Origin: Promethearchaeota archaeon
GTDB taxonomy: Archaea > Asgardarchaeota > Lokiarchaeia > Sigyniarchaeales > SOKP01
DNA length: 64,000 nucleotides
Assembly: GCA_048938855.1 (NCBI GenBank)
Contig: JBHLLT010000011.1
Coordinates: 32,001-96,000, forward strand
Direction: 5' to 3'
Shown here piece by piece: positions 1-64,000 of the stretch (position 1 is the stretch's first letter; every line of letters starts with the position of its first letter). The notes below the pieces were generated by a model. The model ran no database searches and was not told where the DNA came from. It was given only the letters and a program-made list of their open reading frames with translations. The position numbers were made by a program, and so were the translations under genes.

Positions 1-954
1 CTGATAAGTACAGCAGTAATTAGAACAGGAATGTCAAAGCTACTTTTAGAGGCTCCAGATAAAAAGAGTGAAAAAAATTTAATTATATTAATCAATTCCT
101 GCTCCTCAATAGGGATATTACTTTCTTCATTTTTGTTTAAATTTTGTGTGAAAGAAATCGATTCTTTAGATTTTTGGAATGTTTTCTTTATAGTTGGATG
201 GTTAATAACTTCCCCCTTATTAGTCATATTCGTTTTTATGAGAAAGACCGCTCTAAGAGAACCATGTCAAGAATCTTTTAAAGAGACTTTTAAAGAACAA
301 GATCATTTGAAGTTTTTTTCAATTTTAATGATATCTCTTATATTTTTAGCATATTTTTTTTTATGGAGTGATAGATTAATAGCTTACCCTTTTAGTTCTT
401 ACGTTCTTTCCCGATTTGGAGAAGGAGGTTTTACATTATACTCAGATTTTTATGTAATTTTTACTCTTTTCAATATATTGGGTTTCTATATAGCAAAGAG
501 ACTGCTAAACAGAATAAATTTCAATGAAGATCCAACTATTAATCAGTATAAAAAATTTTTTCAGATTGTTATTTTTCTCACATTAATTTATGTGCTTAGT
601 TTAATATTACTGCTGTTTTCAGATATAATAATTCTATTAGCTACTTATTCTTTAATTTATCTCTTAGGCGGTCTGTTTGTGGTGCTATATACAACCATCT
701 TTCTCCAGATCTCTAGAACTGGAAAAAATGAGAATCTAAGGTATTGGATTATGTTACTATCATCTAATTTAGCGAGTATTACATTTTTACCTCTCGGCAC
801 ATTCCTTTCTCAATATATATCAATGGAGATCTTAATCACAATGGTTATTTCTTTAACTTCCGTATCGATTTTATTAATTTATTTGTCAAGGAAATCTATC
901 GGATGTGGGAATATATTGAAAAAAGAAATAGAAAGTAAATGTCAATCCCTATAG
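1..954 (+). CDS. MFS-type transporter (5'-truncated by window edge)
   Basis: Frame is open from base 1; many hydrophobic TM segments with a central hydrophilic loop, consistent with an MFS layout. Confidence 0.65.
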   Translation: MISTAVIRTGMSKLLLEAPDKKSEKNLIILINSCSSIGILLSSFLFKFCVKEIDSLDFWNVFFIVGWLITSPLLVIFVFMRKTALREPCQESFKETFKEQDHLKFFSILMISLIFLAYFFLWSDRLIAYPFSSYVLSRFGEGGFTLYSDFYVIFTLFNILGFYIAKRLLNRINFNEDPTINQYKKFFQIVIFLTLIYVLSLILLLFSDIIILLATYSLIYLLGGLFVVLYTTIFLQISRTGKNENLRYWIMLLSSNLASITFLPLGTFLSQYISMEILITMVISLTSVSILLIYLSRKSIGCGNILKKEIESKCQSL

Positions 955-1117
955 AACTTGTATAATGGGAAAGCTTTACAAAATAGGTTGTACTTCATAA
1001 CCGGGCATAATATTGTTATGTATTTAGTTATTTAAAATCAGATTAAAATTTTAAATATCAATATTAATAGCATTTTTAACAATTACCAAGGAAAAAGAGA
1101 AATAGAATGTAAATGTC
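924..1117. repeat. 20-bp direct repeat AGAAATAGAA(A/T)GTAAATGTC at 924-943 and 1098-1117
   Basis: 19/20 identity; each copy lies 3' of one micro-ORF on the minus strand. Confidence 0.8.
976..1008 (-). CDS. putative micro-ORF MPGYEVQPIL (10 aa)
   Basis: ATG at 1008, TAA at 978-976; TATA-like TTTTAAATA 21-29 nt upstream; similar to the 1142-1168 micro-ORF. Confidence 0.55.
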   Translation of the reverse strand: MPGYEVQPIL

Positions 1118-1134
1118 CAAAGGGACAATTACAT
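1092..1134 (-). terminator. hairpin plus T-rich tract downstream of the MPGWEGMP micro-ORF
   Basis: Minus strand ATGTAA-T-TGTCC CTTT GGACA-T-TTACAT followed by TCTATTTCTCTTTTT. Confidence 0.5.
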
Positions 1135-1141
1135 AATCATT

Positions 1142-1168
1142 TTATGGCATTCCTTCCCAGCCTGGCAT
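1142..1168 (-). CDS. putative micro-ORF MPGWEGMP (8 aa)
   Basis: ATG at 1168, TAA at 1144-1142; TATA-like TTTAAAAG 21-28 nt upstream; followed by a hairpin and T-tract. Confidence 0.55.
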   Translation of the reverse strand: MPGWEGMP

Positions 1169-1210
1169 AATAATATTCTTTAGATATTCTTTTAAACTAA
1201 ACGAAAAAAA

Positions 1211-4200
1211 TTAGTCTTTATCTTCTTTTAAAAGGGCTGGATAAAGCTTCTCAAACTTTTCTGTATATAATTTATAATTAATCCAGATTTTATCCTTTTC
1301 ATTCCATTTTAAATTGAATAATGGATTAAAAGAATTTAGAAAACTTAGGTCTTTATATATATTACTAAGAAGATTCTTTCCATTAGTTAAATCTGTTAAA
1401 ACAATGTAATTATTTATTTCAAAATATTCAAGCAATAAATCAAATAATTTTAAGAATTCATCAAGCTCACATTGAGGTAAATATAATATTATCATCAGTC
1501 CATTTTCAAATCTAATTTGTTCTGTTAAGCCATGAATATAATATTCTCCTTCTATCTCATAAATAAAGCCATAATTAAAGAAATTAAAAATTTTTATAAT
1601 AGTCTGATTTAATCCTTCTTTTACATCAGGTAAAATTAGAGAGATCTTATCTTGAAAGTTTAAATTTCTTAACTTAATATAGGGAAAAATTAAATTTTCT
1701 GCGACAAGTTTTTTAAAGTTATTAATAACTGAGTAGTTACGCGTAGCTAAGAATGATTTAATATCTATAGACCTCCAAGTGTATATTTCAGTTAATGCGT
1801 TGAAGTATGTAGACTTAAACCCAATATATTTCTCTTCAGGGGTTTTCATCATATTAAATTGCCTTAATTTAGCAAATTCTACTTTATAGTCCTGATTAAA
1901 AAGAATATTTTGCATATATATTTTGAATCGATTTGAATCATAATTCCAACCTGTAAAGCTTAGGTTATAATTAAAATTTAGAATTTGATATACTTTTTTG
2001 ATTGAAAATAGACAATACTCCTGTATAATATGTTTTGTCTTTGTATACCAGTTAAGATGTTTCATGTTGGGATTTCTAAATGGAAAGATATACTTAATTA
2101 AAAAAGAGCTAGTATCATCAATGGATGTTGGATATTTAATAGTTTGAAAAGTATTAATCAATAGGTGCTTAAAATCTACCTCATTTACATTTGAAGGGCG
2201 AATATATAAGTAATATTGATCTAACCCAAAAGCTTGAAAATTTGGAATAAATTTTATTGATTTTATAAAATTTTTAAAGAATTTTTCATTCTGAACGCTC
2301 CTGAAACTTTCTGGATCAAGAAGAATAGTAGTTAATTCTTTATTAAATTCAGATAATGACCTAAATCTTTTAATATTAAAATTTTTTTGTTCATATGAAA
2401 CACGCTTATTTACCTTGTTTACTAATTTAAGGATATTGTGTTCTTTTCCCCAAAAATGCTCTTGAGACGCACTCCTAATTACTTGGAGCGGTCTACTTAA
2501 TTCTCCTAATTGATTTTGAATAGATAGAAAACTCTGTTCAAATAAATCTTTGGTAAAAAAAAACTCATTTCTATCGAAGTCATAAAAATCTTTGACTAAT
2601 ACAAAGCCAATTAAACCGCTTGTGAAATACCTATTTAATTTGAGAAGATCTTCTTTGAAAATATTATATATAATCGAGCAAAATAGTTCTTTTTCCTTAA
2701 TATTTAAGAAATATGTAAATAGGATTATGTTATCTTCTTTACTAAATAAATTTTCTACTCTTTGAAAAATAACTCTTGGAAAGAATTTTAAAATCTTCTC
2801 AATTTTGTATATGACTTTTTGGGTGCATTTTAATATTAAGAGAGGGTGAAATTTTGCAAAAGAACTTACAATAATTGTCTTAATGAGTTCTGGTGAGATT
2901 AAATCTTTTTCAATAAATTTTTTGAGTATTGAATCTAGGATCTGGTTAGTAATTCTATAGGGCTTAAATTTGGCAAAAGATTGTGCAAGTTTTTTTTCTT
3001 TTGTCCTATATATTTTTTCGATCAATTTTTCATTTTTTAGAATCTGTTTCATCGATTCAATACTGAAGATTTTTAAATTCCTACATAAAGTAAATAATTC
3101 AAGGAAGTGGGAATATTTTTCTTTCAATATATAATATTTTTGAACTGAACTAAAATAAAGTGGTAGTATATCTCTAAATATGATTAATTGAATATCTTTA
3201 TTTTTAAAATTTGTATTAACTTCGATCAAATTAGAAATTTTGTGAGTTTTTAAGAATTCTTGGAGTCTGAACAAACTATTAATATCAGAATTCTGTGTAA
3301 TTAAGTTTTCAATTAAATTTAAGGACGTAATTATTTGTTGAAGCATATCTCCAATATAAAAAAAGCCATACATTCTATTTTTTTCCAAAAAGTTAATTAA
3401 ATCCTCCTTTAGTTCCCTAGAAGCATTTATAACATTAAGAGAAGCTTTTAGATCCGAAATTAAAACATTTTCACTTTCGATGTGGTTAAGTACTTCATCT
3501 TTGAGTGATTTAAGTGTTTCTTCCCTACGTTCGAATCCAAAACCAGTAAGACTTGTTTGTCTAACTCGCTCAAAAACAATCCAATCTAAAAGATCCAAAT
3601 TAATTGACTTTTGCGGTGCGTTATACTTTTTTGAGAATTCAAGTTCAAATTGATTGCTATATTCTTTATGGTTTGGATTTATGATTTTACGTAAATCGCT
3701 AAATTTGTTTCTGAAATAATTCAAATTTAAAAAATTTTTATACTCTTTCCAGATATAGCATTCTTTATTAATAGTATAACCAAAAATAAATAAATTTTCA
3801 ATCAATTTTAACAAATCAACAAGATAAATTCTGGGGATTACAAATAAACAATGAATTTCTTCAGAAAATCCTTTTTTCGCCAAAAATTTACTGTTTAAAA
3901 ATGGTATTTTGTCTAAGATTTTATAAATATCCTTTCGATTTAATATGGGATTAAATTTAAGAATTGAAATTACCACAGCGATGTCAATTTTATGGTAAAT
4001 TGGTTGAAAAGAGGGAGATATAATAGTATATTTATTAATCCAACGTAAATTCTCACTAAACTTTCTTTTACTTAAAGTAGTTGAAATTATTCCCTTTTCT
4101 TTAAAATCTTGAAAATAAGCTTCAAATTCGTTGTAATTTTTAAAAAGTTTCACATGATAGAAAATTTCTACAAGAATTCTTATAGTTTCTAAAATTTCGT

Positions 4201-4819
4201 CGTTATAAAGAGATTTTGAAATTTTATATATAAATTCTTCATAAAGAATGTCATAAAAATCATCCATCTTGTCATGAATTAAAGGGATGTTTCTGCGTAT
4301 AAACTCAAAAAAGAATTGTGTTGGACTTTGGGTGGTTTCTGTTGCTTCAAGTTTAAAAAATTTATCAAGTTTATCAAATTGAGATGATAAGAAGTTATAA
4401 TTAATAATTTTACTACGAACTAATTTTTTCCATTCATCTATTACCTCTAATTTAAAAAGATCACTTTCTATTATTTCATGAATGACAATTTGGATAACCT
4501 TATTCTCTCTTAACTCATATGGGATAAATACTAAGTAAGATTCCCTGAGCAAGATAAATTCTAAAAGCTTTAAATATTTTTCTGAGATTTTTATTTGATT
4601 TTGATTATTTATCAATGTTCTCCTTACACCAAGATTAAAAAAATCATCTGAATATTCTTTTTGATCTTTTGTAATTATGATTGACATATTTGGATTAATT
4701 GGAGCTAAATCAAGATAATTTTGAATTTCATTCAAAAGATTACTGAAGATTTGGTTTACGTCCTTTATTATAGTCTCCTTTGGTGTATTTATCAAAATAT
4801 CTAAATTTAGAGTATTCAT
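1211..4819 (-). CDS. large hypothetical protein with several Lrp/AsnC-like (wHTH+RAM-like) modules
   Basis: 1202-aa ORF; recurring segments such as IISPSFQPIYHKIDI, IKFIPNFQAFGLDQYYLYI and LVAENLIFPYI resemble the Lrp HTH-to-RAM linker. Confidence 0.55.
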   Translation of the reverse strand: MNTLNLDILINTPKETIIKDVNQIFSNLLNEIQNYLDLAPINPNMSIIITKDQKEYSDDFFNLGVRRTLINNQNQIKISEKYLKLLEFILLRESYLVFIPYELRENKVIQIVIHEIIESDLFKLEVIDEWKKLVRSKIINYNFLSSQFDKLDKFFKLEATETTQSPTQFFFEFIRRNIPLIHDKMDDFYDILYEEFIYKISKSLYNDEILETIRILVEIFYHVKLFKNYNEFEAYFQDFKEKGIISTTLSKRKFSENLRWINKYTIISPSFQPIYHKIDIAVVISILKFNPILNRKDIYKILDKIPFLNSKFLAKKGFSEEIHCLFVIPRIYLVDLLKLIENLFIFGYTINKECYIWKEYKNFLNLNYFRNKFSDLRKIINPNHKEYSNQFELEFSKKYNAPQKSINLDLLDWIVFERVRQTSLTGFGFERREETLKSLKDEVLNHIESENVLISDLKASLNVINASRELKEDLINFLEKNRMYGFFYIGDMLQQIITSLNLIENLITQNSDINSLFRLQEFLKTHKISNLIEVNTNFKNKDIQLIIFRDILPLYFSSVQKYYILKEKYSHFLELFTLCRNLKIFSIESMKQILKNEKLIEKIYRTKEKKLAQSFAKFKPYRITNQILDSILKKFIEKDLISPELIKTIIVSSFAKFHPLLILKCTQKVIYKIEKILKFFPRVIFQRVENLFSKEDNIILFTYFLNIKEKELFCSIIYNIFKEDLLKLNRYFTSGLIGFVLVKDFYDFDRNEFFFTKDLFEQSFLSIQNQLGELSRPLQVIRSASQEHFWGKEHNILKLVNKVNKRVSYEQKNFNIKRFRSLSEFNKELTTILLDPESFRSVQNEKFFKNFIKSIKFIPNFQAFGLDQYYLYIRPSNVNEVDFKHLLINTFQTIKYPTSIDDTSSFLIKYIFPFRNPNMKHLNWYTKTKHIIQEYCLFSIKKVYQILNFNYNLSFTGWNYDSNRFKIYMQNILFNQDYKVEFAKLRQFNMMKTPEEKYIGFKSTYFNALTEIYTWRSIDIKSFLATRNYSVINNFKKLVAENLIFPYIKLRNLNFQDKISLILPDVKEGLNQTIIKIFNFFNYGFIYEIEGEYYIHGLTEQIRFENGLMIILYLPQCELDEFLKLFDLLLEYFEINNYIVLTDLTNGKNLLSNIYKDLSFLNSFNPLFNLKWNEKDKIWINYKLYTEKFEKLYPALLKEDKD

Positions 4820-5142
4820 AAGAATCCTGTTATCTTTTACCCCTTCCTTTAGTGTTTAGGCTTAAAAAATCACTCAAATACAAATTATTTCTTTATCTTC
4901 GTTAAAATATTACCAATAATCTATTTAAAAGTTTAGCAAATTTAGAGGAATTTTTAACAATATCGTCTTAATACTTAATTTTCTAAATCAAATATTAATG
5001 TCGGGAGATAGTGAAGAAGTAGGTTTACTAAATTAATAAATTGTTAACATATTGTTTTTAATAAGTGAAATTCTTTAAATTAATTTAGGATTTATATTAA
5101 CTATAATAGAAAGATTTGGTTAATAAAAAGAGAGTATAGATA

Positions 5143-5871
5143 TTGTTCAATCTAAAGATTAAGACTTACATCCATCAAAATATTCCTTATTCCTTTAATT
5201 GGAATAAGGAGCATCATAAAGAAAAATACTCTCAAATAATTTCTAATCGAGATGAGTTAAATAAACTAAAGATTCATTTTAAAAGAGTTTACGAAGGGGT
5301 AATCCCCAACAGATTATTCAACTCAAGAGAATTTCCTAGGGTATCTCAATTTAAAATTAAAGGTTTAAAGTCTGCTTTTATTAGGAGTTTCAGCAAAAAC
5401 TTAATTAGATCTGGTAAAATTCGATATTATGATTCTGCGGCAAAATTACCAGGATATGCTCAAAAAGTTTTTGAAAATTATCAAAAAAATGATATACCGG
5501 GATTCCCAGGCCATGAACCAATCTTGAAAAATATTTTAATTAAGGATAGGGATGCTGTTGCAATAGAAGTCCCGATATGGGATAAAAAACAATATGTTGC
5601 AGTTACCGGCCACATTGATTTGATTCAAATAGAAAGTGATATTATTAAAGTGGTTGATTATAAGCCAGAAGGAAATTTCTTACTGTCGCTACCTCAAGTT
5701 GCTATGTATGGGCACTTAATTAAATCTAAATTAAATATTAATAAGGTTAAATGTGTTTCATTTAATAAACAAGGAGCTTGGGAATATGATCCAAATATAT
5801 TGAATGAAGAAATTAAAGAATTTTTAATTTCACACCATATCGATGAGAGACCGTGGGAAATATTTATTTAA
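5143..5871 (+). CDS. PD-(D/E)XK nuclease family protein (RecB/Cas4-like)
   Basis: E..., GHIDL, VVDYK and QxxxY (QVAMY) motifs. Confidence 0.75.
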   Translation: MFNLKIKTYIHQNIPYSFNWNKEHHKEKYSQIISNRDELNKLKIHFKRVYEGVIPNRLFNSREFPRVSQFKIKGLKSAFIRSFSKNLIRSGKIRYYDSAAKLPGYAQKVFENYQKNDIPGFPGHEPILKNILIKDRDAVAIEVPIWDKKQYVAVTGHIDLIQIESDIIKVVDYKPEGNFLLSLPQVAMYGHLIKSKLNINKVKCVSFNKQGAWEYDPNILNEEIKEFLISHHIDERPWEIFI

Positions 5872-5883
5872 AATAATCTATTG

Positions 5884-6159
5884 TTAGAGTTTCTTACCTT
5901 TTGATGCAGAAGGTTCTTTTTCATTAGCGGTTTTTAAATAACCACGTATTAGAAAATAACACAAGACAAGAGCGATAAATTCCACGATAATACTAACAAA
6001 AGTAATGATTGTGCCATTATACCCTATATATCTCAAAAATATAGCGCAACCTAATCCACTCGAGGCAAAACCAACAAGTAATAATGCTTTAATTATTTGA
6101 GATAAAGAACTGAATATGTATCCGATTTCTTTTTTAATCCAAGAAAATACTGAAGCCAT
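5884..6159 (-). CDS. small membrane protein (2 TM)
   Basis: 91-aa ORF with two hydrophobic helices. Confidence 0.6.
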   Translation of the reverse strand: MASVFSWIKKEIGYIFSSLSQIIKALLLVGFASSGLGCAIFLRYIGYNGTIITFVSIIVEFIALVLCYFLIRGYLKTANEKEPSASKGKKL

Positions 6160-6292
6160 AAGAATCTATCACTTCTTTCTACTTTAGTAAAGTAAAGAAC
6201 GTATATTTTAATATTTTTTTCATTTTAAAAATTAATTTTAAAATAATAAGTCAAATATTAGGAACAAAATTTTAAAAGAGATAAGAGAAGAT

Positions 6293-8683
6293 TCACTTCT
6301 TACTTTTGAATTTAGTATATAATGCTTTGTCAAGGAACTTACCGATTTTTACAGCAATTTGATTTCCGATTTCATAGCGTTCACCGTCAAGCAGATTCTT
6401 TTTCTGTTCAGGAGAAGGGGTAACTTTAAGTCGTTTTACTAAAGTTTTTTCGATAATTTCATTAACAATCTCTATGGACTTTTCATAATCTGGAAGTTTT
6501 ATTTCCGGTTCAAAACTTTTAATCTTCTCCATGGCAAAATTAAAAAATTCAGAAATTAGCTCAACAGGCTCTCCTTTCAATTCACTATGAAGTTTAATAT
6601 TATCTGTAGCTATTTTAGTGTCTTTCTCCTGCCAGTATAACTGATTTGGGTTAATACCGGGACTAGTTATCCTCATTAGTGAACTGGTGATTCTACGTTC
6701 AATCCAATTTAGAGTGCTTATTTCTTGTACTTCCCGAATTTTTTTAGCCTTCTCTTCTTTTATTTTCTCTTTTGTTTCGATTATTCGTTCTACCTCCGCT
6801 TTACGATTTGCCTCAGAATTTTCAAATCTTTTTATGATATCATATCCTATACAATATGAAATTGGAGAGATAATGTCGGATTTTAACTTTAAATTAACAA
6901 CATCTTGATATAATAAACTTGGATTATTTCTTAATTCTGACATCGCTTCTTTTAAAGAAGATTCGGTTATTCTTGCAAATATAAATCCATTGACTAGAAA
7001 CGGTTGATTGTTTGCATTAAGCACAGTGACAAGTTCTTCTTGTCTTTTATTTAATCTCTTAATAATCAATTCTTCAAGTTTAACTTTTATCCATTCCTCT
7101 GATTCAGTAGTCCCATCAATTTTTTTTATTGCTAATAGGTATAGAGATCTGTCATTAGACACTTTAGAATATACTTCTATTATTCTACTCAGTTGCCTCA
7201 GAATTTTTGATAAAATATAAAAGAAAATATCCTTTGTTATTCTATTAAGAATCTCTTCAAATTCTAAAACAAATAAGATATGAGAATAATTTTTAAGTTT
7301 TAACTCACCTAAAAAGACTTTATCAATCGCTTGCTTCTTTCTAATATACTGACGAAGATTATTAATATTAATCCTTGTTTTTTCTTCCAATACTCTTATT
7401 AATGCTTGATTTTTCGCGGAATCTTGATTTAAAATATTTAGTAAATCGAATTCAGAGATATCTTCAGCTAAATTTAAAAAATTTTTAACATCTTGAGAAT
7501 AACTTTCTGAAAGTGCTTTTTTCGCTAAGTATATTAAGTTTTGGTTAGGATCATTTAAAGATATAATATCCAACTTTTGTACATTGTACCTAACCATATT
7601 TCTTTTTACTTGAGCTGTAAGTTCTTCATCAACATTTATTAGATGCAGAATATTGAATACACCATATCTCTTTAGAGTATAAATTATCTCATCAAAACTA
7701 CATTCATTCATGCACTGTAAGAAGTAAATAAAATCATTTGGATGTTCCTTGAGCCTTCTAATTAATGCAAATTTTAAAAAACTCAAAATTTTATTTTCAA
7801 ACTGGTCATAATCGATTTTTTCTTCAAGAGCACTCTCCATTTTATAAATAAGATCTTTTTTTAGATCATTTGCTTCAATAAACACCTTCAAACCTGGTAT
7901 AGATATAGGAAATTTGTTAAAGTTGTAATCAATAATCTTTCTTTTTATCATTCTTACCGGCATTGCTTCAATTTGCAATTCCTTATATGATTTAAATTCA
8001 AAATCAGTACGTATTTTATCTATAAGACGCTTTAAAGTAGCTAATTCAATGAATTTATCTTCCTTTTCTTCCAATTTTAATCTTTTTTCTAATTCAACAG
8101 ATATGTCTTTAAAAGCCGCAGATTCTTCAAGAATTTCTCTTTTAACATCATTATTTAGCCCAATCATTTCCCCGATTAAATCATAAAAGTAAAATTGAGG
8201 ATAATTGATTATAATTTCTTGCAATTCTTGTTCAATATGGCTTTCAAGATCTTTTAACATATGCTCTTTATGAATTTCTTGAACTTCTTCTTTTCTTTCT
8301 TCGATCAAAAAAGAAAGAAATCTATTTTCTAATTCAATTATCTTGTTTAAAAGATTTATTTCTAATTTCAAGGAATCTTTTAATAGTGAATTGACTTCAT
8401 CAATTATAGTTTTCTTTTCAGTAATTTCTAAGTTTTTTGTTGAGTCAAAAGTGAAATTATCCCTATCCGTAAGTTTTTGAACTCGAATTCCTAAATTGTG
8501 GTAAATATGAATAGTGGCAGTTGCAATCAGTAAATCTTTAAAACTAGTTTTTTGACTAACAAGTTCAAAGATTTTATTTTTGTCTGCCTCTCTTTTAAAA
8601 TGTGAGATTATTAAATCAACCGTCTGAAAAAATCGGAAAGTACTCTCAATAGCAGTTGTTTTTCTTTTAACACCACTAATCAT
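6293..8683 (-). CDS. large helical hypothetical protein
   Basis: ~796-aa ORF; start placed at ATG 8683, which overlaps the upstream TGA (ATGA). Confidence 0.7.
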   Translation of the reverse strand: MISGVKRKTTAIESTFRFFQTVDLIISHFKREADKNKIFELVSQKTSFKDLLIATATIHIYHNLGIRVQKLTDRDNFTFDSTKNLEITEKKTIIDEVNSLLKDSLKLEINLLNKIIELENRFLSFLIEERKEEVQEIHKEHMLKDLESHIEQELQEIIINYPQFYFYDLIGEMIGLNNDVKREILEESAAFKDISVELEKRLKLEEKEDKFIELATLKRLIDKIRTDFEFKSYKELQIEAMPVRMIKRKIIDYNFNKFPISIPGLKVFIEANDLKKDLIYKMESALEEKIDYDQFENKILSFLKFALIRRLKEHPNDFIYFLQCMNECSFDEIIYTLKRYGVFNILHLINVDEELTAQVKRNMVRYNVQKLDIISLNDPNQNLIYLAKKALSESYSQDVKNFLNLAEDISEFDLLNILNQDSAKNQALIRVLEEKTRININNLRQYIRKKQAIDKVFLGELKLKNYSHILFVLEFEEILNRITKDIFFYILSKILRQLSRIIEVYSKVSNDRSLYLLAIKKIDGTTESEEWIKVKLEELIIKRLNKRQEELVTVLNANNQPFLVNGFIFARITESSLKEAMSELRNNPSLLYQDVVNLKLKSDIISPISYCIGYDIIKRFENSEANRKAEVERIIETKEKIKEEKAKKIREVQEISTLNWIERRITSSLMRITSPGINPNQLYWQEKDTKIATDNIKLHSELKGEPVELISEFFNFAMEKIKSFEPEIKLPDYEKSIEIVNEIIEKTLVKRLKVTPSPEQKKNLLDGERYEIGNQIAVKIGKFLDKALYTKFKSKK

Positions 8684-10986
8684 AATTCCTTCACCCATTC
8701 TCTATAAACTTCTTTAAAATTATCTGATAATTCAAATCGAGCATTATTATGCCAAAATTTAAAATCTAATACATGAAATAAATCTCCGTTAAATAAATCT
8801 CTCTCTTCATTCGTTAGAGTGTGTTTTAGAATAACAGTTAAAGGTCGTGGCACTAATTTTGAAAAATATTTGAGTTCTGTATTTTTTATATAATCATAAA
8901 ATGTTTCCTTGCCATCAAAGTTGAAGAAATTAAAAGGAATAAGATTTTCTTCTTGATGATTGAGATTATTCAACTCATTTTTAATACTATTTCTGACATA
9001 TTTAGGAAATTCAGTATTAATACCAATACTAGATTCATAATTTTTATAAAATTCAAACAATAGATTTTTTTCTTCAGGATTGGTTAACTTAGCGATATAT
9101 GTATCTAAAAATGTAAGGAAATTCTCGATATTTTGTTCGTTTCCTGCTCGCTCTTCAAAATACCCTATAAAATCATTGTATACTTCATCTAATGTCCAAA
9201 TTCTTTGCGCTTCTGGCCTTAAATATTTCTTAGAATAATCTATAATCCAATCTAAGACATAAAACTTCCATTCTAAGTTTATTCCTCCTATTCTTTTTTC
9301 TAGAAACCTATGAAATCTATTTGCAAAGCTGACAGGGTCACTTATTTCTTTATCAGGCTCATCTTTGATATAACGATTTATTGTAGAATATCTTAACACA
9401 TAACTTAATAGAAAATTTAATTCTGTTGAATATTTTTTAAACTTTTCAATATGATTTTTTATAATATTTATTTTAGATTCCATTTGAATCTCAGTAAATG
9501 ATATTAAATCTTCTATTTTTAATTCAATTTCATTAAAAAATACATCAATACTATTATCAACCAAAGATTTAAACTCTTGTATTAGTTCTCTTTCATTAAA
9601 TTTTATTTCTTTCTTAAAAAAAGATGGATGTGTTTCAATATGATTAAAGAGTAATAATTTAAATTTATCTACCAATTTTAATCCTATTATTTTAGCAGGT
9701 TTTTGTTCTTGGTTAAATTTTTCATAGGTTTTATCTGTTAATTTATTAGTTAAAGCTTTTAATCGACGATATGCAAGAAATTTCGGAAGTGATAATACAA
9801 CTATATTTTTTCCTTTATTAACCAACTCTGAGAAATAGCTTAAAACTGAATTTAATTCAATTATTCTCAGATTTTTTTTTTGGGTCATCGATTGATTTAT
9901 ATATTTTTTAGCCATTTCCCAGATTGGAGAGAAATCCACACTTTCTAATTTCCCTTTGTTTAATAGAAAATATTCAAATTTGTTTAATAATATATCAAGA
10001 TCCCCAATTTCGCCGGAACTAAGGAAGTTTTTAGAATACTCCAAAAATTTATTTATATAACTTTGTAGATCAATTAGTTTTGAATTTACAGTAGAAATTA
10101 ACCATTCCGCATTATGAGGATCATGATATTTTTTAATTTCTTGTGTGATGTAATCTACAATAAAAATAACGATCTCATCAAGAGATTCATCTATAGTCCC
10201 TGTATTTGCTAAATTGATAAGATTTGTTCCCAAATTTAAGGTTTTATCAACAATAAAATTCGCACTAGGCTCTGATATTGAGAATTTAAGATGTTCAATA
10301 GCTTGTTGGCCATCATAAGAGGTCTTGATTTTTTGGAATTTTGAATTTAACAAATTAATCTCCATAGGCTTTTTATACCATGAAATCTCAACATTAGAGA
10401 TAACTCTAGCATATGTATTCAGCATTTCTTGTTCTGTTGGTAGAGTTTTGCTTATTCCTATTAGTTTTTTATTCCATTTTTCTTCAACTATTTCACCATA
10501 AAGCTTTTGATTAAATCTCGAAGCAAATTTACGATATAACTGTTGTTTATTATGTTTATTTAATTCTGGACGATCTGAAAACTCTTCCACCTCAAAAAAA
10601 AGTCTACTTATATTGTTCAGTGATTCTCTTGATTTATGTATATTTAAAACGCCTGTTTCAGGTTTTAAAGCAAGTAACAAGCTTTCACAATCTTTATATT
10701 TACCAGGTATGAAAACCATTGATTGTGGATAAATATTAACTTGAGCACTCTTTTCATCAATGTTAAACAAATCAAATTCAATGCTGAAAACCTCTGCTCC
10801 GGAATAATCTCGTAATACTGCGTTATACATTGTTAAGTATTTTATAACCTCTTGGGAAAGCTCACTCACTTTTTCAGCTGTAAGTCGACCAGGTCCAATT
10901 ACATCTCCCACAATAACCTCATTTGGTGAGGAATAGCCAAATATTAAAGAATACTGATAATTAATAAATTCTCGCGTTGTTATCAT
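8680..10986 (-). CDS. large helical hypothetical protein
   Basis: 768-aa ORF, coupled to the next gene by an ATGA overlap. Confidence 0.7.
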   Translation of the reverse strand: MITTREFINYQYSLIFGYSSPNEVIVGDVIGPGRLTAEKVSELSQEVIKYLTMYNAVLRDYSGAEVFSIEFDLFNIDEKSAQVNIYPQSMVFIPGKYKDCESLLLALKPETGVLNIHKSRESLNNISRLFFEVEEFSDRPELNKHNKQQLYRKFASRFNQKLYGEIVEEKWNKKLIGISKTLPTEQEMLNTYARVISNVEISWYKKPMEINLLNSKFQKIKTSYDGQQAIEHLKFSISEPSANFIVDKTLNLGTNLINLANTGTIDESLDEIVIFIVDYITQEIKKYHDPHNAEWLISTVNSKLIDLQSYINKFLEYSKNFLSSGEIGDLDILLNKFEYFLLNKGKLESVDFSPIWEMAKKYINQSMTQKKNLRIIELNSVLSYFSELVNKGKNIVVLSLPKFLAYRRLKALTNKLTDKTYEKFNQEQKPAKIIGLKLVDKFKLLLFNHIETHPSFFKKEIKFNERELIQEFKSLVDNSIDVFFNEIELKIEDLISFTEIQMESKINIIKNHIEKFKKYSTELNFLLSYVLRYSTINRYIKDEPDKEISDPVSFANRFHRFLEKRIGGINLEWKFYVLDWIIDYSKKYLRPEAQRIWTLDEVYNDFIGYFEERAGNEQNIENFLTFLDTYIAKLTNPEEKNLLFEFYKNYESSIGINTEFPKYVRNSIKNELNNLNHQEENLIPFNFFNFDGKETFYDYIKNTELKYFSKLVPRPLTVILKHTLTNEERDLFNGDLFHVLDFKFWHNNARFELSDNFKEVYREWVKEL

Positions 10987-11348
10987 AATTTAAATTCAAA
11001 TTTGTTTCATAATTCTTAAATTCATAAATTTAAAATATAAAAAACTTAAAACTAAACCTCGAAACTAAATTTAATGGCTTTTTAAATATTTTAAGTTTTA
11101 TAAGTTTTAAAATTTATTTTTGAATACTAAATAAAGTATAGATTTAAAAATTTTAATGAAGAAATAAGAGAAATTGGTACTTCGGTAAGTAAAAAGTCAA
11201 ATTTTACCATACTTAAAATTTTAGATTTGGGTTATTTGGATCGTATTAAAAACCTATCCAAATTTCGAAAATAAAAATATAATAAGACAAAAATTATTAT
11301 AATTATAATAATCATTATAATATCTAAAAGCAAGAAAGGTGGAGAGAT

Positions 11349-11753
11349 ATTCAATTCGGGTCTGACTTGGGAATAAATCAAGATGATATTGAAAAAATTA
11401 GTCCTCAAATTACTTTTATAACATCGAACGCAGATATTGAGGCGATTGCACTTGTATCTCAAGAAGGGTACCAAATAGCATTTAGTGCATTACCACATTA
11501 TCATGTTGATGGAGATCAATTTTGCGGACTCTCAAGTGCATTACTAATGACGGGAAGATCAACAATTCAAACATTATTTCAAGAAGATCTAAGTGAGATT
11601 ATTGTTCGAGCTCAAGATGGATATATTGTAATTACCAATGCAGGGAGATTAGTCATTGTGTGTGCTGGTACTATTATTGATACACTAATGAAGACTGTAA
11701 AGGTTATGAGAATTGCTGCTAAAAATCTTTATAAAATTTTTGAAGATCGTTAG
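11349..11753 (+). CDS. roadblock/LC7 (MglB/LAMTOR-like) domain protein
   Basis: IALVSQEG...LSEIIVRAQDGYIVITNAG roadblock pattern; start is either ATT 11349 (after SD AGGTGGAG) or TTG 11367. Confidence 0.85.
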   Translation: MQFGSDLGINQDDIEKISPQITFITSNADIEAIALVSQEGYQIAFSALPHYHVDGDQFCGLSSALLMTGRSTIQTLFQEDLSEIIVRAQDGYIVITNAGRLVIVCAGTIIDTLMKTVKVMRIAAKNLYKIFEDR

Positions 11754-11872
11754 CTTAAATTATCTTTTTTACTAATTTTAAATATTATAACAATTTGTAC
11801 CCTAAATCAATAGGTTTTTAAATAACTTACTATATTTAAAACAGAATAATAAGTCATTAATTATTTTTATTC

Positions 11873-11920
11873 ATGTCGATTCTAAGAAATATAGCGTGGC
11901 AGTGGCTTTATTGGCATTAA
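11873..11920 (+). CDS. putative Trp leader peptide MSILRNIAWQWLYWH (trpL-like)
   Basis: ATG 11873 to TAA 11920; three TGG codons in the last seven sense codons; ~150 nt upstream of trpB2. Confidence 0.75.
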   Translation: MSILRNIAWQWLYWH

Positions 11921-11972
11921 AGCCAATTGCATTTGATATTTCTTAATCTTATTTTTTCATTTTAATATTTTT
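11878..11972 (+). promoter_or_regulatory. attenuator-like hairpin plus T-tract in the trpB2 leader
   Basis: TAAGAAATAT (11883-92) pairs with ATATTTCTTA (11936-45); GCAG-TGGCTTTA (11899-910) pairs with TAAAGCCA-A-TTGC (11918-30); followed by TTATTTTTTCATTTT. Confidence 0.65.
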
Positions 11973-12071
11973 ACTTCAGAATATTAAAAACTCTTCCTAA
12001 ATGCGCGTTAATTATTTTGATTTCCAATTTATTAATGACACACATCTTAAGGTGTGAAAAAACGAATATAA

Positions 12072-13487
12072 TTGGTAACTAAAATGATAGATTACTTTAA
12101 AGGAAGAATTATATTACAGCCAAATGAAATTCCAAAAGATTGGGTAAATATATTACCGACATTACCCTCTCCTATGACGCCCTTAATTAATCCGATGGAT
12201 GGGAGACCTGCACCCCCAGAAATGGCATTTGCTATATTCCCAAAAGAGTGTGTTAAGCAAGAGTTCTCTCTAGAACCTACAATCCCCATTCCAAAAGAAT
12301 TAAGGGAAATTTTTGCAAATTCATATAGACCCAGCCCTCTACATCGGGCATTAGGTTTAGAAAAAGAGTTAGGAATAGAAGGAGAGAAAATCAAAATTTT
12401 TTATAAAAATGAATCAACATCTCCTACTGGCTCTCATAAGCCCAATACTGCCATAACACAAGCATATTATGCTAAAAAAGAGGGACTAAGTGAATTGGTT
12501 ACTGAAACAGGTGCAGGACAGTGGGGATCTGCTTTAGCTTATGGATGTTCCCTTTTTGGCCTTAAATGCACAGTATATATGGTGAGAGCAAGTTATTTCC
12601 AAAAGCCAGGGAGAAAAATTATGATGAGATGTTTTAATGCTAAAGTACATCCAAGTCCTTCAAAATTAACAGAATCTGGGAAAAAATTCCTAAATAAGGA
12701 TCAAGAACACCCCGGTAGTTTAGGAATCGCCATATCTGAAGCAATAGAACATAGTATGAGAAGTGATAAAATTAAATATTCTCTTGGAAGTGTAGTCAAT
12801 TTTGTTCTTCTACACCAGACTATTATTGGACAAGAAGTGAAAATACAATTAGCAAAAGTAGGTATTCAACATCCTGATGTAATAATAGGCTGCATGGGTG
12901 GAGGTTCCAACTTTGCAGGTCTAATGCTACCATTTGCAAAAGATAAACTAGAAGGTCAGAGTCAAGATATGGAAATAATAGGCGTTGAACCTCGGGCATG
13001 TCCCAGTGTATGCAAAGGAGAGTATAGATGGGATTTTGGGGACTCTTCAATGAAAGGGCCAATATTAAAGATGTACACATTAGGTCATAATTTCATCCCT
13101 AGCCCAATTCATGCAGGGGGATTGAGATATCATGGAATGGCTCCGATAATTTCCATATTAAATAATCACGAGATTATAAAAACTACAATGCATCATCAAA
13201 CTGAAGTAATTGACGCAGGTATTCAATTTGCTAAAGCAGAAGGTATAATTCCAGCTCCAGAAAGTGCTCATGCTATAAAAGAAACAATTGATCAAGCTCT
13301 CAAAGCTAAAGACAACAATGAAAAAAAAGTTATTTTGTTCAATCTTAGTGGTCATGGTTTCTTTGATCTGTTAGCTTACGAAAAATATATGAATGGAGAA
13401 TTAGTGGATTATGAATTGCCTACAAGTCAAATTCAAAATTCACTCAAATCAGAAGAAATGCCAAAGATTGATGAATCTCAATTTTAA
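12072..13487 (+). CDS. trpB2: tryptophan synthase beta chain 2 (TrpB-like PLP enzyme)
   Basis: SPTGSHKPNTA PLP-lysine motif, ETGAGQWG, GGGSN, HAGGLRYHG, NLSGHG; ATG 12084 is an alternative start. Confidence 0.95.
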   Translation: MVTKMIDYFKGRIILQPNEIPKDWVNILPTLPSPMTPLINPMDGRPAPPEMAFAIFPKECVKQEFSLEPTIPIPKELREIFANSYRPSPLHRALGLEKELGIEGEKIKIFYKNESTSPTGSHKPNTAITQAYYAKKEGLSELVTETGAGQWGSALAYGCSLFGLKCTVYMVRASYFQKPGRKIMMRCFNAKVHPSPSKLTESGKKFLNKDQEHPGSLGIAISEAIEHSMRSDKIKYSLGSVVNFVLLHQTIIGQEVKIQLAKVGIQHPDVIIGCMGGGSNFAGLMLPFAKDKLEGQSQDMEIIGVEPRACPSVCKGEYRWDFGDSSMKGPILKMYTLGHNFIPSPIHAGGLRYHGMAPIISILNNHEIIKTTMHHQTEVIDAGIQFAKAEGIIPAPESAHAIKETIDQALKAKDNNEKKVILFNLSGHGFFDLLAYEKYMNGELVDYELPTSQIQNSLKSEEMPKIDESQF

Positions 13488-13584
13488 ATCAATTTTTTTT
13501 TTTAAAAAAAAACCATTATTAATTCAAGAAAATCTTAAAATTGAAGGATCTTTTAAATATTAAAATTGATGAATTTGATTCTTC

Positions 13585-14613
13585 TTGAATGTTATTTCCA
13601 TAATAATTATATGTTTCTTATACCTGTACGGGTTAATAATTTTTTATATAACTTATTTAGCAAAAAAAAAGAACGAAAAAGGAGCTTTTATAAATAACTT
13701 AACAAACGGATTAATTTTCATATCTTCAATTTCGATTAATTTAATTATCTCTAATTTATATGACTTCCCAATTAGAGAGTTTATTGATTTTCCCTTAAAT
13801 ATTTTAATGATTATTTTAATTATATTTTTTCTACCATTATTTTACATCTTCATAACTCGAGAGAAACACAGAATTAAAAAAAGTAAAAAAAATATTAATA
13901 AACTCGAGCTTCAATCTTCTACAGAACTTCCTCTTAAATATGATATATATAGAAAATTAACACATTTTGTTGTATTAGGAATTATTTTCTTTTATTTCAG
14001 TCTAGGTCTTTTATTACAAAACCTTTTCATTAGTATGGGCTGGGATATAATGATCTTTTCACAAAATTTAGTAGTCTTCTTGGTTATGATTTCTTTAATA
14101 GGTTTACTAACCGCGGATTTTGTGAGAATATTACAACCAGAGTTTTATCCATTAAAACCAGTCAATCAACTATTAAGGGAAAAGGAACTTCATATGAGGT
14201 TAGGACCTCATATTTCCATGAGTATTGGATGTTTTTCCATAATTTTACTTTACGGTATAATTCAACCAATTGGACCAGTGATAATCTGTACTTCAATGGC
14301 AATGTCTATTTTTGGAGATGCCACAGCAAATTTAGTAGGGAGGACAATTGGTCAAAAAAATATTAGAAACACTAAAAAAACATATGTAGGATTAATTGGA
14401 GGTATGATTGCAGCTTTTCTCTCTGGAATAATTGTATTATTTATATTAAGAAATTATTATAGATTTACTATTCCAGGGTTACTACTGATTCCCTTAATCG
14501 GAATGATGATCATTGGAATAATTGATTATTTGGATTTAGAGATTGATGATAATTTAACATTTAATTTTGGTGTTTCAACAATATTATTTTTTTGTTCATT
14601 TTTAATATTATAA
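13585..14613 (+). CDS. CTP-dependent polyprenol/diacylglycerol kinase family membrane protein (dolichol/phytol kinase-like)
   Basis: RKLTH, GDATANLVGRTIG...KT..G and DDNL motifs; multiple TM segments. Confidence 0.75.
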   Translation: MNVISIIIICFLYLYGLIIFYITYLAKKKNEKGAFINNLTNGLIFISSISINLIISNLYDFPIREFIDFPLNILMIILIIFFLPLFYIFITREKHRIKKSKKNINKLELQSSTELPLKYDIYRKLTHFVVLGIIFFYFSLGLLLQNLFISMGWDIMIFSQNLVVFLVMISLIGLLTADFVRILQPEFYPLKPVNQLLREKELHMRLGPHISMSIGCFSIILLYGIIQPIGPVIICTSMAMSIFGDATANLVGRTIGQKNIRNTKKTYVGLIGGMIAAFLSGIIVLFILRNYYRFTIPGLLLIPLIGMMIIGIIDYLDLEIDDNLTFNFGVSTILFFCSFLIL

Positions 14614-14653
14614 TTAGGTATCAAAAATTTTTTCAATCATAATTATTTTTTTT

Positions 14654-15166
14654 ATGAAAATGTTGGAAGAAAAATTAAAAATTGATAAAATATCTAAAGG
14701 AACTGTTATTGATCATATAGATGCAGGATATGCAATAACAATTCTTAATCTTACTGGTATTGATGAATCAAAAAATTTAATGACAATTGGTGTAAATGTC
14801 TTATCAAAAAAATTCAAGACAAAGGATATTATTAAAATCGAGAATGTTTTTCTGAATGAAACTCAAATGCAACAAATATCTATACTGTCACCTAATGCTA
14901 CAATTTCCCTAATTGAAAATTATAAAGTAATGGAAAAGAAAAAGGTGGAGCTTCCTAAGATCATTAAAAAATTGATATTATGTGTTAATCAAACCTGTAT
15001 AAGTAATTCGGAAAAAGAGCCTATTGACACGGAATTTCTAGTATTAGAAGAAAAACCCCTGAAAATTCAATGCGTTTATTGCGAACGTATATATAAATTA
15101 GAAGAAATTGTTTTCACTTCGAAAGAAAAAAAAGAAATGAAGGTAAAACAAAGAATTCAACTTTAA
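14654..15166 (+). CDS. pyrI: aspartate carbamoyltransferase regulatory chain
   Basis: GTVIDHI, KDIIKIE and Zn ligands CxNxxCISN / CxYCE. Confidence 0.95.
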   Translation: MKMLEEKLKIDKISKGTVIDHIDAGYAITILNLTGIDESKNLMTIGVNVLSKKFKTKDIIKIENVFLNETQMQQISILSPNATISLIENYKVMEKKKVELPKIIKKLILCVNQTCISNSEKEPIDTEFLVLEEKPLKIQCVYCERIYKLEEIVFTSKEKKEMKVKQRIQL

Positions 15167-15182
15167 AATAACATTGATACAT

Positions 15183-15623
15183 TTATAAAAAGAGTTCAAG
15201 AATTGATGAGAAATTAGGAATAAAATTTAGTAAAGTATGAAGAAAAACACCAACAAGCATAAATAAGAGAAAGAATATGCCAATTCCTGGCAGTATAATA
15301 TTTTTCCAATGCCATTCTTCTTTATCATATTCATATTTTAAAATATTGAAACTAACCACAAAGGGAAATAGAAACCACCATAATAACATCCACATTAACA
15401 TAAACCAACCTATCAATCCAAAGATCAAACGACCTACTAAAGCACTTAATGCTCCCGTAACTGCCCGAATCCAATATAATTTTGTTTCCCTTTCCATACG
15501 AAGATCAAATGATTTTAAAGGCCTTTTTTCGACTTGAGATAATTGTTTTTTTTGTTCTTTTTTCTTCTGGTGTAAAAGCCTTTTTCTTCTTTTTTTAATA
15601 TCTATCTTCTTGCGTCTTCGCAT
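15183..15623 (-). CDS. EMC6/Rab5ip-like 3-TM membrane protein
   Basis: LYWIRAVTGALSALVGRLIFGLIG...GIGIFFLLFMLVGVFLHTLL follows the EMC6 TM pattern; basic N-terminus. Confidence 0.55.
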   Translation of the reverse strand: MRRRKKIDIKKRRKRLLHQKKKEQKKQLSQVEKRPLKSFDLRMERETKLYWIRAVTGALSALVGRLIFGLIGWFMLMWMLLWWFLFPFVVSFNILKYEYDKEEWHWKNIILPGIGIFFLLFMLVGVFLHTLLNFIPNFSSILELFL

Positions 15624-15695
15624 AATTATTATTATAAATATTAATTATTATAAAAATCATTATATAATATTGATAAACTAGAATTTAAACCTAAT

Positions 15696-17750
15696 ATGAT
15701 TAAACCATCAACAGAATTTACTAATTTTGACGTTTTTGCCATCGTAAAAGAATTAGATTTATTATTGTCTAATGGTGCAATTTTAAATATATATGAAGTA
15801 GAGGATATATTGATATTAAAAATCAATACTAATTTTGGAAAGAAAAATTTACTTATCAAAAAGGATTCAAGGATTAATTTAACCGAATATGATTATCCTA
15901 TCCCTAAATACCCTAGCCAATATATAATCTCTCTCCGAAAGTTATTAAAAAATCGGAAAATCTTAAAAATTAGTCAACACCAATTTGATAGAATTGTTAT
16001 AATTGAATTAAGTGATATTTCAGCTCAACCCTGGAAATTTGTAATAGAACTTTTCAACAAGGGAAATTTCCTTCTATTAGATGAAAAGAATAATATAAAA
16101 GTTGCTAAGAAATATAGAAAGTTCCGGGATAGAGAAATTCTACCAAATAAAGAATATATTTTTCCTCGTTCTCTTGAAGCAGATTTTTTAACTTTAAATA
16201 ATGATGAATTTAGGACATATTTTTTTAATTCTGATGTAGAGATTGTTAGAGATCTATCAAGAAAAATTCATATCTCTGGATTATATAGTGAAGAAATATG
16301 TCATAGAGCTAATATTGATAAAATTATTTTGGGAAAAAATCTAACAGATGATCAGTACAATAATTTATATTCTGCATTTAAGAAGTTAAGAAATCAATTA
16401 TTATTCGGTGAGACAAATGCTATTATTGTTTTTGATAAAGATGAAAATCAAATTTCTGTGCTTCCCTTTGAAATCGATATTCTTAAACAATATAGTAAGG
16501 AACATTATGATACATTTAATGAAGCAGTAGACAAATATTTCTCAAAAATGGATTCTGAAACCTTAAAAAGTCCTAAAGATCAAAAAATTGACAAGCAAAT
16601 TAAAGCTCAAAAAAAAATTTTAAAAAATCAAGAAGATTATCTTGAAGAACTTAAAATTAAAAAAGATAAATATTATAAAATTGGAGAACTAATCTATGCC
16701 AACTTGAGTTCCTTAGAAAAATTAAAAACCGTAGTCATGGATGCAAAAAAAAAAGGGTACTCATGGGAAACTATTAACAACAAACTTAAAGAAGCAAAAT
16801 TGGAAAATTTAGACGGTGCAGAATTCTTTGATAAGATCATACCCTCTACTGGCCAGATTATGATATGCATTAATGGGTACAGTATTAAGCTTGATTTAAA
16901 TAAAAGTATAGGAGAAAATGCTAATAGTATCTACTCTAAAGGGAAGAAAGCCGATCAAAAATTAAAAGGTACAATAATTGCCAGAGAAAAAACCAAAGAA
17001 AAACTTGATAAGTTAATGATTGATCGAGAGTCAATTGAAGCAGAAATTGATTTTTTGATTAAGAAACCAAAGAAGAATTGGTATGAGAAATTTAGATGGT
17101 TTTTTTCATCTGATGAATATTTAATTATAGGAGGTAGAGATGCAACTTCAAATGAGATAATTTTTAGAAAGCATATTGACCAGAATGACTTAGTTTTTCA
17201 CACGAATTTCCCAGGATCTCCATTAGTAATAATTAAAAATCCAAATAACACGCAAATTCCTATAACAACTATTAAAGAGACTAGCGAATTTGTCGCAACC
17301 TATTCAAGAGCATGGAAAGAGGGTTGGGGTGTAGTCGATATATTTTATATTAATCCAGATCAAATTTCTAAAACTCCTCCCTCAGGTGAGTTTTTACCAA
17401 AAGGATCCTTTATAGTTTCAGGTAAAAAGAACTTTATTAAAAATGTTAAAACTGAATTAACGATTGGATTATTATTCATTGAATTAGAGGCAAATTCTAA
17501 AGAACATCAGGAAATACTTTATCCTAAAATTATATCCGGCCCAAAATCTGCAGTAAAGAAACAAACTAATAATTATATAACAATAATCCCAACAAAATCT
17601 GACGGTTTTTCTAAAGGAAAGCTAGCAAAAGAGATACTTTCTACTTTTTATAAAGATATTGAAAAGGAATTGAAAATTTGGTTAAGTCTTTTATCCATAG
17701 ATGAGCTCCTTCTTTATTTACCTAGTGGGATATCTAAAATAAAGACATAA
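15696..17750 (+). CDS. rqcH: ribosome quality control factor RqcH/Rqc2 (NFACT family)
   Basis: FDRIV, ELFNKGN, WYEKFRWF, GGRDA..NE, SKTPPSGEFLPKGSF. Confidence 0.93.
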   Translation: MIKPSTEFTNFDVFAIVKELDLLLSNGAILNIYEVEDILILKINTNFGKKNLLIKKDSRINLTEYDYPIPKYPSQYIISLRKLLKNRKILKISQHQFDRIVIIELSDISAQPWKFVIELFNKGNFLLLDEKNNIKVAKKYRKFRDREILPNKEYIFPRSLEADFLTLNNDEFRTYFFNSDVEIVRDLSRKIHISGLYSEEICHRANIDKIILGKNLTDDQYNNLYSAFKKLRNQLLFGETNAIIVFDKDENQISVLPFEIDILKQYSKEHYDTFNEAVDKYFSKMDSETLKSPKDQKIDKQIKAQKKILKNQEDYLEELKIKKDKYYKIGELIYANLSSLEKLKTVVMDAKKKGYSWETINNKLKEAKLENLDGAEFFDKIIPSTGQIMICINGYSIKLDLNKSIGENANSIYSKGKKADQKLKGTIIAREKTKEKLDKLMIDRESIEAEIDFLIKKPKKNWYEKFRWFFSSDEYLIIGGRDATSNEIIFRKHIDQNDLVFHTNFPGSPLVIIKNPNNTQIPITTIKETSEFVATYSRAWKEGWGVVDIFYINPDQISKTPPSGEFLPKGSFIVSGKKNFIKNVKTELTIGLLFIELEANSKEHQEILYPKIISGPKSAVKKQTNNYITIIPTKSDGFSKGKLAKEILSTFYKDIEKELKIWLSLLSIDELLLYLPSGISKIKT

Positions 17751-17758
17751 ATCCTATT

Positions 17759-18502
17759 TCAATTTTTGCAAAACAGACGTTTAATCGTTTCTATATTTTT
17801 ATAGTTATCGAATAAAATTCCATCAATGCCTAAATCAACTAGAGATTTAATTTTAGATATAGGATTTTTGTATAATATAAAATCCCATGCTAAAGATTTA
17901 ATTTTAAATTCATGACATATCAATATGAATTTCTTAGAAACTAAACTGGATCTTAAACTTATCATATCTGGTTTTATATCTTTCTTTAATAGGCTCTTAA
18001 AATTTAAAAGATCATTTAGAGTGAAACCTAAACCCTTTGTAATATTGTAGCATATTCGACTTTCATTGTAAACTTTCTTTATTGCGATTAATTCCTGTAA
18101 ATTCCTTCCACTAAAAATACAATCATCCAGTAAGCCAAATTTGTTGACAATTTTTATAATTTTATTATATATGTTATCAACTTTCAACTCAATCATAAAT
18201 TTTGTTTTTCCCTTTAAGACTTTTAATACTTCTGATAAGGTAGGGATTTTACTGCCATAATTTTTCGTTCTAATTTCTTTAATTTCATTTAAATGAAGAC
18301 TTTTTAGTAAACCTGAACTTCTTGTCGTTCTATCTAAATTAGGATCATGTAAAATTATCAAATTTCCATCCTTACTCCTTCGAACATCAAATTCAATACA
18401 ATTAGCACCAGAGTCTAATGCTTTTTCAAAAGCAATGATTGTATTTTCATCAAAATCAGTTCTAGTTCCTCGATGTCCTATAAATAGAAATTCTGAGTCC
18501 AT
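17759..18502 (-). CDS. glycerophosphodiester phosphodiesterase
   Basis: GHRG..ENT, IEFDV, HD, IELK, DGILFD. Confidence 0.9.
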   Translation of the reverse strand: MDSEFLFIGHRGTRTDFDENTIIAFEKALDSGANCIEFDVRRSKDGNLIILHDPNLDRTTRSSGLLKSLHLNEIKEIRTKNYGSKIPTLSEVLKVLKGKTKFMIELKVDNIYNKIIKIVNKFGLLDDCIFSGRNLQELIAIKKVYNESRICYNITKGLGFTLNDLLNFKSLLKKDIKPDMISLRSSLVSKKFILICHEFKIKSLAWDFILYKNPISKIKSLVDLGIDGILFDNYKNIETIKRLFCKN

Positions 18503-18526
18503 AGCAGAATTTTAAAAATATCACAT

Positions 18527-18940
18527 TCACTCTTGAATAAGAAATAAGTAGATTACTATTATAAATATTCCAATAAGAGTAAGAGTAAAAACTGAGAGAT
18601 TTAATAAAGTTTGTCCAATGGATAAGAGAATGAACATAAGTAATTCTTTCCAGTTCAATCGTTTACCAACCAATTCTTTATAATTTGCATAACTGGTAAT
18701 TATAAATATAAAAAACAATAAAACAACAATTACTTTTATAACCACATCAATAATCGTCCATAACAAATCTATATTCATTAGAATTGTTATTATCTCTAAA
18801 TTAAATAATATTGAGACAATAAAACATATAGTTCCTAATACTGCTGATATAGTTATTGATCTATAAGCAAAAGTCTCATCGGAACGACTCTTTTCCAATT
18901 TCATCTGTTTCCCTTCCGATAATTTAGGAATTTTTGACAT
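18527..18940 (-). CDS. 4-TM membrane protein
   Basis: Start moved to ATG 18940 (MSKIPK), directly after the upstream stop; the longer ORF call overlaps the upstream gene. Confidence 0.65.
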   Translation of the reverse strand: MSKIPKLSEGKQMKLEKSRSDETFAYRSITISAVLGTICFIVSILFNLEIITILMNIDLLWTIIDVVIKVIVVLLFFIFIITSYANYKELVGKRLNWKELLMFILLSIGQTLLNLSVFTLTLIGIFIIVIYLFLIQE

Positions 18941-18941
18941 A

Positions 18942-19751
18942 TTATCTTTTATATCTTTTAATTTTTTCTTTAAGTTTAAAAATTCTATAAATAAAAATAC
19001 CCAGGAAAATACCCATAATACTAAATAATAATGTAGTAAACACATAAATTGTAGCAAAGAAAATTGGAAATGTTGTAGTGGAAACTGATTTAATATTGAT
19101 AAGTACAATCGCACTTTTTTTGATACCATTAGGGAAAGCTGATGTATCTCCATAAGTAATATTGAAGGCATAAGCATTACCAAAATCTAATGCAGCATCA
19201 TCTTTATTTGATTTATCACCTTTAATTGGTAAAGAAAATTCATAAATAGAAGTGAGGTCTTCAAGCGTAGCAGCACCTTTGCCATTTTGTTCTGTATCGA
19301 TAGTGAAATCAGTATGACCAGACTCACTATGACTAACATTATAATCAAAATAACTATATTCATTTGCAGAAATATTTGTAAATTGTATAATTTTAGCATC
19401 TATAAATTCAGTATTATCCTCAGAAGAACTATTTGATATAATTAAACCTACAAATTCATTTGTACTGTGATAACCAGATTCTAAATCAAATTGCACAGAA
19501 ATATAAAGATTTATTTCATCTTGCATGACCCATAAACTAATATTTAAATCATCTAGTGAAATACCTCCCTTGTAAGCGTCCCTCCATTCATGCGTTGATA
19601 TATCAATATAACCATCAATTACTGGAGTTTCTCCATATTTTGAGTCTATTTCTTGTGTAGCACATTTCCCGTTTGATAAAAAAAATAGAGAAGCCACAGT
19701 CAAGTTTATTATTACAATACATGCTAAAATTCTAAAATTTATTTTCTCCAA
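18942..19751 (-). CDS. membrane-anchored surface protein with CBM9/DOMON-like beta-sandwich
   Basis: N-terminal signal; PVIDG...EW, NLYISVQF and YEFSLP motifs; C-terminal TM with basic tail. Confidence 0.6.
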   Translation of the reverse strand: MEKINFRILACIVIINLTVASLFFLSNGKCATQEIDSKYGETPVIDGYIDISTHEWRDAYKGGISLDDLNISLWVMQDEINLYISVQFDLESGYHSTNEFVGLIISNSSSEDNTEFIDAKIIQFTNISANEYSYFDYNVSHSESGHTDFTIDTEQNGKGAATLEDLTSIYEFSLPIKGDKSNKDDAALDFGNAYAFNITYGDTSAFPNGIKKSAIVLINIKSVSTTTFPIFFATIYVFTTLLFSIMGIFLGIFIYRIFKLKEKIKRYKR

Positions 19752-19942
19752 GATCAGAAAGCCTTAAATTTTTAAATATTTCTATTTTCTGTTATGCCAA
19801 ATATAAAAATTGATAATTAAAATTGAATTTAATATTTTTCGTATAAAATATCTCTTTTACAAAAAATCTGACATCTAATTCTACAAATATAAAATTCTCC
19901 TAAATCAATAATTTTTTTTTCAATTAAAAAGAGATATATAAA

Positions 19943-20392
19943 CTATTGAAGAAAATTAGGAAACATAACAATACAGTTAAATTTGTTTAAATAAACAATA
20001 ATATAGTTCAACAGGCGTTTAATATCTCTTTTAGCTTCTAATAAATTCTGGTTATTATATTCAGCGAATGGTTTAGGACCAATTCCGACTAAAATACCTG
20101 ACAAATCTTTTTCCCTTTTAATGAAAAACCAAAAAGGCATCTTTTTTTCATTATCTTTAACTAGTAAAAGCATCCATGGATTTTCCGTCCAATCATCATC
20201 ATTAGGACCAATGACTTTTTCAATCGTTTTTTGGGTTTGATACTTTTTAGTCATTTTTATAGTCTTTACCAAAGCATTAAAATAACTTCTTTTTATTTTT
20301 AGATACCCCCCAAAATATCCTTTAGTATCAAATAATTCTATCTCTTTTTTCTCTCCATCTGGTAATTTCAAAAAAACTTTCCAATTATTCAT
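19943..20392 (-). CDS. hypothetical protein
   Basis: ~149-aa ORF; ATG 20392 preferred over the overlapping TTG. Confidence 0.6.
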   Translation of the reverse strand: MNNWKVFLKLPDGEKKEIELFDTKGYFGGYLKIKRSYFNALVKTIKMTKKYQTQKTIEKVIGPNDDDWTENPWMLLLVKDNEKKMPFWFFIKREKDLSGILVGIGPKPFAEYNNQNLLEAKRDIKRLLNYIIVYLNKFNCIVMFPNFLQ

Positions 20393-20399
20393 GATAGAT

Positions 20400-20834
20400 T
20401 TACTTATGTTTTTTAAGTCCAATTTCTTCTATTATTATTTGTTTAAATATGTTTTTAATCTTATTTAAAGAGTCATTTAATCCTGTTGCTTTTGCTTCAT
20501 TTAAATTTAAATTCAAATAACTCTCATAATAGAATTGATTTTCAATAATTAAAACTCCTGATGTATGAATAATTTGATAATTTTGAAGTATATCAGAAAT
20601 TTTATCAAACATTTCTTTTGAAAAGTCATTTGTAGAAAAGGTTACTTTTATTATTTTCTCTTTATTTAAAGGATAAATTGTAAGTTTTATAGAGTTCTCT
20701 ATAATTGATTGAATTATTAAAAGAAAAGGATTATGCTTTAGATCTTTAATATCTAATAATGAAAGTTTAAATTTAATACCAGATATATCCTTGATACGCT
20801 GTATTTTTGCTTTTGTTAAATTGTATACTTTCAT
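20400..20834 (-). CDS. hypothetical protein (C-terminal ACT-like pattern)
   Basis: 144-aa ORF in an operon-like run. Confidence 0.5.
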   Translation of the reverse strand: MKVYNLTKAKIQRIKDISGIKFKLSLLDIKDLKHNPFLLIIQSIIENSIKLTIYPLNKEKIIKVTFSTNDFSKEMFDKISDILQNYQIIHTSGVLIIENQFYYESYLNLNLNEAKATGLNDSLNKIKNIFKQIIIEEIGLKKHK

Positions 20835-20858
20835 TTTCTAAACATACTATTTGTTATA

Positions 20859-21203
20859 TTATATTGTATATCTATTTTTTTTATTAATTCTCTTTTTTAG
20901 TGATGATATAGTTCCTGAAGTCTTAAATGGCGAGAGAATAACTTTAACTCCTTCGATTTCTTTAACAAGACTTATGGCAGAAATTATAGTCTCTTTCGTC
21001 AAGTGAGAACATCTAATAATCCCGTAATCTTCATCCATATTAAGCTCTAGAAGCCATAATCCAATTTTGTTTGCCTCTTTCAAACCAAAATATCGCCAGA
21101 TTGATTGCCAAATTGATTTTAAAAGGGAATTTTTAGTGATCTCCTTTTCATTTTCTTTAATTATTTTAAAATAAATATATCTTTGTCGTTCTTTTTGATT
21201 TAT
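20859..21203 (-). CDS. rnp2: RNase P protein Pop5/Rpp14
   Basis: Extending the frame adds KERQRYIYF and SIWRYFG; C-terminal GIIRC and KTSGTI; the only plausible start is ATA 21203 after GGAGGGAG. Confidence 0.88.
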   Translation of the reverse strand: MNQKERQRYIYFKIIKENEKEITKNSLLKSIWQSIWRYFGLKEANKIGLWLLELNMDEDYGIIRCSHLTKETIISAISLVKEIEGVKVILSPFKTSGTISSLKKRINKKNRYTI

Positions 21204-21205
21204 TT

Positions 21206-21925
21206 TTAATCTCCCTCCTTAATTAATCTAACCTCTGGTTCAATATTATCGTTAAAATGTTTTTCTTTTCGCTCCAATAATAAAATTGGGTTTTTCATGA
21301 AGATTTTCTTAGCTTTTTCTAAAGAGATACCTAAAAGCGAATTGCAAATACTTAACAATGCTCTTGGATGCCTAAGATCATACAAATCATCAAAATTTCC
21401 ACTAATGATACAATTTGCTTTATTTTTTAAAGCCAATTGGATAAATCTGTATAAATTTCTGAAATTCTTTGATTGAATTGTCTTGTTTGATATTGTAATT
21501 GAAGCTAATGAGAATTCTAAAAACGAATTATTTTGTTTTGTAAGTGATATTACTCCCGGAGTAAGAGTCTTAATAATTTGTGGATCAGAAAAGGAGATAA
21601 TATCAACTCTTGAATCTTTCGCTGCTTGTAATTGAACTTCTTTATTAAAGGATTCAATTGAGAGAATATCAGGAAAATGGTTGTAGAATTTAATCTTATT
21701 TTTAAAATCGTCAAGATTCTCAATCCTTAAATTAATTCGAAAAAAGATATTTAGTTTTGTTTTACTCCATATTTTTTTTTTAAATTGTGGTGGAATCAAC
21801 TTTGTATTTTTTTTTGGCTCTAAAATAACATTTTTAATTCTTAACTTTTCACAAAATTCTAGTTTTTCAGAAATTTCAGTAAAATTATCAAAATCTACGG
21901 GGAGCCTTGATTCAAAATATGGCAA
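21206..21925 (-). CDS. rnp3: RNase P protein Rpp30
   Basis: AAKDSRVDII and SG...YDLRHPR motifs; adjacent to rnp2. Confidence 0.88.
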   Translation of the reverse strand: MPYFESRLPVDFDNFTEISEKLEFCEKLRIKNVILEPKKNTKLIPPQFKKKIWSKTKLNIFFRINLRIENLDDFKNKIKFYNHFPDILSIESFNKEVQLQAAKDSRVDIISFSDPQIIKTLTPGVISLTKQNNSFLEFSLASITISNKTIQSKNFRNLYRFIQLALKNKANCIISGNFDDLYDLRHPRALLSICNSLLGISLEKAKKIFMKNPILLLERKEKHFNDNIEPEVRLIKEGD

Positions 21926-22050
21926 AAATGATATAACCTCAAAAAACTATTAAAATCTCTATATTAATCTAAAGAACTGTAAAAATAAAAAAATTTTATT
22001 ATAAATAAATATTAAAGATTTTAGTTTTTGAATTTATGTGAGGATTTCTC

Positions 22051-23340
22051 GTGGCAAAAAAAAGAAAGCTTTCAGAAATCAGAAAGAAGGTTGAAGATGG
22101 GTCTGCTATTGTATTAACAGTCCAAGAGTTAATAGATCAGATAAGTGAAGGTGAGAAAATTAAATTTGAAGATGTAGATATTGTTACAACCGCTACAAAA
22201 GGACTTATGAGTGGAATTATGGGAATTTTCTCGTTTCGTCTTTCACCACCGAAAACTTTAAGAAAATTTACCGAAGTTGATATCAATGGAATTCCAGCTT
22301 TCCCTGGTCCGTGTCCAAATGAATATTTAGGTATAGTAGATTTAATTATATATGGAACTACTCAAAGTCGTACGAAAGATAACTATTGTGGTGGTTCCTT
22401 ATTTAGAGAAATTGTTGAAGGGAAACCTATAAATGTCTTAGCTAAGAGTGCTGAGGGTGAAACTATCGAAAAAATAATGAAATTAGAAGATATGCAATTT
22501 GCTAAATTAATAGGAACTAGACAAGCCATTAAGAATTACAATGCAATGATTAACTGTGAGAATTATCAAGTTAATACAATTTTCTCATGTCTTCCTTTTG
22601 AACCAGGTAAAACAGAACTTACATTTTCTGGATGTGGAGCACTTAATCCATTTCAAAATGATCCCAATTTTGCATCATTCGGAGTGGGTTCTCCGGTTCT
22701 TGTAAACGGAAATATAGGCCATCTTATGGGTCCTGGAACTCGTAATTATATTGAAAAACCTAATATGATGACAATCGCTCCTTTCGATGGAATGAAACCA
22801 GACTATATGGGAGCTTTTAAAACTTCTTATGGTTTAGAACCAATTTGTAGCTTAGCCTTACCGATTCCTATATTAAATGAAAATATTTTCAACAATTTAG
22901 CAAAATCTGATAAATTGGTTAAATTACCAATTTTAAGTCTAGTAGGACGGGAGAAGGTTGGAGAAATTACCTATGGCGATGTTTGGGACAATAACTATCT
23001 CATGAGGTTTGATCCAGATGCTTGTAAAAACTGCGAAGAATGCAAAGCTATTGATAAATGCCCTACTAATGCGTTTATTATAAAAGATAGCAGGATTTCT
23101 GCTATAGATCGCTCGCGTTGTTTCAATTGTGGCAATTGTACTCATATATGTCCCGATGCATTTGAATTAGATTTAAAAACAATTAAATTTGAAGGAGATA
23201 ATCTTCCAGTTGTTTTAAGACAATCAGATAGATATGGCGCAATAAAGTTAGCTGAACAACTAAAATCAATGATATTAAAAGGGAACTTTCCCTTAAGAAA
23301 ACCAATTAGTAAATTACAATTTGCAGAAGAAGTAAAATAA
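22051..23340 (+). CDS. methanogenesis marker 16-like metalloprotein (DUF39/homocysteine-biosynthesis domain plus 2x[4Fe-4S] ferredoxin)
   Basis: VDIVTTAT..MSG, GPCPNEYLG, FSGCGALNP.QNDP, CxxCxxCxxxxxCP and CFNCGNC...CP. Confidence 0.85.
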   Translation: MAKKRKLSEIRKKVEDGSAIVLTVQELIDQISEGEKIKFEDVDIVTTATKGLMSGIMGIFSFRLSPPKTLRKFTEVDINGIPAFPGPCPNEYLGIVDLIIYGTTQSRTKDNYCGGSLFREIVEGKPINVLAKSAEGETIEKIMKLEDMQFAKLIGTRQAIKNYNAMINCENYQVNTIFSCLPFEPGKTELTFSGCGALNPFQNDPNFASFGVGSPVLVNGNIGHLMGPGTRNYIEKPNMMTIAPFDGMKPDYMGAFKTSYGLEPICSLALPIPILNENIFNNLAKSDKLVKLPILSLVGREKVGEITYGDVWDNNYLMRFDPDACKNCEECKAIDKCPTNAFIIKDSRISAIDRSRCFNCGNCTHICPDAFELDLKTIKFEGDNLPVVLRQSDRYGAIKLAEQLKSMILKGNFPLRKPISKLQFAEEVK

Positions 23341-23431
23341 AAATAAGTGAATATCTTTAGGCAATAATTTTACATATTTGTTCATCTCAACTTATAAAAA
23401 ACTTTATTTTTAATTTGTAATAGGTTTAAAT

Positions 23432-25168
23432 ATGTCAAGTCAAATATTTGATGGTGGCGATTTAGTTGTTAAATGCCTCATAAAAGAGGGTATAACAAAG
23501 ATATTTGGATTAGTCGGTGGAGAATTATTAAGAATCTATGATGCTATTGAAAGATGGGGCAGAGACCAAGGTATAGACACAGTAATGGTTAGACATGAAC
23601 AAGCTGGAGGACATATGGCAGATGCTTGGGCCCGATCTACTGGAGAAATAGGAGTCTGTCTTGGAACGGTTGGTCCAGGAGTAACACACCTAGTACCTGC
23701 TGTAGCAGCAGCTAATGCGGACTCAATTCCTCTGCTTGTTATAGGGGCACAAATTGGTCGAATGTTTGAAGATACTGGAATTTTACAAGGAGGAATTGAT
23801 CAACTAGCCCTAATGAAGCCTATAACTAAAACTCAGATACAAGTTGAAGAACCTGAAGAAATTCCACGCGCAATTCAAAAAGCCATAAAAACTGCTCTAT
23901 CTGGAAGAAGAGGTCCAGTTTATTTAGAATTCAGGGAGACTGCATTGGTAAGGACTGCTACAAAAGAAGATTTCCAAAAGATTTTGGAACCGGAAAAATA
24001 TAGAGCATTATATAGACCTAGCGGTGCTCAAGTAGAAATTGAAAAAGCTGTTGATATTTTAAATAATGCTAAAAAACCATTAATGATAGCTGGTGGTGGA
24101 GTAATTGCTTCAGAAGCTTCAGAAGATATAAAAATTCTGTCAGAAACATATATGATACCAACAAGTACTACTATTAATGGCATCGGTTCGATTGGAAGAG
24201 ATAAAAAGACATTTTTAGATTCTTATTTAATTAATAATGCATATAGAACAGCAGCCTTACAAGCGGATGTAGTTTTATCATTTGGCTGTAAATGGGATTA
24301 CTCAATATTTTATGGGGCACCTCCGTTATGGAATCAAAATCAGAAAATTATTCAAGTTGATATTGATTCAAACGAAATTGGGAAAAATAGACCCATTGAA
24401 ATAGGTTTTGTCAGTGATTGCAAAGCTGTAATAAGACAATTATTAGATAAAATGGAAAAAACCTTACCAAAGAGTAAAATATCAGAATGGTCAGAATGGA
24501 ACACTTATTTACAAGAACTCTGTAAAAATCAATTAGATACAAATTTAAAAATCCTTAATTATAAGAAGTTACCAATGAAACCTGAACGGCTTATTTATGA
24601 AGTATTTGATTATATTCCTGAAGACGCACAAATTGTTCTTGATGGAGGGGATATTGTAGTTTTTTCTTATAAATTTATTAATTTAAAACCGCGACCTCCG
24701 CGGTCCACATTTTATCCAATATCTATGGGGCATTTAGGAGTAGGTATACCATATTCAATTGGAGTAAAAATGGCGAAACCCGAAAAACTTGTTATTTGTC
24801 TAACAGGAGATGGAAGTTTTCTCTTTAATGTTCAAGAGTTAGAAACTGCTGTAAGATTAAATTTACCAATAATAATAGTTATTGCAAATAATTGTGCATG
24901 GGGAATGATAAAGAGTAATCAGAAAAAAAGTGTAAATAAAAGATATTGTGATGTAGATTTTCCTCCAATTGATTATTCTAAAATTGCAGAAGGTTTTGGG
25001 TGTTATGGAGAAAAAATTGAAAATCCAGATGATATAAAACCAGCTTTAAAAAGAGCAATTGAGTCAAAAAAACCTGCAGTTTTAGATGTTAATATTGCAT
25101 TTGAAACACCTCCTCCAATGAGCTTATTAGCTCAATATAAAAAAAATAAAGGTTTATTTGGTAAATAA
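23432..25168 (+). CDS. thiamine-diphosphate enzyme, acetolactate synthase/oxalyl-CoA decarboxylase family
   Basis: VRHEQAG.HMA, GPG, and the GDGSF...NN ThDP motif. Confidence 0.9.
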   Translation: MSSQIFDGGDLVVKCLIKEGITKIFGLVGGELLRIYDAIERWGRDQGIDTVMVRHEQAGGHMADAWARSTGEIGVCLGTVGPGVTHLVPAVAAANADSIPLLVIGAQIGRMFEDTGILQGGIDQLALMKPITKTQIQVEEPEEIPRAIQKAIKTALSGRRGPVYLEFRETALVRTATKEDFQKILEPEKYRALYRPSGAQVEIEKAVDILNNAKKPLMIAGGGVIASEASEDIKILSETYMIPTSTTINGIGSIGRDKKTFLDSYLINNAYRTAALQADVVLSFGCKWDYSIFYGAPPLWNQNQKIIQVDIDSNEIGKNRPIEIGFVSDCKAVIRQLLDKMEKTLPKSKISEWSEWNTYLQELCKNQLDTNLKILNYKKLPMKPERLIYEVFDYIPEDAQIVLDGGDIVVFSYKFINLKPRPPRSTFYPISMGHLGVGIPYSIGVKMAKPEKLVICLTGDGSFLFNVQELETAVRLNLPIIIVIANNCAWGMIKSNQKKSVNKRYCDVDFPPIDYSKIAEGFGCYGEKIENPDDIKPALKRAIESKKPAVLDVNIAFETPPPMSLLAQYKKNKGLFGK

Positions 25169-25191
25169 TATCTATCTAAATGTGAACAAAT

Positions 25192-25998
25192 ATGTCAGAA
25201 GAAAACTTTTTAAAAGGAAAAGTCGCTTTAATAACAGGTGCAGGTGGAGCTGGATTTGGAAGAGAAATGGCAAAAGCATTTGCTAGCAAAGGAGCAGATT
25301 TAGTTATTAATGATATTAATGATGAAGGGTTAGATCAAACACGCGAAATTATTCTTAAAGATTATAACGCTGAAGTTTTTATAGCTAAAGCTGACATTTC
25401 TGATTCTGAACAAGTGAAAGAAATGGCTGAGAGTGTGCTTGAGAAATTCGATAATATTTTTTTATTAGTCAATAACGCAGGAATTGATGGTGGATTGTAT
25501 ACCACTTTAAAACAAAAAGAAGCGATGTATGATAAGATCATGGGGATTAACTTGAAAGGTGCTTGGAATGTTACTAAAGCCTTTTATAAACAAATGAGAA
25601 GACAAAAGCATTTTATTCCAATTGCAGGAAAAATAATCAATATTGTTTCATGTGCAGGTACAGCAAATGGTGCTAATCCCCAAGTAGGCATCTATAGTGT
25701 AAGTAAAGCTGGTTTATTAGCATTTACCAGATTATGGGCTCTTGAATTGGGTAAGAACAATATTACTGTTAATGCTATTTCTCCAGGAGTATTCTTAACA
25801 CCGATGTATAACAACGACCCTAAACTTATCAGAGATTTTTTGAAAACTAGAGGTGTAAGATTACCTATTGATAGAATTGGAGAAAAAAAAAGTGTTGCTG
25901 ATGCCGCGTTATTCCTAGCTTCACCAGGAGCAGACTATATCACTGGTCAAAATATAATAATTGATGGCGGAATGACAATTAGTGTAAATAAATTGTAA
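25192..25998 (+). CDS. SDR family oxidoreductase
   Basis: TGAGGAGFG, NNAG, YSVSK, ITGQ..IIDGG. Confidence 0.93.
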   Translation: MSEENFLKGKVALITGAGGAGFGREMAKAFASKGADLVINDINDEGLDQTREIILKDYNAEVFIAKADISDSEQVKEMAESVLEKFDNIFLLVNNAGIDGGLYTTLKQKEAMYDKIMGINLKGAWNVTKAFYKQMRRQKHFIPIAGKIINIVSCAGTANGANPQVGIYSVSKAGLLAFTRLWALELGKNNITVNAISPGVFLTPMYNNDPKLIRDFLKTRGVRLPIDRIGEKKSVADAALFLASPGADYITGQNIIIDGGMTISVNKL

Positions 25999-26042
25999 TT
26001 TTATCTAAATTTTTTAAAAAAAGATAATGCAAAGATATTAAT

Positions 26043-26627
26043 CTATTTACCGCGTCCTTTATTGGCTCTAATACTTGGCCGAGTTTTTTCAGAACCCCAT
26101 CCTCTTTTATGTAAACCTCGTGCTCTGTTTCCAGCAGAAGTTAGGCCCCGAGTTACTCTTTTTGTATGTTGTGGTTCAGATATCCATGTTATTTTTGGAT
26201 CTGCTTTAATAACGGGGTGGTTAGGATCTACTAAAATTGTTTCATAGTACCAATGTTTCCCATCAGCATATACTTTGTAACTATTTAAGACCTGCATGTT
26301 TGGATATTTTCTCTGAACTCGTTCCTCAGCGATCCATTGAAGGTTCTTCCCAGTAGTATATTTAGAAACACCCATTGCTCTTGGTTTTCTTCCTCGCTTC
26401 GGACGAACTTTATGCATTCCTCCTTTTCTTATTCTTGCTCGAACTATTATGTATCCCTGCTTTGCCTTATACCCTAATGTTCTAGCTCGATGAATATTTG
26501 TAGGTTTTTCAACTCTTTGGATTGATTTACCTTTACGATATTCAACTCCGCGATACCAGTGTGGTGTTTGAAATCCTTTTTCATGTTTCTCAAACGTTTC
26601 TTTCACATAACTATATCCTGACTTCAA
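26043..26627 (-). CDS. rpl15e: 50S ribosomal protein L15e
   Basis: ARTLGYKAKQG, AEERV, VLNSY, RGLTSAG. Confidence 0.97.
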   Translation of the reverse strand: MKSGYSYVKETFEKHEKGFQTPHWYRGVEYRKGKSIQRVEKPTNIHRARTLGYKAKQGYIIVRARIRKGGMHKVRPKRGRKPRAMGVSKYTTGKNLQWIAEERVQRKYPNMQVLNSYKVYADGKHWYYETILVDPNHPVIKADPKITWISEPQHTKRVTRGLTSAGNRARGLHKRGWGSEKTRPSIRANKGRGK

Positions 26628-26781
26628 CTTTACACTGCACTCTATTGTTTTATTATATCCTTAAAAGTTAACAGAAATTAATTAATTTTATTATTTTCTA
26701 TTATGAGCAAAAATTTTAGGATGCTCTCTAACTATATTAATTAGAAACTATTTAATAAAAAGCCATGGAGAATCAGTTATA

Positions 26782-27267
26782 GTGAAAAAAACGAATAGAA
26801 ATGGAAAAGATTCAAAAAAAGTTGAAATTGAAGATTCAAACGGTTTAAAAATTTCCTATGATAAAGACGAATTAAGCAACCAATTTCCTCATTTGATTGA
26901 GGAAATTTCAACTAAAAAGAAATCTTTAAAAATTGAATCAATTAATATGGATATAGAACCAGAAAAAGAGAAGACGCCACAGAAAACTAACAATCTTTAT
27001 CTTAATGAATTATACAATCCTGGTGTAGTAGACTTTTTAAGAAGATGCAAAAGTACGGAAGACGCAATTGATATATTGGAATACTTAATGACAAGAAAAG
27101 AAATTTCCCTTGAAGATTACAATAAATATAAGAAAATCATTTCACAAGAAGGAGGATTAAAGCAACTTATTAATGAACATGGTGGCTTAAAAAGACCAGG
27201 ATATTATATGAGAAAGTATTATAAAAAAGAGAATAATAATCAAGAATTAAATACTAAACCAGATTAA
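26782..27267 (+). CDS. DUF2095 family protein
   Basis: FPHLIEEI and YNP.VVDFLRRC...EDA..I.EYL motifs. Confidence 0.75.
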   Translation: MKKTNRNGKDSKKVEIEDSNGLKISYDKDELSNQFPHLIEEISTKKKSLKIESINMDIEPEKEKTPQKTNNLYLNELYNPGVVDFLRRCKSTEDAIDILEYLMTRKEISLEDYNKYKKIISQEGGLKQLINEHGGLKRPGYYMRKYYKKENNNQELNTKPD

Positions 27268-27275
27268 TATCTATC

Positions 27276-27348
27276 GACAGATGATGAACTTATGACAAAG
27301 TTAGCTACTTGCTCGGTAGCAATGACATTGTCGCCCCAAACTGATGTC
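27276..27348 (+). ncRNA. box C/D guide RNA (predicted target 23S rRNA Gm2251 equivalent)
   Basis: Terminal stem GACA/TGTC, box C ATGATGA 27281-87, box D CTGA 27341-44, D-guide TGTCGCCCCA; fills the intergenic gap. Confidence 0.8.
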
Positions 27349-27360
27349 ATTTCTTATATA

Positions 27361-27612
27361 TTAAATTCCTGCTAATCTCTTTCTAAAACGAATTCCTTTC
27401 TCTGTTAAAAAATATTCATCATTATTCTGTTGAATAAGACCTAAATCACGTAAAACAGGTATCCTCCCATTTATACAAGATATAGGTAAACCAGAAAATA
27501 ATTTTATAGTTTCATAGTTTTTAGCTCCATTATTAATAGCAACCAGTATTTCAATTCCCATATAACCTAAGAGATTTTTCAAATCCTCATAAGTTTCTTC
27601 GTTTTTGGGCAT
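27361..27612 (-). CDS. small winged-helix protein
   Basis: 83 aa; L.DLGLI...YFLTEKG wing motif. Confidence 0.7.
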   Translation of the reverse strand: MPKNEETYEDLKNLLGYMGIEILVAINNGAKNYETIKLFSGLPISCINGRIPVLRDLGLIQQNNDEYFLTEKGIRFRKRLAGI

Positions 27613-27731
27613 TTTTATCTAATCTTAAAAATATTATTTTCTGGGAGTTACTTTTTTTTAGAATTTCTGCTTTTTTTATTTTTTGCTGATCCTTCACTTT
27701 CATTTACTTTTTTTTAATCTGCAATTACGGG

Positions 27732-28853
27732 TTAAGATTCTTTTGGTAGTAGTTTTCTCATCCATTCCGGAAATGCTGTTGTTATTTGCAAATTAGTTTT
27801 TAAAACAATATATGTCTCGCCATTGTAGTTTAATTCTTCAATTACATCAAAACTTTTCAGGAAATCTATATTTTCCATTAAAGAATCTAAAGATTTTTTA
27901 GAAATTTTTTTTGGCAATTTATCTTTTGATATCAAACCGTTTCTTAATTCTGAAAGAATATTATATTTTTTTGGATCCGCCATAACTTGATATAATGTAA
28001 AAGCATCTTCCTTAATTTGCTCCCGGGTTTTCTTTTCATATTCACTAAAATATTCTTGCACTTTTGGGAGGAGTATTTCAATCAATTCTGGTTTATCATC
28101 AATATATTCAATAATACTATCTGGAGGTATTCTTTCAGCATTTACTTCTTTTACAAGAAGTACATACTTTTCAACTAATCCTATTTGATTAATGAAAATA
28201 AATTGTCGTTCATCTAGGATTTCAATAATTTCATTAAACTCTTTTTCTGGAAAATTCTCAACAAACCATTCTCTAAGGCCTTCTAATAAGATAGGACCTT
28301 CAGATAACTTCTCTAATGTCATAAAAATGTGTTTATCATTTAATAAGATAGCAATTTCTTCTTCTTCGGTTTTTTCCCTTGTATCCTCAATAATTAACCA
28401 GTATAGATTATCTACCCAGACTTTAATTAAAGCTTCATTTTTCCGGATACTCTCCTGATCTTCTTCCTCAAAATTATTTATATCATTTATATAAAATGCA
28501 GTATAAATTTCTTCATTTGATTGTAATTGTTCAGAAAATTCTGTACATAAAATTGAGATTTTTTCTTCATCTTCAGTAGGAATTTGCTGGTCAATAATTG
28601 TTGAAACCATCAGCATTTCTTTGTTTCCTCTAGCCCAATCAGAATGGATCTCGAAATAATAATTTAATGATTTAAGATTTTCAAAAGAATGTGTAAAAAA
28701 ACCTTCACTAAATTGCTGATCCATAATATTAGCTATTTTAAGAGATAATTCTTTTTCCAACGTATCCGCTGGGTAAGAATAAAAAACAATTGGACCAATT
28801 TTACGATGAAAGTATGATAAAGTAACGATGGTTTTCAATAAATGGATCTCCAT
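27732..28853 (-). CDS. longin/uDENN-like domain protein with C-terminal winged-helix-like repeats
   Basis: N-terminal LSYFHRKIGP..FYSYP and ARG.KE.LMVS pattern typical of uDENN/longin domains. Confidence 0.55.
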   Translation of the reverse strand: MEIHLLKTIVTLSYFHRKIGPIVFYSYPADTLEKELSLKIANIMDQQFSEGFFTHSFENLKSLNYYFEIHSDWARGNKEMLMVSTIIDQQIPTEDEEKISILCTEFSEQLQSNEEIYTAFYINDINNFEEEDQESIRKNEALIKVWVDNLYWLIIEDTREKTEEEEIAILLNDKHIFMTLEKLSEGPILLEGLREWFVENFPEKEFNEIIEILDERQFIFINQIGLVEKYVLLVKEVNAERIPPDSIIEYIDDKPELIEILLPKVQEYFSEYEKKTREQIKEDAFTLYQVMADPKKYNILSELRNGLISKDKLPKKISKKSLDSLMENIDFLKSFDVIEELNYNGETYIVLKTNLQITTAFPEWMRKLLPKES

Positions 28854-29044
28854 TAAGATTTAATTATTAAAATTGAAGAACAGCTTTTTTTATCTATTAC
28901 CTAGAAAAAATTAATATTGAAGATTATATATTATTAAAGATAAATAAATTTATCTTAACTCAACATCTAATATCATAGAGTAATTAATTTTAGCAAATAG
29001 TATAAAAAATTTTATGGAATTTAAGACAAAATCAAAATCTAAAA

Positions 29045-29800
29045 ATGAGCCCTATAAAATTAATCGGATTTGACTTGGATGATTGTTTATTTGATTCAAC
29101 TGGTTTATCTGAGAAAGCAAGAATTAAAGGTCTCGATGCAATGATTAGATTGGGATTAGATATTGATAAAGAGAATGCTGTTCGGATTTTAAGGGAAATA
29201 GTGAATGAATATGGCTCAAATTCCTCAAAACATTACAATTATTTCATAAGAAGATTAAATCAAATGGAGGATAGTATTAAAAATATTTCCTATAATGATA
29301 GTTATAAATATATAGCAGCAGCAGTCATGGCATATCATACAGAAAAGGTAAATTCTATAAAACTTTATGAGGACGTAGAAGAGAATTTGAATAAATTAAA
29401 AGAACTCTCAATAAAAACAGTCATTATAACTGATGGAATTCCGATAAAGCAATATGAGAAAATTTTAAGACTTAATATTGATAAATTAATTGATTTAGTA
29501 GTTATATCCGATGAAATTGGTATAAAAAAGCCCAACCCAGAATTATTTAATTATTGTTTGAAAAAATTTGGAGTTAATGGCCGAGAGACCATATATGTTG
29601 GAGATCGTATTGATATGGACATAATTCCAGCTAATTTAAACGATATATATAGTGTTTATGTACATCGTGGAGGTAAATATGATAGTTATAAAGCAAATCT
29701 TTCTATTCAAGGAGATTTTCAGCCAGATTATGAGATAACAAATTTAAGCGAATTATTTAATATAATCCAAGAGATTAACGCGAAAGAAAAAAGTTTATAG
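29045..29800 (+). CDS. HAD-superfamily hydrolase (TIGR02253-like)
   Basis: FDLDDCL, ITDG, KKP, YVGDR..D motifs. Confidence 0.9.
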   Translation: MSPIKLIGFDLDDCLFDSTGLSEKARIKGLDAMIRLGLDIDKENAVRILREIVNEYGSNSSKHYNYFIRRLNQMEDSIKNISYNDSYKYIAAAVMAYHTEKVNSIKLYEDVEENLNKLKELSIKTVIITDGIPIKQYEKILRLNIDKLIDLVVISDEIGIKKPNPELFNYCLKKFGVNGRETIYVGDRIDMDIIPANLNDIYSVYVHRGGKYDSYKANLSIQGDFQPDYEITNLSELFNIIQEINAKEKSL

Positions 29801-29808
29801 TATTTAAA

Positions 29809-30627
29809 ATGAGAGTCGCATGTATTCAACCCGAATTATTTGAAAATAGAGAGAAATGCTATAAAGAAATAGAAAATATTTTAAAAAAATTGTTAGAAAC
29901 ACATAAAAATTGTGAAATAATATGCCTTCCAGAAAGATGGGTGCCTTATTTTAGAGACTTAAATCAAAATTTTCAAGAACAAAGGGGAAATGACTATACC
30001 TTTATTAAAAATTTGGCTAAAGATTATAATCTCAAAGTGATATCAGGTGCAATTTGGGAGAAACGGACCAATTCAAAAAAACCTGCAATAACATGTTATT
30101 TTTTTGATGAAAATGGTGAAGAAATTGGAAGACAAGATAAAATTCACTTATATTCTTATGAACGTGAACATTTTGAACCTGGTAAGGAATTACAGATATT
30201 TAAATTACGAAATTCATATTGCTTCACAATCCTTATTTGTTTTGATATGGCATTTTTTGAAACTCCTAGATTGGCTGTAGAAAATGGTACTGACCTTTTA
30301 TTTTCACCTACTCAAATCAGGGAAGATGGGATGTTAAACTGGCACGTATATCTACAAGCGCGTGCTTTAGAGAATCGAGTACCCATTGTGGCTTGTAATA
30401 CCTTTGGTTCTTATTTGAAAAGAAATTTTGTAGGTAATAGTAAAATAATTTCTTTTTATAAAGGAAATATATCTCCATCTAAACTAAAAATTACTGAAGC
30501 CCCTAAAGGTAAAAGTGGTTTTGCCTTTGATGATTTAGATTTAACCTTCCCTAGAAAATTGAGAGAAATTCGTTTTAAAGAAAGAATCGATAAAACCAAA
30601 ATCAAAATTAATATAATTAGTACATAA
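29809..30627 (+). CDS. carbon-nitrogen hydrolase (nitrilase family)
   Basis: E-K-C triad (LPE, DKIHL, ICFD) and ARALEN. Confidence 0.92.
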   Translation: MRVACIQPELFENREKCYKEIENILKKLLETHKNCEIICLPERWVPYFRDLNQNFQEQRGNDYTFIKNLAKDYNLKVISGAIWEKRTNSKKPAITCYFFDENGEEIGRQDKIHLYSYEREHFEPGKELQIFKLRNSYCFTILICFDMAFFETPRLAVENGTDLLFSPTQIREDGMLNWHVYLQARALENRVPIVACNTFGSYLKRNFVGNSKIISFYKGNISPSKLKITEAPKGKSGFAFDDLDLTFPRKLREIRFKERIDKTKIKINIIST

Positions 30628-30655
30628 GTAAAATCATTAAGATCCTTAAAATGAT

Positions 30656-31612
30656 ATGAGTGAATCAAAATATTTTAAAAAAATACTATTCTGTGGTTTG
30701 GAGAGTGGTGGAAAGACATCAATTTTATTGTTATTAGATAAAAAATTTAGTTTATTAGCCTCAGTTAAACCAACTATAAAAGCTAAAAGAACCTTTCATA
30801 CGAATTCATTATTAGGCACCACTATTGTTCGTTGGGATTTAGGTGGCCAAAAAGGTTATAGGAAAGTATATTTGGGTGATAAAAGTAAGTACTTTACTGA
30901 AATGCAATCAATATTTTATGTTATAGATATCCAAGCACCAAAAAAATTTGAGGAAGCTCTAACTTTCCTTAAGGATATTATAAATATCACTTCAGAATCG
31001 CGTCCTGAGAACTTTCAACTCTTAATTCTCCTCCATAAGTGCGATCCAGATATTAAAAATAAGAAAAATATCATTATTAACATCAAATTCTTAGAAAATG
31101 AAATTAAATCTATTTTAAAAGAAGTGAAATATTCTATTTTAAAAACTTCTATTTATGATGAACCAAGTTTATTAAAGGCTTTTTCTGATGGTGTTTTTTA
31201 TGCTACTCATCGATCAAAGATGTTTCAAACCTTATTAAAAGATTATATGGGCAAAACTTACAATAGCTCTACACTTTTATTAGATCAGAATTGTTTTATA
31301 ATCGCTAGTAGAAGTACTTATCAAGCTTATCAAGAAATTTGCGAAGCGATAGCCCCGAGATTAACTCAAGCTTTGGAAAAATTAGAAGAATGGGATATTA
31401 ACACAATTGACATTGTAACAAATATTGAATTTCCTGAAAAACAGTCAGAGTCTCAAAAAGAAGGGATTATTTTCTTAAGAAAACTAGATATTGAAGATAC
31501 TAGACTATATCTAGTTGCACTGTGTTTGAATAAGAATGTGAAGATCAAATCCTATGAATATTTACCGTTATTGGCAGAAAATTTAAAGAATTTATTAGAG
31601 GCATTTGATTAA
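30656..31612 (+). CDS. Rag/Arf-like small GTPase with C-terminal roadblock/longin-like domain
   Basis: G1 GLESGGKTS, G2 PT, G3 WDLGGQ, G4 HKCD, G5 TSIY; ~130-aa C-terminal alpha/beta domain. Confidence 0.85.
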   Translation: MSESKYFKKILFCGLESGGKTSILLLLDKKFSLLASVKPTIKAKRTFHTNSLLGTTIVRWDLGGQKGYRKVYLGDKSKYFTEMQSIFYVIDIQAPKKFEEALTFLKDIINITSESRPENFQLLILLHKCDPDIKNKKNIIINIKFLENEIKSILKEVKYSILKTSIYDEPSLLKAFSDGVFYATHRSKMFQTLLKDYMGKTYNSSTLLLDQNCFIIASRSTYQAYQEICEAIAPRLTQALEKLEEWDINTIDIVTNIEFPEKQSESQKEGIIFLRKLDIEDTRLYLVALCLNKNVKIKSYEYLPLLAENLKNLLEAFD

Positions 31613-31827
31613 AAATATATTTTAATCTAACGTCCATTTCTAATAATCTACTTTTTGATTTAAAATAAACCTTATCATTCAATTCATCGAAAGTTGTTAA
31701 AATTCTTTTTTTAATGAATTTTGGATAATAACTTTTACAATAAAAAATTTTAATTTTACTTCCAATCTCCTCTCTGGGGGTGGAGTTTAAATATATCTAT
31801 CCAAAATCAATTTAAAAAAAGGTAAAA

Positions 31828-33024
31828 ATGATGATTATAAAATCTAATGTAAATAAAAATTATATAGGTCCTAGAGCCCTATTTGACCCAAATTACATTC
31901 CCCCAAATTTATTATACAGAAAAAAAGAGGAGACTTCTCTATTTTCAATTTTGAAAGATTCAATATCTGATGAGTTTTGTCTTAACATCATTTATCATGG
32001 AATGAATGGAATTGGAAAAAAAGTAATAGTAAATAAAGTAGTGAACGATCTTTCAGTAAAAAATAAAGAAAATTTAAAAATTAATAAAATCAGCGTAGAT
32101 TGTAAGGAAAAAGAAATTGGAGAATTAATTTTTTCATTACTAAATGAATTAAATAGCTTTTCTAATTTCAATTTTGATTATCAAAGCATCTTAAATTCAA
32201 ATCTTTCTCACTTATGGAATACATTTAAATTTGTATGTAATAAAACAGATTCCCACTTGTTCTTTATTTTTAATAATATTGAATATTTGGAACCTGAAAT
32301 ATTTCAAAAATTCATGCAATTTAGTAAAGAAACAAATGTCACCTTAATCTCAACTGTAAATAAGTTTTTAAAACCAGGTACAATGGATTTACTATCTGAT
32401 TTTGATTTTAAGCACAAATTAGAATTTTTTACTTATAATGAGCTGTATTCTATTCTTAATCAAAGAGTTCTATTAAGTTTTTCACATGAAATTGATAAGA
32501 ATTTAATAAGATATATAACTGATTTAATTTGTGAAGAATATATCCCTGTTCCAGGAAAAGGAATTGAAATTCTTCGAGATATATACCCAATCTTGAAAAA
32601 TGATAAGGGCTCCTGCAATTTTGACCTTCTAGAAATTTGCCAGAATGAGTTTGATATATTTCAAATTTCTGACGAATTTAACATGATAAATTATCTTTCA
32701 GAAGAAGATATATTAACTATTCTATTTTTAGATAATCTCTCAAACTTATTTCTAAAAAAAATGAAATATTATGTATCGTTTAATGAATTATTGGAGTGTT
32801 ATGAGCTTTCTTGTGAATATTTAGAATATACAAAAAATAATAATGAGTTTTATAGTCTCATTGAAGAAATGTTAAATATAGGAATCATTAGACTCTCAAA
32901 AAGAACTCAGGACAAAATAAATCCTAATAAACTTTTAAATAATTTAGATAACAATTCTTTCTTTACAATAGTACATCCTAAAGAAATAAAAGTGATAATT
33001 GATACTATTTTTAACCAGCTATAA
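31828..33024 (+). CDS. divergent Cdc6/Orc1-family protein (degenerate ATPase motifs)
   Basis: FDPNYIP.NL..R N-terminus, SVDC, F.Y.EL.SIL..R and C-terminal wHTH; Walker A GMNGIGKK, Walker B IFNNIE. Confidence 0.75.
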   Translation: MMIIKSNVNKNYIGPRALFDPNYIPPNLLYRKKEETSLFSILKDSISDEFCLNIIYHGMNGIGKKVIVNKVVNDLSVKNKENLKINKISVDCKEKEIGELIFSLLNELNSFSNFNFDYQSILNSNLSHLWNTFKFVCNKTDSHLFFIFNNIEYLEPEIFQKFMQFSKETNVTLISTVNKFLKPGTMDLLSDFDFKHKLEFFTYNELYSILNQRVLLSFSHEIDKNLIRYITDLICEEYIPVPGKGIEILRDIYPILKNDKGSCNFDLLEICQNEFDIFQISDEFNMINYLSEEDILTILFLDNLSNLFLKKMKYYVSFNELLECYELSCEYLEYTKNNNEFYSLIEEMLNIGIIRLSKRTQDKINPNKLLNNLDNNSFFTIVHPKEIKVIIDTIFNQL

Positions 33025-33198
33025 ATAGATAGATTTATCGTAAAATCTGAATATTTTTAGTTTGCACAGAAGTAGTTAATTGAATATGCTTTTTATTACC
33101 AGAAAGCGAAAATCAGTTTTTTTATAATGTATATTATATATTTATAGGAGTAATCACACTATTTTTTTAATAATGAAGAGTAGAAATGGAGATAAATT

Positions 33199-36100
33199 TT
33201 GACTTATATTAAGAAAATTTCCATGAGTGGTTTTAAAAGCTTTGGTGATAGAACTGTAACCATTCGTCTTTCTAGTGGATTTACATGTATTGTAGGACCA
33301 AATGGAGCAGGAAAGTCCAATATTATTGATGCTCTTTGTTTTGCGTTAGGAAGGTTAAGCAAAAAAACCATGAGAGCAAAAAGTCTTGAAGATCTCATTT
33401 TCGCTGGAGCAAGAGGAAAAAACCCTTCACAAAGAGCATCTGTAACCCTTTATTTCGACAATTCAGAAAATGTATTTCCAGGTGGAACTAATGATTTCGA
33501 AATTACACGGACTATAAAGATTGGAGGAGGGGGAGGTTATAAAATGAATGGAAAAAAAGCTACAAGACAACAAATCCTTAATGCTCTAGCAGCAGCTAAT
33601 GTTGATCCTGATGGAAGTAATCAATTTGTTCTTCAAGGAAAAATTGTAGAATTAACACATATGAATGCAGAAGAACGTAGAAAATTTATAGAAGAACTTA
33701 TTGGTCTTCAAAAATATGATGAAATGAAAGATTCTACACTAAAAGAATTGGAAAAAGCAGAAAGAGATTTAGGACAATTTGAAGCTATTTTTAAGGAAGT
33801 TTCAGCTCAATTGAAAAAAGTTGAAAAAGAAAAAAATGACGCGCTAGCATGGAAAGAATTAGATGAAAAAATTAACTTCTTAAATTCTCAGTTAATAGCG
33901 TTAAAAATTTCAAAACTTCGACAAGAAGAAGAAGAACTAGAAAATAAGATCGAAATTTCCTTGAAAATTATTGAAGAATTGCAAGAAAAAATCAATAGGC
34001 AGGAAGATGTCTTAAAACAAGAATCTCTTGTAATGGATAATATACAAAAAACAATTATAGAGAAAGAAAAAGAAAGAGAGGAGATCGCTGAAAATATAAC
34101 TCAAGTAAAAACCCAAATTTCATCAAGCCAGACTACCCTCAATTTAGCTCAAAAATCTATTGAGAAATTATTTAATGAAATTGCAAGTTTAGAGAGTAAA
34201 CAAATGAAACTTGAAGAAGGGCAGACTTTTGACTCATTAATAGAAGATATCTCTAACGAGATATTAGATTATGAGACCCAAATCGAAGACACTAAAGCTG
34301 AAATTGAAAAAAGACAACAAACCCAGGCTGAATTAGATCTTCAAATAAAAACTACAGAAGATGAGAATTCTCTTTATAAAGCAGAAATTTCCAAGATACA
34401 GCAAAGTATTTCATCTAATAATGCTCAAATTAAAATGCTCAGAGGAACTATTAAAAAGAATGAAGAAAAGAAGCAAAAATTGGAAACTGAGCTAGAAAAA
34501 CTGAAAAAGGATGCCGAAAGCATAGATGAAGCTATAGAAGAGACAAAAAAGGCAGAATCAGAAATTAGAAAACGAATAGATGAATTAAATGCTAAAATCT
34601 CAAAAGAAAATCAAAGTCAAAAAGAATTAGAAAGCAATATTAATAATCTTCAAGCAGAAAAAAATCAAATAAATTCAAAATTAATAGAATTCCAAGCAAC
34701 ATTATCATCCTTAAACACAGAAATCACAATGAATAAACAAAGTATACTGGAATTAAATCAAAAAAAAGATGCTATCAAGAAGAAGATAACTGAATTAAGT
34801 AAAGGTAGAGACGCTGAAAACGCTGTAAAAGAATTATTGAAAGAAAACGACATACTTAATAAAGAATTAAACCAATTAAAATTGAATTTGAAAGAACAAA
34901 ATTCAATATATAGGAAAAATGAACAAGATCTTGAATTATTGAATATGAAGAAATATTCATTCGAGTCTGAAATCAATGATAACAAAGCAAAAATAGACAC
35001 TCTTAATACAGAACTAAAGATACTTTCAAAAGAAAAAACTAATTTAGATAGAGAAAATAATGATTTAGAATTAAAGGTAAATTCTTTAGAGAAAAATCTT
35101 ACTACTACTAGAAAAGAATCTGAAAAGTTTAATATCAAAAAAGAAAACATTCAGAGACGACTAGAGGAGCTTTCACAAGAAAGAGAAAATCTTTCTTTAA
35201 AAATTGAATCCTCCGAAGAGGAATATGAGAAAAATACAAAAGATATAACGGGAATACTTCAGATTTTAAATATGCTTACTCAAAATATTAATATTTCAGT
35301 CGAGTCAATAAAAGCAAATATCCAACAATCAAATGCAGATGCAATTGAATCATCTGCAGAAGATTTTAAAAAATTTATTCTGGACATACTTGATATTATG
35401 AAAACTGTAGAAAATATTGGTACAGATGAAGAAAAACATGCTGAAATGACTGAAATGATTAACTCTATAATGCAAACTTTAGAATTATTTACTGATAATG
35501 CTGATACTACAATTGATCAATTAATTGAAAAAGTAAAAGAATCTGCAGATGTTGAAATCCAATCTTCGACAAATACCTTTGATAATTTTGTTCAAGATTT
35601 AATGGAAATTCTTGAAAATGTGTATCTTTCTTTAAGAAAATTAACATTGTCAAAGAGTCAAGAATTATATAAACAACTGGAAGAGATCTCAGCTAGTATT
35701 AAATCCCAAACTGGTGATTACAATAAAAATGAACAACTGTTAACTGAAACTAGAATCCAAGAAAAACATTTTTCAGAAAATCTTTCTTCGTATAATAAAA
35801 GGCTTGAAGAAATTGGAAAAAGAAATTCTGAATTAAACCAAAGAATCAAAAATTCAGAAATTGAAATAAAAGAAAGAAGTGAAAATATAGATAAAAGGCA
35901 GATAGAATTCAATAACATAGATTCTGAAATCAGTAAGTTGAAAGAACTTAAAGATACATACTGGGAAAACATATCTAAAATCCAAGATGAGATTGACGGA
36001 AAACAAAGTGATTTAGAAATCTTAAGAGAAAAGCTTCAGGAATTACACGGAATTCAAAATTTATTTGATAATATTGTAGAAATTGATGATAGTATAGAAA

Positions 36101-37650
36101 AATTAAATAATCTCATTGAAGAAAAGAAAAACATAATAATTAATACAGAAGAAAGCATTAAAAATAATCAAGAAGAACAAGATTCCTTACAGAACAAGAT
36201 AAATGAGTTAGTTATTCGAAAAGAAAAATTTTGGGAAGTAACTGAAAATTTAAGAAAAGAGATAGATGCTGAAAATAAAACCCTTGAAGATACTTTAGAC
36301 CGTTTAAGAGCACTTCAAAATGTAATGAGGATTATTAACTCTATTGAAGATATTAAAAAAGAGAATATTGATGCTAATGATAGAATAAAAGTATGTCAAG
36401 ATGATATTCAAGGATTAAACACCCAAGTTGAAGAAATCCAAATAAAAGTAGATCAAAAGCAACAAGTTATAAATGAATTAAGAGATAATAAGTCTCAAGA
36501 GCTAGAATCTCAAAAAACAGCTCAGAAAAAATTAAATAAGTTGAATAAAGATTTACAAAAATCTCAAGGTAAACTCAATGAGCTAAATAAAAATAAGGAA
36601 AGAGAACAGAAGATAATAGGGCTTAATCAAGATATAGATGATACGAAAAAACAAGTTGAATCCATAACAAAAGATTTAACAATCCTGAAAGAGGATTTAG
36701 ATAATCAGAATCTGAAGAAGGATGAAAAACAAAAAGAGATTGATAAATTTATACAAGAAAAGGATGAATCATGGAAAAAACAAAAACAGTATCAAAGAAT
36801 TATAACAGATTTAAAATCTGATTTATCAATGGAAAATTCTAAAATAAATAATTATGAATCCAAAAAATTAATGTGTACTGACCAAATAGAAACCTTATTT
36901 CAACGATCTAAAGAATATGGCTCATTACCTCCAGTGACAGATGATCTTGCTGAAGCGGAATTACAATCTGATATTGTAGAACTATCACAAAAGAAAAAAA
37001 CTCTTGAACCGGTAAATTTAAAGGCAATTCAACAATATGACACCGTCAAAGAAAGATTTGATGAGATAGATATGAGAAGGCAAACAATTCAAAGAGAAAG
37101 AAAATCGATCCTAGACGCAATTGATAAAATTGAGTTAGAAAAGACTCGAACTTTTATGAAAGCTTATCATGAAATTAATCGGGAATTTTCAAGAATATTT
37201 CAGAAATTATCTCCAGGTGGTTCAGCTAAAATGATCTTAGATAGACCTGATAAACCGTTTGAAGGAGGTATTTCTATTGAAGCAAGACCAAGAGGTAAGA
37301 AAATTAGTTCTCTAGAAATTTTAAGTGGGGGAGAAAAAACTTTAGTTGCGTTATCTTTCATATTTGCGGTTCAAGAATTTTATCCTGCTCCTTTTTACGT
37401 AATGGATGAGATTGATGCAGCTTTGGATGGTCCAAATGTTCACCGTGTTTCAATGGTCATAAAAGAGTTTGCTTCTCAAGCCCAATTTATGGTTATATCT
37501 CATAGAGAAGAAAATATTGTAAACGCAGATAGAATTTACGGTGTTTCAATGCAACAAAGTGGAATAACTGATATTTTTAGTGTTGATTTAGAAGAGGAAG
37601 CGAAGCGCCTTCTTGAACTAGAAGATGTCGAGCCAACGATTACAGAATAA
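33199..37650 (+). CDS. smc: chromosome segregation protein SMC (atypical hinge)
   Basis: GFKSF, GPNGAGKSN, Q-loop QG, PVNLKAI, LSGGEK, MDEIDAALD, ISH; followed by scpA and scpB. Confidence 0.92.
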   Translation: MTYIKKISMSGFKSFGDRTVTIRLSSGFTCIVGPNGAGKSNIIDALCFALGRLSKKTMRAKSLEDLIFAGARGKNPSQRASVTLYFDNSENVFPGGTNDFEITRTIKIGGGGGYKMNGKKATRQQILNALAAANVDPDGSNQFVLQGKIVELTHMNAEERRKFIEELIGLQKYDEMKDSTLKELEKAERDLGQFEAIFKEVSAQLKKVEKEKNDALAWKELDEKINFLNSQLIALKISKLRQEEEELENKIEISLKIIEELQEKINRQEDVLKQESLVMDNIQKTIIEKEKEREEIAENITQVKTQISSSQTTLNLAQKSIEKLFNEIASLESKQMKLEEGQTFDSLIEDISNEILDYETQIEDTKAEIEKRQQTQAELDLQIKTTEDENSLYKAEISKIQQSISSNNAQIKMLRGTIKKNEEKKQKLETELEKLKKDAESIDEAIEETKKAESEIRKRIDELNAKISKENQSQKELESNINNLQAEKNQINSKLIEFQATLSSLNTEITMNKQSILELNQKKDAIKKKITELSKGRDAENAVKELLKENDILNKELNQLKLNLKEQNSIYRKNEQDLELLNMKKYSFESEINDNKAKIDTLNTELKILSKEKTNLDRENNDLELKVNSLEKNLTTTRKESEKFNIKKENIQRRLEELSQERENLSLKIESSEEEYEKNTKDITGILQILNMLTQNINISVESIKANIQQSNADAIESSAEDFKKFILDILDIMKTVENIGTDEEKHAEMTEMINSIMQTLELFTDNADTTIDQLIEKVKESADVEIQSSTNTFDNFVQDLMEILENVYLSLRKLTLSKSQELYKQLEEISASIKSQTGDYNKNEQLLTETRIQEKHFSENLSSYNKRLEEIGKRNSELNQRIKNSEIEIKERSENIDKRQIEFNNIDSEISKLKELKDTYWENISKIQDEIDGKQSDLEILREKLQELHGIQNLFDNIVEIDDSIEKLNNLIEEKKNIIINTEESIKNNQEEQDSLQNKINELVIRKEKFWEVTENLRKEIDAENKTLEDTLDRLRALQNVMRIINSIEDIKKENIDANDRIKVCQDDIQGLNTQVEEIQIKVDQKQQVINELRDNKSQELESQKTAQKKLNKLNKDLQKSQGKLNELNKNKEREQKIIGLNQDIDDTKKQVESITKDLTILKEDLDNQNLKKDEKQKEIDKFIQEKDESWKKQKQYQRIITDLKSDLSMENSKINNYESKKLMCTDQIETLFQRSKEYGSLPPVTDDLAEAELQSDIVELSQKKKTLEPVNLKAIQQYDTVKERFDEIDMRRQTIQRERKSILDAIDKIELEKTRTFMKAYHEINREFSRIFQKLSPGGSAKMILDRPDKPFEGGISIEARPRGKKISSLEILSGGEKTLVALSFIFAVQEFYPAPFYVMDEIDAALDGPNVHRVSMVIKEFASQAQFMVISHREENIVNADRIYGVSMQQSGITDIFSVDLEEEAKRLLELEDVEPTITE

Positions 37651-37676
37651 TTAATTTACATATATGGTGATAAACA

Positions 37677-38678
37677 ATTTCAGAAAATGATCAAAATTCT
37701 ACTATAAAATATAACTTTAGTGAGTGGACAGTTAAAGATCTTAGAGAATTTGCTTCAAAAAATAATATAAAAATACCTTCTAAAGCCAAGAAAAAAGAAA
37801 TAATTGATTTCCTTCAAGAGGTTGTATCACATCCAGAATTTACAGATAGATCACAAGATATTGAAGAAGTGGAGGAAGAACTAATTGCTGGATTTGAAGA
37901 TGAAGAAGATCTTGCCTTATTGAGGAAAGAAAAGCTCGAACTAAAATTCTGGCAAAAGCCACCTTTTTCAAGCTTATTAGATTCGGAAATTGCAAAAGAA
38001 TCAGAAATTGCGTTTTATGATTTGGCAAAATTAGTTGATGAATTCTTCGATCAGATGTTACATGAAGAATTGATAAATTATAAAATCTCGGGTATAGCTC
38101 TTAAAACTTCAGCAGTATTGCATCATTATAAAATTTCAAGCATTATAAGGGAAGAGGAACAAATTCAGAAAAGAGAAGAACTAGAGCGTTTAAGACAAGC
38201 GCATGGTAGAACCATACCTAAAGCATTACCTCAACCAATTCAACCTAAAATGCAAATAGCCACCAAAGATGAATTATTTGATGCGATGAGATCTGCTATT
38301 ATAGAAGTAATGCAGAATAAAGAAAAATTAAGAAGAAGACGGATGAGAAAGGAGGAAATGAATCAACAAAGAATTCAAATGAAATCTAAAGCGCAACTTC
38401 CTAAAGAACTTCTTAAACATATAAGTGGAAGAGAACAAACAGTGGAAGAATTACATGAATCATGGTATAACCGAATTAAAGCTACGATTAATCTTAATAA
38501 TAAAGAAGCTTCTTTTTATGAATTGGCTGAGATTATTAAGAATGAAGAAAAAAGTGATATTGGAAGGAAATTTGCTTTTGTTCGTATGTTTCTAGCATTA
38601 ATGTTCTTATCAACAGGTAATAAATTAAATTTATCTCAAGATGAAGATTTTCAAGATTTTAGTGTTAATATTAGATAA
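37677..38678 (+). CDS. scpA: kleisin ScpA with N-terminal HeH/SAP/Rho-N-like domain
   Basis: NYKISGIAL..SA.L...K and FLALMFL...KLNLSQDEDF kleisin motifs; frame is open back to ATT 37677, 6 nt after SD GGTGA. Confidence 0.8.
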   Translation: MSENDQNSTIKYNFSEWTVKDLREFASKNNIKIPSKAKKKEIIDFLQEVVSHPEFTDRSQDIEEVEEELIAGFEDEEDLALLRKEKLELKFWQKPPFSSLLDSEIAKESEIAFYDLAKLVDEFFDQMLHEELINYKISGIALKTSAVLHHYKISSIIREEEQIQKREELERLRQAHGRTIPKALPQPIQPKMQIATKDELFDAMRSAIIEVMQNKEKLRRRRMRKEEMNQQRIQMKSKAQLPKELLKHISGREQTVEELHESWYNRIKATINLNNKEASFYELAEIIKNEEKSDIGRKFAFVRMFLALMFLSTGNKLNLSQDEDFQDFSVNIR

Positions 38679-38719
38679 AAACAAAATTTGAATAAATCAA
38701 CTGTAAAAAGGGTGATTAT

Positions 38720-39682
38720 TTGGAAGAAAATCATGAAAATAGCCTAGATGAAAAGCAAGAAGAAACCTCAGAAAATGAAGTTTTAGACGAAGAAGAAAAT
38801 GGAATACCCGAAGAGACAAGTTTAAGCTCTGAAAATTCCTTGATAGAAGATATTGAGGAAGTTGAGAATATTGAAAATACTAGTTCGATCGATATCACTT
38901 CAGAAAATGAAGTTTTAGACGAAGAAGAAAATGGAATACCCGAAGAGACAAGTTTAAGCTCTGAAAATTCCTTGATAGAAGATATTGAGGAAGTTGAGAA
39001 TATTGAAAATACTAATTCGATCGATATCACTTCAGAGACTGAAGTTTTAGACGAAAATTCATTAAAAAACCAACTAAGGATTTTCCATAGAAATTTAATT
39101 GAAGCTTCTTTATACGCCGCTGGAAGTCCCCTTACAATAGAAGAAATATCAACGAAATTGGAATTACCTAAGAAAGAAGTGGAAGAATTAGTAAATGAAG
39201 TAGCTTTTGATTACCTAGAACGTAATACTTCTCTCGTTATTGCACAAATTGGAGATAGATTTCAAATGCAAATTAGACCAGAATATACAGAAAAAGTCTC
39301 TAAATTTGCCAAAGGTGGTGCCATCGCAGAAAGATATTTGAGAACTTTAACAGTTATTGCTCTAAAACAACCTGTATTAAAATCACTGATTATTAAATTG
39401 AGAGGTACTGGTGCCTATGAACATGTAAAATATCTCTTAGATAATGGATTTATAAATGCTGTAAAAAAGGGAAGATCTCATGAATTAACCACTACTGATA
39501 AATATGCGGATATGTTTGGTTTACCAAAAGATAAGACTGAATTGAAACGGGCTATGATTACACAATTAGGAATTGAAGAAATTTCAACTAGTGAACCTCA
39601 AGAAGAAAATAACGTCCCTAATGATATAGAACCTTTAGATGAAACTGAATTTACACAAGAAAATGAAGAAGGAGAAGACTAA
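38720..39682 (+). CDS. scpB: segregation and condensation protein ScpB
   Basis: IEASLYAAG.PL, TL.VIA.KQP, RG...Y.HV, TTDKY..MFGL. Confidence 0.92.
   Translation: MEENHENSLDEKQEETSENEVLDEEENGIPEETSLSSENSLIEDIEEVENIENTSSIDITSENEVLDEEENGIPEETSLSSENSLIEDIEEVENIENTNSIDITSETEVLDENSLKNQLRIFHRNLIEASLYAAGSPLTIEEISTKLELPKKEVEELVNEVAFDYLERNTSLVIAQIGDRFQMQIRPEYTEKVSKFAKGGAIAERYLRTLTVIALKQPVLKSLIIKLRGTGAYEHVKYLLDNGFINAVKKGRSHELTTTDKYADMFGLPKDKTELKRAMITQLGIEEISTSEPQEENNVPNDIEPLDETEFTQENEEGED
38768..39055 (+). repeat. 132-bp in-frame tandem repeat (2 full copies plus 24-bp partial) in scpB
   Basis: Copies start at 38768, 38900 and 39032; the full copies differ by one base that I could see (AGT/AAT). Confidence 0.95.
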
Positions 39683-39698
39683 ATAGATTAAAAAAAAT

Positions 39699-42299
39699 TT
39701 ACTTAAAAATGTAAATCATAATATCCAGATCTTCAATATCTGCTTTTAAATCTGATTTTTCATTAATTTTTATTTCCTGAGATTTCTCAATTATTTCTAA
39801 ATCATCGATTCTTAGTGTATTTTTAATATCCTCTTTTAGGGTATCAATTTTTTTCAATATATCTCTATCTGAGATTAAAATGACTTTTCTAATATTTTGG
39901 TTTAAAGGTATTTGAAGCTTCGATTTTTGCATCCTTAGATTTTTAATCATTTCAATCATTAATTTTCCATTATTAGCAGAATCTTCTGAGATTTTCTCAT
40001 AGTTCGATGGCCATTTCTCTAAATGAACAGACTTCAGATTTTTAAATTGTTTATAGAGAATTGAGTAAATTTCTTCGGAAATATATGGCATTATGACCGA
40101 AAAGGTAGTTAATAATTTATAAAAAAGGTTTAATATATTTTTTAAGGAACTTGTTCTTGTATCTTCATCATCAGAGTAGAATTTATGCTTTATAGCTTCA
40201 ACATAATTATCACAAATATCATTCCAAAAAAATGTACGTAAAATCATAACAGCTTCATGCCAATTATATTCATCAAAATACTTCGAAACAAGATCCAATT
40301 TTTTATTAAATTCAGAAAAGAAGTAACTTTCAATAGGTGAAATTTGATTTAGATTCACATCAAGGTTATCAATCTTAATTTTATTCAGGTTCAAAAATAA
40401 AAATCTATAAGCGTTCCAAATTTTTGTTAAAAATCTTGAAGCGCCTATTAATTGTTCATAAATTCTCCTATATTTTTTTTTAAATTTATCTTTTGGAAGT
40501 TTCTTCATCTCCTGCAATATAAATTCATTTGAAACAGCTTGTTTGGTTTGTAAGTCTATCCAAGTAAACTCAAATGGATAATCATCTCCCAAAGAACCCA
40601 TCGCAGTCCAATAACGGATTGCATCTGAACCAAATTCTGGCATCACTTCTTCTGGTGCAATATAATTCCCGAGACTCTTTGACATATGTCTTCCATCAGG
40701 GCCAGCAACCATTCCATTTATCATTGCTTCATAAAATGGTGGTTTACCCGTTAATATTTTACATCGGAATAATGTGTAAAATAACCAAGTTCTGATTATT
40801 TCATAGCCTTGAGAACGGTGAACTTTTGCATCCATATAAGCTCTTTTAAAGAATTCTTCATCTTCTGTCCATTTTGAAATTTCTAAAGGTGTAAGGCTAG
40901 AATCAATCCAACAATCACACACATCTTTTTCACCGACAATGTTTTTACTTTTACATTTTGCACATTGCTTAATTGGTGGAGATTTTTCAACTGGATTTAA
41001 TGGTAGTTCCTCTCTATTAGGCGGAATAATCTCACCACAATCCAAGCAATACCAAAATGGAATAGGTGTCCCAAATAGACGCTGACGTGAAATAACCCAA
41101 TTCCAATCTAATCCTTCTGCCCAATCTATTAATCGTTGTTTTTGTTTTTCGGGGTACCATTTCATAATTTCTCCAGACTCAATTATTTCCTTTGTAAATT
41201 CCTTCACATTTATAAACCATTGATAAACGGGGAGGTATTCTATTGGTTTACTACAAGATGATCGTTCAGAATGAATTATTAAGTTATGCACATAATCCTC
41301 AATTTTTACAATTAATCCTTTTTTATCAAGGTCTTTAACAATTTGTTCTCGTGCTTCTAAAATTGTTAATCCTTGATATACAGAATTTTCATTCATATGA
41401 CCATCTTCAGTAAAAATTTGAATCTCATCCAAATCATACTCAAATTTCCATTTGATATCCATTTCATCTCCATATGTACAAACATAAACAACACCTGTTC
41501 CAAAATTCATATCAATTGAGGGATCCATATAAACACGAACGGTTCTATTAGTAAACGGTATTTCAATCTTGGCAGCAGAAATGTCAAAATACCGTTCGTC
41601 ATTAGGGTGAACCATGATTGCAACACATGCCTCCATATATTCAGGACGAGTTGTAGCTATAGTGATAAACTCATTTTCTCTATCTGCAATTGGTAGTTTT
41701 ATATACCACAATTTTCCTTGTTCTTCTTGATACCCTACTTCTGCTTTTGCTACAGATGTTTCACAATTTACGCAAAAATGCGTTGGAAATTTATCTCTAT
41801 AAAGCATACCCTTCTCATAAAATTCTAAGAGTGAAATTTGGACTTTTCGTTTGTAATCATCATTCATCGTTCTGTATGTATATTCCCAATCAGTTGAATA
41901 TCCTAAATCATCTAATTGCTTTGTCATATTCCCTATATTGTTTTCTACCCATTCTCTGCACTTATCTAGAAAATTATCTCGATCATCTTTAGAGATTCCA
42001 TAATTTTTTGCAACTGCTAACTCAACAGGTAATCCATGACAATCCCATCCCTGAGGAAAATATACATTTTGACCTTTCATTCGACGATATCTTGCCACAA
42101 AATCAATCCAAGCATAATTTAAGTACTGTCCAATATGCAATACTCCACTTACAAAGGGAGGTGGTGTATCAATTGTAAACATTTCATCTTTTCGGTCTTT
42201 ATCAAATTTATAAATTTTATTTTCGTCCCAATATTTTATCCACTTCTCTTGAACTGTTTTGAAATTGTATCTTTTTGGGTAGTTTGTTTCTTGTGCCAT
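39699..42299 (-). CDS. valS: valine--tRNA ligase (archaeal type)
   Basis: IDTPPP, HIGQ (HIGH variant), GWDCHGLP, ATTRPE, W.ISRQR.FG.PIP, HMSKS. Confidence 0.95.
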   Translation of the reverse strand: MAQETNYPKRYNFKTVQEKWIKYWDENKIYKFDKDRKDEMFTIDTPPPFVSGVLHIGQYLNYAWIDFVARYRRMKGQNVYFPQGWDCHGLPVELAVAKNYGISKDDRDNFLDKCREWVENNIGNMTKQLDDLGYSTDWEYTYRTMNDDYKRKVQISLLEFYEKGMLYRDKFPTHFCVNCETSVAKAEVGYQEEQGKLWYIKLPIADRENEFITIATTRPEYMEACVAIMVHPNDERYFDISAAKIEIPFTNRTVRVYMDPSIDMNFGTGVVYVCTYGDEMDIKWKFEYDLDEIQIFTEDGHMNENSVYQGLTILEAREQIVKDLDKKGLIVKIEDYVHNLIIHSERSSCSKPIEYLPVYQWFINVKEFTKEIIESGEIMKWYPEKQKQRLIDWAEGLDWNWVISRQRLFGTPIPFWYCLDCGEIIPPNREELPLNPVEKSPPIKQCAKCKSKNIVGEKDVCDCWIDSSLTPLEISKWTEDEEFFKRAYMDAKVHRSQGYEIIRTWLFYTLFRCKILTGKPPFYEAMINGMVAGPDGRHMSKSLGNYIAPEEVMPEFGSDAIRYWTAMGSLGDDYPFEFTWIDLQTKQAVSNEFILQEMKKLPKDKFKKKYRRIYEQLIGASRFLTKIWNAYRFLFLNLNKIKIDNLDVNLNQISPIESYFFSEFNKKLDLVSKYFDEYNWHEAVMILRTFFWNDICDNYVEAIKHKFYSDDEDTRTSSLKNILNLFYKLLTTFSVIMPYISEEIYSILYKQFKNLKSVHLEKWPSNYEKISEDSANNGKLMIEMIKNLRMQKSKLQIPLNQNIRKVILISDRDILKKIDTLKEDIKNTLRIDDLEIIEKSQEIKINEKSDLKADIEDLDIMIYIFK

Positions 42300-42331
42300 T
42301 TAAACTCCTTTTTAGAATTGTATTTTTAGAA

Positions 42332-42433
42332 TGGACCTGACGGGAATTGAACCCGTGACCTCTTGAATGCGAATCTTGGAACTAAGCTTTCTGCTTAATA
42401 AGATCAAGCGATCTTCCACTGATCTACAGGCCC
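42332..42433 (-). tRNA. tRNA-Ala(CGC) with a 30-nt intron at about position 32/33 (42373-42402)
   Basis: Acceptor GGGCCTG/CAGGTCC with G3:U70, T-arm GGTTCAATTCC, anticodon arm CTTGA-TTCGCAT-TCAAG after intron removal; 72-nt mature length. Confidence 0.92.
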
Positions 42434-42569
42434 AAACTTATTTTTTATTTTTTAATATTCTAAAAAATAGAATACCTAAAATTCTTTATGATTTGGGATT
42501 ATTCATGGATTTTAAAAAAATTTTTGTCAAATATTAATAAATTAGATATTTGATATAATAAGATTTGAC

Positions 42570-44948
42570 TTAGAACTCTGTTCGAGCAATTATATCATCT
42601 TGAGCACTTTTCGATAATTCGTTAAAAAGAACAGGATACCCCGCTATTCTTACAACTAAATTCGGATAATTTTTAGGGTTATTTTGAGCATCACATAGAG
42701 TATTCCTTCCAATTACATTAAATTGAATATGATAACCTCCATTTTCAACGAAAAAACTCCTGATTAGTGGCAAGAAAAGCTCAGATCTCATTGTTTTTGG
42801 ATGAAAATTTAATAATGTTGAGTTACCATTTGTCATTAACTCATTTTCTAATTTCATTATTGAATTTAGGATTGCTGTAGGACCAGATTTTTCCCTTCCG
42901 ACGGTTGGTCCAACTCCATTTGAGAGAGGTTCTCTTGATTTCCTACCATCAGCTGTAGCAGCAGTAAACACTCCAAGAGCCAGATGAAATGATGTGGAAT
43001 ATATCCCTGGATTATAGGTGCCTCCACGATAATTTTTATATTTAATTAGTTCTTCACAAAATAATTTTGCAACTTCAGATGCAATTTTATCAACATAATC
43101 ATTATCATTGCCAAATTTAGGAACTTTGTTAATAAACAACTGTCTCCATTCTTCTCCCTTTTTACCTCGATATGTTCCTCGATAATTTTTTGATAACATT
43201 TGGGTTATTTCTTCATAGGAAAGAAGTTTTTCCTCAAACACTATTTTTTTAATTACTGCTAAACTATCAGCAACAGTAGCTAATCCAATTAATTGCGTTG
43301 TTGTGAAATCATAAATAGCACCTCCTTTTGTAATATCAATTCCCTTTGCAATACAATCATCTATTGTTGCAGATAAAAAGGGCTGAGGGGTAAGCTCTGC
43401 TGTTGCTTGTTCTAAAAACCTCATTGTCTCAACTAAATTTTTTATAAAATATCTAAGTTGGTTTGCTAATTCATTCCATAAATCTTCATAGGTGGTGACT
43501 TTTTTTGAATTCTCAATTCCGTATTTCTTTTTTGTAAACATGTCAGTTCCATTATTTAGCGTTAATTCAAGACATTTTACAATATTTAACTGAGATGCAT
43601 TTGTGCATCCATACGACTTGTATGGGTGCCCTGGTTCCACACAACCTATCGGAGCATATTCTTTTGAATCTTCAAGCGAATAACCAATATTATTTAACCC
43701 TGGAATCATAACTAAATCATTGAATAAGGCAATGCTAGTACCCTCTTTAATTGCTTCTCCTGCCTTTATAATTAAATCATCTGGTGTGTTATTATTAATT
43801 CGGATAGAAAATGCGGGTTGAATTGTTTTTAACTGATAATAAGAATCTAAAAATAGATATGACAATTCATTTGTTACATCTTTACCGTATCTATCAGTTC
43901 CACCTATAGTTAGATTTATCGCAATTGGAGGACCCTCTCCCGCAACTATTCCTTTATGGAGAACATAATTCCATAATGTTGATAGTTTAAGATAAAAGCA
44001 TTGAATGAGAAATTGTACTTCTTCGTCAGAAATTTCTCCACTTTTTTTGTCATTACAATAATAGGGATATAAGATTTGATCGAGTCTACCAATACTTATA
44101 GCAAATCCACCATCTTCTAAACCAGAAACTAATCGAGTAAAATATATTAATTGTAGTGCTTCTTTAAATGTTTTTGGAGCATTACCTGATATATTGGAAC
44201 AAATTTGAGATATTTCATTTAGTTCCCTTTTCCTTCTGGGATTTGTTTCACTTACTTCCATTTTTTTCGCTAAGTCAGCAAATCTATTGATAAATCTATT
44301 TACACCATTTAGAACAATGAGAATAGAATTTAGGAAATTCTGTTTGTTTTTATCGTTAGAAACCTCCTCCAGTTTAATTTGAGTTTTATAAATCAAACCA
44401 TTAAACCCCTCTTTAAGAACATTTTCATATCCCGGGAAAAAATGACCCACTCCATTAGTTAGGTTTACATCTACAATATATGGCAAATTTAACATTAGAT
44501 CATATAATTCAGGGCTTAAATATGAATCAAATTTAGATTTTACAGTCTCTTCCTGAGTTTTCCAAAATGGAATAATTTTATTCTTAATAATTTCCTTATC
44601 TTGTTCAGATAACAGAAATTTCTGAACTTCTCGTGTACTATAAAGATCTAAATCTAAATCTATCGTATCTATTCGAACTTCAGGGTATAACGGTGTTCCA
44701 ACTAATTTAGTACACTGGTTTCCAACTATAAACTCATCTTCCCAGATTTTTATTGTCATATTTGACAATAAATTATCTAGAGCTTTCGCAAATCGAATAT
44801 TAGAAGGTTCCCCTTTTGTTTTTTTATAAGATTCCGTAAAAAGTTTTGCTCTTTCGATACAGATTTCATGAGGTTGAAGGATCACTCTATCCTTCATATC
44901 TAAAATTTTATCTTTATAATTGGAATAAGAAGTGCTTTCTAATTGCAT
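42570..44948 (-). CDS. glycyl radical enzyme (PFL2/glycerol dehydratase-like family)
   Basis: SIGRLDQ.LYP, Cys loop GCVEP, Gly loop VRIAGY, IIART. Confidence 0.92.
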   Translation of the reverse strand: MQLESTSYSNYKDKILDMKDRVILQPHEICIERAKLFTESYKKTKGEPSNIRFAKALDNLLSNMTIKIWEDEFIVGNQCTKLVGTPLYPEVRIDTIDLDLDLYSTREVQKFLLSEQDKEIIKNKIIPFWKTQEETVKSKFDSYLSPELYDLMLNLPYIVDVNLTNGVGHFFPGYENVLKEGFNGLIYKTQIKLEEVSNDKNKQNFLNSILIVLNGVNRFINRFADLAKKMEVSETNPRRKRELNEISQICSNISGNAPKTFKEALQLIYFTRLVSGLEDGGFAISIGRLDQILYPYYCNDKKSGEISDEEVQFLIQCFYLKLSTLWNYVLHKGIVAGEGPPIAINLTIGGTDRYGKDVTNELSYLFLDSYYQLKTIQPAFSIRINNNTPDDLIIKAGEAIKEGTSIALFNDLVMIPGLNNIGYSLEDSKEYAPIGCVEPGHPYKSYGCTNASQLNIVKCLELTLNNGTDMFTKKKYGIENSKKVTTYEDLWNELANQLRYFIKNLVETMRFLEQATAELTPQPFLSATIDDCIAKGIDITKGGAIYDFTTTQLIGLATVADSLAVIKKIVFEEKLLSYEEITQMLSKNYRGTYRGKKGEEWRQLFINKVPKFGNDNDYVDKIASEVAKLFCEELIKYKNYRGGTYNPGIYSTSFHLALGVFTAATADGRKSREPLSNGVGPTVGREKSGPTAILNSIMKLENELMTNGNSTLLNFHPKTMRSELFLPLIRSFFVENGGYHIQFNVIGRNTLCDAQNNPKNYPNLVVRIAGYPVLFNELSKSAQDDIIARTEF

Positions 44949-45055
44949 TTATATCCCTTATTATCGTCAATTTTTAGTCTAATTAACAATATAAATGGTT
45001 TAAGTAATAAATGTTTTTATAATATTTTTTTATAGAATTTTAGTAATGGGAGGAT

Positions 45056-45892
45056 TTAAACATACTTCATCAAATCGTTTTTATTCCTGGGAGAAAATAA
45101 TAAATTTTCTTTTTCTATAGCTTTAAACCTTTTAATAGCAATGTCCAAATATTCCTTATTAAAATCAATTCCAATAAAATTTCGATTTAAAATACTAGAC
45201 ACTATTCCTGTTGTACCAGATCCTACAAAAGGATCCAGTACCCAATCACCTTCATTTGAAGAAGATGAAATTATTCGATTTAATAATTCTAGTGGTTTTT
45301 GAGTGGGATGTTTACCAAATTCTTTCTCATTCTTAGGTAATAAAGGAATGGACCAAACACTTCTCATTTGCTTATCCTTATTTTTCAATTTATCTTTTGG
45401 GTTATTCCAAAATTTCATTTTTTCATAATTAAAAGTATGATCAGAATTCTTAGATTTGCGTGCCCATAATACTATTTCATGGCTATGGGTAAAATATTTA
45501 CATGATAAATTGGGAGGAGCGTTTGGTTTATACATAACTATATCATTAATAATATCATAACCGTTTTTTTCTAGGAGATAACCAACTTTATAGATTATGT
45601 GTAGTGTTCCGGATATCCATATACTACCATTGCTATTTAACACTCTTCTACACGATTTTAACCAAGTATCTGTAAAATTAATATCCTCTTCGAAACCTTG
45701 TGATTTATCCCATTCTCCTTTATTAACAGAAACCATCTTGCCCGAACTACATGTTATCCCATTATTTGATAAAAAGTAAGGAGGATCAGCATAGATTAAA
45801 TCAAATTTATTACTTTCAAATTGATCTAGGATATTTAAAGCATCTCCATGATATAAAATGAAATTTTTCTCTTCAAAATAAGGATCTATCAT
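45056..45892 (-). CDS. orphan N6/N4 DNA methyltransferase, beta class (DpnA/M2.DpnII-like)
   Basis: ADPPYFLSN.G, VNKGEWD, HPTQKP, LDPFVGSGTT. Confidence 0.9.
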   Translation of the reverse strand: MIDPYFEEKNFILYHGDALNILDQFESNKFDLIYADPPYFLSNNGITCSSGKMVSVNKGEWDKSQGFEEDINFTDTWLKSCRRVLNSNGSIWISGTLHIIYKVGYLLEKNGYDIINDIVMYKPNAPPNLSCKYFTHSHEIVLWARKSKNSDHTFNYEKMKFWNNPKDKLKNKDKQMRSVWSIPLLPKNEKEFGKHPTQKPLELLNRIISSSSNEGDWVLDPFVGSGTTGIVSSILNRNFIGIDFNKEYLDIAIKRFKAIEKENLLFSPRNKNDLMKYV

Positions 45893-46053
45893 ATTAAACT
45901 AATTTTCACTAAGAAATAATCCAAAATTCATTCAAGCAAGTTAAGAAAATATAATGTCTTTTAATTATTAACTTTAAAGTTTAATATTAACAAACACTTA
46001 ATATTCATGTAAGGAAAACGTTAATTTATTTATATCACGTTGGAGATTTAACC

Positions 46054-46995
46054 ATGATAAATAAACAAAGATTCGAAGAATTATTTAATCAACATGTAAT
46101 TAAAGATATTTCTGAAGAACAAATTGACATTGTACTTTCAGGACAATATGGTAAAGCCTTGGAACTATTAAGAGATGCAGAATCGACCGGATTGTTTCCG
46201 GCGCTTGTAGGGCCTCCCGGGGTTGGAAAAACAATTTTGTGTAGGTATTTTGCTAGTTTAAGAGCGAAGGAGAATAAAAACAAAAATTTTCATTGGTTGA
46301 CTATGGATGAGAGTATAAAACCTTCACATTTCATTGGTTCCTTTGATCCGGCAATTACATTGAAGAAAGGATTTGTATTGGAAGCTTTTAATCCTGGGCC
46401 ATTATTAAATGCTATGCTTGAAGGAGGTACTTTCCTAGCTAATGAAATTAATAGAGCTACAGAATATTCTCAAAATACTTTATTAGAACCTTTAGAAGAA
46501 GCATCTATAGGAATTCCTCACCTAGGAAGAATAAAGGCGGATAGCGATTTCTTTTTTATATGTGCGATGAATCCAGAAGAATTATCTGGGACTCATCGGT
46601 TATCTGAAGCTTTAAAAGATAGAATAAAGGTCTGGATTAAATTAACTTACCCAGATAAATCAACAGAATTAGATATAATAAGGATTAATTTACCTGAACA
46701 TTTTATTATTGAAGAATCAGAATTAGAATTAATATATTCGATCATTAAAGAAACTAGACATAACAAAATTGATATTGAAATCCCTGCTTCAATTAGAGCA
46801 GGAATAGCAATTGCAAAACTACTAGCAAGGAGAAGAATGATAGAAAAAGAAAAACAACTTAAGGAAAAAGAATCTGTATATATTTATCTATCTGATATTG
46901 CTCGTCACGTTTTACTTGGAAGTTTAAAACCAAAACCTGGCGTAAAAGTCGAAAACGTAATAGAAAACATTATTCATAAGACTTTAGGAGGGTAA
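46054..46995 (+). CDS. MoxR-family AAA+ ATPase
   Basis: GPPGVGKT, NEINR, AMNP, LSEALKDR, SIRAG. Confidence 0.9.
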   Translation: MINKQRFEELFNQHVIKDISEEQIDIVLSGQYGKALELLRDAESTGLFPALVGPPGVGKTILCRYFASLRAKENKNKNFHWLTMDESIKPSHFIGSFDPAITLKKGFVLEAFNPGPLLNAMLEGGTFLANEINRATEYSQNTLLEPLEEASIGIPHLGRIKADSDFFFICAMNPEELSGTHRLSEALKDRIKVWIKLTYPDKSTELDIIRINLPEHFIIEESELELIYSIIKETRHNKIDIEIPASIRAGIAIAKLLARRRMIEKEKQLKEKESVYIYLSDIARHVLLGSLKPKPGVKVENVIENIIHKTLGG

Positions 46996-46999
46996 TTGA

Positions 47000-49489
47000 T
47001 TGGGTGTATTTCCTGAAAACCCATGTGAGTTTGCTGTAGAATTTATAAGGAGGATGAGAAATCATCCTGATATAGTCCAAATGCCATCTCCACGGCAAGT
47101 ATTATCAATACCAAACTTGATTATCTCAAGATATTATCGTAAAGGAGCAATTACGCCAAATGACTTTATTGAGATAAGCACTGTTACCTCCTTTCCTGAT
47201 AATCAAAATTTAGCAAAAGATATTGCATTTGAGATTCTCTTTCCAAATTATAAAAAAAACATTGTAAAAGCGCTATTTAATGAGGATGAGGTTGATGAAT
47301 TAGAAAATGAATTTAAGAATTCAAAAATCAAATCAGAATTAGATCAATTACAGGATCTAATTGACGAGATTGAATTATCAAAAACTATGGATACAGATTT
47401 GTTTCAAGAAATGGAGCAATTCTTAGAAGATTTGAATCAAAAAAGACATGAAGAACCGTATAAGTCAGCACTTAATTTCTTTAATGACGATTCAGATTTA
47501 TATAAAGAACAAATAACTTCATTTGAGAAATTATTTGAAGAAGCAACAAAAAGAATGCTTCAGAAAATAAATTCCCTTGATCCTAAAGATCTAAAAGCAG
47601 GTATTAACTTAGGGTTAGAAAATTTGATTCAAAATCAATCATTGAGGGAATGGGAAAAAATTACAAGTAAAGCACTTAAAAATCAAAATATTGAACAGGA
47701 TTTAAATAAATTGCTAAAAACAGGGAGTTTAGAAGATTTACTTCAGTCTATGAAATTTCTAAAGGATACTGATGCCATTTCTAAAGAAAAATATAAAACA
47801 TTGAAAATGGAACTTCAAAATAAGATTGAAAATTTAGATCAATTATTTCAGTCTGCAAAACACTTAAGAGAAACACCAAATTTCAACTCGGATAAAATTT
47901 TAAACAACAGCATGGAAAAATCATCATTTGAACATAATTTTAGCCTGGCAAATTCACTTGATCAATATTTTGGTACTGATCTAAGAAGTTCGCTATTAGA
48001 AAAATATGACCAGCAATTCAAAAACTCCCAAATGAACCTTTCACTTGAAACTTTAACAAAAACAGCATTTGCAAACAAATCATGGAACTCATTATTCAAT
48101 AAAGCTCTTAATAATGCAATTAATGATGCATTAAACCAAAATAAAAAATTTGAAGCTTTAAAAACTCTGACTCATCAATTACAACAGCTTGCAAATAGCT
48201 CACCAAATATGCATTGTAACCAAAAAATGGCACAGAATCTACCAAAACTTACTTCTTTAACTTTAGAATCTTGTGAAACACCATACCAATTAAAAGATGC
48301 AACAGAATTCTTAAGGAAGATTGGATTAAACCCAAAATCAGAATTAATTGAGAAAATGGGGAAAAAACTTCAAATGGCTGAGGATGAAATTTTTGAATTA
48401 ATTGAGCCTACATACCAGTTGTTGAAAAAATTAATTGAAAAAAATAAAGCTAATTTTCAGAGATTAAGTAATTTAATGAATCAAATCAAAGATCAATTAA
48501 ATTTTGAGAGGATAAAAGAATTAACTGCCAGTGCTTTAGCTTCAGATAATAGAGATGCCTTAGGTGCTCTTGGTAATTTTAATTTAAGTGATGCATTAAG
48601 AAGTGCTCAACAAATTGGAGGTCAGGAGGGTGAAAATAAAATGATATCTTGTCTATCAGCAGGTAGTGGAGAAAATCTACTTAAACAATGGTTTATGCAT
48701 CGAAAAAATTTACAGGAAACAACTAAACAAAAAGTAAAAGAACTTGCCAAAAAAATGTTGATTGAATTAGGTATTTACTACTCAAGAGCGCATCTAGGTA
48801 GTTCCACTACTGGACCAATTCCAATTAACATTGTCAGACCGTATTCAATAGGAGATGATTTTGAAAATATTGATCTTGAGGAGACAATAAATAATATCTT
48901 AGAAAAAGGTAAAGAATTGGATCATATAAAGTATGATGACTTTTTTGTTTTTGAAACTGCTAAAGGGTTAAGAACCGCTTGCTTTGAGCTTGATATCTCT
49001 GGAAGTATGACAGGAGACAAACTTACCTATATGAGTATTTGTATAACAATGCTATGCTATGGAATGCGTAAAGATGAGTTTGGTATCTCGTTCTTCGAAT
49101 CAAATACTCATGTTTTGAAAGCATTAAACGAAAAACTCGATTTAGAAAAATTAGCAGATGAACTTCTTTCTGTTTCAGCTCGAGGGGGAACTAGAATACA
49201 AAGTGCTGTTGAGTGGGCAAATAAACAATTTAAAGACTATTCTAATTCCCGGGAAAAATTAAATGTTCTATTTACTGATGCAGAGATATTTGATCTTAAA
49301 GAAGCAATCACAGAATTAAGAAAAATGAGGTCTTTAGGAGTCGATTTCATATTAGTTTGCCCTGAAACTTCATTTAATTTAAAAGACGCTAAAAAAATGG
49401 TAAAAGTTGCAGGTGGTCAATTGCTTACAATAAAAGATTGGAATGATTTTCCCAAATTAATATCAGAAATAATAAAATCAAGATTTTAA
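47000..49489 (+). CDS. VWA domain protein (MoxR partner)
   Basis: C-terminal MIDAS DISGSM, GGT, FTDAE; adjacent to MoxR. Confidence 0.85.
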   Translation: MGVFPENPCEFAVEFIRRMRNHPDIVQMPSPRQVLSIPNLIISRYYRKGAITPNDFIEISTVTSFPDNQNLAKDIAFEILFPNYKKNIVKALFNEDEVDELENEFKNSKIKSELDQLQDLIDEIELSKTMDTDLFQEMEQFLEDLNQKRHEEPYKSALNFFNDDSDLYKEQITSFEKLFEEATKRMLQKINSLDPKDLKAGINLGLENLIQNQSLREWEKITSKALKNQNIEQDLNKLLKTGSLEDLLQSMKFLKDTDAISKEKYKTLKMELQNKIENLDQLFQSAKHLRETPNFNSDKILNNSMEKSSFEHNFSLANSLDQYFGTDLRSSLLEKYDQQFKNSQMNLSLETLTKTAFANKSWNSLFNKALNNAINDALNQNKKFEALKTLTHQLQQLANSSPNMHCNQKMAQNLPKLTSLTLESCETPYQLKDATEFLRKIGLNPKSELIEKMGKKLQMAEDEIFELIEPTYQLLKKLIEKNKANFQRLSNLMNQIKDQLNFERIKELTASALASDNRDALGALGNFNLSDALRSAQQIGGQEGENKMISCLSAGSGENLLKQWFMHRKNLQETTKQKVKELAKKMLIELGIYYSRAHLGSSTTGPIPINIVRPYSIGDDFENIDLEETINNILEKGKELDHIKYDDFFVFETAKGLRTACFELDISGSMTGDKLTYMSICITMLCYGMRKDEFGISFFESNTHVLKALNEKLDLEKLADELLSVSARGGTRIQSAVEWANKQFKDYSNSREKLNVLFTDAEIFDLKEAITELRKMRSLGVDFILVCPETSFNLKDAKKMVKVAGGQLLTIKDWNDFPKLISEIIKSRF

Positions 49490-49494
49490 AAATA

Positions 49495-51849
49495 ATGGTA
49501 AATAATTCAATTTCAAGTCTCATAATTGATAAATTTGGCTTAAATTTATATCAAAAATCTCTCAAATTTCTTTCTAATAAAATTAATTTAATTGATATTG
49601 AAGAAGATCCAATACTAATAAGGAGTCTTATTTTAGATAATGAAAGAGAGTTCCATCTCATAATAGATGAAAAGAATTATGAGATTTTTCATGATTGTCC
49701 ATCATTTCTAATTCATTCTGAAAAAAACAAAAAAATCTGTGTTCATTTAGTAAAATTATTATCAATAATTAAAAGTAGTCTTACTCAAAGGATTTTAGAG
49801 AATTTTAAGAGTTATATTTTAACCTCTGAAGATTTAGGTTCGCAAAAAAAAAGTAAAAGCTTTTTATTACTTGCGAATAGATGTTTTCAAAGTGATAATT
49901 GCGTAGAAGCATTAAATTATTTGAATAAAGCAATTTTTAATCAATTTGAAACTGAAAATATAATTGAAACCTATTTGATCACCGCAATTGACAATAATTT
50001 ATTTATAGAATTTTTTGAGTTTCTTCAAAATGGATATGAAAATGATTTAGGCCAATACTTTCAGGAATTTGATGATTATATTGAAAGAGGGTTTAAGAAA
50101 TTCTTAAACACCATCTCTAAGTACTCGTTTTTTAATCTTATTAAAATTATTGAATCTATAAATAAAATATTAGAGTTTAAAGAAATTTCGTTTTTAGTTT
50201 CTCACTTTAATAAATTAAAAGCATTGATAAGTAGTACAAATTTAAATAATCAATACTTTTCTTACTACTTAATAAAAAAGTACTATTTTGAATTAATTGA
50301 GCTTAATCCGTTATTTAAAGAATTAATTTCTGAAGATTTCGTAAAATCTCTAAAGAACACTCTATTAAACTATTTTTTTTCTGAAATTAATAATTTTTGC
50401 ATATTTGAAAAATTAAAATTATTGAAAAAACAATTTGGAGTTATAAGTATTCCGAGAGAAGAATATTATGATGAATATAAGAAGTACAAAGTTGAAATAA
50501 AGGAACTAGAAAAAAAAGTCTACTTGAAAAAATTTGCTTTTTTAAAGTTGTTAATGGAAAAACATAATATTAAAAGAGCTAAAGGAGATTTTAAAAAAAA
50601 AAGAAACACATACATTGTAAATCATGATGAAAGCAATTTAAAAAATCCAGTATATCATTATATAGTCTCCCGAATTGGCTTTTTTGGATTAAAAGATCAA
50701 ACAATAAAATCTTCTGAAATTGGAATCAATTATTTTATAATGAAAGAACTATTTTTAGATGATCTTAGTAGTTTTCAAGACGTTTATTACTACAGACAAC
50801 AATTCTGGGGAGAAAGTGATGATTATGAAATAAAACCTATTGAAGGCATATCAATTTTAAGTAAAAAAGCAGATTATGGCTATAATCCTATTCATAAAGA
50901 TTCAGAAGATGTAATGGTTATTGAATGGGACTTAGCAAATAAGCCTATTCAAGGTAATCTTGTAAATGCATATGGTTCACAAATAATTATCCCGGATTAT
51001 AATAATCCACTATTTCATGACTTAAAACCATTTGATCTATGTTACTGTAAAAAAACACCTATTAAAATTGAAAGTAATATTATTAAAACTATTAACGTAA
51101 TCACAAAATGCTCATTTAAAGATGCTATCAAAAGTATTGCTAAAGGCATGGAATTCATAGAAGGATTTTACCCACTATCCCTTATTAAAGCAGTATTAAA
51201 TAAAGACATTAATCCTTTTCAAGCAAATGAAAAAGTGGTTAAAAGTTCTGATGCGTTATTTGTTCCAAACTATAATCTCTTTGTTAAAGCATTTAAGAAA
51301 TTCTTACTTAACTACATTTTTAAAGAAAAAGAATACATTTTTGGACAATTGAAAAAAGATATTGATATTAGTACAAATCAAATTTTAACTTTATTAAACT
51401 TAAATAATGAATTAGCTGGATTGGATTTACCTTATACTCAAATATTAAAAAGATGTCTTAATCCCAATGTCAATTTAAACGAATTTAAATTAAATTTTTT
51501 AAATGAAATCCATTCTATTGTCAAAAAATTATTAAATTCTCCTACACTGGGAAGTACACTTATATTCGACTTGAAAAAATTGCAAAATACCCCGTTTTTC
51601 AAATATTCTAATAAAATTATTGGGATTAGGAAAGATGAGTTTGAATCTACTAAAATATTCAGATTACAAAAAAATGATAAGTATTCTTATGACTTATCTG
51701 AAATCAGCAAAACATATTATGGTAAAAAGATTTTTGAAATTCTTCAGTATAATGAAAATTTAATTATTAAACCTGATAAATTTAAGACATTTCGCGATTA
51801 TAGCTCTAAATTAAATCTGAAAATAACGATTATTGTTAAAGATATTTAA
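49495..51849 (+). CDS. SWIM zinc-finger domain protein
   Basis: HDCPSF...KKICVHL near the N-terminus. Confidence 0.6.
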   Translation: MVNNSISSLIIDKFGLNLYQKSLKFLSNKINLIDIEEDPILIRSLILDNEREFHLIIDEKNYEIFHDCPSFLIHSEKNKKICVHLVKLLSIIKSSLTQRILENFKSYILTSEDLGSQKKSKSFLLLANRCFQSDNCVEALNYLNKAIFNQFETENIIETYLITAIDNNLFIEFFEFLQNGYENDLGQYFQEFDDYIERGFKKFLNTISKYSFFNLIKIIESINKILEFKEISFLVSHFNKLKALISSTNLNNQYFSYYLIKKYYFELIELNPLFKELISEDFVKSLKNTLLNYFFSEINNFCIFEKLKLLKKQFGVISIPREEYYDEYKKYKVEIKELEKKVYLKKFAFLKLLMEKHNIKRAKGDFKKKRNTYIVNHDESNLKNPVYHYIVSRIGFFGLKDQTIKSSEIGINYFIMKELFLDDLSSFQDVYYYRQQFWGESDDYEIKPIEGISILSKKADYGYNPIHKDSEDVMVIEWDLANKPIQGNLVNAYGSQIIIPDYNNPLFHDLKPFDLCYCKKTPIKIESNIIKTINVITKCSFKDAIKSIAKGMEFIEGFYPLSLIKAVLNKDINPFQANEKVVKSSDALFVPNYNLFVKAFKKFLLNYIFKEKEYIFGQLKKDIDISTNQILTLLNLNNELAGLDLPYTQILKRCLNPNVNLNEFKLNFLNEIHSIVKKLLNSPTLGSTLIFDLKKLQNTPFFKYSNKIIGIRKDEFESTKIFRLQKNDKYSYDLSEISKTYYGKKIFEILQYNENLIIKPDKFKTFRDYSSKLNLKITIIVKDI

Positions 51850-51966
51850 TATTTTAACTTACAAATTAGAGATTAGTAAATATTTGTATCATCATTTTTT
51901 TTATTAATGCATAAATTTTATTTACATAGAATCTGAAAGTTTAATTGATAATCAGAAAAACAATAT

Positions 51967-53253
51967 ATGAATATGGTAAAAAATAATTTTCAACACCCTT
52001 CAAAGGACATCACTGAAACTAAGGGTACTATTCTTAGAGGAAAAACAATATGCATGTGTTTAACGGGGTCCGTGGCGGTAATTTCCTCTCCTATTGTAGC
52101 TCGTGAGCTTATGAGAATAGGAGCTGAAGTTATATGTGTTATGTCAAAAGCAGCAACAGAATTGATTAACCCAGCTCTAATGGAGTGGGCAACAGGAAAT
52201 AAAGTCATCACAAAACTAACAGGAGCAGTTGAGCATGTTTATTTAGCAGGTGATAGACCAAAAAGTGTAGGAAAAGCCGATCTAATTCTAATATGTCCTG
52301 CAACAGCGAATACAATATCAAAAATAGCCTGTGGTGTTGACGATACGCCTGTAACAACCGTGGCATCAACAGCATTCGGCTCATCTCTCCCAATTGTAAT
52401 CGTACCTGCTATGCATGAGAGTATGTATAAGCATCCTATTTTAGAAAAAAATGAGAGACAATTACGTGAATGCGGAGTAGAAATTTTAGGACCAAGGATC
52501 TCAGAAGGTAAAGCTAAAATAGCTAAAATTGATGATATTATTGATAGAGTCATAGATTTATTGGTTACAAAGAAAGATTTAGAAGGTAAGAAAATTCTTA
52601 TTAGTGCCGGTCCCACTAGAGAAGCCATAGATTCTGTTAGGTTTGTCTCTAATAAGTCATCAGGAAGAATGGGGATTGAATTAGCTAAAGAGGCTTCCGC
52701 TAGAGGAGCTGATGTAACATTAATTGCAGGTGAATGCTTGGTAAAATTACCAAACTATCTGAAAATAAAACATGTGGTTTCAATAGATGATTTCATAAGC
52801 GCTGTTAAAGAAGAAATTTCATTAAATAATTATGATTTTTTTATTTCCGCTGCCGCCGTGAGTGATTATAAACCCATTGAATGTATTGAGGGGAAAATTT
52901 CTTCTGATAATGTTGAACAACTACAGGTTAATATGAAGTTAACACCAAAAATAATAGATGTAGCAAGGAAAAAAGATTATAACTTATTTATTGTAGCTTT
53001 CAAAGCAGAGACAAATGTATCAAAAAGTGAATTAATAGAGCGAGCGTATAACAGACTCCTTAAATCTGAAGTGGATTTAATTGTTGCAAATGATATTGGA
53101 AGAGAGGACATAGGTTTTAGTAGTAAATATAATGAGGTATTTATAATAGATAAAAATAAACGTATTACACATGTTGAGAGAAATACTAAACGATACATCG
53201 CATCGAAAATAATTGATGCAGTTATTGAAGCTTACCAAAAAAGATCTTCATAG
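51967..53253 (+). CDS. coaBC: phosphopantothenoylcysteine decarboxylase/ligase
   Basis: TGSVA, PATANTI.K, PAMH, GPTRE.ID.VRF.SN.SSG.MG, AAVSDY. Confidence 0.96.
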   Translation: MNMVKNNFQHPSKDITETKGTILRGKTICMCLTGSVAVISSPIVARELMRIGAEVICVMSKAATELINPALMEWATGNKVITKLTGAVEHVYLAGDRPKSVGKADLILICPATANTISKIACGVDDTPVTTVASTAFGSSLPIVIVPAMHESMYKHPILEKNERQLRECGVEILGPRISEGKAKIAKIDDIIDRVIDLLVTKKDLEGKKILISAGPTREAIDSVRFVSNKSSGRMGIELAKEASARGADVTLIAGECLVKLPNYLKIKHVVSIDDFISAVKEEISLNNYDFFISAAAVSDYKPIECIEGKISSDNVEQLQVNMKLTPKIIDVARKKDYNLFIVAFKAETNVSKSELIERAYNRLLKSEVDLIVANDIGREDIGFSSKYNEVFIIDKNKRITHVERNTKRYIASKIIDAVIEAYQKRSS

Positions 53254-53494
53254 AATAATGAATTATTGACTCTAGTTATGGATAATCTGATTTTACTCTC
53301 TTTTTTTCATGAAAATAAATCCAAATATTTAAATATTAATTTATTTACTGTAAACAGTGAATAAAATTATAAATCTCGAGCAGATATTTGAAAGCTTTAG
53401 AATTTAGATATATATCTAATATCTTATAGTTTTTTTAATTAGGTTGCTAATAGATTTATATATATTTAAAAATTTTTGTAATAAGGTTAATTGA

Positions 53495-56400
53495 ATAATA
53501 CATCATACGAGTGCGTCTAAAATTACATCAAAAGAAGAAGGTAAAATTAAGCAAGGAACAATAGCAGAGTATATGCGTAAGCGGACTCAACTAGTTGGTT
53601 TTGAATTTGGGTATTGGAAACATGTTCAATATTGTGCAGAATTTATTGATAATGCCTTGGACGCTATTGAGAGTTTTCAATGGAGAGAATTGAAAAAATC
53701 AGATTCCAAAATTAAATTTTCTTTAGATCAAGAATTATTCTTAGAAAAATTCTCTATAATTGACACTGTAAAAGAAGAAAAAAAATCTCAACATCTGAAT
53801 AATGAGGCTAAACACACATTAATGCAAGAATTAGGTATTGAATCTGAAGATCAAGAACAAATTGAAATTCAAGAAGTAGAAGAAAAAGAAGAAGAATCTG
53901 AAAAAATTGCTAATCAAGAAGAATTAGAAGTAGAAGAAGAAGTTCAGAGAATAATTGATGATATGCAGGGAATCATTAAACCTGTAGAAAATATAATTGA
54001 TGTAGAACCAATAGTGGCAGTTCGTATTAGAGAATTTGAAGCACCATCATTTTTAACTTCTGAAATTAGTCAGAAAAATATCATGAGTTATACGTTTGAG
54101 ATTTTTGATAATGGAACAGGAATGTCTAAAATTGATCTAAGAAAATTTGGTAGATATCTTGCTTCATCTAAGTCCATGGAATTAAAACAGACAAGAGGTA
54201 GTCAAGGATTTGGTGCTCCAAGTGCATTTAGTGATGCTCAAAATACAACTGGAAAACCTGTTGTCACAGTATCGAAATCCCCTGATACTATTTATGCAAC
54301 CGTAGCAGAATTTTTTACTACTTCCAAAAATGAAAAAAAGTATTTAATTCATCCTACTGATATTGACAGTTTTTTTCTTCATGGAACCTATATTAAATTA
54401 AATTATTTAAATGTAAAATATGTCAAAGGCTATGTAGAGAAATACATTGAAGAAACCGCATTTATGAATCCCCATGTTACTATCATTTATATTGATCCAG
54501 ATGGGAAAGAAAAAATTTATCGAAGATTAGCAACAGCTTTCCCAGATGAGCCTAAATATGCTAAACCTCATCCTTCCTCAGTTAATATTGGAGATCTTCA
54601 AGATCTTATTTCAAAATCTGAGAATAAATCAATTTCTGCTTTTTTACAAGATAATTTTGTAAGGATGAGTTCAAGAACAGCAAAAGAAATCGTAGATATT
54701 GCTGAAAGAGATTTGCAAGATCAATTAAAATTACTTATACTAAAAGATGGGTTTACTAATCTAATTCAAAAGAAGACTGATGAAATAAACTATATGACTT
54801 ATGAAAAACGAGTTTACGGACGATCTGATAAACCCAGAGATAAGTTAATAATTTATCGAGTTGAATCTGAAGAGTTAAAAGAGGAGTATTGGAAAGAAAT
54901 TTCTGAGTATAATAAGTTAATTAAAGAATCTGAAAAGATAAACAAAGAAATAAGAAAATTAAATGACCGTATTGAAAAAACTGAAACTCAAAAAGAAATT
55001 AAAAACATTGAGAAAGAAATTCGGAAGTTGATAAATAATATAGATGAAATAATAAATCAAAAAGATAAAATTAAAACAAATTTAAATACACTATTTACTG
55101 CTTCAAAAGAACAATTAATCGAATTAAAAAAGTTGAAAAATAGAACAGAATCCGAAGATCTCATAAATAAGGTTCTTATTTCTAAAGTCAAACCTATTGA
55201 ACTAACAAAAGAACAATTTAATTCTTTATTCCTCGCTTTTAAATCTATTAAGTATATGGCTCCTCCTACAGACACAGCAATTCCAGTGGGTGAATCAACT
55301 TTAGAAAATACTTTAATTAAAGAAATTGGGTTAAGAATCTCAGAAAATGTTGATGATTTTGCCGGACCTATTGAAAATATTACACAAATATCTGAATTAA
55401 TTCATAAAGAAAAGCAAAAGACAATTCAAGAAGAAGGAGTAAAAACTGATAGTAATTTAATCTCAAGTATTTCAATTGATCCACAGGAAATCATAGATTT
55501 AAACTCAGAAATATTGGGAACTATTGATATTATTGATGAAGTATCAGATCACCAGCAATTAAAAACAACGATTAATGATCTTATTTCATATTCTGATATT
55601 GAATCTATTGATTCTTACAATAGTGTATTTGAATATTTTATCGAGAATTTTACTAAAGACGATGATTTTGTCGCAGGAGAAACAAGAGCACCTACAAGTG
55701 GAAAAGGCTTAGCGTACGTTGTAGAAGCTGTAATGGCTTATTCGAGAAATTTAGAAGTTCCGAAGAGGTCTAGGGATGTTTTATCAAGATTTGTAAATAG
55801 AACTCCAAAATTAAGAGATAGTGCCGATTGCGCTATTACTAAAGCAGTTCAATCAGTTAATTGGAAAAATTACAATCTTGATACTTATGATAATAGCTTA
55901 CCAAAGGGCCCAATAAAACTATTAGTTAATGTTTCAGGCCCTTTTGTCCATTTAATGTTTAAATCTCAATCAAAAAATGCATTAGCTGATGATGAAGAAT
56001 TAATCAAAGAGATTAAATATTGTCTTGAAGCTATAGGACGAAGATTGAGGATATATCTCAATAGAAAAGCAAGTCTTAGAAAAATTGAAAAAAGAGCTAA
56101 TTTAATAGAAAAATATATACCACTGTTTGTTAGTAGCCTATTTAATATCGCATCTCAAGGAGAGAGTGTATATAAATCTAAACTTAACAAAAAGGAATTG
56201 GAAGATTTAATGAGAAATGCAATTGGTAAAAAAACTCCTCCTGTAACCAAACCTGAAGAAGTTCCGAAAGTTAAAGAAGTGGTACTCGAGAAAAAAGAAA
56301 TATTAGAGGAACCTAAAGATTTACAACCAGTAGTTAAGAAAGTAGAACCCAAAAAAGAAATATTTACAGAAAAAACTCTTAAGAATTGGACTAAAAGTGA

Positions 56401-56875
56401 ATTAGTGGAATATTGTAAAGAAAATAGTATTAGTTTATTATCCAAAGATACAAAAACAATGATAATAAATAAAATTTTAGATTCATATAAAAAACCTCCT
56501 GAAATAAAACCAGAATTGATCAAACCTCCAGAACCAATTAAAATAACTCCTGAGCCTATACCTGTAAAACAAACTCAGCTACCAATATCTAAAGTACAGG
56601 CACCAAGTAAAATACCTCCCAAAAAAGCACCTTATAAACCTAAGCCAACATCAGTAAAACAAACACAAACTACACTACCAATTATTACAACTGAAAAAGT
56701 GCTAAAAGTATTATCAGATAAATGGCAAACCATTAGCCATCTCATTTTAAAGTTAAAAATTAAAGATATGATGGATGCAAGATACCTTCAACATCAACTT
56801 AAGAAATTAGAACGTGAAGATAAGGTTCTTGTTGAATCAAAAATGGGTAAAAGACAATGGAAATTAAAAAATTAA
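53495..56875 (+). CDS. top6B: DNA topoisomerase VI subunit B (expanded)
   Basis: EFIDNALDA, DNGTG, QTRGSQGFG, PHP, RFVNR.P; frame is open back to 53495 and covers the IAEY N-terminal motif; start uncertain (first ATG 53573). Confidence 0.9.
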   Translation: MIHHTSASKITSKEEGKIKQGTIAEYMRKRTQLVGFEFGYWKHVQYCAEFIDNALDAIESFQWRELKKSDSKIKFSLDQELFLEKFSIIDTVKEEKKSQHLNNEAKHTLMQELGIESEDQEQIEIQEVEEKEEESEKIANQEELEVEEEVQRIIDDMQGIIKPVENIIDVEPIVAVRIREFEAPSFLTSEISQKNIMSYTFEIFDNGTGMSKIDLRKFGRYLASSKSMELKQTRGSQGFGAPSAFSDAQNTTGKPVVTVSKSPDTIYATVAEFFTTSKNEKKYLIHPTDIDSFFLHGTYIKLNYLNVKYVKGYVEKYIEETAFMNPHVTIIYIDPDGKEKIYRRLATAFPDEPKYAKPHPSSVNIGDLQDLISKSENKSISAFLQDNFVRMSSRTAKEIVDIAERDLQDQLKLLILKDGFTNLIQKKTDEINYMTYEKRVYGRSDKPRDKLIIYRVESEELKEEYWKEISEYNKLIKESEKINKEIRKLNDRIEKTETQKEIKNIEKEIRKLINNIDEIINQKDKIKTNLNTLFTASKEQLIELKKLKNRTESEDLINKVLISKVKPIELTKEQFNSLFLAFKSIKYMAPPTDTAIPVGESTLENTLIKEIGLRISENVDDFAGPIENITQISELIHKEKQKTIQEEGVKTDSNLISSISIDPQEIIDLNSEILGTIDIIDEVSDHQQLKTTINDLISYSDIESIDSYNSVFEYFIENFTKDDDFVAGETRAPTSGKGLAYVVEAVMAYSRNLEVPKRSRDVLSRFVNRTPKLRDSADCAITKAVQSVNWKNYNLDTYDNSLPKGPIKLLVNVSGPFVHLMFKSQSKNALADDEELIKEIKYCLEAIGRRLRIYLNRKASLRKIEKRANLIEKYIPLFVSSLFNIASQGESVYKSKLNKKELEDLMRNAIGKKTPPVTKPEEVPKVKEVVLEKKEILEEPKDLQPVVKKVEPKKEIFTEKTLKNWTKSELVEYCKENSISLLSKDTKTMIINKILDSYKKPPEIKPELIKPPEPIKITPEPIPVKQTQLPISKVQAPSKIPPKKAPYKPKPTSVKQTQTTLPIITTEKVLKVLSDKWQTISHLILKLKIKDMMDARYLQHQLKKLEREDKVLVESKMGKRQWKLKN

Positions 56876-56888
56876 ATAGGTAAAAAAA

Positions 56889-58070
56889 ATGGAAGAAAAA
56901 CAAAATAATTATGACTTAGAAGCTACAAAAGAGCTGCTAAAAGAATATTTAGATAAAGAAACGGAAAAAAAAGGAGTACAACTTCCTGAAAACACAGTAA
57001 AAGTTGATGATCTAAATAGAAAGGATACTATAAGCCGATTATATAAATTAATAGATGATATTATTGCAAAAATTTACAGTACAGGAAGACCATCAATAGA
57101 ATTGCCATCCAGAACTAGTGCTAATATCATATGGGATGAAGAAAATGACTTACTATTACTAGGCAAACAAATTATGGAGAAACAATTTCATTCACTCACA
57201 AGCGTACAAGATATTACAAGATTAGTAAAAGTTTTAGAAATTATCCATGAGTTATTAATAAAAAATAGACATAGCACCAAGAGAAAGGTCTACTACATGG
57301 ATGTCAATTTATTTAAAGATCAAAAGAATAGTGATAAAAGTATAGAAGATGCAGCAACTATGCTTTATACAACTCGAAATGCAACTCATATCGTAGCTAA
57401 TCCTAGAGGTTCTTGTGTGGGAAGATTACGTATTAGAGATAATAGAGATGTTATTGATCTTGAAGGCTTGGGAAGTGGCGCGTGGCAAATATCTCCAATG
57501 TTAGATGAAATAGAAATTATCGAATCAGATGCTGAATTTATATTAGTTATTGAAAAAATGGCTGCAATGATGGATTTAACTGAAGTTCGCTTTTGGCGCC
57601 AATACCCTTGCATATTAATAACAGCACAAGGTGTGGGTAATGTAGCAACTCGTATGTTCTTAAAGCGATTAACCAAAGAATTAAAATTACCTGCATTTAC
57701 ATTGGTTGATAGCGATCCTTATGGTCATTATATTCATTCAGTATATTTAAGAGGATCAAAACGCTTAAGTTATGAAACACCTTTTTTAGCTACTCCAGAT
57801 ATTAAACTTCTTGGAGTGTTAACAAGAGATTTAGATACATATCAACTTCCTAAAGAAGTTAGACTTGACATGACAAAAGAAGATTTAAAAAGAGCTAATG
57901 ATATGGTAAAAGAGGATTTCGTAAAAAAGAATAAGAAATGGGAAGAAGATATAAGATTAGCTATTAAATATAAAATTAAAGCAGAAATTCAAGCTTTCTC
58001 TTCAAAGGGTATTGAATTTTTAACAGATAAATATTTACCAGAAAAATTGACAACTGGTGATTGGATATGA
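56889..58070 (+). CDS. top6A: DNA topoisomerase VI subunit A
   Basis: TKR.VYY catalytic Tyr; TOPRIM IEK.A and DSDPYG; KAEIQ. Confidence 0.93.
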   Translation: MEEKQNNYDLEATKELLKEYLDKETEKKGVQLPENTVKVDDLNRKDTISRLYKLIDDIIAKIYSTGRPSIELPSRTSANIIWDEENDLLLLGKQIMEKQFHSLTSVQDITRLVKVLEIIHELLIKNRHSTKRKVYYMDVNLFKDQKNSDKSIEDAATMLYTTRNATHIVANPRGSCVGRLRIRDNRDVIDLEGLGSGAWQISPMLDEIEIIESDAEFILVIEKMAAMMDLTEVRFWRQYPCILITAQGVGNVATRMFLKRLTKELKLPAFTLVDSDPYGHYIHSVYLRGSKRLSYETPFLATPDIKLLGVLTRDLDTYQLPKEVRLDMTKEDLKRANDMVKEDFVKKNKKWEEDIRLAIKYKIKAEIQAFSSKGIEFLTDKYLPEKLTTGDWI

Positions 58071-58456
58071 AAATATTTTACAAAGAAGATGGAGGAGTAA
58101 TTCAATTAATTGAGATAGAAAAAATTCAAGAATGGCCAATTGAAATGCCATTTGTTTTTGTTGAATATATTAAAAGTAATAAATTGAGAACTTATAGAGA
58201 TGTACAAGTGGAAGCTGAAATTTCCGCATATCTTAATGAAATTTTAAATAAAATAGCAATTCCAAAAGTTCAGCAAATTTTTGAGGGATCTGACAAGGAT
58301 GAAATTCTTACTACCCTTTCTATTTTTGAAGAACTTTCAGAAAATAATTCAAGGGCAGTTATACCTATCCAAAATTTATTGGAAAAATTGACAAGCAAGA
58401 GTGATAAGAGAATAATATCGCAATCTCGAAAGGTTCTTGCTAACATAAAAGAATAA
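58067..58456 (+). CDS. hypothetical protein (C-terminal HEAT-like helices)
   Basis: ATG 58067 overlaps the top6A TGA. Confidence 0.6.
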   Translation: MKIFYKEDGGVIQLIEIEKIQEWPIEMPFVFVEYIKSNKLRTYRDVQVEAEISAYLNEILNKIAIPKVQQIFEGSDKDEILTTLSIFEELSENNSRAVIPIQNLLEKLTSKSDKRIISQSRKVLANIKE

Positions 58457-58532
58457 TTCCAAAAATTAGTAATAAATAAAAATTAAAGGAATTGAGAACT
58501 ATTCTTTTTTAAAAGTTAATACTTTACGAAAT

Positions 58533-59210
58533 TTGATATTAATGAAGTGGAAACAAGAAAGTTTTAATGAATTTATAAAAATTCAAAATGTAATAGGTAT
58601 TTTTGATAAACCAATAAAACTTGCTTCTGGTAGGTTATCTTATTGGTATGTCAATTGGAGGAAAATAACTTCAGATGCCTATTTACTTGATGTATTGACA
58701 GATTATATAATATCCTTTATTAGCTGTTTAGGTCTAAATCCAAAATGTTTTTATGGTGTTCCGGAGGGGGGAACAAAACTTGGTATTATTACCCAGTATA
58801 AATGGGCAAAAATGCAAAAAAATTTTAATCCTGGTAATTATCCAATCTCAATGGGTAGAGGTAAACAAAAAGAACATGGAGATCCTAGAGATAGATTATT
58901 TATAGGTTTGCCTGAAGGAGAAGTTGTTATTCTTGAGGATGTTGTGACTACTGGAGATTCTTTAATCAAGACGATACAAAAATTAGATGAACTAAATATA
59001 AATATCATTAGCGTTATTATATTAACCAGTAGAAATGAGTTGAGAGATGATGGAACTAATATTAAGGATATAATTTTACAATATGATATCCCTTTTTATG
59101 CAATGAGTAATGCCATTGAATTATTACCACATTTGGAAATGAAAAGTGAAATTAAAAATAATATAATAGAATATTTTAAGAAATATGGTACACAGGAAAT
59201 TAATTTTTAA
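58533..59210 (+). CDS. pyrE: orotate phosphoribosyltransferase
   Basis: KLASGRLS..Y, KEHG and PRPP loop VILEDVVTTGDS. Confidence 0.85.
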   Translation: MILMKWKQESFNEFIKIQNVIGIFDKPIKLASGRLSYWYVNWRKITSDAYLLDVLTDYIISFISCLGLNPKCFYGVPEGGTKLGIITQYKWAKMQKNFNPGNYPISMGRGKQKEHGDPRDRLFIGLPEGEVVILEDVVTTGDSLIKTIQKLDELNINIISVIILTSRNELRDDGTNIKDIILQYDIPFYAMSNAIELLPHLEMKSEIKNNIIEYFKKYGTQEINF

Positions 59211-59246
59211 AATTTTAATTTAATAATCTTACTATAAAGATTAAGA

Positions 59247-59810
59247 TTAAAAGAATCCTCGCCATAACTTTATCATTCTGTATAGATTTTGATAAAGAAT
59301 TTTTTCAGCATTCGTTAATCTCTGTTCATCATCTAATGATAATTCTGCCATAGAAAGTTTTAATAGTTTCAATAACCGACTATCAATAATATTTGAAGAA
59401 TATGAAATATATCTATCTAAATCTACTTTTGGTTTAATATTTTTATCAATTTCATTTACCATGAATCTTTTAAATTCTTTTATTTTATTTAAGAAAAATT
59501 TATTATTTCTTTTTTTGAGCTTTGAGTCATCTCTTTCTTCTATAGCAAATCTTTGGACATCAATACTATCACATTTATCTGAAATCGCCACTTGCAGAAT
59601 ACCCTTTTCAATGAAGGGAACAGCTGAAAAAAGCTTTAGCTTATACCTTTTACCTTTTTCAAATGGGCCAAAAGGCTCTCCTAATAGAGAAAAACCTTCA
59701 AAATCCTTTATACATTCTGTAACAATCATTTCGTGCAAAAAAATAAAGTTTAACCGAATTAAGGAATTAGAAAAGCTTTCATTAACAACTTCCAATAAAA
59801 AATTCACCAT
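59247..59810 (-). CDS. GINS complex subunit, Gins23 (B-A domain order) type
   Basis: N-terminal FGPFEKG...L..A..FIEKG B-domain; C-terminal RL.KL, LT..E..LY and W A-domain. Confidence 0.75.
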   Translation of the reverse strand: MVNFLLEVVNESFSNSLIRLNFIFLHEMIVTECIKDFEGFSLLGEPFGPFEKGKRYKLKLFSAVPFIEKGILQVAISDKCDSIDVQRFAIEERDDSKLKKRNNKFFLNKIKEFKRFMVNEIDKNIKPKVDLDRYISYSSNIIDSRLLKLLKLSMAELSLDDEQRLTNAEKILYQNLYRMIKLWRGFF

Positions 59811-59901
59811 ATTTAATAAATAAATAAGCCTTTATATAATATACAAATGCAATATAAGAGAAATAAACATACTATTATTTTATTAATAATATAAAAACAG
59901 T

Positions 59902-62900
59902 GTGAAGATATTGGTAATAGAGATAATACTCCTTATTGTTTTTCTAATCTTCTTTTCAATTGGATTCTATATCATATATAAACAAGTTGCATTAGTTAAA
60001 AAGGGAGAATTCAATAATAAAGACCGAATTCAATGTATTATATACGGTCTTATCTTTGGGTTATCAACAATGGTAGTATTTGCAGTTGCAGTAATATATG
60101 CATTAAATTTGGGGAATTTACCAACATTAGAAGTCAATCCTTTAGCACTTCTAATACCTTTTACTATTAGTTTAGCATATATTTCATTTTATCCTCTAAT
60201 TGATTTCGTTTTTATCGCACTAAGCAAAGAAACAGATGAGGGTCTTACACCTTTTCATAAAATTATTAATGCGAAAATTATCAATATTTCGAGCAAAAAG
60301 GTTATAAAGTTAATTATAGCAATCATTTTTTACATAACTTTGTTTATTTTACCTCCTATCATCTTAGCTTTCCTAGGTATACCCTTTATTATAAGTTTAA
60401 TATCTTGGATGCTAGGATACCCACTAATGATCTTAACTTTTTATGGATCTAAAGGATATATTGCCGGTATATCAAATGCATATTATCATATTCCCGATAT
60501 TAAGAGATCTATATTCTTAAATTTTGAAGACAGTAAAAGAGGTATGAAGCAATTTACATCGAATCCTATACATTATATTATTTTAGGAGTAATGATTTTT
60601 GTATTCGTTTGGGCATGGATATCATTAATTCAGACTGTAGCCTTCTTTTTCACCCAAAAATTAGCCATATCAACTATGTCCTCTGTTTTTGTTTTTGTAA
60701 CTCTTCTTTTTGGAATATTAGGATATTTCACAAGATTTTGGGGGAGAAAAATAAAATATCGAGGAATTGATATTTACTTTGCAGCTTTTTTAATAGCTTC
60801 AGTAGGAATTAATGTACTAGTTAATTTCTTTATTGTTAATCCTTCTATCTTAGAGGATGTTTTTAATGCATGGGTTTTTACTAGCGAAATTAACCCCCCA
60901 AATCATATATTATTAGCTTGGGCTGCTGTGATTGAAGAGATAGTTCTAATTACTTTTATTTCATACTTTTTTTTGGCAAAGAATAACGACTTTGTGTTAA
61001 ATATTAAATTTTCCAAGATTACACAATGTGGACAAACTTTTGATCCTATTCCTTTATTTACTTTTATAAAGCATTCTAATCCTAAAATAAGAAAACATGC
61101 ATTAGAAACTATAAATTTAATGTTTGAACGCATTCCATTAAAAAATAATGCAATTCTTAATGATTGGAGGTTTAAAAACTCCATATTAGATGGAATATGT
61201 GATTATGATAAATATTCAAGAAAAATATGTAGTCAACTTTTAATTCAATTAGAAAATGATGTTCCAGAAATTACCCTACCTTGGGTAATAGAAGCATTAG
61301 AATCTCCAAATTATGATAAATGCATCTCTATTGCAAGAACTCTTCTTAAAGCAAACTTTACTTTTATAGAAAGAATCCCCCAAGAATTAATTCTTAATCT
61401 AATAGAAGATTCTGAATGGAGATTAAGATTAATTGGGTTAAAAGTGCTAAGTAGGAAAAAGAACGAGATAAATGAAGGAATTTTTAAATTAATAGCAGAA
61501 AAATTAATAAGTGACCCAAATAATGAGATTGTGGTTGAAACTCTTAATCTTATGGCTGATATATCTTATAATCTTCCTATTGAAATAATTATTGATAAAA
61601 TTTTTCATAATAATGATAAAATTAGTGCTGCTGCAATAAAAAATATAAGAAATCTCAACATTAAACAAATTAATCGTAAGCTATTATCTAAGTTTATCCC
61701 TCTAATTAAAAATCCATCAAGTTCTGTAAGAGCCTCGATTTTTGAGTTACTTGCTAAAGTTGGGAATTTTAAAAAAAATGATGTTCCCCTTTTACCATTT
61801 TTAGAAGGTTTAAATGACTCAAATGAAAATGTAAGAAAAGCTGCTTTAAACGCTTTAGAAAAATATTATGAAGAACAGCCCGGTTTGCTAGATATTGATA
61901 ATATAATTAGTAGTATCGATCCGAATAACTTTGAAATTTTAAACAATGTTGTTAAGCTCCTTGGAAGACTATGGAAATATGATCCAGAGAAGATTCTAAC
62001 TACGTTACTAATATTTATAAAATTTGAAGACGATAGATTAAGAGAAGATATTTCAGACATTTTAACCGAGAATTATAGAAAAAATCCTGATTTAATACTT
62101 CAAAATGTAATCAGAGTACCGGATGTTACCACTTATATCACTAAAGGAATTATATCAGAAACACTAATAAAGATTGGAAAAACAGATCAGAAAACCGTTA
62201 TTCCTCTTTTATTGAACTATACTATATCTGAAGATGATGAGGTAAGACTAAATGCTCTTGAAGCTATTGATGGCTTGATGGAAGAATTCATCGATAACTT
62301 AGATGTAAAACCAATTATGTTAGTATTACAAAAAGATAGAAATATTCAAGCAAAAAGGAAAGCTTCTGCTATAATTTCAAAAATAGCTCAAAAAGATCCA
62401 TTTTTAATAAAACCATTTATTTCAGAATTCTTTTCTACGATCGGAGGCCAAGACTCAAAAGTGAAGGTCGTCCTTACAAAAACTCTTCTCGAAATAGCAA
62501 AAAACTCACCAGATATTATTCCAATCGACAACATTTTAAGTTTACTTAGGGATAATGATTCGACTATTCGTGAAATGTGCGTAAAAATTTTAGGATTTGT
62601 TGGACATAAATTTACGACTTCTGCAGTCAATGCATTGATAAATATTGCTTTAAAGGATGACGATTGGATTGTAAGAGAAGCAAGCGTATCAAGTTTAGGT
62701 AAAATAATTGGTCATGTTGATGACAAAGAAAAAATCATTGAAAAGCTTATTTCTTTACTAGAAGATAAGCAAAATTGGGTTCGTTGGTCAGTCTTAAATA
62801 TATTATCTGATATTGATGAGATTAATGCTTCTCATATTCCATTTACTAAATTATTAGTTAATTTAAAAAGTACTGATTCTAAAATTAGAGAAGCATCCGC

Positions 62901-63243
62901 GAGATTAAGTAGAATTTACAGCGATGAAATTGAAGAGTATTTTGATGAATTACTAAACAGATTAGGGGATGATTCAGAAGATGTTAGATCCAGTATGATT
63001 AATAGCATTGTTGAGATTATTAAAAAAATTGGGCTTAATAGAATTTTAACCAAATTGTTAGAAAATTTAAGTGGAAAAGGATCTATGGCGACTCAACGAT
63101 CAATTGCATTAATATTAGGCCGAACAGCAAAATATGAGGATGAAAAAATAAAGAAAAGAGTAATTTCCCTTTTAAAAATACGTTGTGAAATGAGTCAAGA
63201 TCCAATCATTTGTTCTATATTGCAAGAATTAAAAGAAGAGTAG
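59902..63243 (+). CDS. multi-pass membrane protein fused to a long HEAT-repeat solenoid
   Basis: About 8 TM helices in the first ~360 aa, then repeated L.D....VR..A...L units to the C-terminus. Confidence 0.8.
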   Translation: MKILVIEIILLIVFLIFFSIGFYIIYKQVALVKKGEFNNKDRIQCIIYGLIFGLSTMVVFAVAVIYALNLGNLPTLEVNPLALLIPFTISLAYISFYPLIDFVFIALSKETDEGLTPFHKIINAKIINISSKKVIKLIIAIIFYITLFILPPIILAFLGIPFIISLISWMLGYPLMILTFYGSKGYIAGISNAYYHIPDIKRSIFLNFEDSKRGMKQFTSNPIHYIILGVMIFVFVWAWISLIQTVAFFFTQKLAISTMSSVFVFVTLLFGILGYFTRFWGRKIKYRGIDIYFAAFLIASVGINVLVNFFIVNPSILEDVFNAWVFTSEINPPNHILLAWAAVIEEIVLITFISYFFLAKNNDFVLNIKFSKITQCGQTFDPIPLFTFIKHSNPKIRKHALETINLMFERIPLKNNAILNDWRFKNSILDGICDYDKYSRKICSQLLIQLENDVPEITLPWVIEALESPNYDKCISIARTLLKANFTFIERIPQELILNLIEDSEWRLRLIGLKVLSRKKNEINEGIFKLIAEKLISDPNNEIVVETLNLMADISYNLPIEIIIDKIFHNNDKISAAAIKNIRNLNIKQINRKLLSKFIPLIKNPSSSVRASIFELLAKVGNFKKNDVPLLPFLEGLNDSNENVRKAALNALEKYYEEQPGLLDIDNIISSIDPNNFEILNNVVKLLGRLWKYDPEKILTTLLIFIKFEDDRLREDISDILTENYRKNPDLILQNVIRVPDVTTYITKGIISETLIKIGKTDQKTVIPLLLNYTISEDDEVRLNALEAIDGLMEEFIDNLDVKPIMLVLQKDRNIQAKRKASAIISKIAQKDPFLIKPFISEFFSTIGGQDSKVKVVLTKTLLEIAKNSPDIIPIDNILSLLRDNDSTIREMCVKILGFVGHKFTTSAVNALINIALKDDDWIVREASVSSLGKIIGHVDDKEKIIEKLISLLEDKQNWVRWSVLNILSDIDEINASHIPFTKLLVNLKSTDSKIREASARLSRIYSDEIEEYFDELLNRLGDDSEDVRSSMINSIVEIIKKIGLNRILTKLLENLSGKGSMATQRSIALILGRTAKYEDEKIKKRVISLLKIRCEMSQDPIICSILQELKEE

Positions 63244-63406
63244 AATAAAACCTTTTTATTTTTTAGAGATTCAATAAATCTCACAACAGTCTCGATTTTT
63301 TTATAGATACTTATTTACTCTTTAATAAATACGACATTAATATTGGGGATTAAAAAATTCCCAAAAATAATTTTGAATATTAAAATAAAATTTTAATGTT
63401 TTTATC

Positions 63407-64000
63407 ATGACAACCCCATTATCAACACCTAGTCAACCGATTAATAAAGTACAACGTTTTGAGGATTTTTATCGGTTATTTCAAGAAAGTCCTGGTGAAT
63501 ATAAATATCAAGATCAAATAAATGAGATCTACGCTAAAGGAGGAGATACATTAATAATACTTTTTGAAGATTTATTAGCGAGTGATCCTGATATTGCAGA
63601 AATGCTTAGAAAAGATCCTGAGGCAATACTCGAAGATGCTGTTGAAGCATTTAAAAATTTATTGAAATTTCAGGGTGCAAAATTAACTCATAAGAATAAT
63701 TTTGTAAGAATTACAACAAAGGATAAAAATAGCCCCTTATTTCTTCCCTTACGGGGTCTAAGAGCTAAAAATATAAGTTCTCTCGTTTGGTCTAATGGTA
63801 TCCTAGTTAGATGTTCTACAATAAGACCAAAAATTATAAAAGCCTCATTTGAGTGTAATTTATGCGGAGCTCAATTTGAAGTCATTCAGTTAACCTCAAG
63901 AATAAGATGGCCAAAATTTTGTACAAACAAAAGGTGTAAAGCAAAAGCACAAACAGATTTTCGATTAATATCCAAAAATTCAGAATTTATAGATTGGCAA
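63407..64000 (+). CDS. mcm: replicative helicase MCM (N-terminal part, truncated by window edge)
   Basis: Not in the ORF track; reads MTTPLS...LRGLRAKNISSLVWSNGILVRCSTIRP..FECNLCG...PKFC.NKRC...SEFIDWQ. Confidence 0.92.
   Translation, partial: MTTPLSTPSQPINKVQRFEDFYRLFQESPGEYKYQDQINEIYAKGGDTLIILFEDLLASDPDIAEMLRKDPEAILEDAVEAFKNLLKFQGAKLTHKNNFVRITTKDKNSPLFLPLRGLRAKNISSLVWSNGILVRCSTIRPKIIKASFECNLCGAQFEVIQLTSRIRWPKFCTNKRCKAKAQTDFRLISKNSEFIDWQ

Follow-up and report, generated by a model that had tools for sequence, protein, structure and literature searches.

Ultrasmall peptide genes beside a giant Lrp-fold protein in Lokiarchaeia form what looks like a peptide signalling module

Gene-encoded peptide signals with a cytoplasmic receptor have been described from Bacillota and their phages. 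Very short Met-initiated precursors accompanied by an MFS transporter are found in RiPP clusters of the microcin C and cyanobactin types. In the RRNPPA receptor family, propeptides occur alongside leaderless 8-10-mers, and in the RopB-LCP and Rgg-SHP pairs an ultrasmall gene of 8-10 codons, devoid of a secretion signal, lies beside a cytoplasmic regulator, often divergently; the LCPs are highly hydrophobic (PMC10518010). Lrp/AsnC regulators (LrpA, FL11, Ss-LrpB) are oligomerising monomers of about 150 aa, with a winged helix-turn-helix (wHTH) followed by a ferredoxin-like RAM domain. Their ligands, all known ones being amino acids, bind in the RAM domains at the dimer-dimer interface, and their DNA sites are semi-palindromes of 13-17 bp, often in their own promoter (PMC2995911).

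At the Lokiarchaeial locus described here, micro-genes of 8 and 10 codons lie beside the gene of a 1202-aa Lrp-fold protein, and the module looks like a peptide signalling system undescribed in archaea. Our literature search returned no description of this peptide/giant-protein family and no gene-encoded peptide signal with a cytoplasmic receptor in archaea. Like RopB-LCP, the module has an adjacent small ORF with translation signals, present as a propeptide or as a leaderless 8-10-mer, related receptors using long propeptides, strain-specific sequences and RiPP-type genes nearby. On the other hand, the candidate receptor fuses four Lrp/AsnC units to a dead peptidase domain, the peptides are polar and rich in Pro, Gly and Glu, unlike the hydrophobic LCPs, and the host is an Asgard archaeon. 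Since the model of the giant protein contains no TPR domain and the peptides are polar, we place the module outside RRNPPA and RopB-LCP, with a similar logic built from unrelated parts.

Both cassettes are on the minus strand of the window (the whole stretch of 64,000 nucleotides analysed). Peptide gene 1 (1168-1142) encodes 8 aa of the Met-Pro-Gly-x-Glu-Gly-x-Pro type and has a TATA box at 1196-1189 (-28 to -21 from the ATG), a 3' hairpin at 1107..1134 (z -4.0 against shuffles) and a pyrimidine/U-tract terminator at 1087..1106. Peptide gene 2 (1008-976) is a more divergent copy of 10 aa, with a TATA box at 1036-1029 (also -28 to -21), a weak 3' hairpin of the long-loop type at 933..981 (z -1.0) and a U-tract terminator at 919..932, which the 3' end of the MFS gene overlaps on the plus strand. 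The start context is AT-rich in both. As far as their sequence tells, both micro-ORFs are complete small transcription units, composed of TATA box, leaderless ATG, 8 or 10 codons, hairpin and U-tract; we infer the leaderless transcript from the position of the TATA box at -28, and in close-clade cassettes this box lies at -28 to -32. U-tracts are an archaeal termination signal, including for the Loki aCPSF1 (PMC8716108).

A 20-nt motif occurs in two copies (1117-1098 and 943-924, minus strand, 19/20 identical), each followed by a U-tract, and corresponds to the 3' arm of the hairpin, a stem whose loop varies in length, plus the first part of the U-tract. Allowing up to 2 mismatches, these are its only sites in the 3.95-Mb genome. 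Hairpin pairing was observed in 90.7% of cells, against at most 45% in slid controls, while covariation was limited to 2 compensated pairs, not above shuffles, with too little variation among the cassettes. The best Rfam hit on the cassettes reached 19.9 bits (gathering score 70), with no tRNA match either, and readings of the cassettes as SECIS-, Y-RNA- or snoRNA-like elements found no match and were dropped. The TATA boxes, starts, tiny ORFs, motif copies and T-runs reported by the first-pass annotation are all at their minus-strand positions; the spacing of 160 bp that it gave holds from ATG to ATG, but from motif to motif it is 174.

In peptide gene 2, a Val replaces the conserved Gly after the Glu; it may represent a second specificity or a decaying copy. 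The first cassette of G062/L185 likewise has a long hairpin loop. The two window cassettes are only 56% alike, copy 1 being nearest to L184 (77%) and L013 (74%), and copy 2 to the long-loop cassette of L185 (69%). Because both resemble cassettes of other genomes more than each other, they are old paralogues without recent duplication; 'duplicated' in the earlier description has to be read as an old paralogy.

Searching with the motif turned up this cassette in four further genomes, each time downstream of the orthologous giant gene (matches in L006 and L010 lack the cassette anatomy and were discarded as chance). The orthologous cassettes retain the reading frame and the pattern Pro-Gly-x-(x)-Glu-Gly-x-Pro, and Met-Pro-Gly/Ala, Glu, Gly and Pro are kept in 14 close-clade cassettes. 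Pairwise differences among these 14 amount to 146, 200 and 298 at codon positions 1, 2 and 3, the opposite of a conservation that ignores codon position. The pN/pS is 0.195 over five core codons and 0.80 over two variable codons, although the core value is indicative since the core columns were picked as conserved and some rows are near-duplicates. The distance from ATG to Glu is 12 or 15 nt in 14/14 of these cassettes, whereas the last conserved Pro lies -1, 1, 3, 4 or 11 nt from the hairpin, without triplet steps. Two peptide positions diverge fast among close orthologues. Selection at the peptide level, previously suspected from synonymous codons, is supported by the third-position bias, the in-frame indels and the core pN/pS, and we conclude that the window ORFs are very probably functional peptide genes.

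Two 38-codon genes adjoin the giant-gene homologue in L046. In both products the N-terminus is basic, a hydrophobic stretch and an Ala-x-Ala-type site are present, and the tail ends in Pro-Gly-Cys-x-Glu-x-x-Pro. Genomes of genera g2-g11 and g13, as well as of two other families, have 1-4 copies each of this long form of about 37 aa, with pN of 0.27 and pS of 0.72; it was not seen in the two large genera g1 (that of the source genome) and g12. A profile built on the 8 C-terminal residues alone of 24 long forms, allowing a single gap, was run over the 27,527 ATG-started ORFs of 8-14 codons in the source genome, where peptide gene 1 ranked 1st and peptide gene 2 ranked 2nd. Given these ranks, the window peptides correspond to the tail of the long form without its signal peptide and without its Cys. 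By this homology they are truncated forms of a signal-peptide-bearing family, which the first-pass annotation had overlooked.

Most long-form genes are scattered in the genome at a distance from the giant gene; in two other families, four genomes (78-91% complete) contain the long form with no giant gene found. Since it occurs apart from the giant gene, the long form may work with other partners or act as a small membrane protein. In L193-L205 (G015, G151-G153, G003, G020, G041) long-form genes are in unrelated contexts, sometimes as identical copies. In L182 (G034:C64:3708-3821) a TAA interrupts the N-terminal part of a long-form gene adjoining the giant gene; an intermediate in signal-peptide loss and a pseudogene are both possible. 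A Peptidase_S26 gene (signal peptidase I-like) lies upstream of the giant gene at L059:224-1243 and in L170, with a long-form peptide at one of the two loci.

The giant gene is found in 115/134 genomes of the family and hardly outside. Homologues of its product bear the labels Lokiarchaeota or Promethearchaeota, which makes the host a Loki-type Asgard archaeon. After curation, a peptide gene flanks 49/72 giant-gene copies (32 short forms, 15 long forms and 2 three-repeat, tandem-repeat precursors), and none is present in the examined flanks of the other 23; a relaxed search added three further short forms, leaving about 20 of the 72 without a peptide gene. The rule used to recognise short cassettes retrieved 42 micro-ORFs at 36 of the 72 genes, against 0-4 in shuffles, with a density of 0.67 per kb beside giant genes and 0.023 per kb in the intergenic DNA of the source genome. 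This rule was written after a first look at the loci and then applied to 9 new ones, 8 of which have a cassette, 5 being independent of the earlier loci, and the ninth has almost no downstream DNA. The short-form counts exclude L135 and L141, which look like chance, and L177 and L180, where the rule hit an ATG inside a long form. The micro-ORF cassettes sought beside homologues of the 1202-aa protein therefore recur across Lokiarchaeia.

The short cassettes are mostly upstream of and divergent to the giant gene, being downstream in the clade of the window. A start signal is present in 36 of 38 short cassettes (25 Shine-Dalgarno-like, 13 with a TATA box at leaderless distance, only 2 with both), and 29/38 have a hairpin with z < -1.5 (median z -2.6), the hairpin sequences being unrelated. 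Such promoter or SD-like sites and hairpins agree with the stand-alone expression of each cassette proposed before. In the receptor tree, short forms occur in a large clade and also nested among long-form carriers. Peptide types track this tree, a pattern that linkage alone would also give, and giant-gene paralogues within one genome, 38-49% identical, carry different peptides. We consider the giant protein to be probably the direct partner of the peptides. One clade (L157, L166, L168, L172, L173, L175, L153, L156 and L162) has no peptide gene in the examined flanks, most members having an MFS gene, and may answer to a peptide that is unlinked or foreign. At L008:6906-7196 and L185:6409-6687, a copy of the giant gene's C-terminus, 92-97 codons long, lies between two cassettes with identical peptides, as if part of the gene had been duplicated and gene conversion had then acted on the peptide frame.

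The giant gene (1211..4819, minus strand) encodes the candidate peptide receptor-regulator, for which a structure model from 105 sequences reached pLDDT 90 and pTM 0.91 (a single-sequence fold, with pLDDT 31, was discarded). The model contains a gluzincin-like N-domain, four wHTH-RAM units and a helical insertion. At the sequence level no match was found in Pfam, NCBIfam or PDB. The best structural match is that of residues 207-769 (units 1 and 2) with NirDL (Z 13.6, rmsd 5.3, 299 aligned residues), unit 1 (about 205-370) matches AsnC, LrpC, PF0864 and NMB0573 (Z 6.4-7.1), and both halves match archaeal double-Lrp clusters bearing HTH_AsnC, with TM up to 0.74 over the match. According to the model, the giant protein is a single-chain Lrp tetramer. 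The multi-Lrp architecture proposed before is thus borne out by four modelled Lrp/AsnC units and by the AsnC/Lrp, NirDL and double-Lrp matches.

Each unit follows the order of Lrp/AsnC regulators, wHTH then RAM, each half has two Lrp units as NirDL does (PDB 4czc, 4ch7), and the four units would make a dimer of dimers, the assembly in which Lrp ligands bind. Unlike those oligomerising monomers, it is one chain of 1,200 aa, with an extra N-domain and a helical insertion of 190 aa, and its candidate ligand is a gene-encoded peptide instead of an amino acid (Lrp) or a tetrapyrrole (NirDL). This size is constant in the family, one 1,200-aa chain throughout, and among the 171 clusters retrieved with a profile of units 1 and 2, those listed are full-length family members or fragments.

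The N-domain (about 1-205) was modelled as gluzincin peptidase-like with Z of 6.7-6.9, a range where the match may reflect a common arrangement only. It shares with M1-type domains (PDB 3cia, 1z1w, 6mdx) the fold and the spacing of the Glu and the downstream Asn-Glu/Gln, but the His ligands of HExxH are lacking across the 105 sequences. That position reads Arg-Glu-x-Tyr-x, and the third ligand is Gln in 75 and Glu in 12 sequences. Because Arg takes the place of the first His in 93 of about 98 sequences and there is no second His, the domain has no zinc site. Family variability is 0.62 in RAM1, 0.64 in RAM2, 0.45 in RAM3, 0.41 in RAM4, about 0.5 in the HTHs and 0.64 in the N-domain. As RAM1 and RAM2 vary more than RAM3 and RAM4, units 1-2 or the N-domain would be the specificity site. 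In the window, the RAM1/RAM2 region (2600-3900) departs from an otherwise uniform clade at residues 309-314, 647-651, 686-687 and 738, possibly in connection with carrying two peptides. A complex prediction between the L164 giant protein (residues 1-790) and its 34-aa repeat precursor scored 0.01 and gave no answer either way, and an Atlas feature search returned nothing beyond a 0.80 lead.

The promoter region of the giant gene (4898..4936, minus strand) has a BRE/TATA-like box at 4936-4922 followed by a 19-nt imperfect palindrome at 4916-4898, a candidate, unproven operator. Box and palindrome are conserved in the close clade only, and no operator or dyad common to the whole giant-gene family was found.

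The reading frame of the MFS transporter, a candidate peptide exporter or importer of 446 aa, begins 387 nt before the left edge of the window, which holds its 3' part (1..954, plus strand). The gene is convergent with the cassettes and its last codons overlap the terminator of cassette 2 on the opposite strand. At 919-954 (plus strand) the frame runs about 17 codons beyond the region shared with its relatives, overlapping the hairpin and U-tract of cassette 2. This transporter family is single-copy in the source genome and is the commonest neighbour of the giant gene, found within 2.5 kb of 25/32 short-form, 2/15 long-form and 15/23 peptide-less giant genes. The association with short forms (p = 6e-5) is overstated by this value and is a lead, since it follows clades that are not independent. 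Other neighbours of the window locus are a Trm5-like gene and a PD-(D/E)XK nuclease-like gene, and related loci contain a B12 radical SAM (9 loci), a methyltransferase (4), a ThiF-like gene (4) or YcaO (2). At L164:6459-6599 (plus strand), and also in L165, a 46-codon precursor with three Cys-containing repeats and Arg-x-Arg/Gln spacers precedes a YcaO gene and resembles multi-core RiPP or alpha-factor-type precursors.

Could the cassettes act without a peptide, as small non-coding RNAs or DNA sites with an incidental frame? Their most conserved nucleotides are indeed in the non-coding hairpin and U-tract, but this is very improbable given the third-position bias, the in-frame indels, the lack of Rfam and tRNA matches and the homologous tail in a 37-aa coding family; moreover, distant cassettes retain the peptide character and start signals with a wholly changed hairpin sequence. 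A short ORF followed by hairpin and U-tract would also be expected of cis-acting leader peptides or attenuators of a downstream gene, to which we give hardly any probability. The window cassettes are no leader peptides because the next gene, the MFS, is convergent and no same-strand gene follows; in relatives, cassettes point away from the giant gene or flank both sides of it, and identical long-form copies are scattered through genomes. The gene order as read here largely refutes the attenuator.

The main rival to signalling is a RiPP-like product cassette with the logic of microcin C, in which the micro-ORF would encode a peptide that is modified into an antibiotic or metabolite, with the MFS exporting the product or conferring immunity and the giant protein serving as a maturation enzyme or scaffold. 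Several features are in line with it: radical SAM, methyltransferase, ThiF-like or YcaO genes in a minority of related loci, the repeated-core precursor with three Cys-containing repeats at the two YcaO loci, the MFS as commonest neighbour, and the best structural match being an enzyme, since NirDL and AhbAB are Lrp-fold enzymes and the giant protein itself could be a tailoring one. Nevertheless, we regard it as unlikely. Tailoring enzymes are patchy and of unrelated types, with none constant and none at the window locus; the one constant partner is an Lrp-fold protein, whose N-domain lacks the His metal ligands across the family alignment and whose winged HTH units are among its more conserved parts. 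The two readings can be combined, as modified peptide signals exist (ComX, AIP and the streptococcal radical-SAM peptides). It is rather improbable that the signal-less short form is an intracellular modulator only, which would stay in the producing cell as a fixed or timed switch, with the MFS merely a regulated target. The short forms have no export signal and are polar and acidic, unlike the hydrophobic LCPs, 7/32 lack an MFS within 2.5 kb, which 15 peptide-less genes do have, but the fast divergence at two peptide positions fits kin-specific codes better and the MFS is rare next to signal-bearing forms. Signalling has its own difficulties, namely the giant genes with no peptide gene detected in the examined flanks (about 20/72), the MFS beside 15/23 of those where no peptide was detected, the failure to find a family-shared operator, and the fact that known Lrp ligands are all amino acids and the best match, NirDL, is an enzyme.

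On balance we lean towards signalling, with the peptide as ligand of a DNA-acting giant Lrp-fold receptor-regulator and the MFS moving the signal-less form. The leaderless mRNA would be translated into an 8-10-aa peptide, probably losing its Met before Pro, which would cross the membrane through the MFS, replacing the Sec route of the long form. The peptide would then bind the giant protein, the variable RAM1/RAM2 pair and the dead peptidase cleft being the likeliest sites, and alter DNA binding by the four winged HTHs, with control of its own locus and the neighbouring genes. The conserved Pro, Gly and Glu may be a shared anchor and the variable positions a strain-specific code, the two peptides of the source genome being two specificities, or an agonist and a divergent copy. 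More tentatively, we suggest as a possible scenario a kin-specific cell-to-cell signalling, where the intracellular receptor is the single-chain Lrp tetramer and its pseudo-peptidase domain, and where the signal would have repeatedly switched between Sec propeptide, tandem repeat and MFS-moved leaderless 8-12-mer.

If true, an Asgard system built on an Lrp-fold receptor would broaden peptide signalling as well as the range of Lrp ligands, in relatives of eukaryotes. It can be tested without cultures, using dozens of natural cognate pairs, purchasable peptides and a well-modelled soluble protein. The cassettes exemplify a class of 8-12-codon genes overlooked by annotation, and the window adds the homology that links short to long forms, a leaderless variant located downstream, a bias of the MFS to signal-less forms and a genome in which a single giant gene has two different peptides.

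Further along the window, at 6293-10986 (minus strand), there are two long adjacent ORFs of 801 and 768 aa with no Pfam match. In 19 related loci (L126-L152), the gene immediately after the giant one, in the same orientation, is acyl-CoA synthetase-like, with a CoA-binding and a succinyl-CoA-ligase-like domain, and is a candidate target or peptide-acylating enzyme.

Follow-up and report, generated by a model that had tools for sequence, protein, structure and literature searches.

The window analysed here, a 64,000-nt stretch covering contig positions 32001-96000 of a Promethearchaeota genome (3.95 Mb, 30% G+C, 97% complete), contains a 330-nt spacer between a Roadblock/LC7 gene (11367-11753) and trpB2 (12084-13487, + strand). 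The trpB2 product is a stand-alone TrpB-like PLP enzyme (NF009057, 643 bits; TIGR01415, 595 bits), and trpB2 is the candidate regulated gene of this study. A Shine-Dalgarno (SD)-like GGTAA (12074-12078, + strand) lies 5 nt before its ATG, with the GG nearly invariant in the genus alignment A1. The Roadblock/LC7-trpB2 synteny is conserved across the family. Close relatives of the genome are deposited as 'Promethearchaeota / Promethearchaeia archaeon' MAGs, including Loki_b32. The spacer DNA is unique in the genome, and a repeat or mobile element was therefore rejected as the source of the leader. A T6 run at 11767-11772, 14 nt past the Roadblock stop codon, is likely a terminator separating that gene from the trpB2 leader. 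Directly 3' of trpB2 is a 342-aa ORF (13585-14613, + strand) with no Pfam or NCBIfam match, followed by pyrI (14654-15166).

Neither TrpA (PF00290) nor IGPS/TrpC (PF00218) has a match in this 97%-complete genome, and IGPS was likewise not found in the sampled genomes of genera g1, g19 and g20. trpB2 thus stands alone as the sole tryptophan-forming gene found, where its product presumably salvages indole. The missing matches suggest tryptophan auxotrophy combined with indole salvage.

The trpB2 leader carries a short upstream ORF (uORF; 11873-11920, + strand) of 15 codons plus stop, running from an ATG at 11873 to a TAA at 11918-11920 and encoding MSILRNIAWQWLYWH. Its three TGG codons (11897-11899, 11903-11905 and 11912-11914) all lie within the last seven codons, as a first-pass annotation of this DNA had reported, and its stop codon is followed 163 nt later by the trpB2 start. 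No SD-like motif was found upstream of the uORF. TGG accounts for 1.1% of codons in the long ORFs, and 37 ATG-initiated ORFs of at most 45 aa in the 3.95-Mb genome have three TGG codons within seven; the uORF is the only one of these that is clearly intergenic. A fixed rule was defined for comparisons: an ATG start, at least two in-frame TGG codons within five codons, a stop at most four codons after the last TGG, and a position within 400 nt of the gene. Five of 1910 upstream intergenic regions in this genome match it; the trpB2 uORF alone has three Trp codons, and the other four regions precede TPR, Kae1 and hydrolase genes. An in-frame ATG together with a stop within five codons accompanies 11 of 171 intergenic TGGNNNTGG sites (6%). 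Given these genome controls, a translated ORF describes the element far better than does a chance frame or a simple repetition of UGG. Equivalent leaders with other cognate codons did not emerge from a crude scan of the genome: it returned 56 candidates, and the eight checked all precede unrelated genes.

Comparison with relatives separates the constrained parts of the uORF from the variable ones. Upstream DNA of trpB2 was collected from 26 same-genus genomes (TrpB2 78-85% identical), and in all 26 relatives first sampled an ORF with an ATG start lies at about -210 to -160 and finishes with W-Q-W-P-W-x-W-x or a closely related sequence. In these leaders the start, the reading frame, the TGG codons and the place of the stop are fixed, while the N-terminal codons are free to vary. 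This short ORF, in which 1-4 codons follow the W-x-W ending, is also present at 37 of the 45 scanned MAG loci named 'Promethearchaeota'; most other families of the order have it, as do four Asgard families elsewhere. Beyond the genus, the peptides no longer align but share the W-x-W ending (e.g. FPWAWRP, TWPWH, IAWSWRR; families f2, f3, f4, f5, f7, f8, f9, f21 and f23). Lengths range from 13 to 66 codons and the spacing to the stop is unconserved; the spacing of the Trp codons is 6, 9 or 12 nt, always a multiple of three. By the fixed rule, the uORF is present in 25/27 leaders of genus g1, 7/9 of g20 and 1/1 each of g21 and g24. At the family level, the rule is matched in 6/10 leaders of f2, with the other four just outside it, in 4/4 of f4, 2/2 of f7, 1/4 of f12 and 1/1 each of f3 and f5, as well as 1/1 each of f8, f9, f21 and f23, which belong to other classes. 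Both g19 leaders have the ORF with a TTG start. No such ORF was found, as sampled, upstream of trpB2 in g18, g22, g23, f6, f10, f13, f14, f17, f18, f20 and f24.

The distribution of the leader follows that of the tryptophan genes. Genus g18 and family f9 have a trp operon, and there the leader stands before trpD. In g18, which has IGPS, trpB2 has no leader; the leader is found instead before a small ORF followed by trpD and trpC, and it comprises an 18-codon ORF ending in GWQWPWRFE, the hairpin over the stop codon, T-tracts and the downstream RNA domain also present in the window. In the f9 genome, an ORF ending in LWRSWWWI lies 65 nt before trpD. Judged from these comparisons, the leader element is one that tracks tryptophan genes and not trpB2 as such. 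Trp-rich uORFs, whose absence from relatives the first-pass annotation had named as a refutation, are present across the order and beyond. In two g22 leaders (L053 and L055) the uORF is lost and a decayed stop-codon hairpin, the CATTGGAT spacer word and the T-tract remain, with a weak form of the 3' domain kept in L053; these leaders look like evolutionary decay of the sensor.

The RNA around the uORF is predicted to be structured beyond chance. The segment 11860-11995 folds at -29.9 kcal/mol (z = -4.45), and none of 200 shuffles folds as well. A minus-strand RNA was rejected, as its fold is poorer (z = -3.8) and the frequent G.U pairs fit the + strand only. A long hairpin (11878-11948, + strand) encloses most of the uORF and ends 3-6 nt before a T6 run. 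Both of its previously described stems were confirmed as exact reverse complements, the outer pairing 11883-11892 with 11936-11945 (10 bp) and the inner pairing 11903-11910 with 11918-11925. They differ in their conservation. The inner stem is the local form of H1, a hairpin over the uORF stop codon whose 5' arm consists of the last x-W codons and which covaries across the genus (for example A-U, G-C and G.U at one pair). The outer stem, in contrast, is specific to a lineage of three genomes (the window, L004 and L117); it is identical in all three and so carries no covariation evidence. In most genus members another helix, H0, pairs uORF codons 1-4 with the first W-Q-W-P codons; the window lineage has lost H0 and one Trp codon as well. 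The five helices of alignment A1 pair in 85% of cells, compared with 34-46% when the partner column is slid, and 14 pairs have changed on both sides, a number reached by 0 of 500 shuffles. For the leader ORF itself, the conserved features come down to the Trp codons, the reading frame and the hairpin over the stop codon. The leader matches no known Rfam family: cmscan of 11000-13000 with E-values up to 10 gave no match to Trp_leader (RF00513) or T-box (RF00230), the only hit being a chance one to BtsR1.

Other families also combine a hairpin with a U-run. In f2 and f3, the uORF stop marks the start of a covarying hairpin of 13-15 bp, which the Trp codons precede by 3-12 nt and a U4-6 run follows at a distance of 5-6 nt. 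The leaders of the GC-rich family f4 contain GC-rich hairpins and U5-6 runs. The f2 and f3 leaders represent the simplest design, and the window type has the same shape.

Downstream of the long hairpin, the T-tract noted earlier is present as a T6 run at 11952-11957, within the T-rich stretch 11948-11963. A run of at least five T residues lies exactly 31 nt past the uORF stop in 14 of 38 family leaders. The U-tract (11949-11958, + strand) is a candidate termination or pause site and is also the 5' strand of a closing helix, P1. In the consensus fold of 16 leaders (RNAalifold), 11949-11958 pairs with an A-tract at 12056-12065 (+ strand), and all 10 pairs of P1 have changed on both sides in alignment A4. 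P1 encloses three further + strand helices. P2 (H2; 11961-11988) corresponds to the second inverted repeat at 11960-11969 and 11980-11989 proposed in the first-pass annotation, and it covaries, with both-side changes in 6 of 10 pairs in A1 and 8 of 9 in A4. P3 (H3; 12006-12037) has an invariant apical TTG..TCC loop region and tolerates G.U pairs, indicating a + strand RNA. P4 (H4; 12042-12055) has a closing pair that is C-G in 13 sequences and U-A in 10, and its loop length varies among relatives. A single-stranded junction, CTC.T...TAAATG.G (11989-12005, + strand), has invariant columns in alignment A3. In A4, a 46-sequence alignment that was fitted to the model and so leans towards it, 90.7% of cells pair, against 42-54% when slid, and 27 of 33 pairs have changed on both sides. 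A covariance model of the 125-nt domain finds one match in this genome; among 71 family genomes searched, 17 have a single match each, adjoining trpB2 wherever the position of trpB2 is on record; it also matches the g18 trpD leaders. With a single copy per genome, a regulon built on further copies of the domain was rejected. Because the U-tract is also a strand of this covarying long-range helix, it may be structural rather than a terminator.

Two further features were observed close to the trpB2 start. Roughly half of the genus leaders (including L008, L010, L013, L015, L016, L019 and L030) have a second mini-ORF, an ATG plus five codons and TAA or TAG, that ends 1 nt before the trpB2 ATG. 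Another subclade and L014 have ATG-TGG-TAA (Met-Trp-stop) overlapping the SD; the window (12060-12086) has ACG in place of that ATG.

A TATA-box-like element (TTTTTAAATA; 11815-11824, + strand) provides the best promoter candidate. Across 27 same-genus leaders its TTTTTA (11815-11820) shows little or no variation, unlike the flanks, and it is the only promoter-like element kept genus-wide. The earlier candidate, TTTAAAA at 11835-11841, is kept only in the three closest genomes and gives way to this element. The word G/C + TTTTTA also occurs upstream of tRNA genes in this genome. A promoter weight matrix from tRNA genes was abandoned, since 13 tRNAs are too few; these 13 are all that ARAGORN without intron search found in 3.95 Mb, and many tRNAs of this genome are probably intron-bearing or unassembled. 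From the position of the element, we infer a transcription start site (TSS) at about 11840-11845, roughly 30 nt before the uORF. The frequent G.U pairs point to a + strand RNA under selection, which argues that 11949-12065 is transcribed as one RNA with the trpB2 5' UTR, and this covariation makes a trpB2 TSS downstream of 11948 unlikely. A second promoter within 12000-12060, with the palindrome at 12041-12056 as operator, was rejected as the main reading because the helices covary, tolerate G.U pairs and vary in loop length, and because the block precedes trpD in g18. Several leaders (L015, L016, L030, L009 and L018) contain, some 35 nt 5' of the TATA-like element, an inverted repeat of the type CTGGA-N3-TCCAG or TTGAATATTCAA, weak in the window (about 11770-11800), which may be a transcription-factor site.

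A Trp-codon leader conserved before tryptophan genes across relatives very probably serves as a tryptophan gauge read by the ribosome, a type of device that has hitherto been described in bacteria alone. We place the probability that the locus encodes a ribosome-read tryptophan sensor acting in cis at roughly 80%. In the proposed mechanism, the three Trp codons of the translated 15-codon ORF in the trpB2 mRNA 5' leader would be the sensor. When charged tRNA-Trp is scarce, a ribosome would pause on these codons, and its footprint would cover the 5' half of the long hairpin (11878-11948). The hairpin would then be blocked while RNA polymerase crosses the T6 run (11952-11957), and transcription would continue into the four-helix domain and trpB2. 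When tryptophan is plentiful, the ribosome would reach the stop codon and leave, the hairpin would close a few nucleotides short of the U-tract, and transcription would in large part end there. No antiterminator is needed in this scheme, as the ribosome itself would occlude the terminator arm; a conserved antiterminator, or a conserved alternative partner for the terminator or H1 arms, was not found in the leaders compared. The geometry is therefore unlike the classical 1-2-3-4 attenuator, as first proposed. Because a paused ribosome would cover the 5' arm of the hairpin, starvation should give read-through. Since the hairpin would be blocked by a ribosome on the stop codon as well, the model requires that the ribosome be released before about 35 nt have been transcribed.

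The output of this sensor is less certain than its input. The complete chain, with transcription termination as the output, is a model to which we give about even odds; translation of the uORF, U-tract termination and the direction of the response are all inferred from the leader. The original proposal, that ribosome stalling controls read-through into trpB2, is supported in part: its Trp-codon leader is conserved and tracks trp genes, whereas read-through at the U-tract is a putative output. A constrained fold of the window's leader agrees with the scheme: with a ribosome on the Trp codons, the 10 nt preceding the tract drop in pairing from 0.62 to 0.08. However, most genus members have no hairpin abutting the U-tract at +31, and the last 10 nt have a mean pairing of 0.27 when free, which a ribosome placed on the Trp codons changes to 0.23; a general hairpin before this tract was not found. 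In archaea, a hairpin is not generally required for termination. Within this genome, the T5 tracts at gene 3' ends show no enrichment of preceding hairpins. Archaeal RNA polymerase terminates at oligo-T, and a hairpin can enhance termination (PMC13675443, review).

With the hairpin lineage-specific, the tract doubling as a helix strand and no hairpin enrichment at gene ends, a translational or stability output remains a serious rival, although we consider it the less likely one. The same ribosome-read tryptophan sensor would then act post-transcriptionally, pausing on or release from the uORF refolding the leader, including the four-helix domain (11949-12065), and altering the stability of the mRNA or the initiation of trpB2 translation. 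In favour of this rival, the covarying 125-nt domain occurs once per genome, has its 3' end some 10 nt short of the SD and accompanies the uORF even before trpD; the U-tract forms a strand of it, and H0 pairs the uORF start with the first Trp codons in most genus members. In the single-sequence MFE of the window, the invariant TCC loop region also pairs with the SD region. This pairing is not conserved in relatives beyond CC:GG (A1), and sequestration of the SD by the loop was rejected on that ground; moreover, the freed 3' arm of H1 has no conserved alternative partner, and the leaders of f2, f3 and f4 look like plain terminators of hairpin plus U-run. A two-module riboregulator, in which the Trp-codon ORF acts in tandem with the four-helix domain as a second sensor (for example of Trp, indole or tRNA-Trp) or as a protein-binding switch, is an improbable elaboration. 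If true, it would represent the first archaeal leader-peptide attenuator together with a new riboswitch-like RNA class.

The remaining explanations dispense with a ribosome that reads tRNA charging. The uORF might be untranslated, its UGG repeats binding a Trp-activated, TRAP-like protein, or the four-helix domain might sense a ligand, protein or tRNA in the manner of a riboswitch. Most leaders do repeat the UGG triplet every 6 nt, the intervening Q and P codons are nearly invariant at the nucleotide level, the uORF has no SD, and g22 keeps a weak 3' domain without a uORF. Against this, every lineage has an in-frame ATG and an early stop, compared with 6% of random intergenic W-x-W sites, and the variable Trp-codon spacing preserves the frame. 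A TRAP leader needs (G/U)AG repeats, while those found here are UGG in a single frame; TRAP itself was rejected, as PF02081 has no match in this 97%-complete genome (the control was positive in B. subtilis), and no Rfam family, T-box included, matches. We regard this explanation as improbable too. Doubt is greater still for a TnaC-like arrest, in which the nascent W-rich peptide would sense free tryptophan and hold the ribosome at the stop, so that expression would rise with tryptophan. The W-x-W-P-W motif has a conserved Pro close to the stop, and the fixed 31 nt between stop and U-tract would put a stop-codon ribosome close behind a polymerase at the tract. The regulated genes (trpB2, trpD) are anabolic, though, peptide length and non-Trp sequence are unconserved, and the window peptide has no Pro. 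A functional Trp-rich micropeptide unrelated to regulation would account for the conservation of a small ORF but not for the conservation of its Trp codons alone, for lengths of 13-66 codons or for its constant place upstream of a trp gene on the same strand, and it is very unlikely.

Attenuation by the ribosome, which requires transcription and translation to be coupled, is a textbook mechanism of bacteria. The ribosome-read sensor proposed here resembles trpL, the enterobacterial trp leader (RF00513), and other bacterial attenuators in its short ORF with cognate codons clustered near the end, its position before biosynthetic genes of the cognate amino acid, the hairpins overlapping the ORF end, the downstream U-tract and the conservation of the regulatory codons alone. 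It differs in its archaeal (Promethearchaeota/Asgard) host and in having no sequence or covariance-model match to trpL. No 2:3 antiterminator was found in the archaeal leader, its Trp codons alternate (W-x-W) whereas those of trpL are tandem, and its uORF is followed by a stop-codon hairpin and the 125-nt four-helix domain. The proposed logic is that of E. coli pyrBI, where the translating ribosome, not an antiterminator, blocks the terminator hairpin and the 5' arm of the hairpin likewise lies in or at the end of the leader ORF. However, pyrBI senses UTP via polymerase pausing, whereas here a ribosome that pauses at Trp codons would provide the signal. B. subtilis rtpLP, with three Trp codons and control of anti-TRAP translation, offers the same readout of tRNA-Trp charging and illustrates that the output could be translational; its stop adjoins the SD of the regulated gene, while 163 nt of structured RNA intervene here. 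TnaC has a conserved W..D..P spacing to the stop and serves a catabolic operon, in contrast to the archaeal leader, which has no such spacing and targets anabolic genes.

Tryptophan-responsive control of archaeal trp genes is exemplified by TrpY of Methanothermobacter, a DNA-binding repressor acting at the promoter. The present leader would share with TrpY a tryptophan-responsive control of archaeal trp genes, but it has nothing resembling TRP boxes, and its conserved features are a reading frame and RNA helices. Full-text literature searches found no published case of archaeal leader-peptide attenuation, an absence that is not proof.

The leader could serve as a testable handle on transcription-translation coupling and regulated termination at oligo-U tracts in archaea, and on the control of indole salvage in an auxotrophic Lokiarchaeon. 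Family f2 includes closed single-contig genomes; if these are those of cultured strains, the simplest version of the system, comprising uORF, hairpin and U-tract, would be directly testable. One possible implication, if the reading is true, is that uORF-based amino-acid sensing arose before eukaryotes did.

Follow-up and report, generated by a model that had tools for sequence, protein, structure and literature searches.

The window analyzed here is a stretch of 64,000 nucleotides from a Promethearchaeota archaeon of the Lokiarchaeia. A 93-nt gap within it separates a DUF2095 gene from a winged-helix gene and holds a 73-base element with a G+C content of 44%, compared with 25-27% in the flanks. 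The C box, D box, 4-bp terminal stem and inner hairpin described in an initial annotation of this DNA were all confirmed. The element is very probably a genuine archaeal box C/D dual-guide sRNA, and its parts and neighbors are listed in Table 1. Relatives of the same order used for comparison include P. syntrophicum (G143), L. ossiferum (G138) and CR_4 (G130).

Table 1. Features of the predicted sRNA locus in window coordinates; 23S rRNA positions follow E. coli numbering.
Feature	Position	Strand	Basis or remark
Predicted box C/D sRNA gene, dual guide (23S G2251 and U2460)	27276..27348	+	Box/guide pattern, stem covariation
Terminal stem, 5' arm (canonical stem of C/D kink-turn)	27276..27279	+	Pairs with 27345-27348; four pair types across homologs
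C box, perfect	27281..27287	+	Invariant in homolog alignment
Predicted D' guide, 12 nt, antisense to 23S helix 89 (2456-2467)	27288..27299	+	A27295 (D'+5) opposite U2460; A27292 mismatches C2463
D' box GUUA, degenerate	27300..27303	+	U replaces G of GA in window sub-clade; NNGA in 45/51 homologs
Hairpin closing C'/D' kink-turn	27304..27320	+	6-bp stem 27304-09/27315-20; apical loop UGCUC 27310-27314
Bulge base A27321	27321	+	Directly 5' of C' box
C' box AUGACAU, degenerate	27322..27328	+	Kink-turn parse, homologs
Predicted D guide, 12 nt, antisense to 23S P-loop	27329..27340	+	C27336 (D+5) opposite G2251; U27331 wobbles with G2256
D box, perfect	27341..27344	+	Sequence inspection
Terminal stem, 3' arm	27345..27348	+	Stem covariation
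DUF2095 gene, upstream, co-oriented	26782..27267	+	Stops 8 nt 5' of sRNA; possible host transcript; context
Winged-helix gene (HTH_45/Sso10a-like), convergent	27361..27612	-	Syntenic neighbor throughout host order; context

A search pattern combining the boxes with the guide was matched in none of 100 shuffles of the window. Across the phylum it was found in 113 of 400 genomes, ∼108 of them from the host order, and in 97/134 genomes of the host family and 1/1 and 9/14 genomes of sister families, counts in which related genomes are not independent of one another; a reversed-pattern control gave no match. The few matches beyond the host order, together with that in G226, resemble chance or different RNAs, and in genomes missed by the pattern, four more diverged copies and one decayed remnant were recovered at the syntenic position. 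Relaxing the pattern by omission of the C box produced noise only, and a scan of the genome collection returned 31 matches, mostly chance bacterial ones. Each pair of the terminal stem showed 9-24 compensatory (double-sided) changes among 42 sequences, and the hairpin stem closing the C'/D' kink-turn also covaries in the homolog alignment. A chance motif or a transcription terminator between two convergent genes might be suspected from the location between convergent stop codons, a fold z-score of just -1.58 and the 190 C...D box pairs held by the genome, but this reading, whose probability is vanishingly small, is refuted by both controls, the covarying stems, the covariation with rRNA and the persistence of the element through inversion and permutation (see below), and a terminator scan of the locus gave no terminator-like site.

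A strict C/D scan of the genome passed five candidates in all. Beyond the element described here, four sequences of the same assembly (G000) combine a terminal stem with a box resembling C' and are thus C/D-like; they lie at C62:118138(+), C70:182312(+), C76:4475(+) and C90:48575(-), those on C62 and C70 being the most convincing. Elsewhere in the window, a tRNA missed by ARAGORN was detected by Rfam at 42332-42433 (-); its acceptor pair G3:U70 and its CGC anticodon point to a tRNA-Ala(CGC) whose anticodon loop is interrupted in its 5' portion, a non-canonical position, by an intron of ∼30 nt.

The initial annotation saw no clear C' or D' boxes and described the architecture as eukaryote-style, and both statements have to be revised. 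The hairpin is flanked by GUUA as D' box and AUGACAU as C' box, of which homologs carry better versions. In 51 distinct RNAs, the 4-mer ending in A that precedes the hairpin reads NNGA in 45 and GUUA in 5, counts that are partly built in, as the kink-turn parse demanded that D' contain an A and that two pairs of the stem form. On the 3' side of the hairpin, a short bulge is followed by a C'-like 7-mer, which is a perfect C' box in 13 same-genus genomes, and the apical loop UGCUC is kept in 44/50 host-family loci. Judged by these homologs, a degenerate C'/D' kink-turn is present here, and the hairpin provides its stem. Once the internal boxes are read in, 12-nt spacers lie on both sides, and the geometry is therefore of the archaeal type, for which spacers of ∼12 nt are characteristic (PMC7229835); of 59 loci, 40 have a D spacer of 12 nt and 18 have one of 13 nt. 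The window RNA thus combines a terminal C (RUGAUGA)/D (CUGA) kink-turn, internal D'/C' boxes and 12 + 12 nt spacers.

The target of the D guide was read from relatives. The only rRNA contig of the assembly (G000:C18; L001, L061; 3,181 bases) stops short of the P-loop, and given that its rRNA is just 66-69% identical to same-genus 23S, it is probably a contaminant from another archaeon; on both counts it was set aside as a target source. None of 53 genomes of the host genus contains an assembled P-loop. The 23S sequences used came from other genera of the host family, two of which are 92-93% identical to same-genus 23S fragments. One P-loop sequence is common to six other genera of the family, and the deviating copy in G235 looks like a contaminant.

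Against this family 23S, the D guide forms a 9-bp duplex from D+3 to D+11, with eight Watson-Crick pairs and one G:U pair and an energy of -19.4 kcal/mol at 37 °C. The pairing and its single G:U had been proposed in the initial annotation, as a 10-bp duplex; it is shorter because the host-family P-loop ends GGCU and not, as had been assumed, GGCA. Selection of G2251 by the D+5 rule holds, C27336 being the Watson-Crick partner at +5 in family-level rather than the host's own 23S. A 9-bp core at positions 3-11 is the range reported for functional guides (PMC7229835). A single site in 3.8 kb of family rRNA matches the 7-nt core of the duplex; contiguous-score shuffles equalled the duplex in 61/300 cases, a single-genome statistic that is weak alone. 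In Promethearchaeaceae, where the helix 80 stem differs, guide position 2 follows the target, with C where the target has G2248. These observations make it highly probable that the D guide directs 2'-O-methylation of G2251. Two homologs depart in detail: an extra A in G162 (L245) moves the D guide by one, so that G2250 instead of G2251 is predicted, and G275 (L242) has an internal mismatch in the D guide and a perfect helix 89 guide. The helix 80 stem of Promethearchaeaceae 23S (L065-L071) is itself unusual in that G2248 pairs with C2256, reversing the common C-G pair.

For the first spacer, to which the initial annotation had assigned no target, one was found in the 5' strand of 23S helix 89 (E. 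coli 2456-2467), and by its complementarity this spacer is a second guide that had been overlooked. Nine Watson-Crick pairs and one G:U pair form over its 12 nt with family 23S, with a mismatch at position 8, giving a duplex of -9.1 kcal/mol at 37 °C. In shuffles, the contiguous score was equalled in 230/300 and the anchored score in 13/300 cases, again single-genome statistics that are weak alone. Guide-target covariation was observed across five Asgard families: position 3 is G opposite C2458 in CR_4 and Heimdallarchaeota and A opposite U2458 elsewhere; position 10 is C opposite G2465 in Promethearchaeaceae and U opposite A2465 in the host family; and an A:U2463 pair at position 8 in G162 mends the mismatch. 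The first guide of G275 forms 10 consecutive Watson-Crick pairs with its own 23S. Pairing of the D' guide with the 5' strand of helix 89 can, on this covariation, be predicted with great confidence.

Other targets for the first spacer were rejected. Helix 71 of 23S offers 8 bp in Promethearchaeaceae and 5 bp in the host family and shows no covariation, 16S sites differ from genome to genome, and none convincing was seen among 24 called tRNAs. A third antisense element in the apical loop, with 5-9 bp near the P-loop, was likewise set aside, as 2-32 equally good sites exist in 2.2 kb. Six Asgard 23S sequences (L076, L077, L141, L144, L146 and L149) diverge abruptly just past the helix 89 5' strand and exceed the model in length, which suggests introns or insertions there. 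Additional complementary stretches of 8-9 bp match the 3' strand of helix 81 in 23S; they lie in the inner hairpin of G115 (L119) and toward the 5' end of the first spacer of CR_4 (L009).

Whether the second guide also modifies its target is less clear. Methylation of U2460 in the window sub-clade has a nearly even chance, the uncertainty arising because the D' box GUUA lacks the sheared G. A single-guide RNA, at least in this sub-clade, is an appreciable though less than even possibility: the D guide alone would methylate, and the first spacer would tether or chaperone helix 89, keeping domain V open, without producing Um2460. Such a role would fit the missing GA of the D' box, the mismatch of position 8 with C2463 and the low energy of the D' duplex, and conserved non-methylating guides are known in Pyrobaculum (PMC6009581). 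It would also fit the loci in which the register that places A5 opposite U2460 has slipped (10/56 host-order loci; by +3 to +4 in seven and by -1 in three) although the antisense sequence is retained. Against it, the register is kept in the other 46/56, in permuted homologs it sits at a canonical, perfect D box, and U2460 (U2734 in the alignment) is the site at which T. tenax sR17 is predicted to act.

The first spacer might instead serve mainly to pair with the 5' half of the D guide (27293-98/27328-33), giving a closed resting state that is opened by rRNA, which is unlikely. The helix is present in both the minimum-energy and the consensus fold, 5-6 of its 6 pairs are possible in 47/51 homologs, and U is found at D+10 in 56/56 host-order loci, even where it is mismatched to the target. 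However, a compensatory change was seen in just 1 of 42 sequences, from another family; at -5.3 kcal/mol the helix is weaker than both target duplexes; and it is lost in G275, Heimdallarchaeota and Sac-sR110, which retain the helix 89 match. Self-pairing was therefore rejected as the main cause of spacer conservation. Nor does the U at D+10 demand it, as one weak P-loop pair also occurs in guides that do not self-pair (Micrarchaeota, Pca sR36, Mka sR13 and yeast). A single weak pair in the G-rich duplex is shared by guides of Micrarchaeota, Pyrobaculum, Methanopyrus and Sulfolobus; long guide duplexes inhibit methylation (PMC7229835), and we infer that the weak pair is in keeping with selection for a duplex that is not too stable.

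Fibrillarin, Nop5 and L7Ae are encoded in the host genome, with a single Nop-domain match. Its sole SpoU-family protein is of the TrmJ type, and RlmB (TIGR00186) scored below cut-off in the host genome and five relatives. A TATA-like box lies 34 nt 5' of the C box in the window sub-clade only; no TATA enrichment was seen across 58 homologs, and a sigma-70-type scan was at background, so that a promoter of its own was rejected. The homolog site in P. syntrophicum is covered by assembled RNA-run contigs, which are blind to ends, strand and level. In G155 (L243), a decayed 3' remnant of the sRNA lies downstream of the winged-helix gene and no RlmB was found above cut-off; for these reasons, this lineage may lack Gm2251.

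The preferred interpretation, a dual-guide sRNA acting on 23S, leads to the following model. The balance tilts toward read-through of the upstream gene and processing of the sRNA out of that transcript, since the flip described below is tolerated and no conserved TATA box is present; the sRNA would then be cut from the transcript of whichever inward-pointing neighbor it follows. By analogy with established archaeal sRNP biology, L7Ae would bind both kink-turns, the degenerate C'/D' one less tightly than the terminal C/D one, and Nop5-fibrillarin would assemble next. During 50S assembly, the D guide would pair with the 7-nt P-loop of pre-23S and two helix 80 stem nucleotides, as read from the rRNA of relatives, and fibrillarin would 2'-O-methylate G2251, so that the sRNA may stand in for bacterial RlmB. 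The D' guide would ancestrally direct Um2460 and in the window sub-clade may only tether or chaperone. Both predicted sites lie next to the catalytic center of the ribosome. The biological effect of the G2251 mark is probably modest, given that yeast tolerates loss of Gm2619, which matters mainly when combined with other losses (PMC11121408).

The history of the gene was traced through homologs that carry both guides. Sac-sR110 of Sulfolobus acidocaldarius was detected by RNA-seq (5,636 reads) with no predicted target (Dennis et al. 2015, PMC4644070, Additional file 1). On Sulfolobus 23S (PMC4644070), its P-loop guide places +5 on G2251 with 11 pairs, including two G:U, and its helix 89 guide places +5 on U2460 with 8 Watson-Crick pairs. 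It is the nearest relative in which a single RNA carries both guides. Its guide order, with the P-loop guide at D' and the helix 89 guide at the canonical D, also occurs in Jordarchaeales G115, in Heimdallarchaeota HM7_B34, MAG_147 and five more, in two genomes of another order within the host class, and in family f13; counted by family, it is seen in f7, f13, f18 and f20. The window order was found solely within the host order and is for this reason probably a derived circular permutation specific to that order, which arose in its ancestor. The guide content argues strongly that the sRNA belongs to an old Sulfolobus-plus-Asgard family of the Sac-sR110 type. Circular permutation of a C/D sRNA gene has a precedent in Pyrobaculum sR56/sR57 (Lui et al. 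2018, PMC6009581).

Within the host family, the gene has in addition been inverted at its site, with an unchanged pair of convergent genes on its flanks (L009-L035, L095-L114). In CR_4, Promethearchaeaceae and genus g2, the sRNA points the same way as the winged-helix gene, whereas in g1, g5, g9, g10, g11 and g12 it points the same way as the DUF2095 gene. Long terminal inverted repeats (9-10 bp, AT-rich) are seen in several of the flipped lineages. Permutation and in-place inversion of one sRNA gene provide usable lineage markers.

Guides for G2251 are not confined to this family. One was found in Micrarchaeota, others are published for Thermoproteus, Pyrobaculum and Methanopyrus, and for three of seven archaea an sRNA had been predicted to target this site (PMC4644070). 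The sequences from Micrarchaeota (L206:6813-6860) and an unclassified archaeon (L191:7469-7517) have the form of canonical C/D sRNAs; in both, D' holds the P-loop guide, and the second guide is a different one that the two share. Family f17 (G079 L007:310-365; G080 L008:1501-1556) has the P-loop guide at D and a different first spacer, which in G080 is complementary to the A-loop region, judged by a published archaeal alignment; in both genomes, the two spacers are able to pair mutually.

The relation to eukaryotic snoRNAs was assessed by Rfam search. No family reached threshold with the element, and the near matches were all C/D snoRNAs: TBR7 (21.3 bits versus a gathering threshold of 45), snR67 (15 versus 55) and U31b (14.7 versus 37). 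A match to SNORD43 was discarded, as it spans the C box and the next few bases only. Human SNORD31 is grouped with snR67 as carrying the P-loop guide. The register claimed in the initial annotation, which gives it for SNORD31, is indeed common to yeast snR67, plant U31b and trypanosome TBR7. The proposal made there of an Asgard counterpart of a eukaryotic snoRNA does not stand as a special link, given the G2251 guides of other archaea and Sac-sR110 as nearest relative; a special Asgard-to-eukaryote link is not shown by these data.

A eukaryote-style precursor that is Asgard-specific and directly orthologous to snR67/SNORD31 is improbable. It would account for the guide core and register, together with the position-10 U wobble, that are found again in snR67, U31b and TBR7, and for the 25.2 bits (E 0.0017) scored on snR67 by the permuted form in Jordarchaeales. 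Yet all Rfam scores stay below threshold and rest on a guide core that is shared because the target dictates it, the second guide of snR67 serves Um2724 and not helix 89 (PMC11121408), the spacers have the archaeal length of 12 nt (PMC7229835), and the family takes in Sulfolobus. Architecture and the claim of Asgard specificity thus contradict this reading. The long variable spacers with non-functional internal boxes of the eukaryotic RNAs are absent here, and the single Nop-domain match does not correspond to an asymmetric Nop56/Nop58 and Snu13 assembly. The P-loop guide is the sole part shared with snR67/U31, and orthology with them is unproven; the sRNA is predicted to act like snR67 at G2251 while standing outside the snR67 family.

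A more speculative and rather doubtful scenario is an ancient single-RNA clamp of the peptidyl-transferase center, predating the Sulfolobus-Asgard split, that would join the P-loop and helix 89 (∼210 nt apart) in 50S assembly. The UGCUC loop of the host family would pair beside the P-loop, and snR67/U31 would descend from the P-loop half after replacement of the helix 89 guide.

In the literature searched, no paper cataloguing Asgard C/D sRNAs and no report of experimental mapping of Um2460 or of archaeal Gm2251 was found. The present analysis assigns predicted targets to the published orphan Sac-sR110 and yields a testable prediction for the cultured Asgard archaea P. syntrophicum and L. ossiferum, namely RNA-guided Gm2251 and possibly Um2460.

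Comparison with known systems places the window RNA as follows. The textbook archaeal C/D sRNA differs in having a K-loop and not a stem-closed kink-turn, and the inner boxes of the window RNA are degenerate. Sac-sR110 carries the same two guides, 12-nt spacers and one degenerate internal box; it differs in the reversed guide order, in a 3-nt K-loop as opposed to the 17-nt hairpin of the window RNA and in having its wobble at guide position 6 instead of 10. Pca sR36, T. tenax sR7/sR107 and Mka sR13 (G2251) and T. tenax sR17 (U2460) address the same nucleotides by the D+5 rule, but on separate RNAs, each joined with a different nearby second site. Permutation in Pyrobaculum sR56/sR57 lies within one genus and concerns 16S targets, whereas here it marks a whole order and both targets are kept. 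The Rfam consensus sequences of snR67 (RF01177), snoU31b (RF01285) and snoTBR7 (RF00295) have a like P-loop guide core, register and position-10 U wobble and longer spacers; the guide stands at D in snoTBR7, as in the window, and at D' in snR67 and U31b. Bacterial RlmB, by contrast, is a stand-alone SPOUT protein, but the predicted product, Gm2251, is the same.
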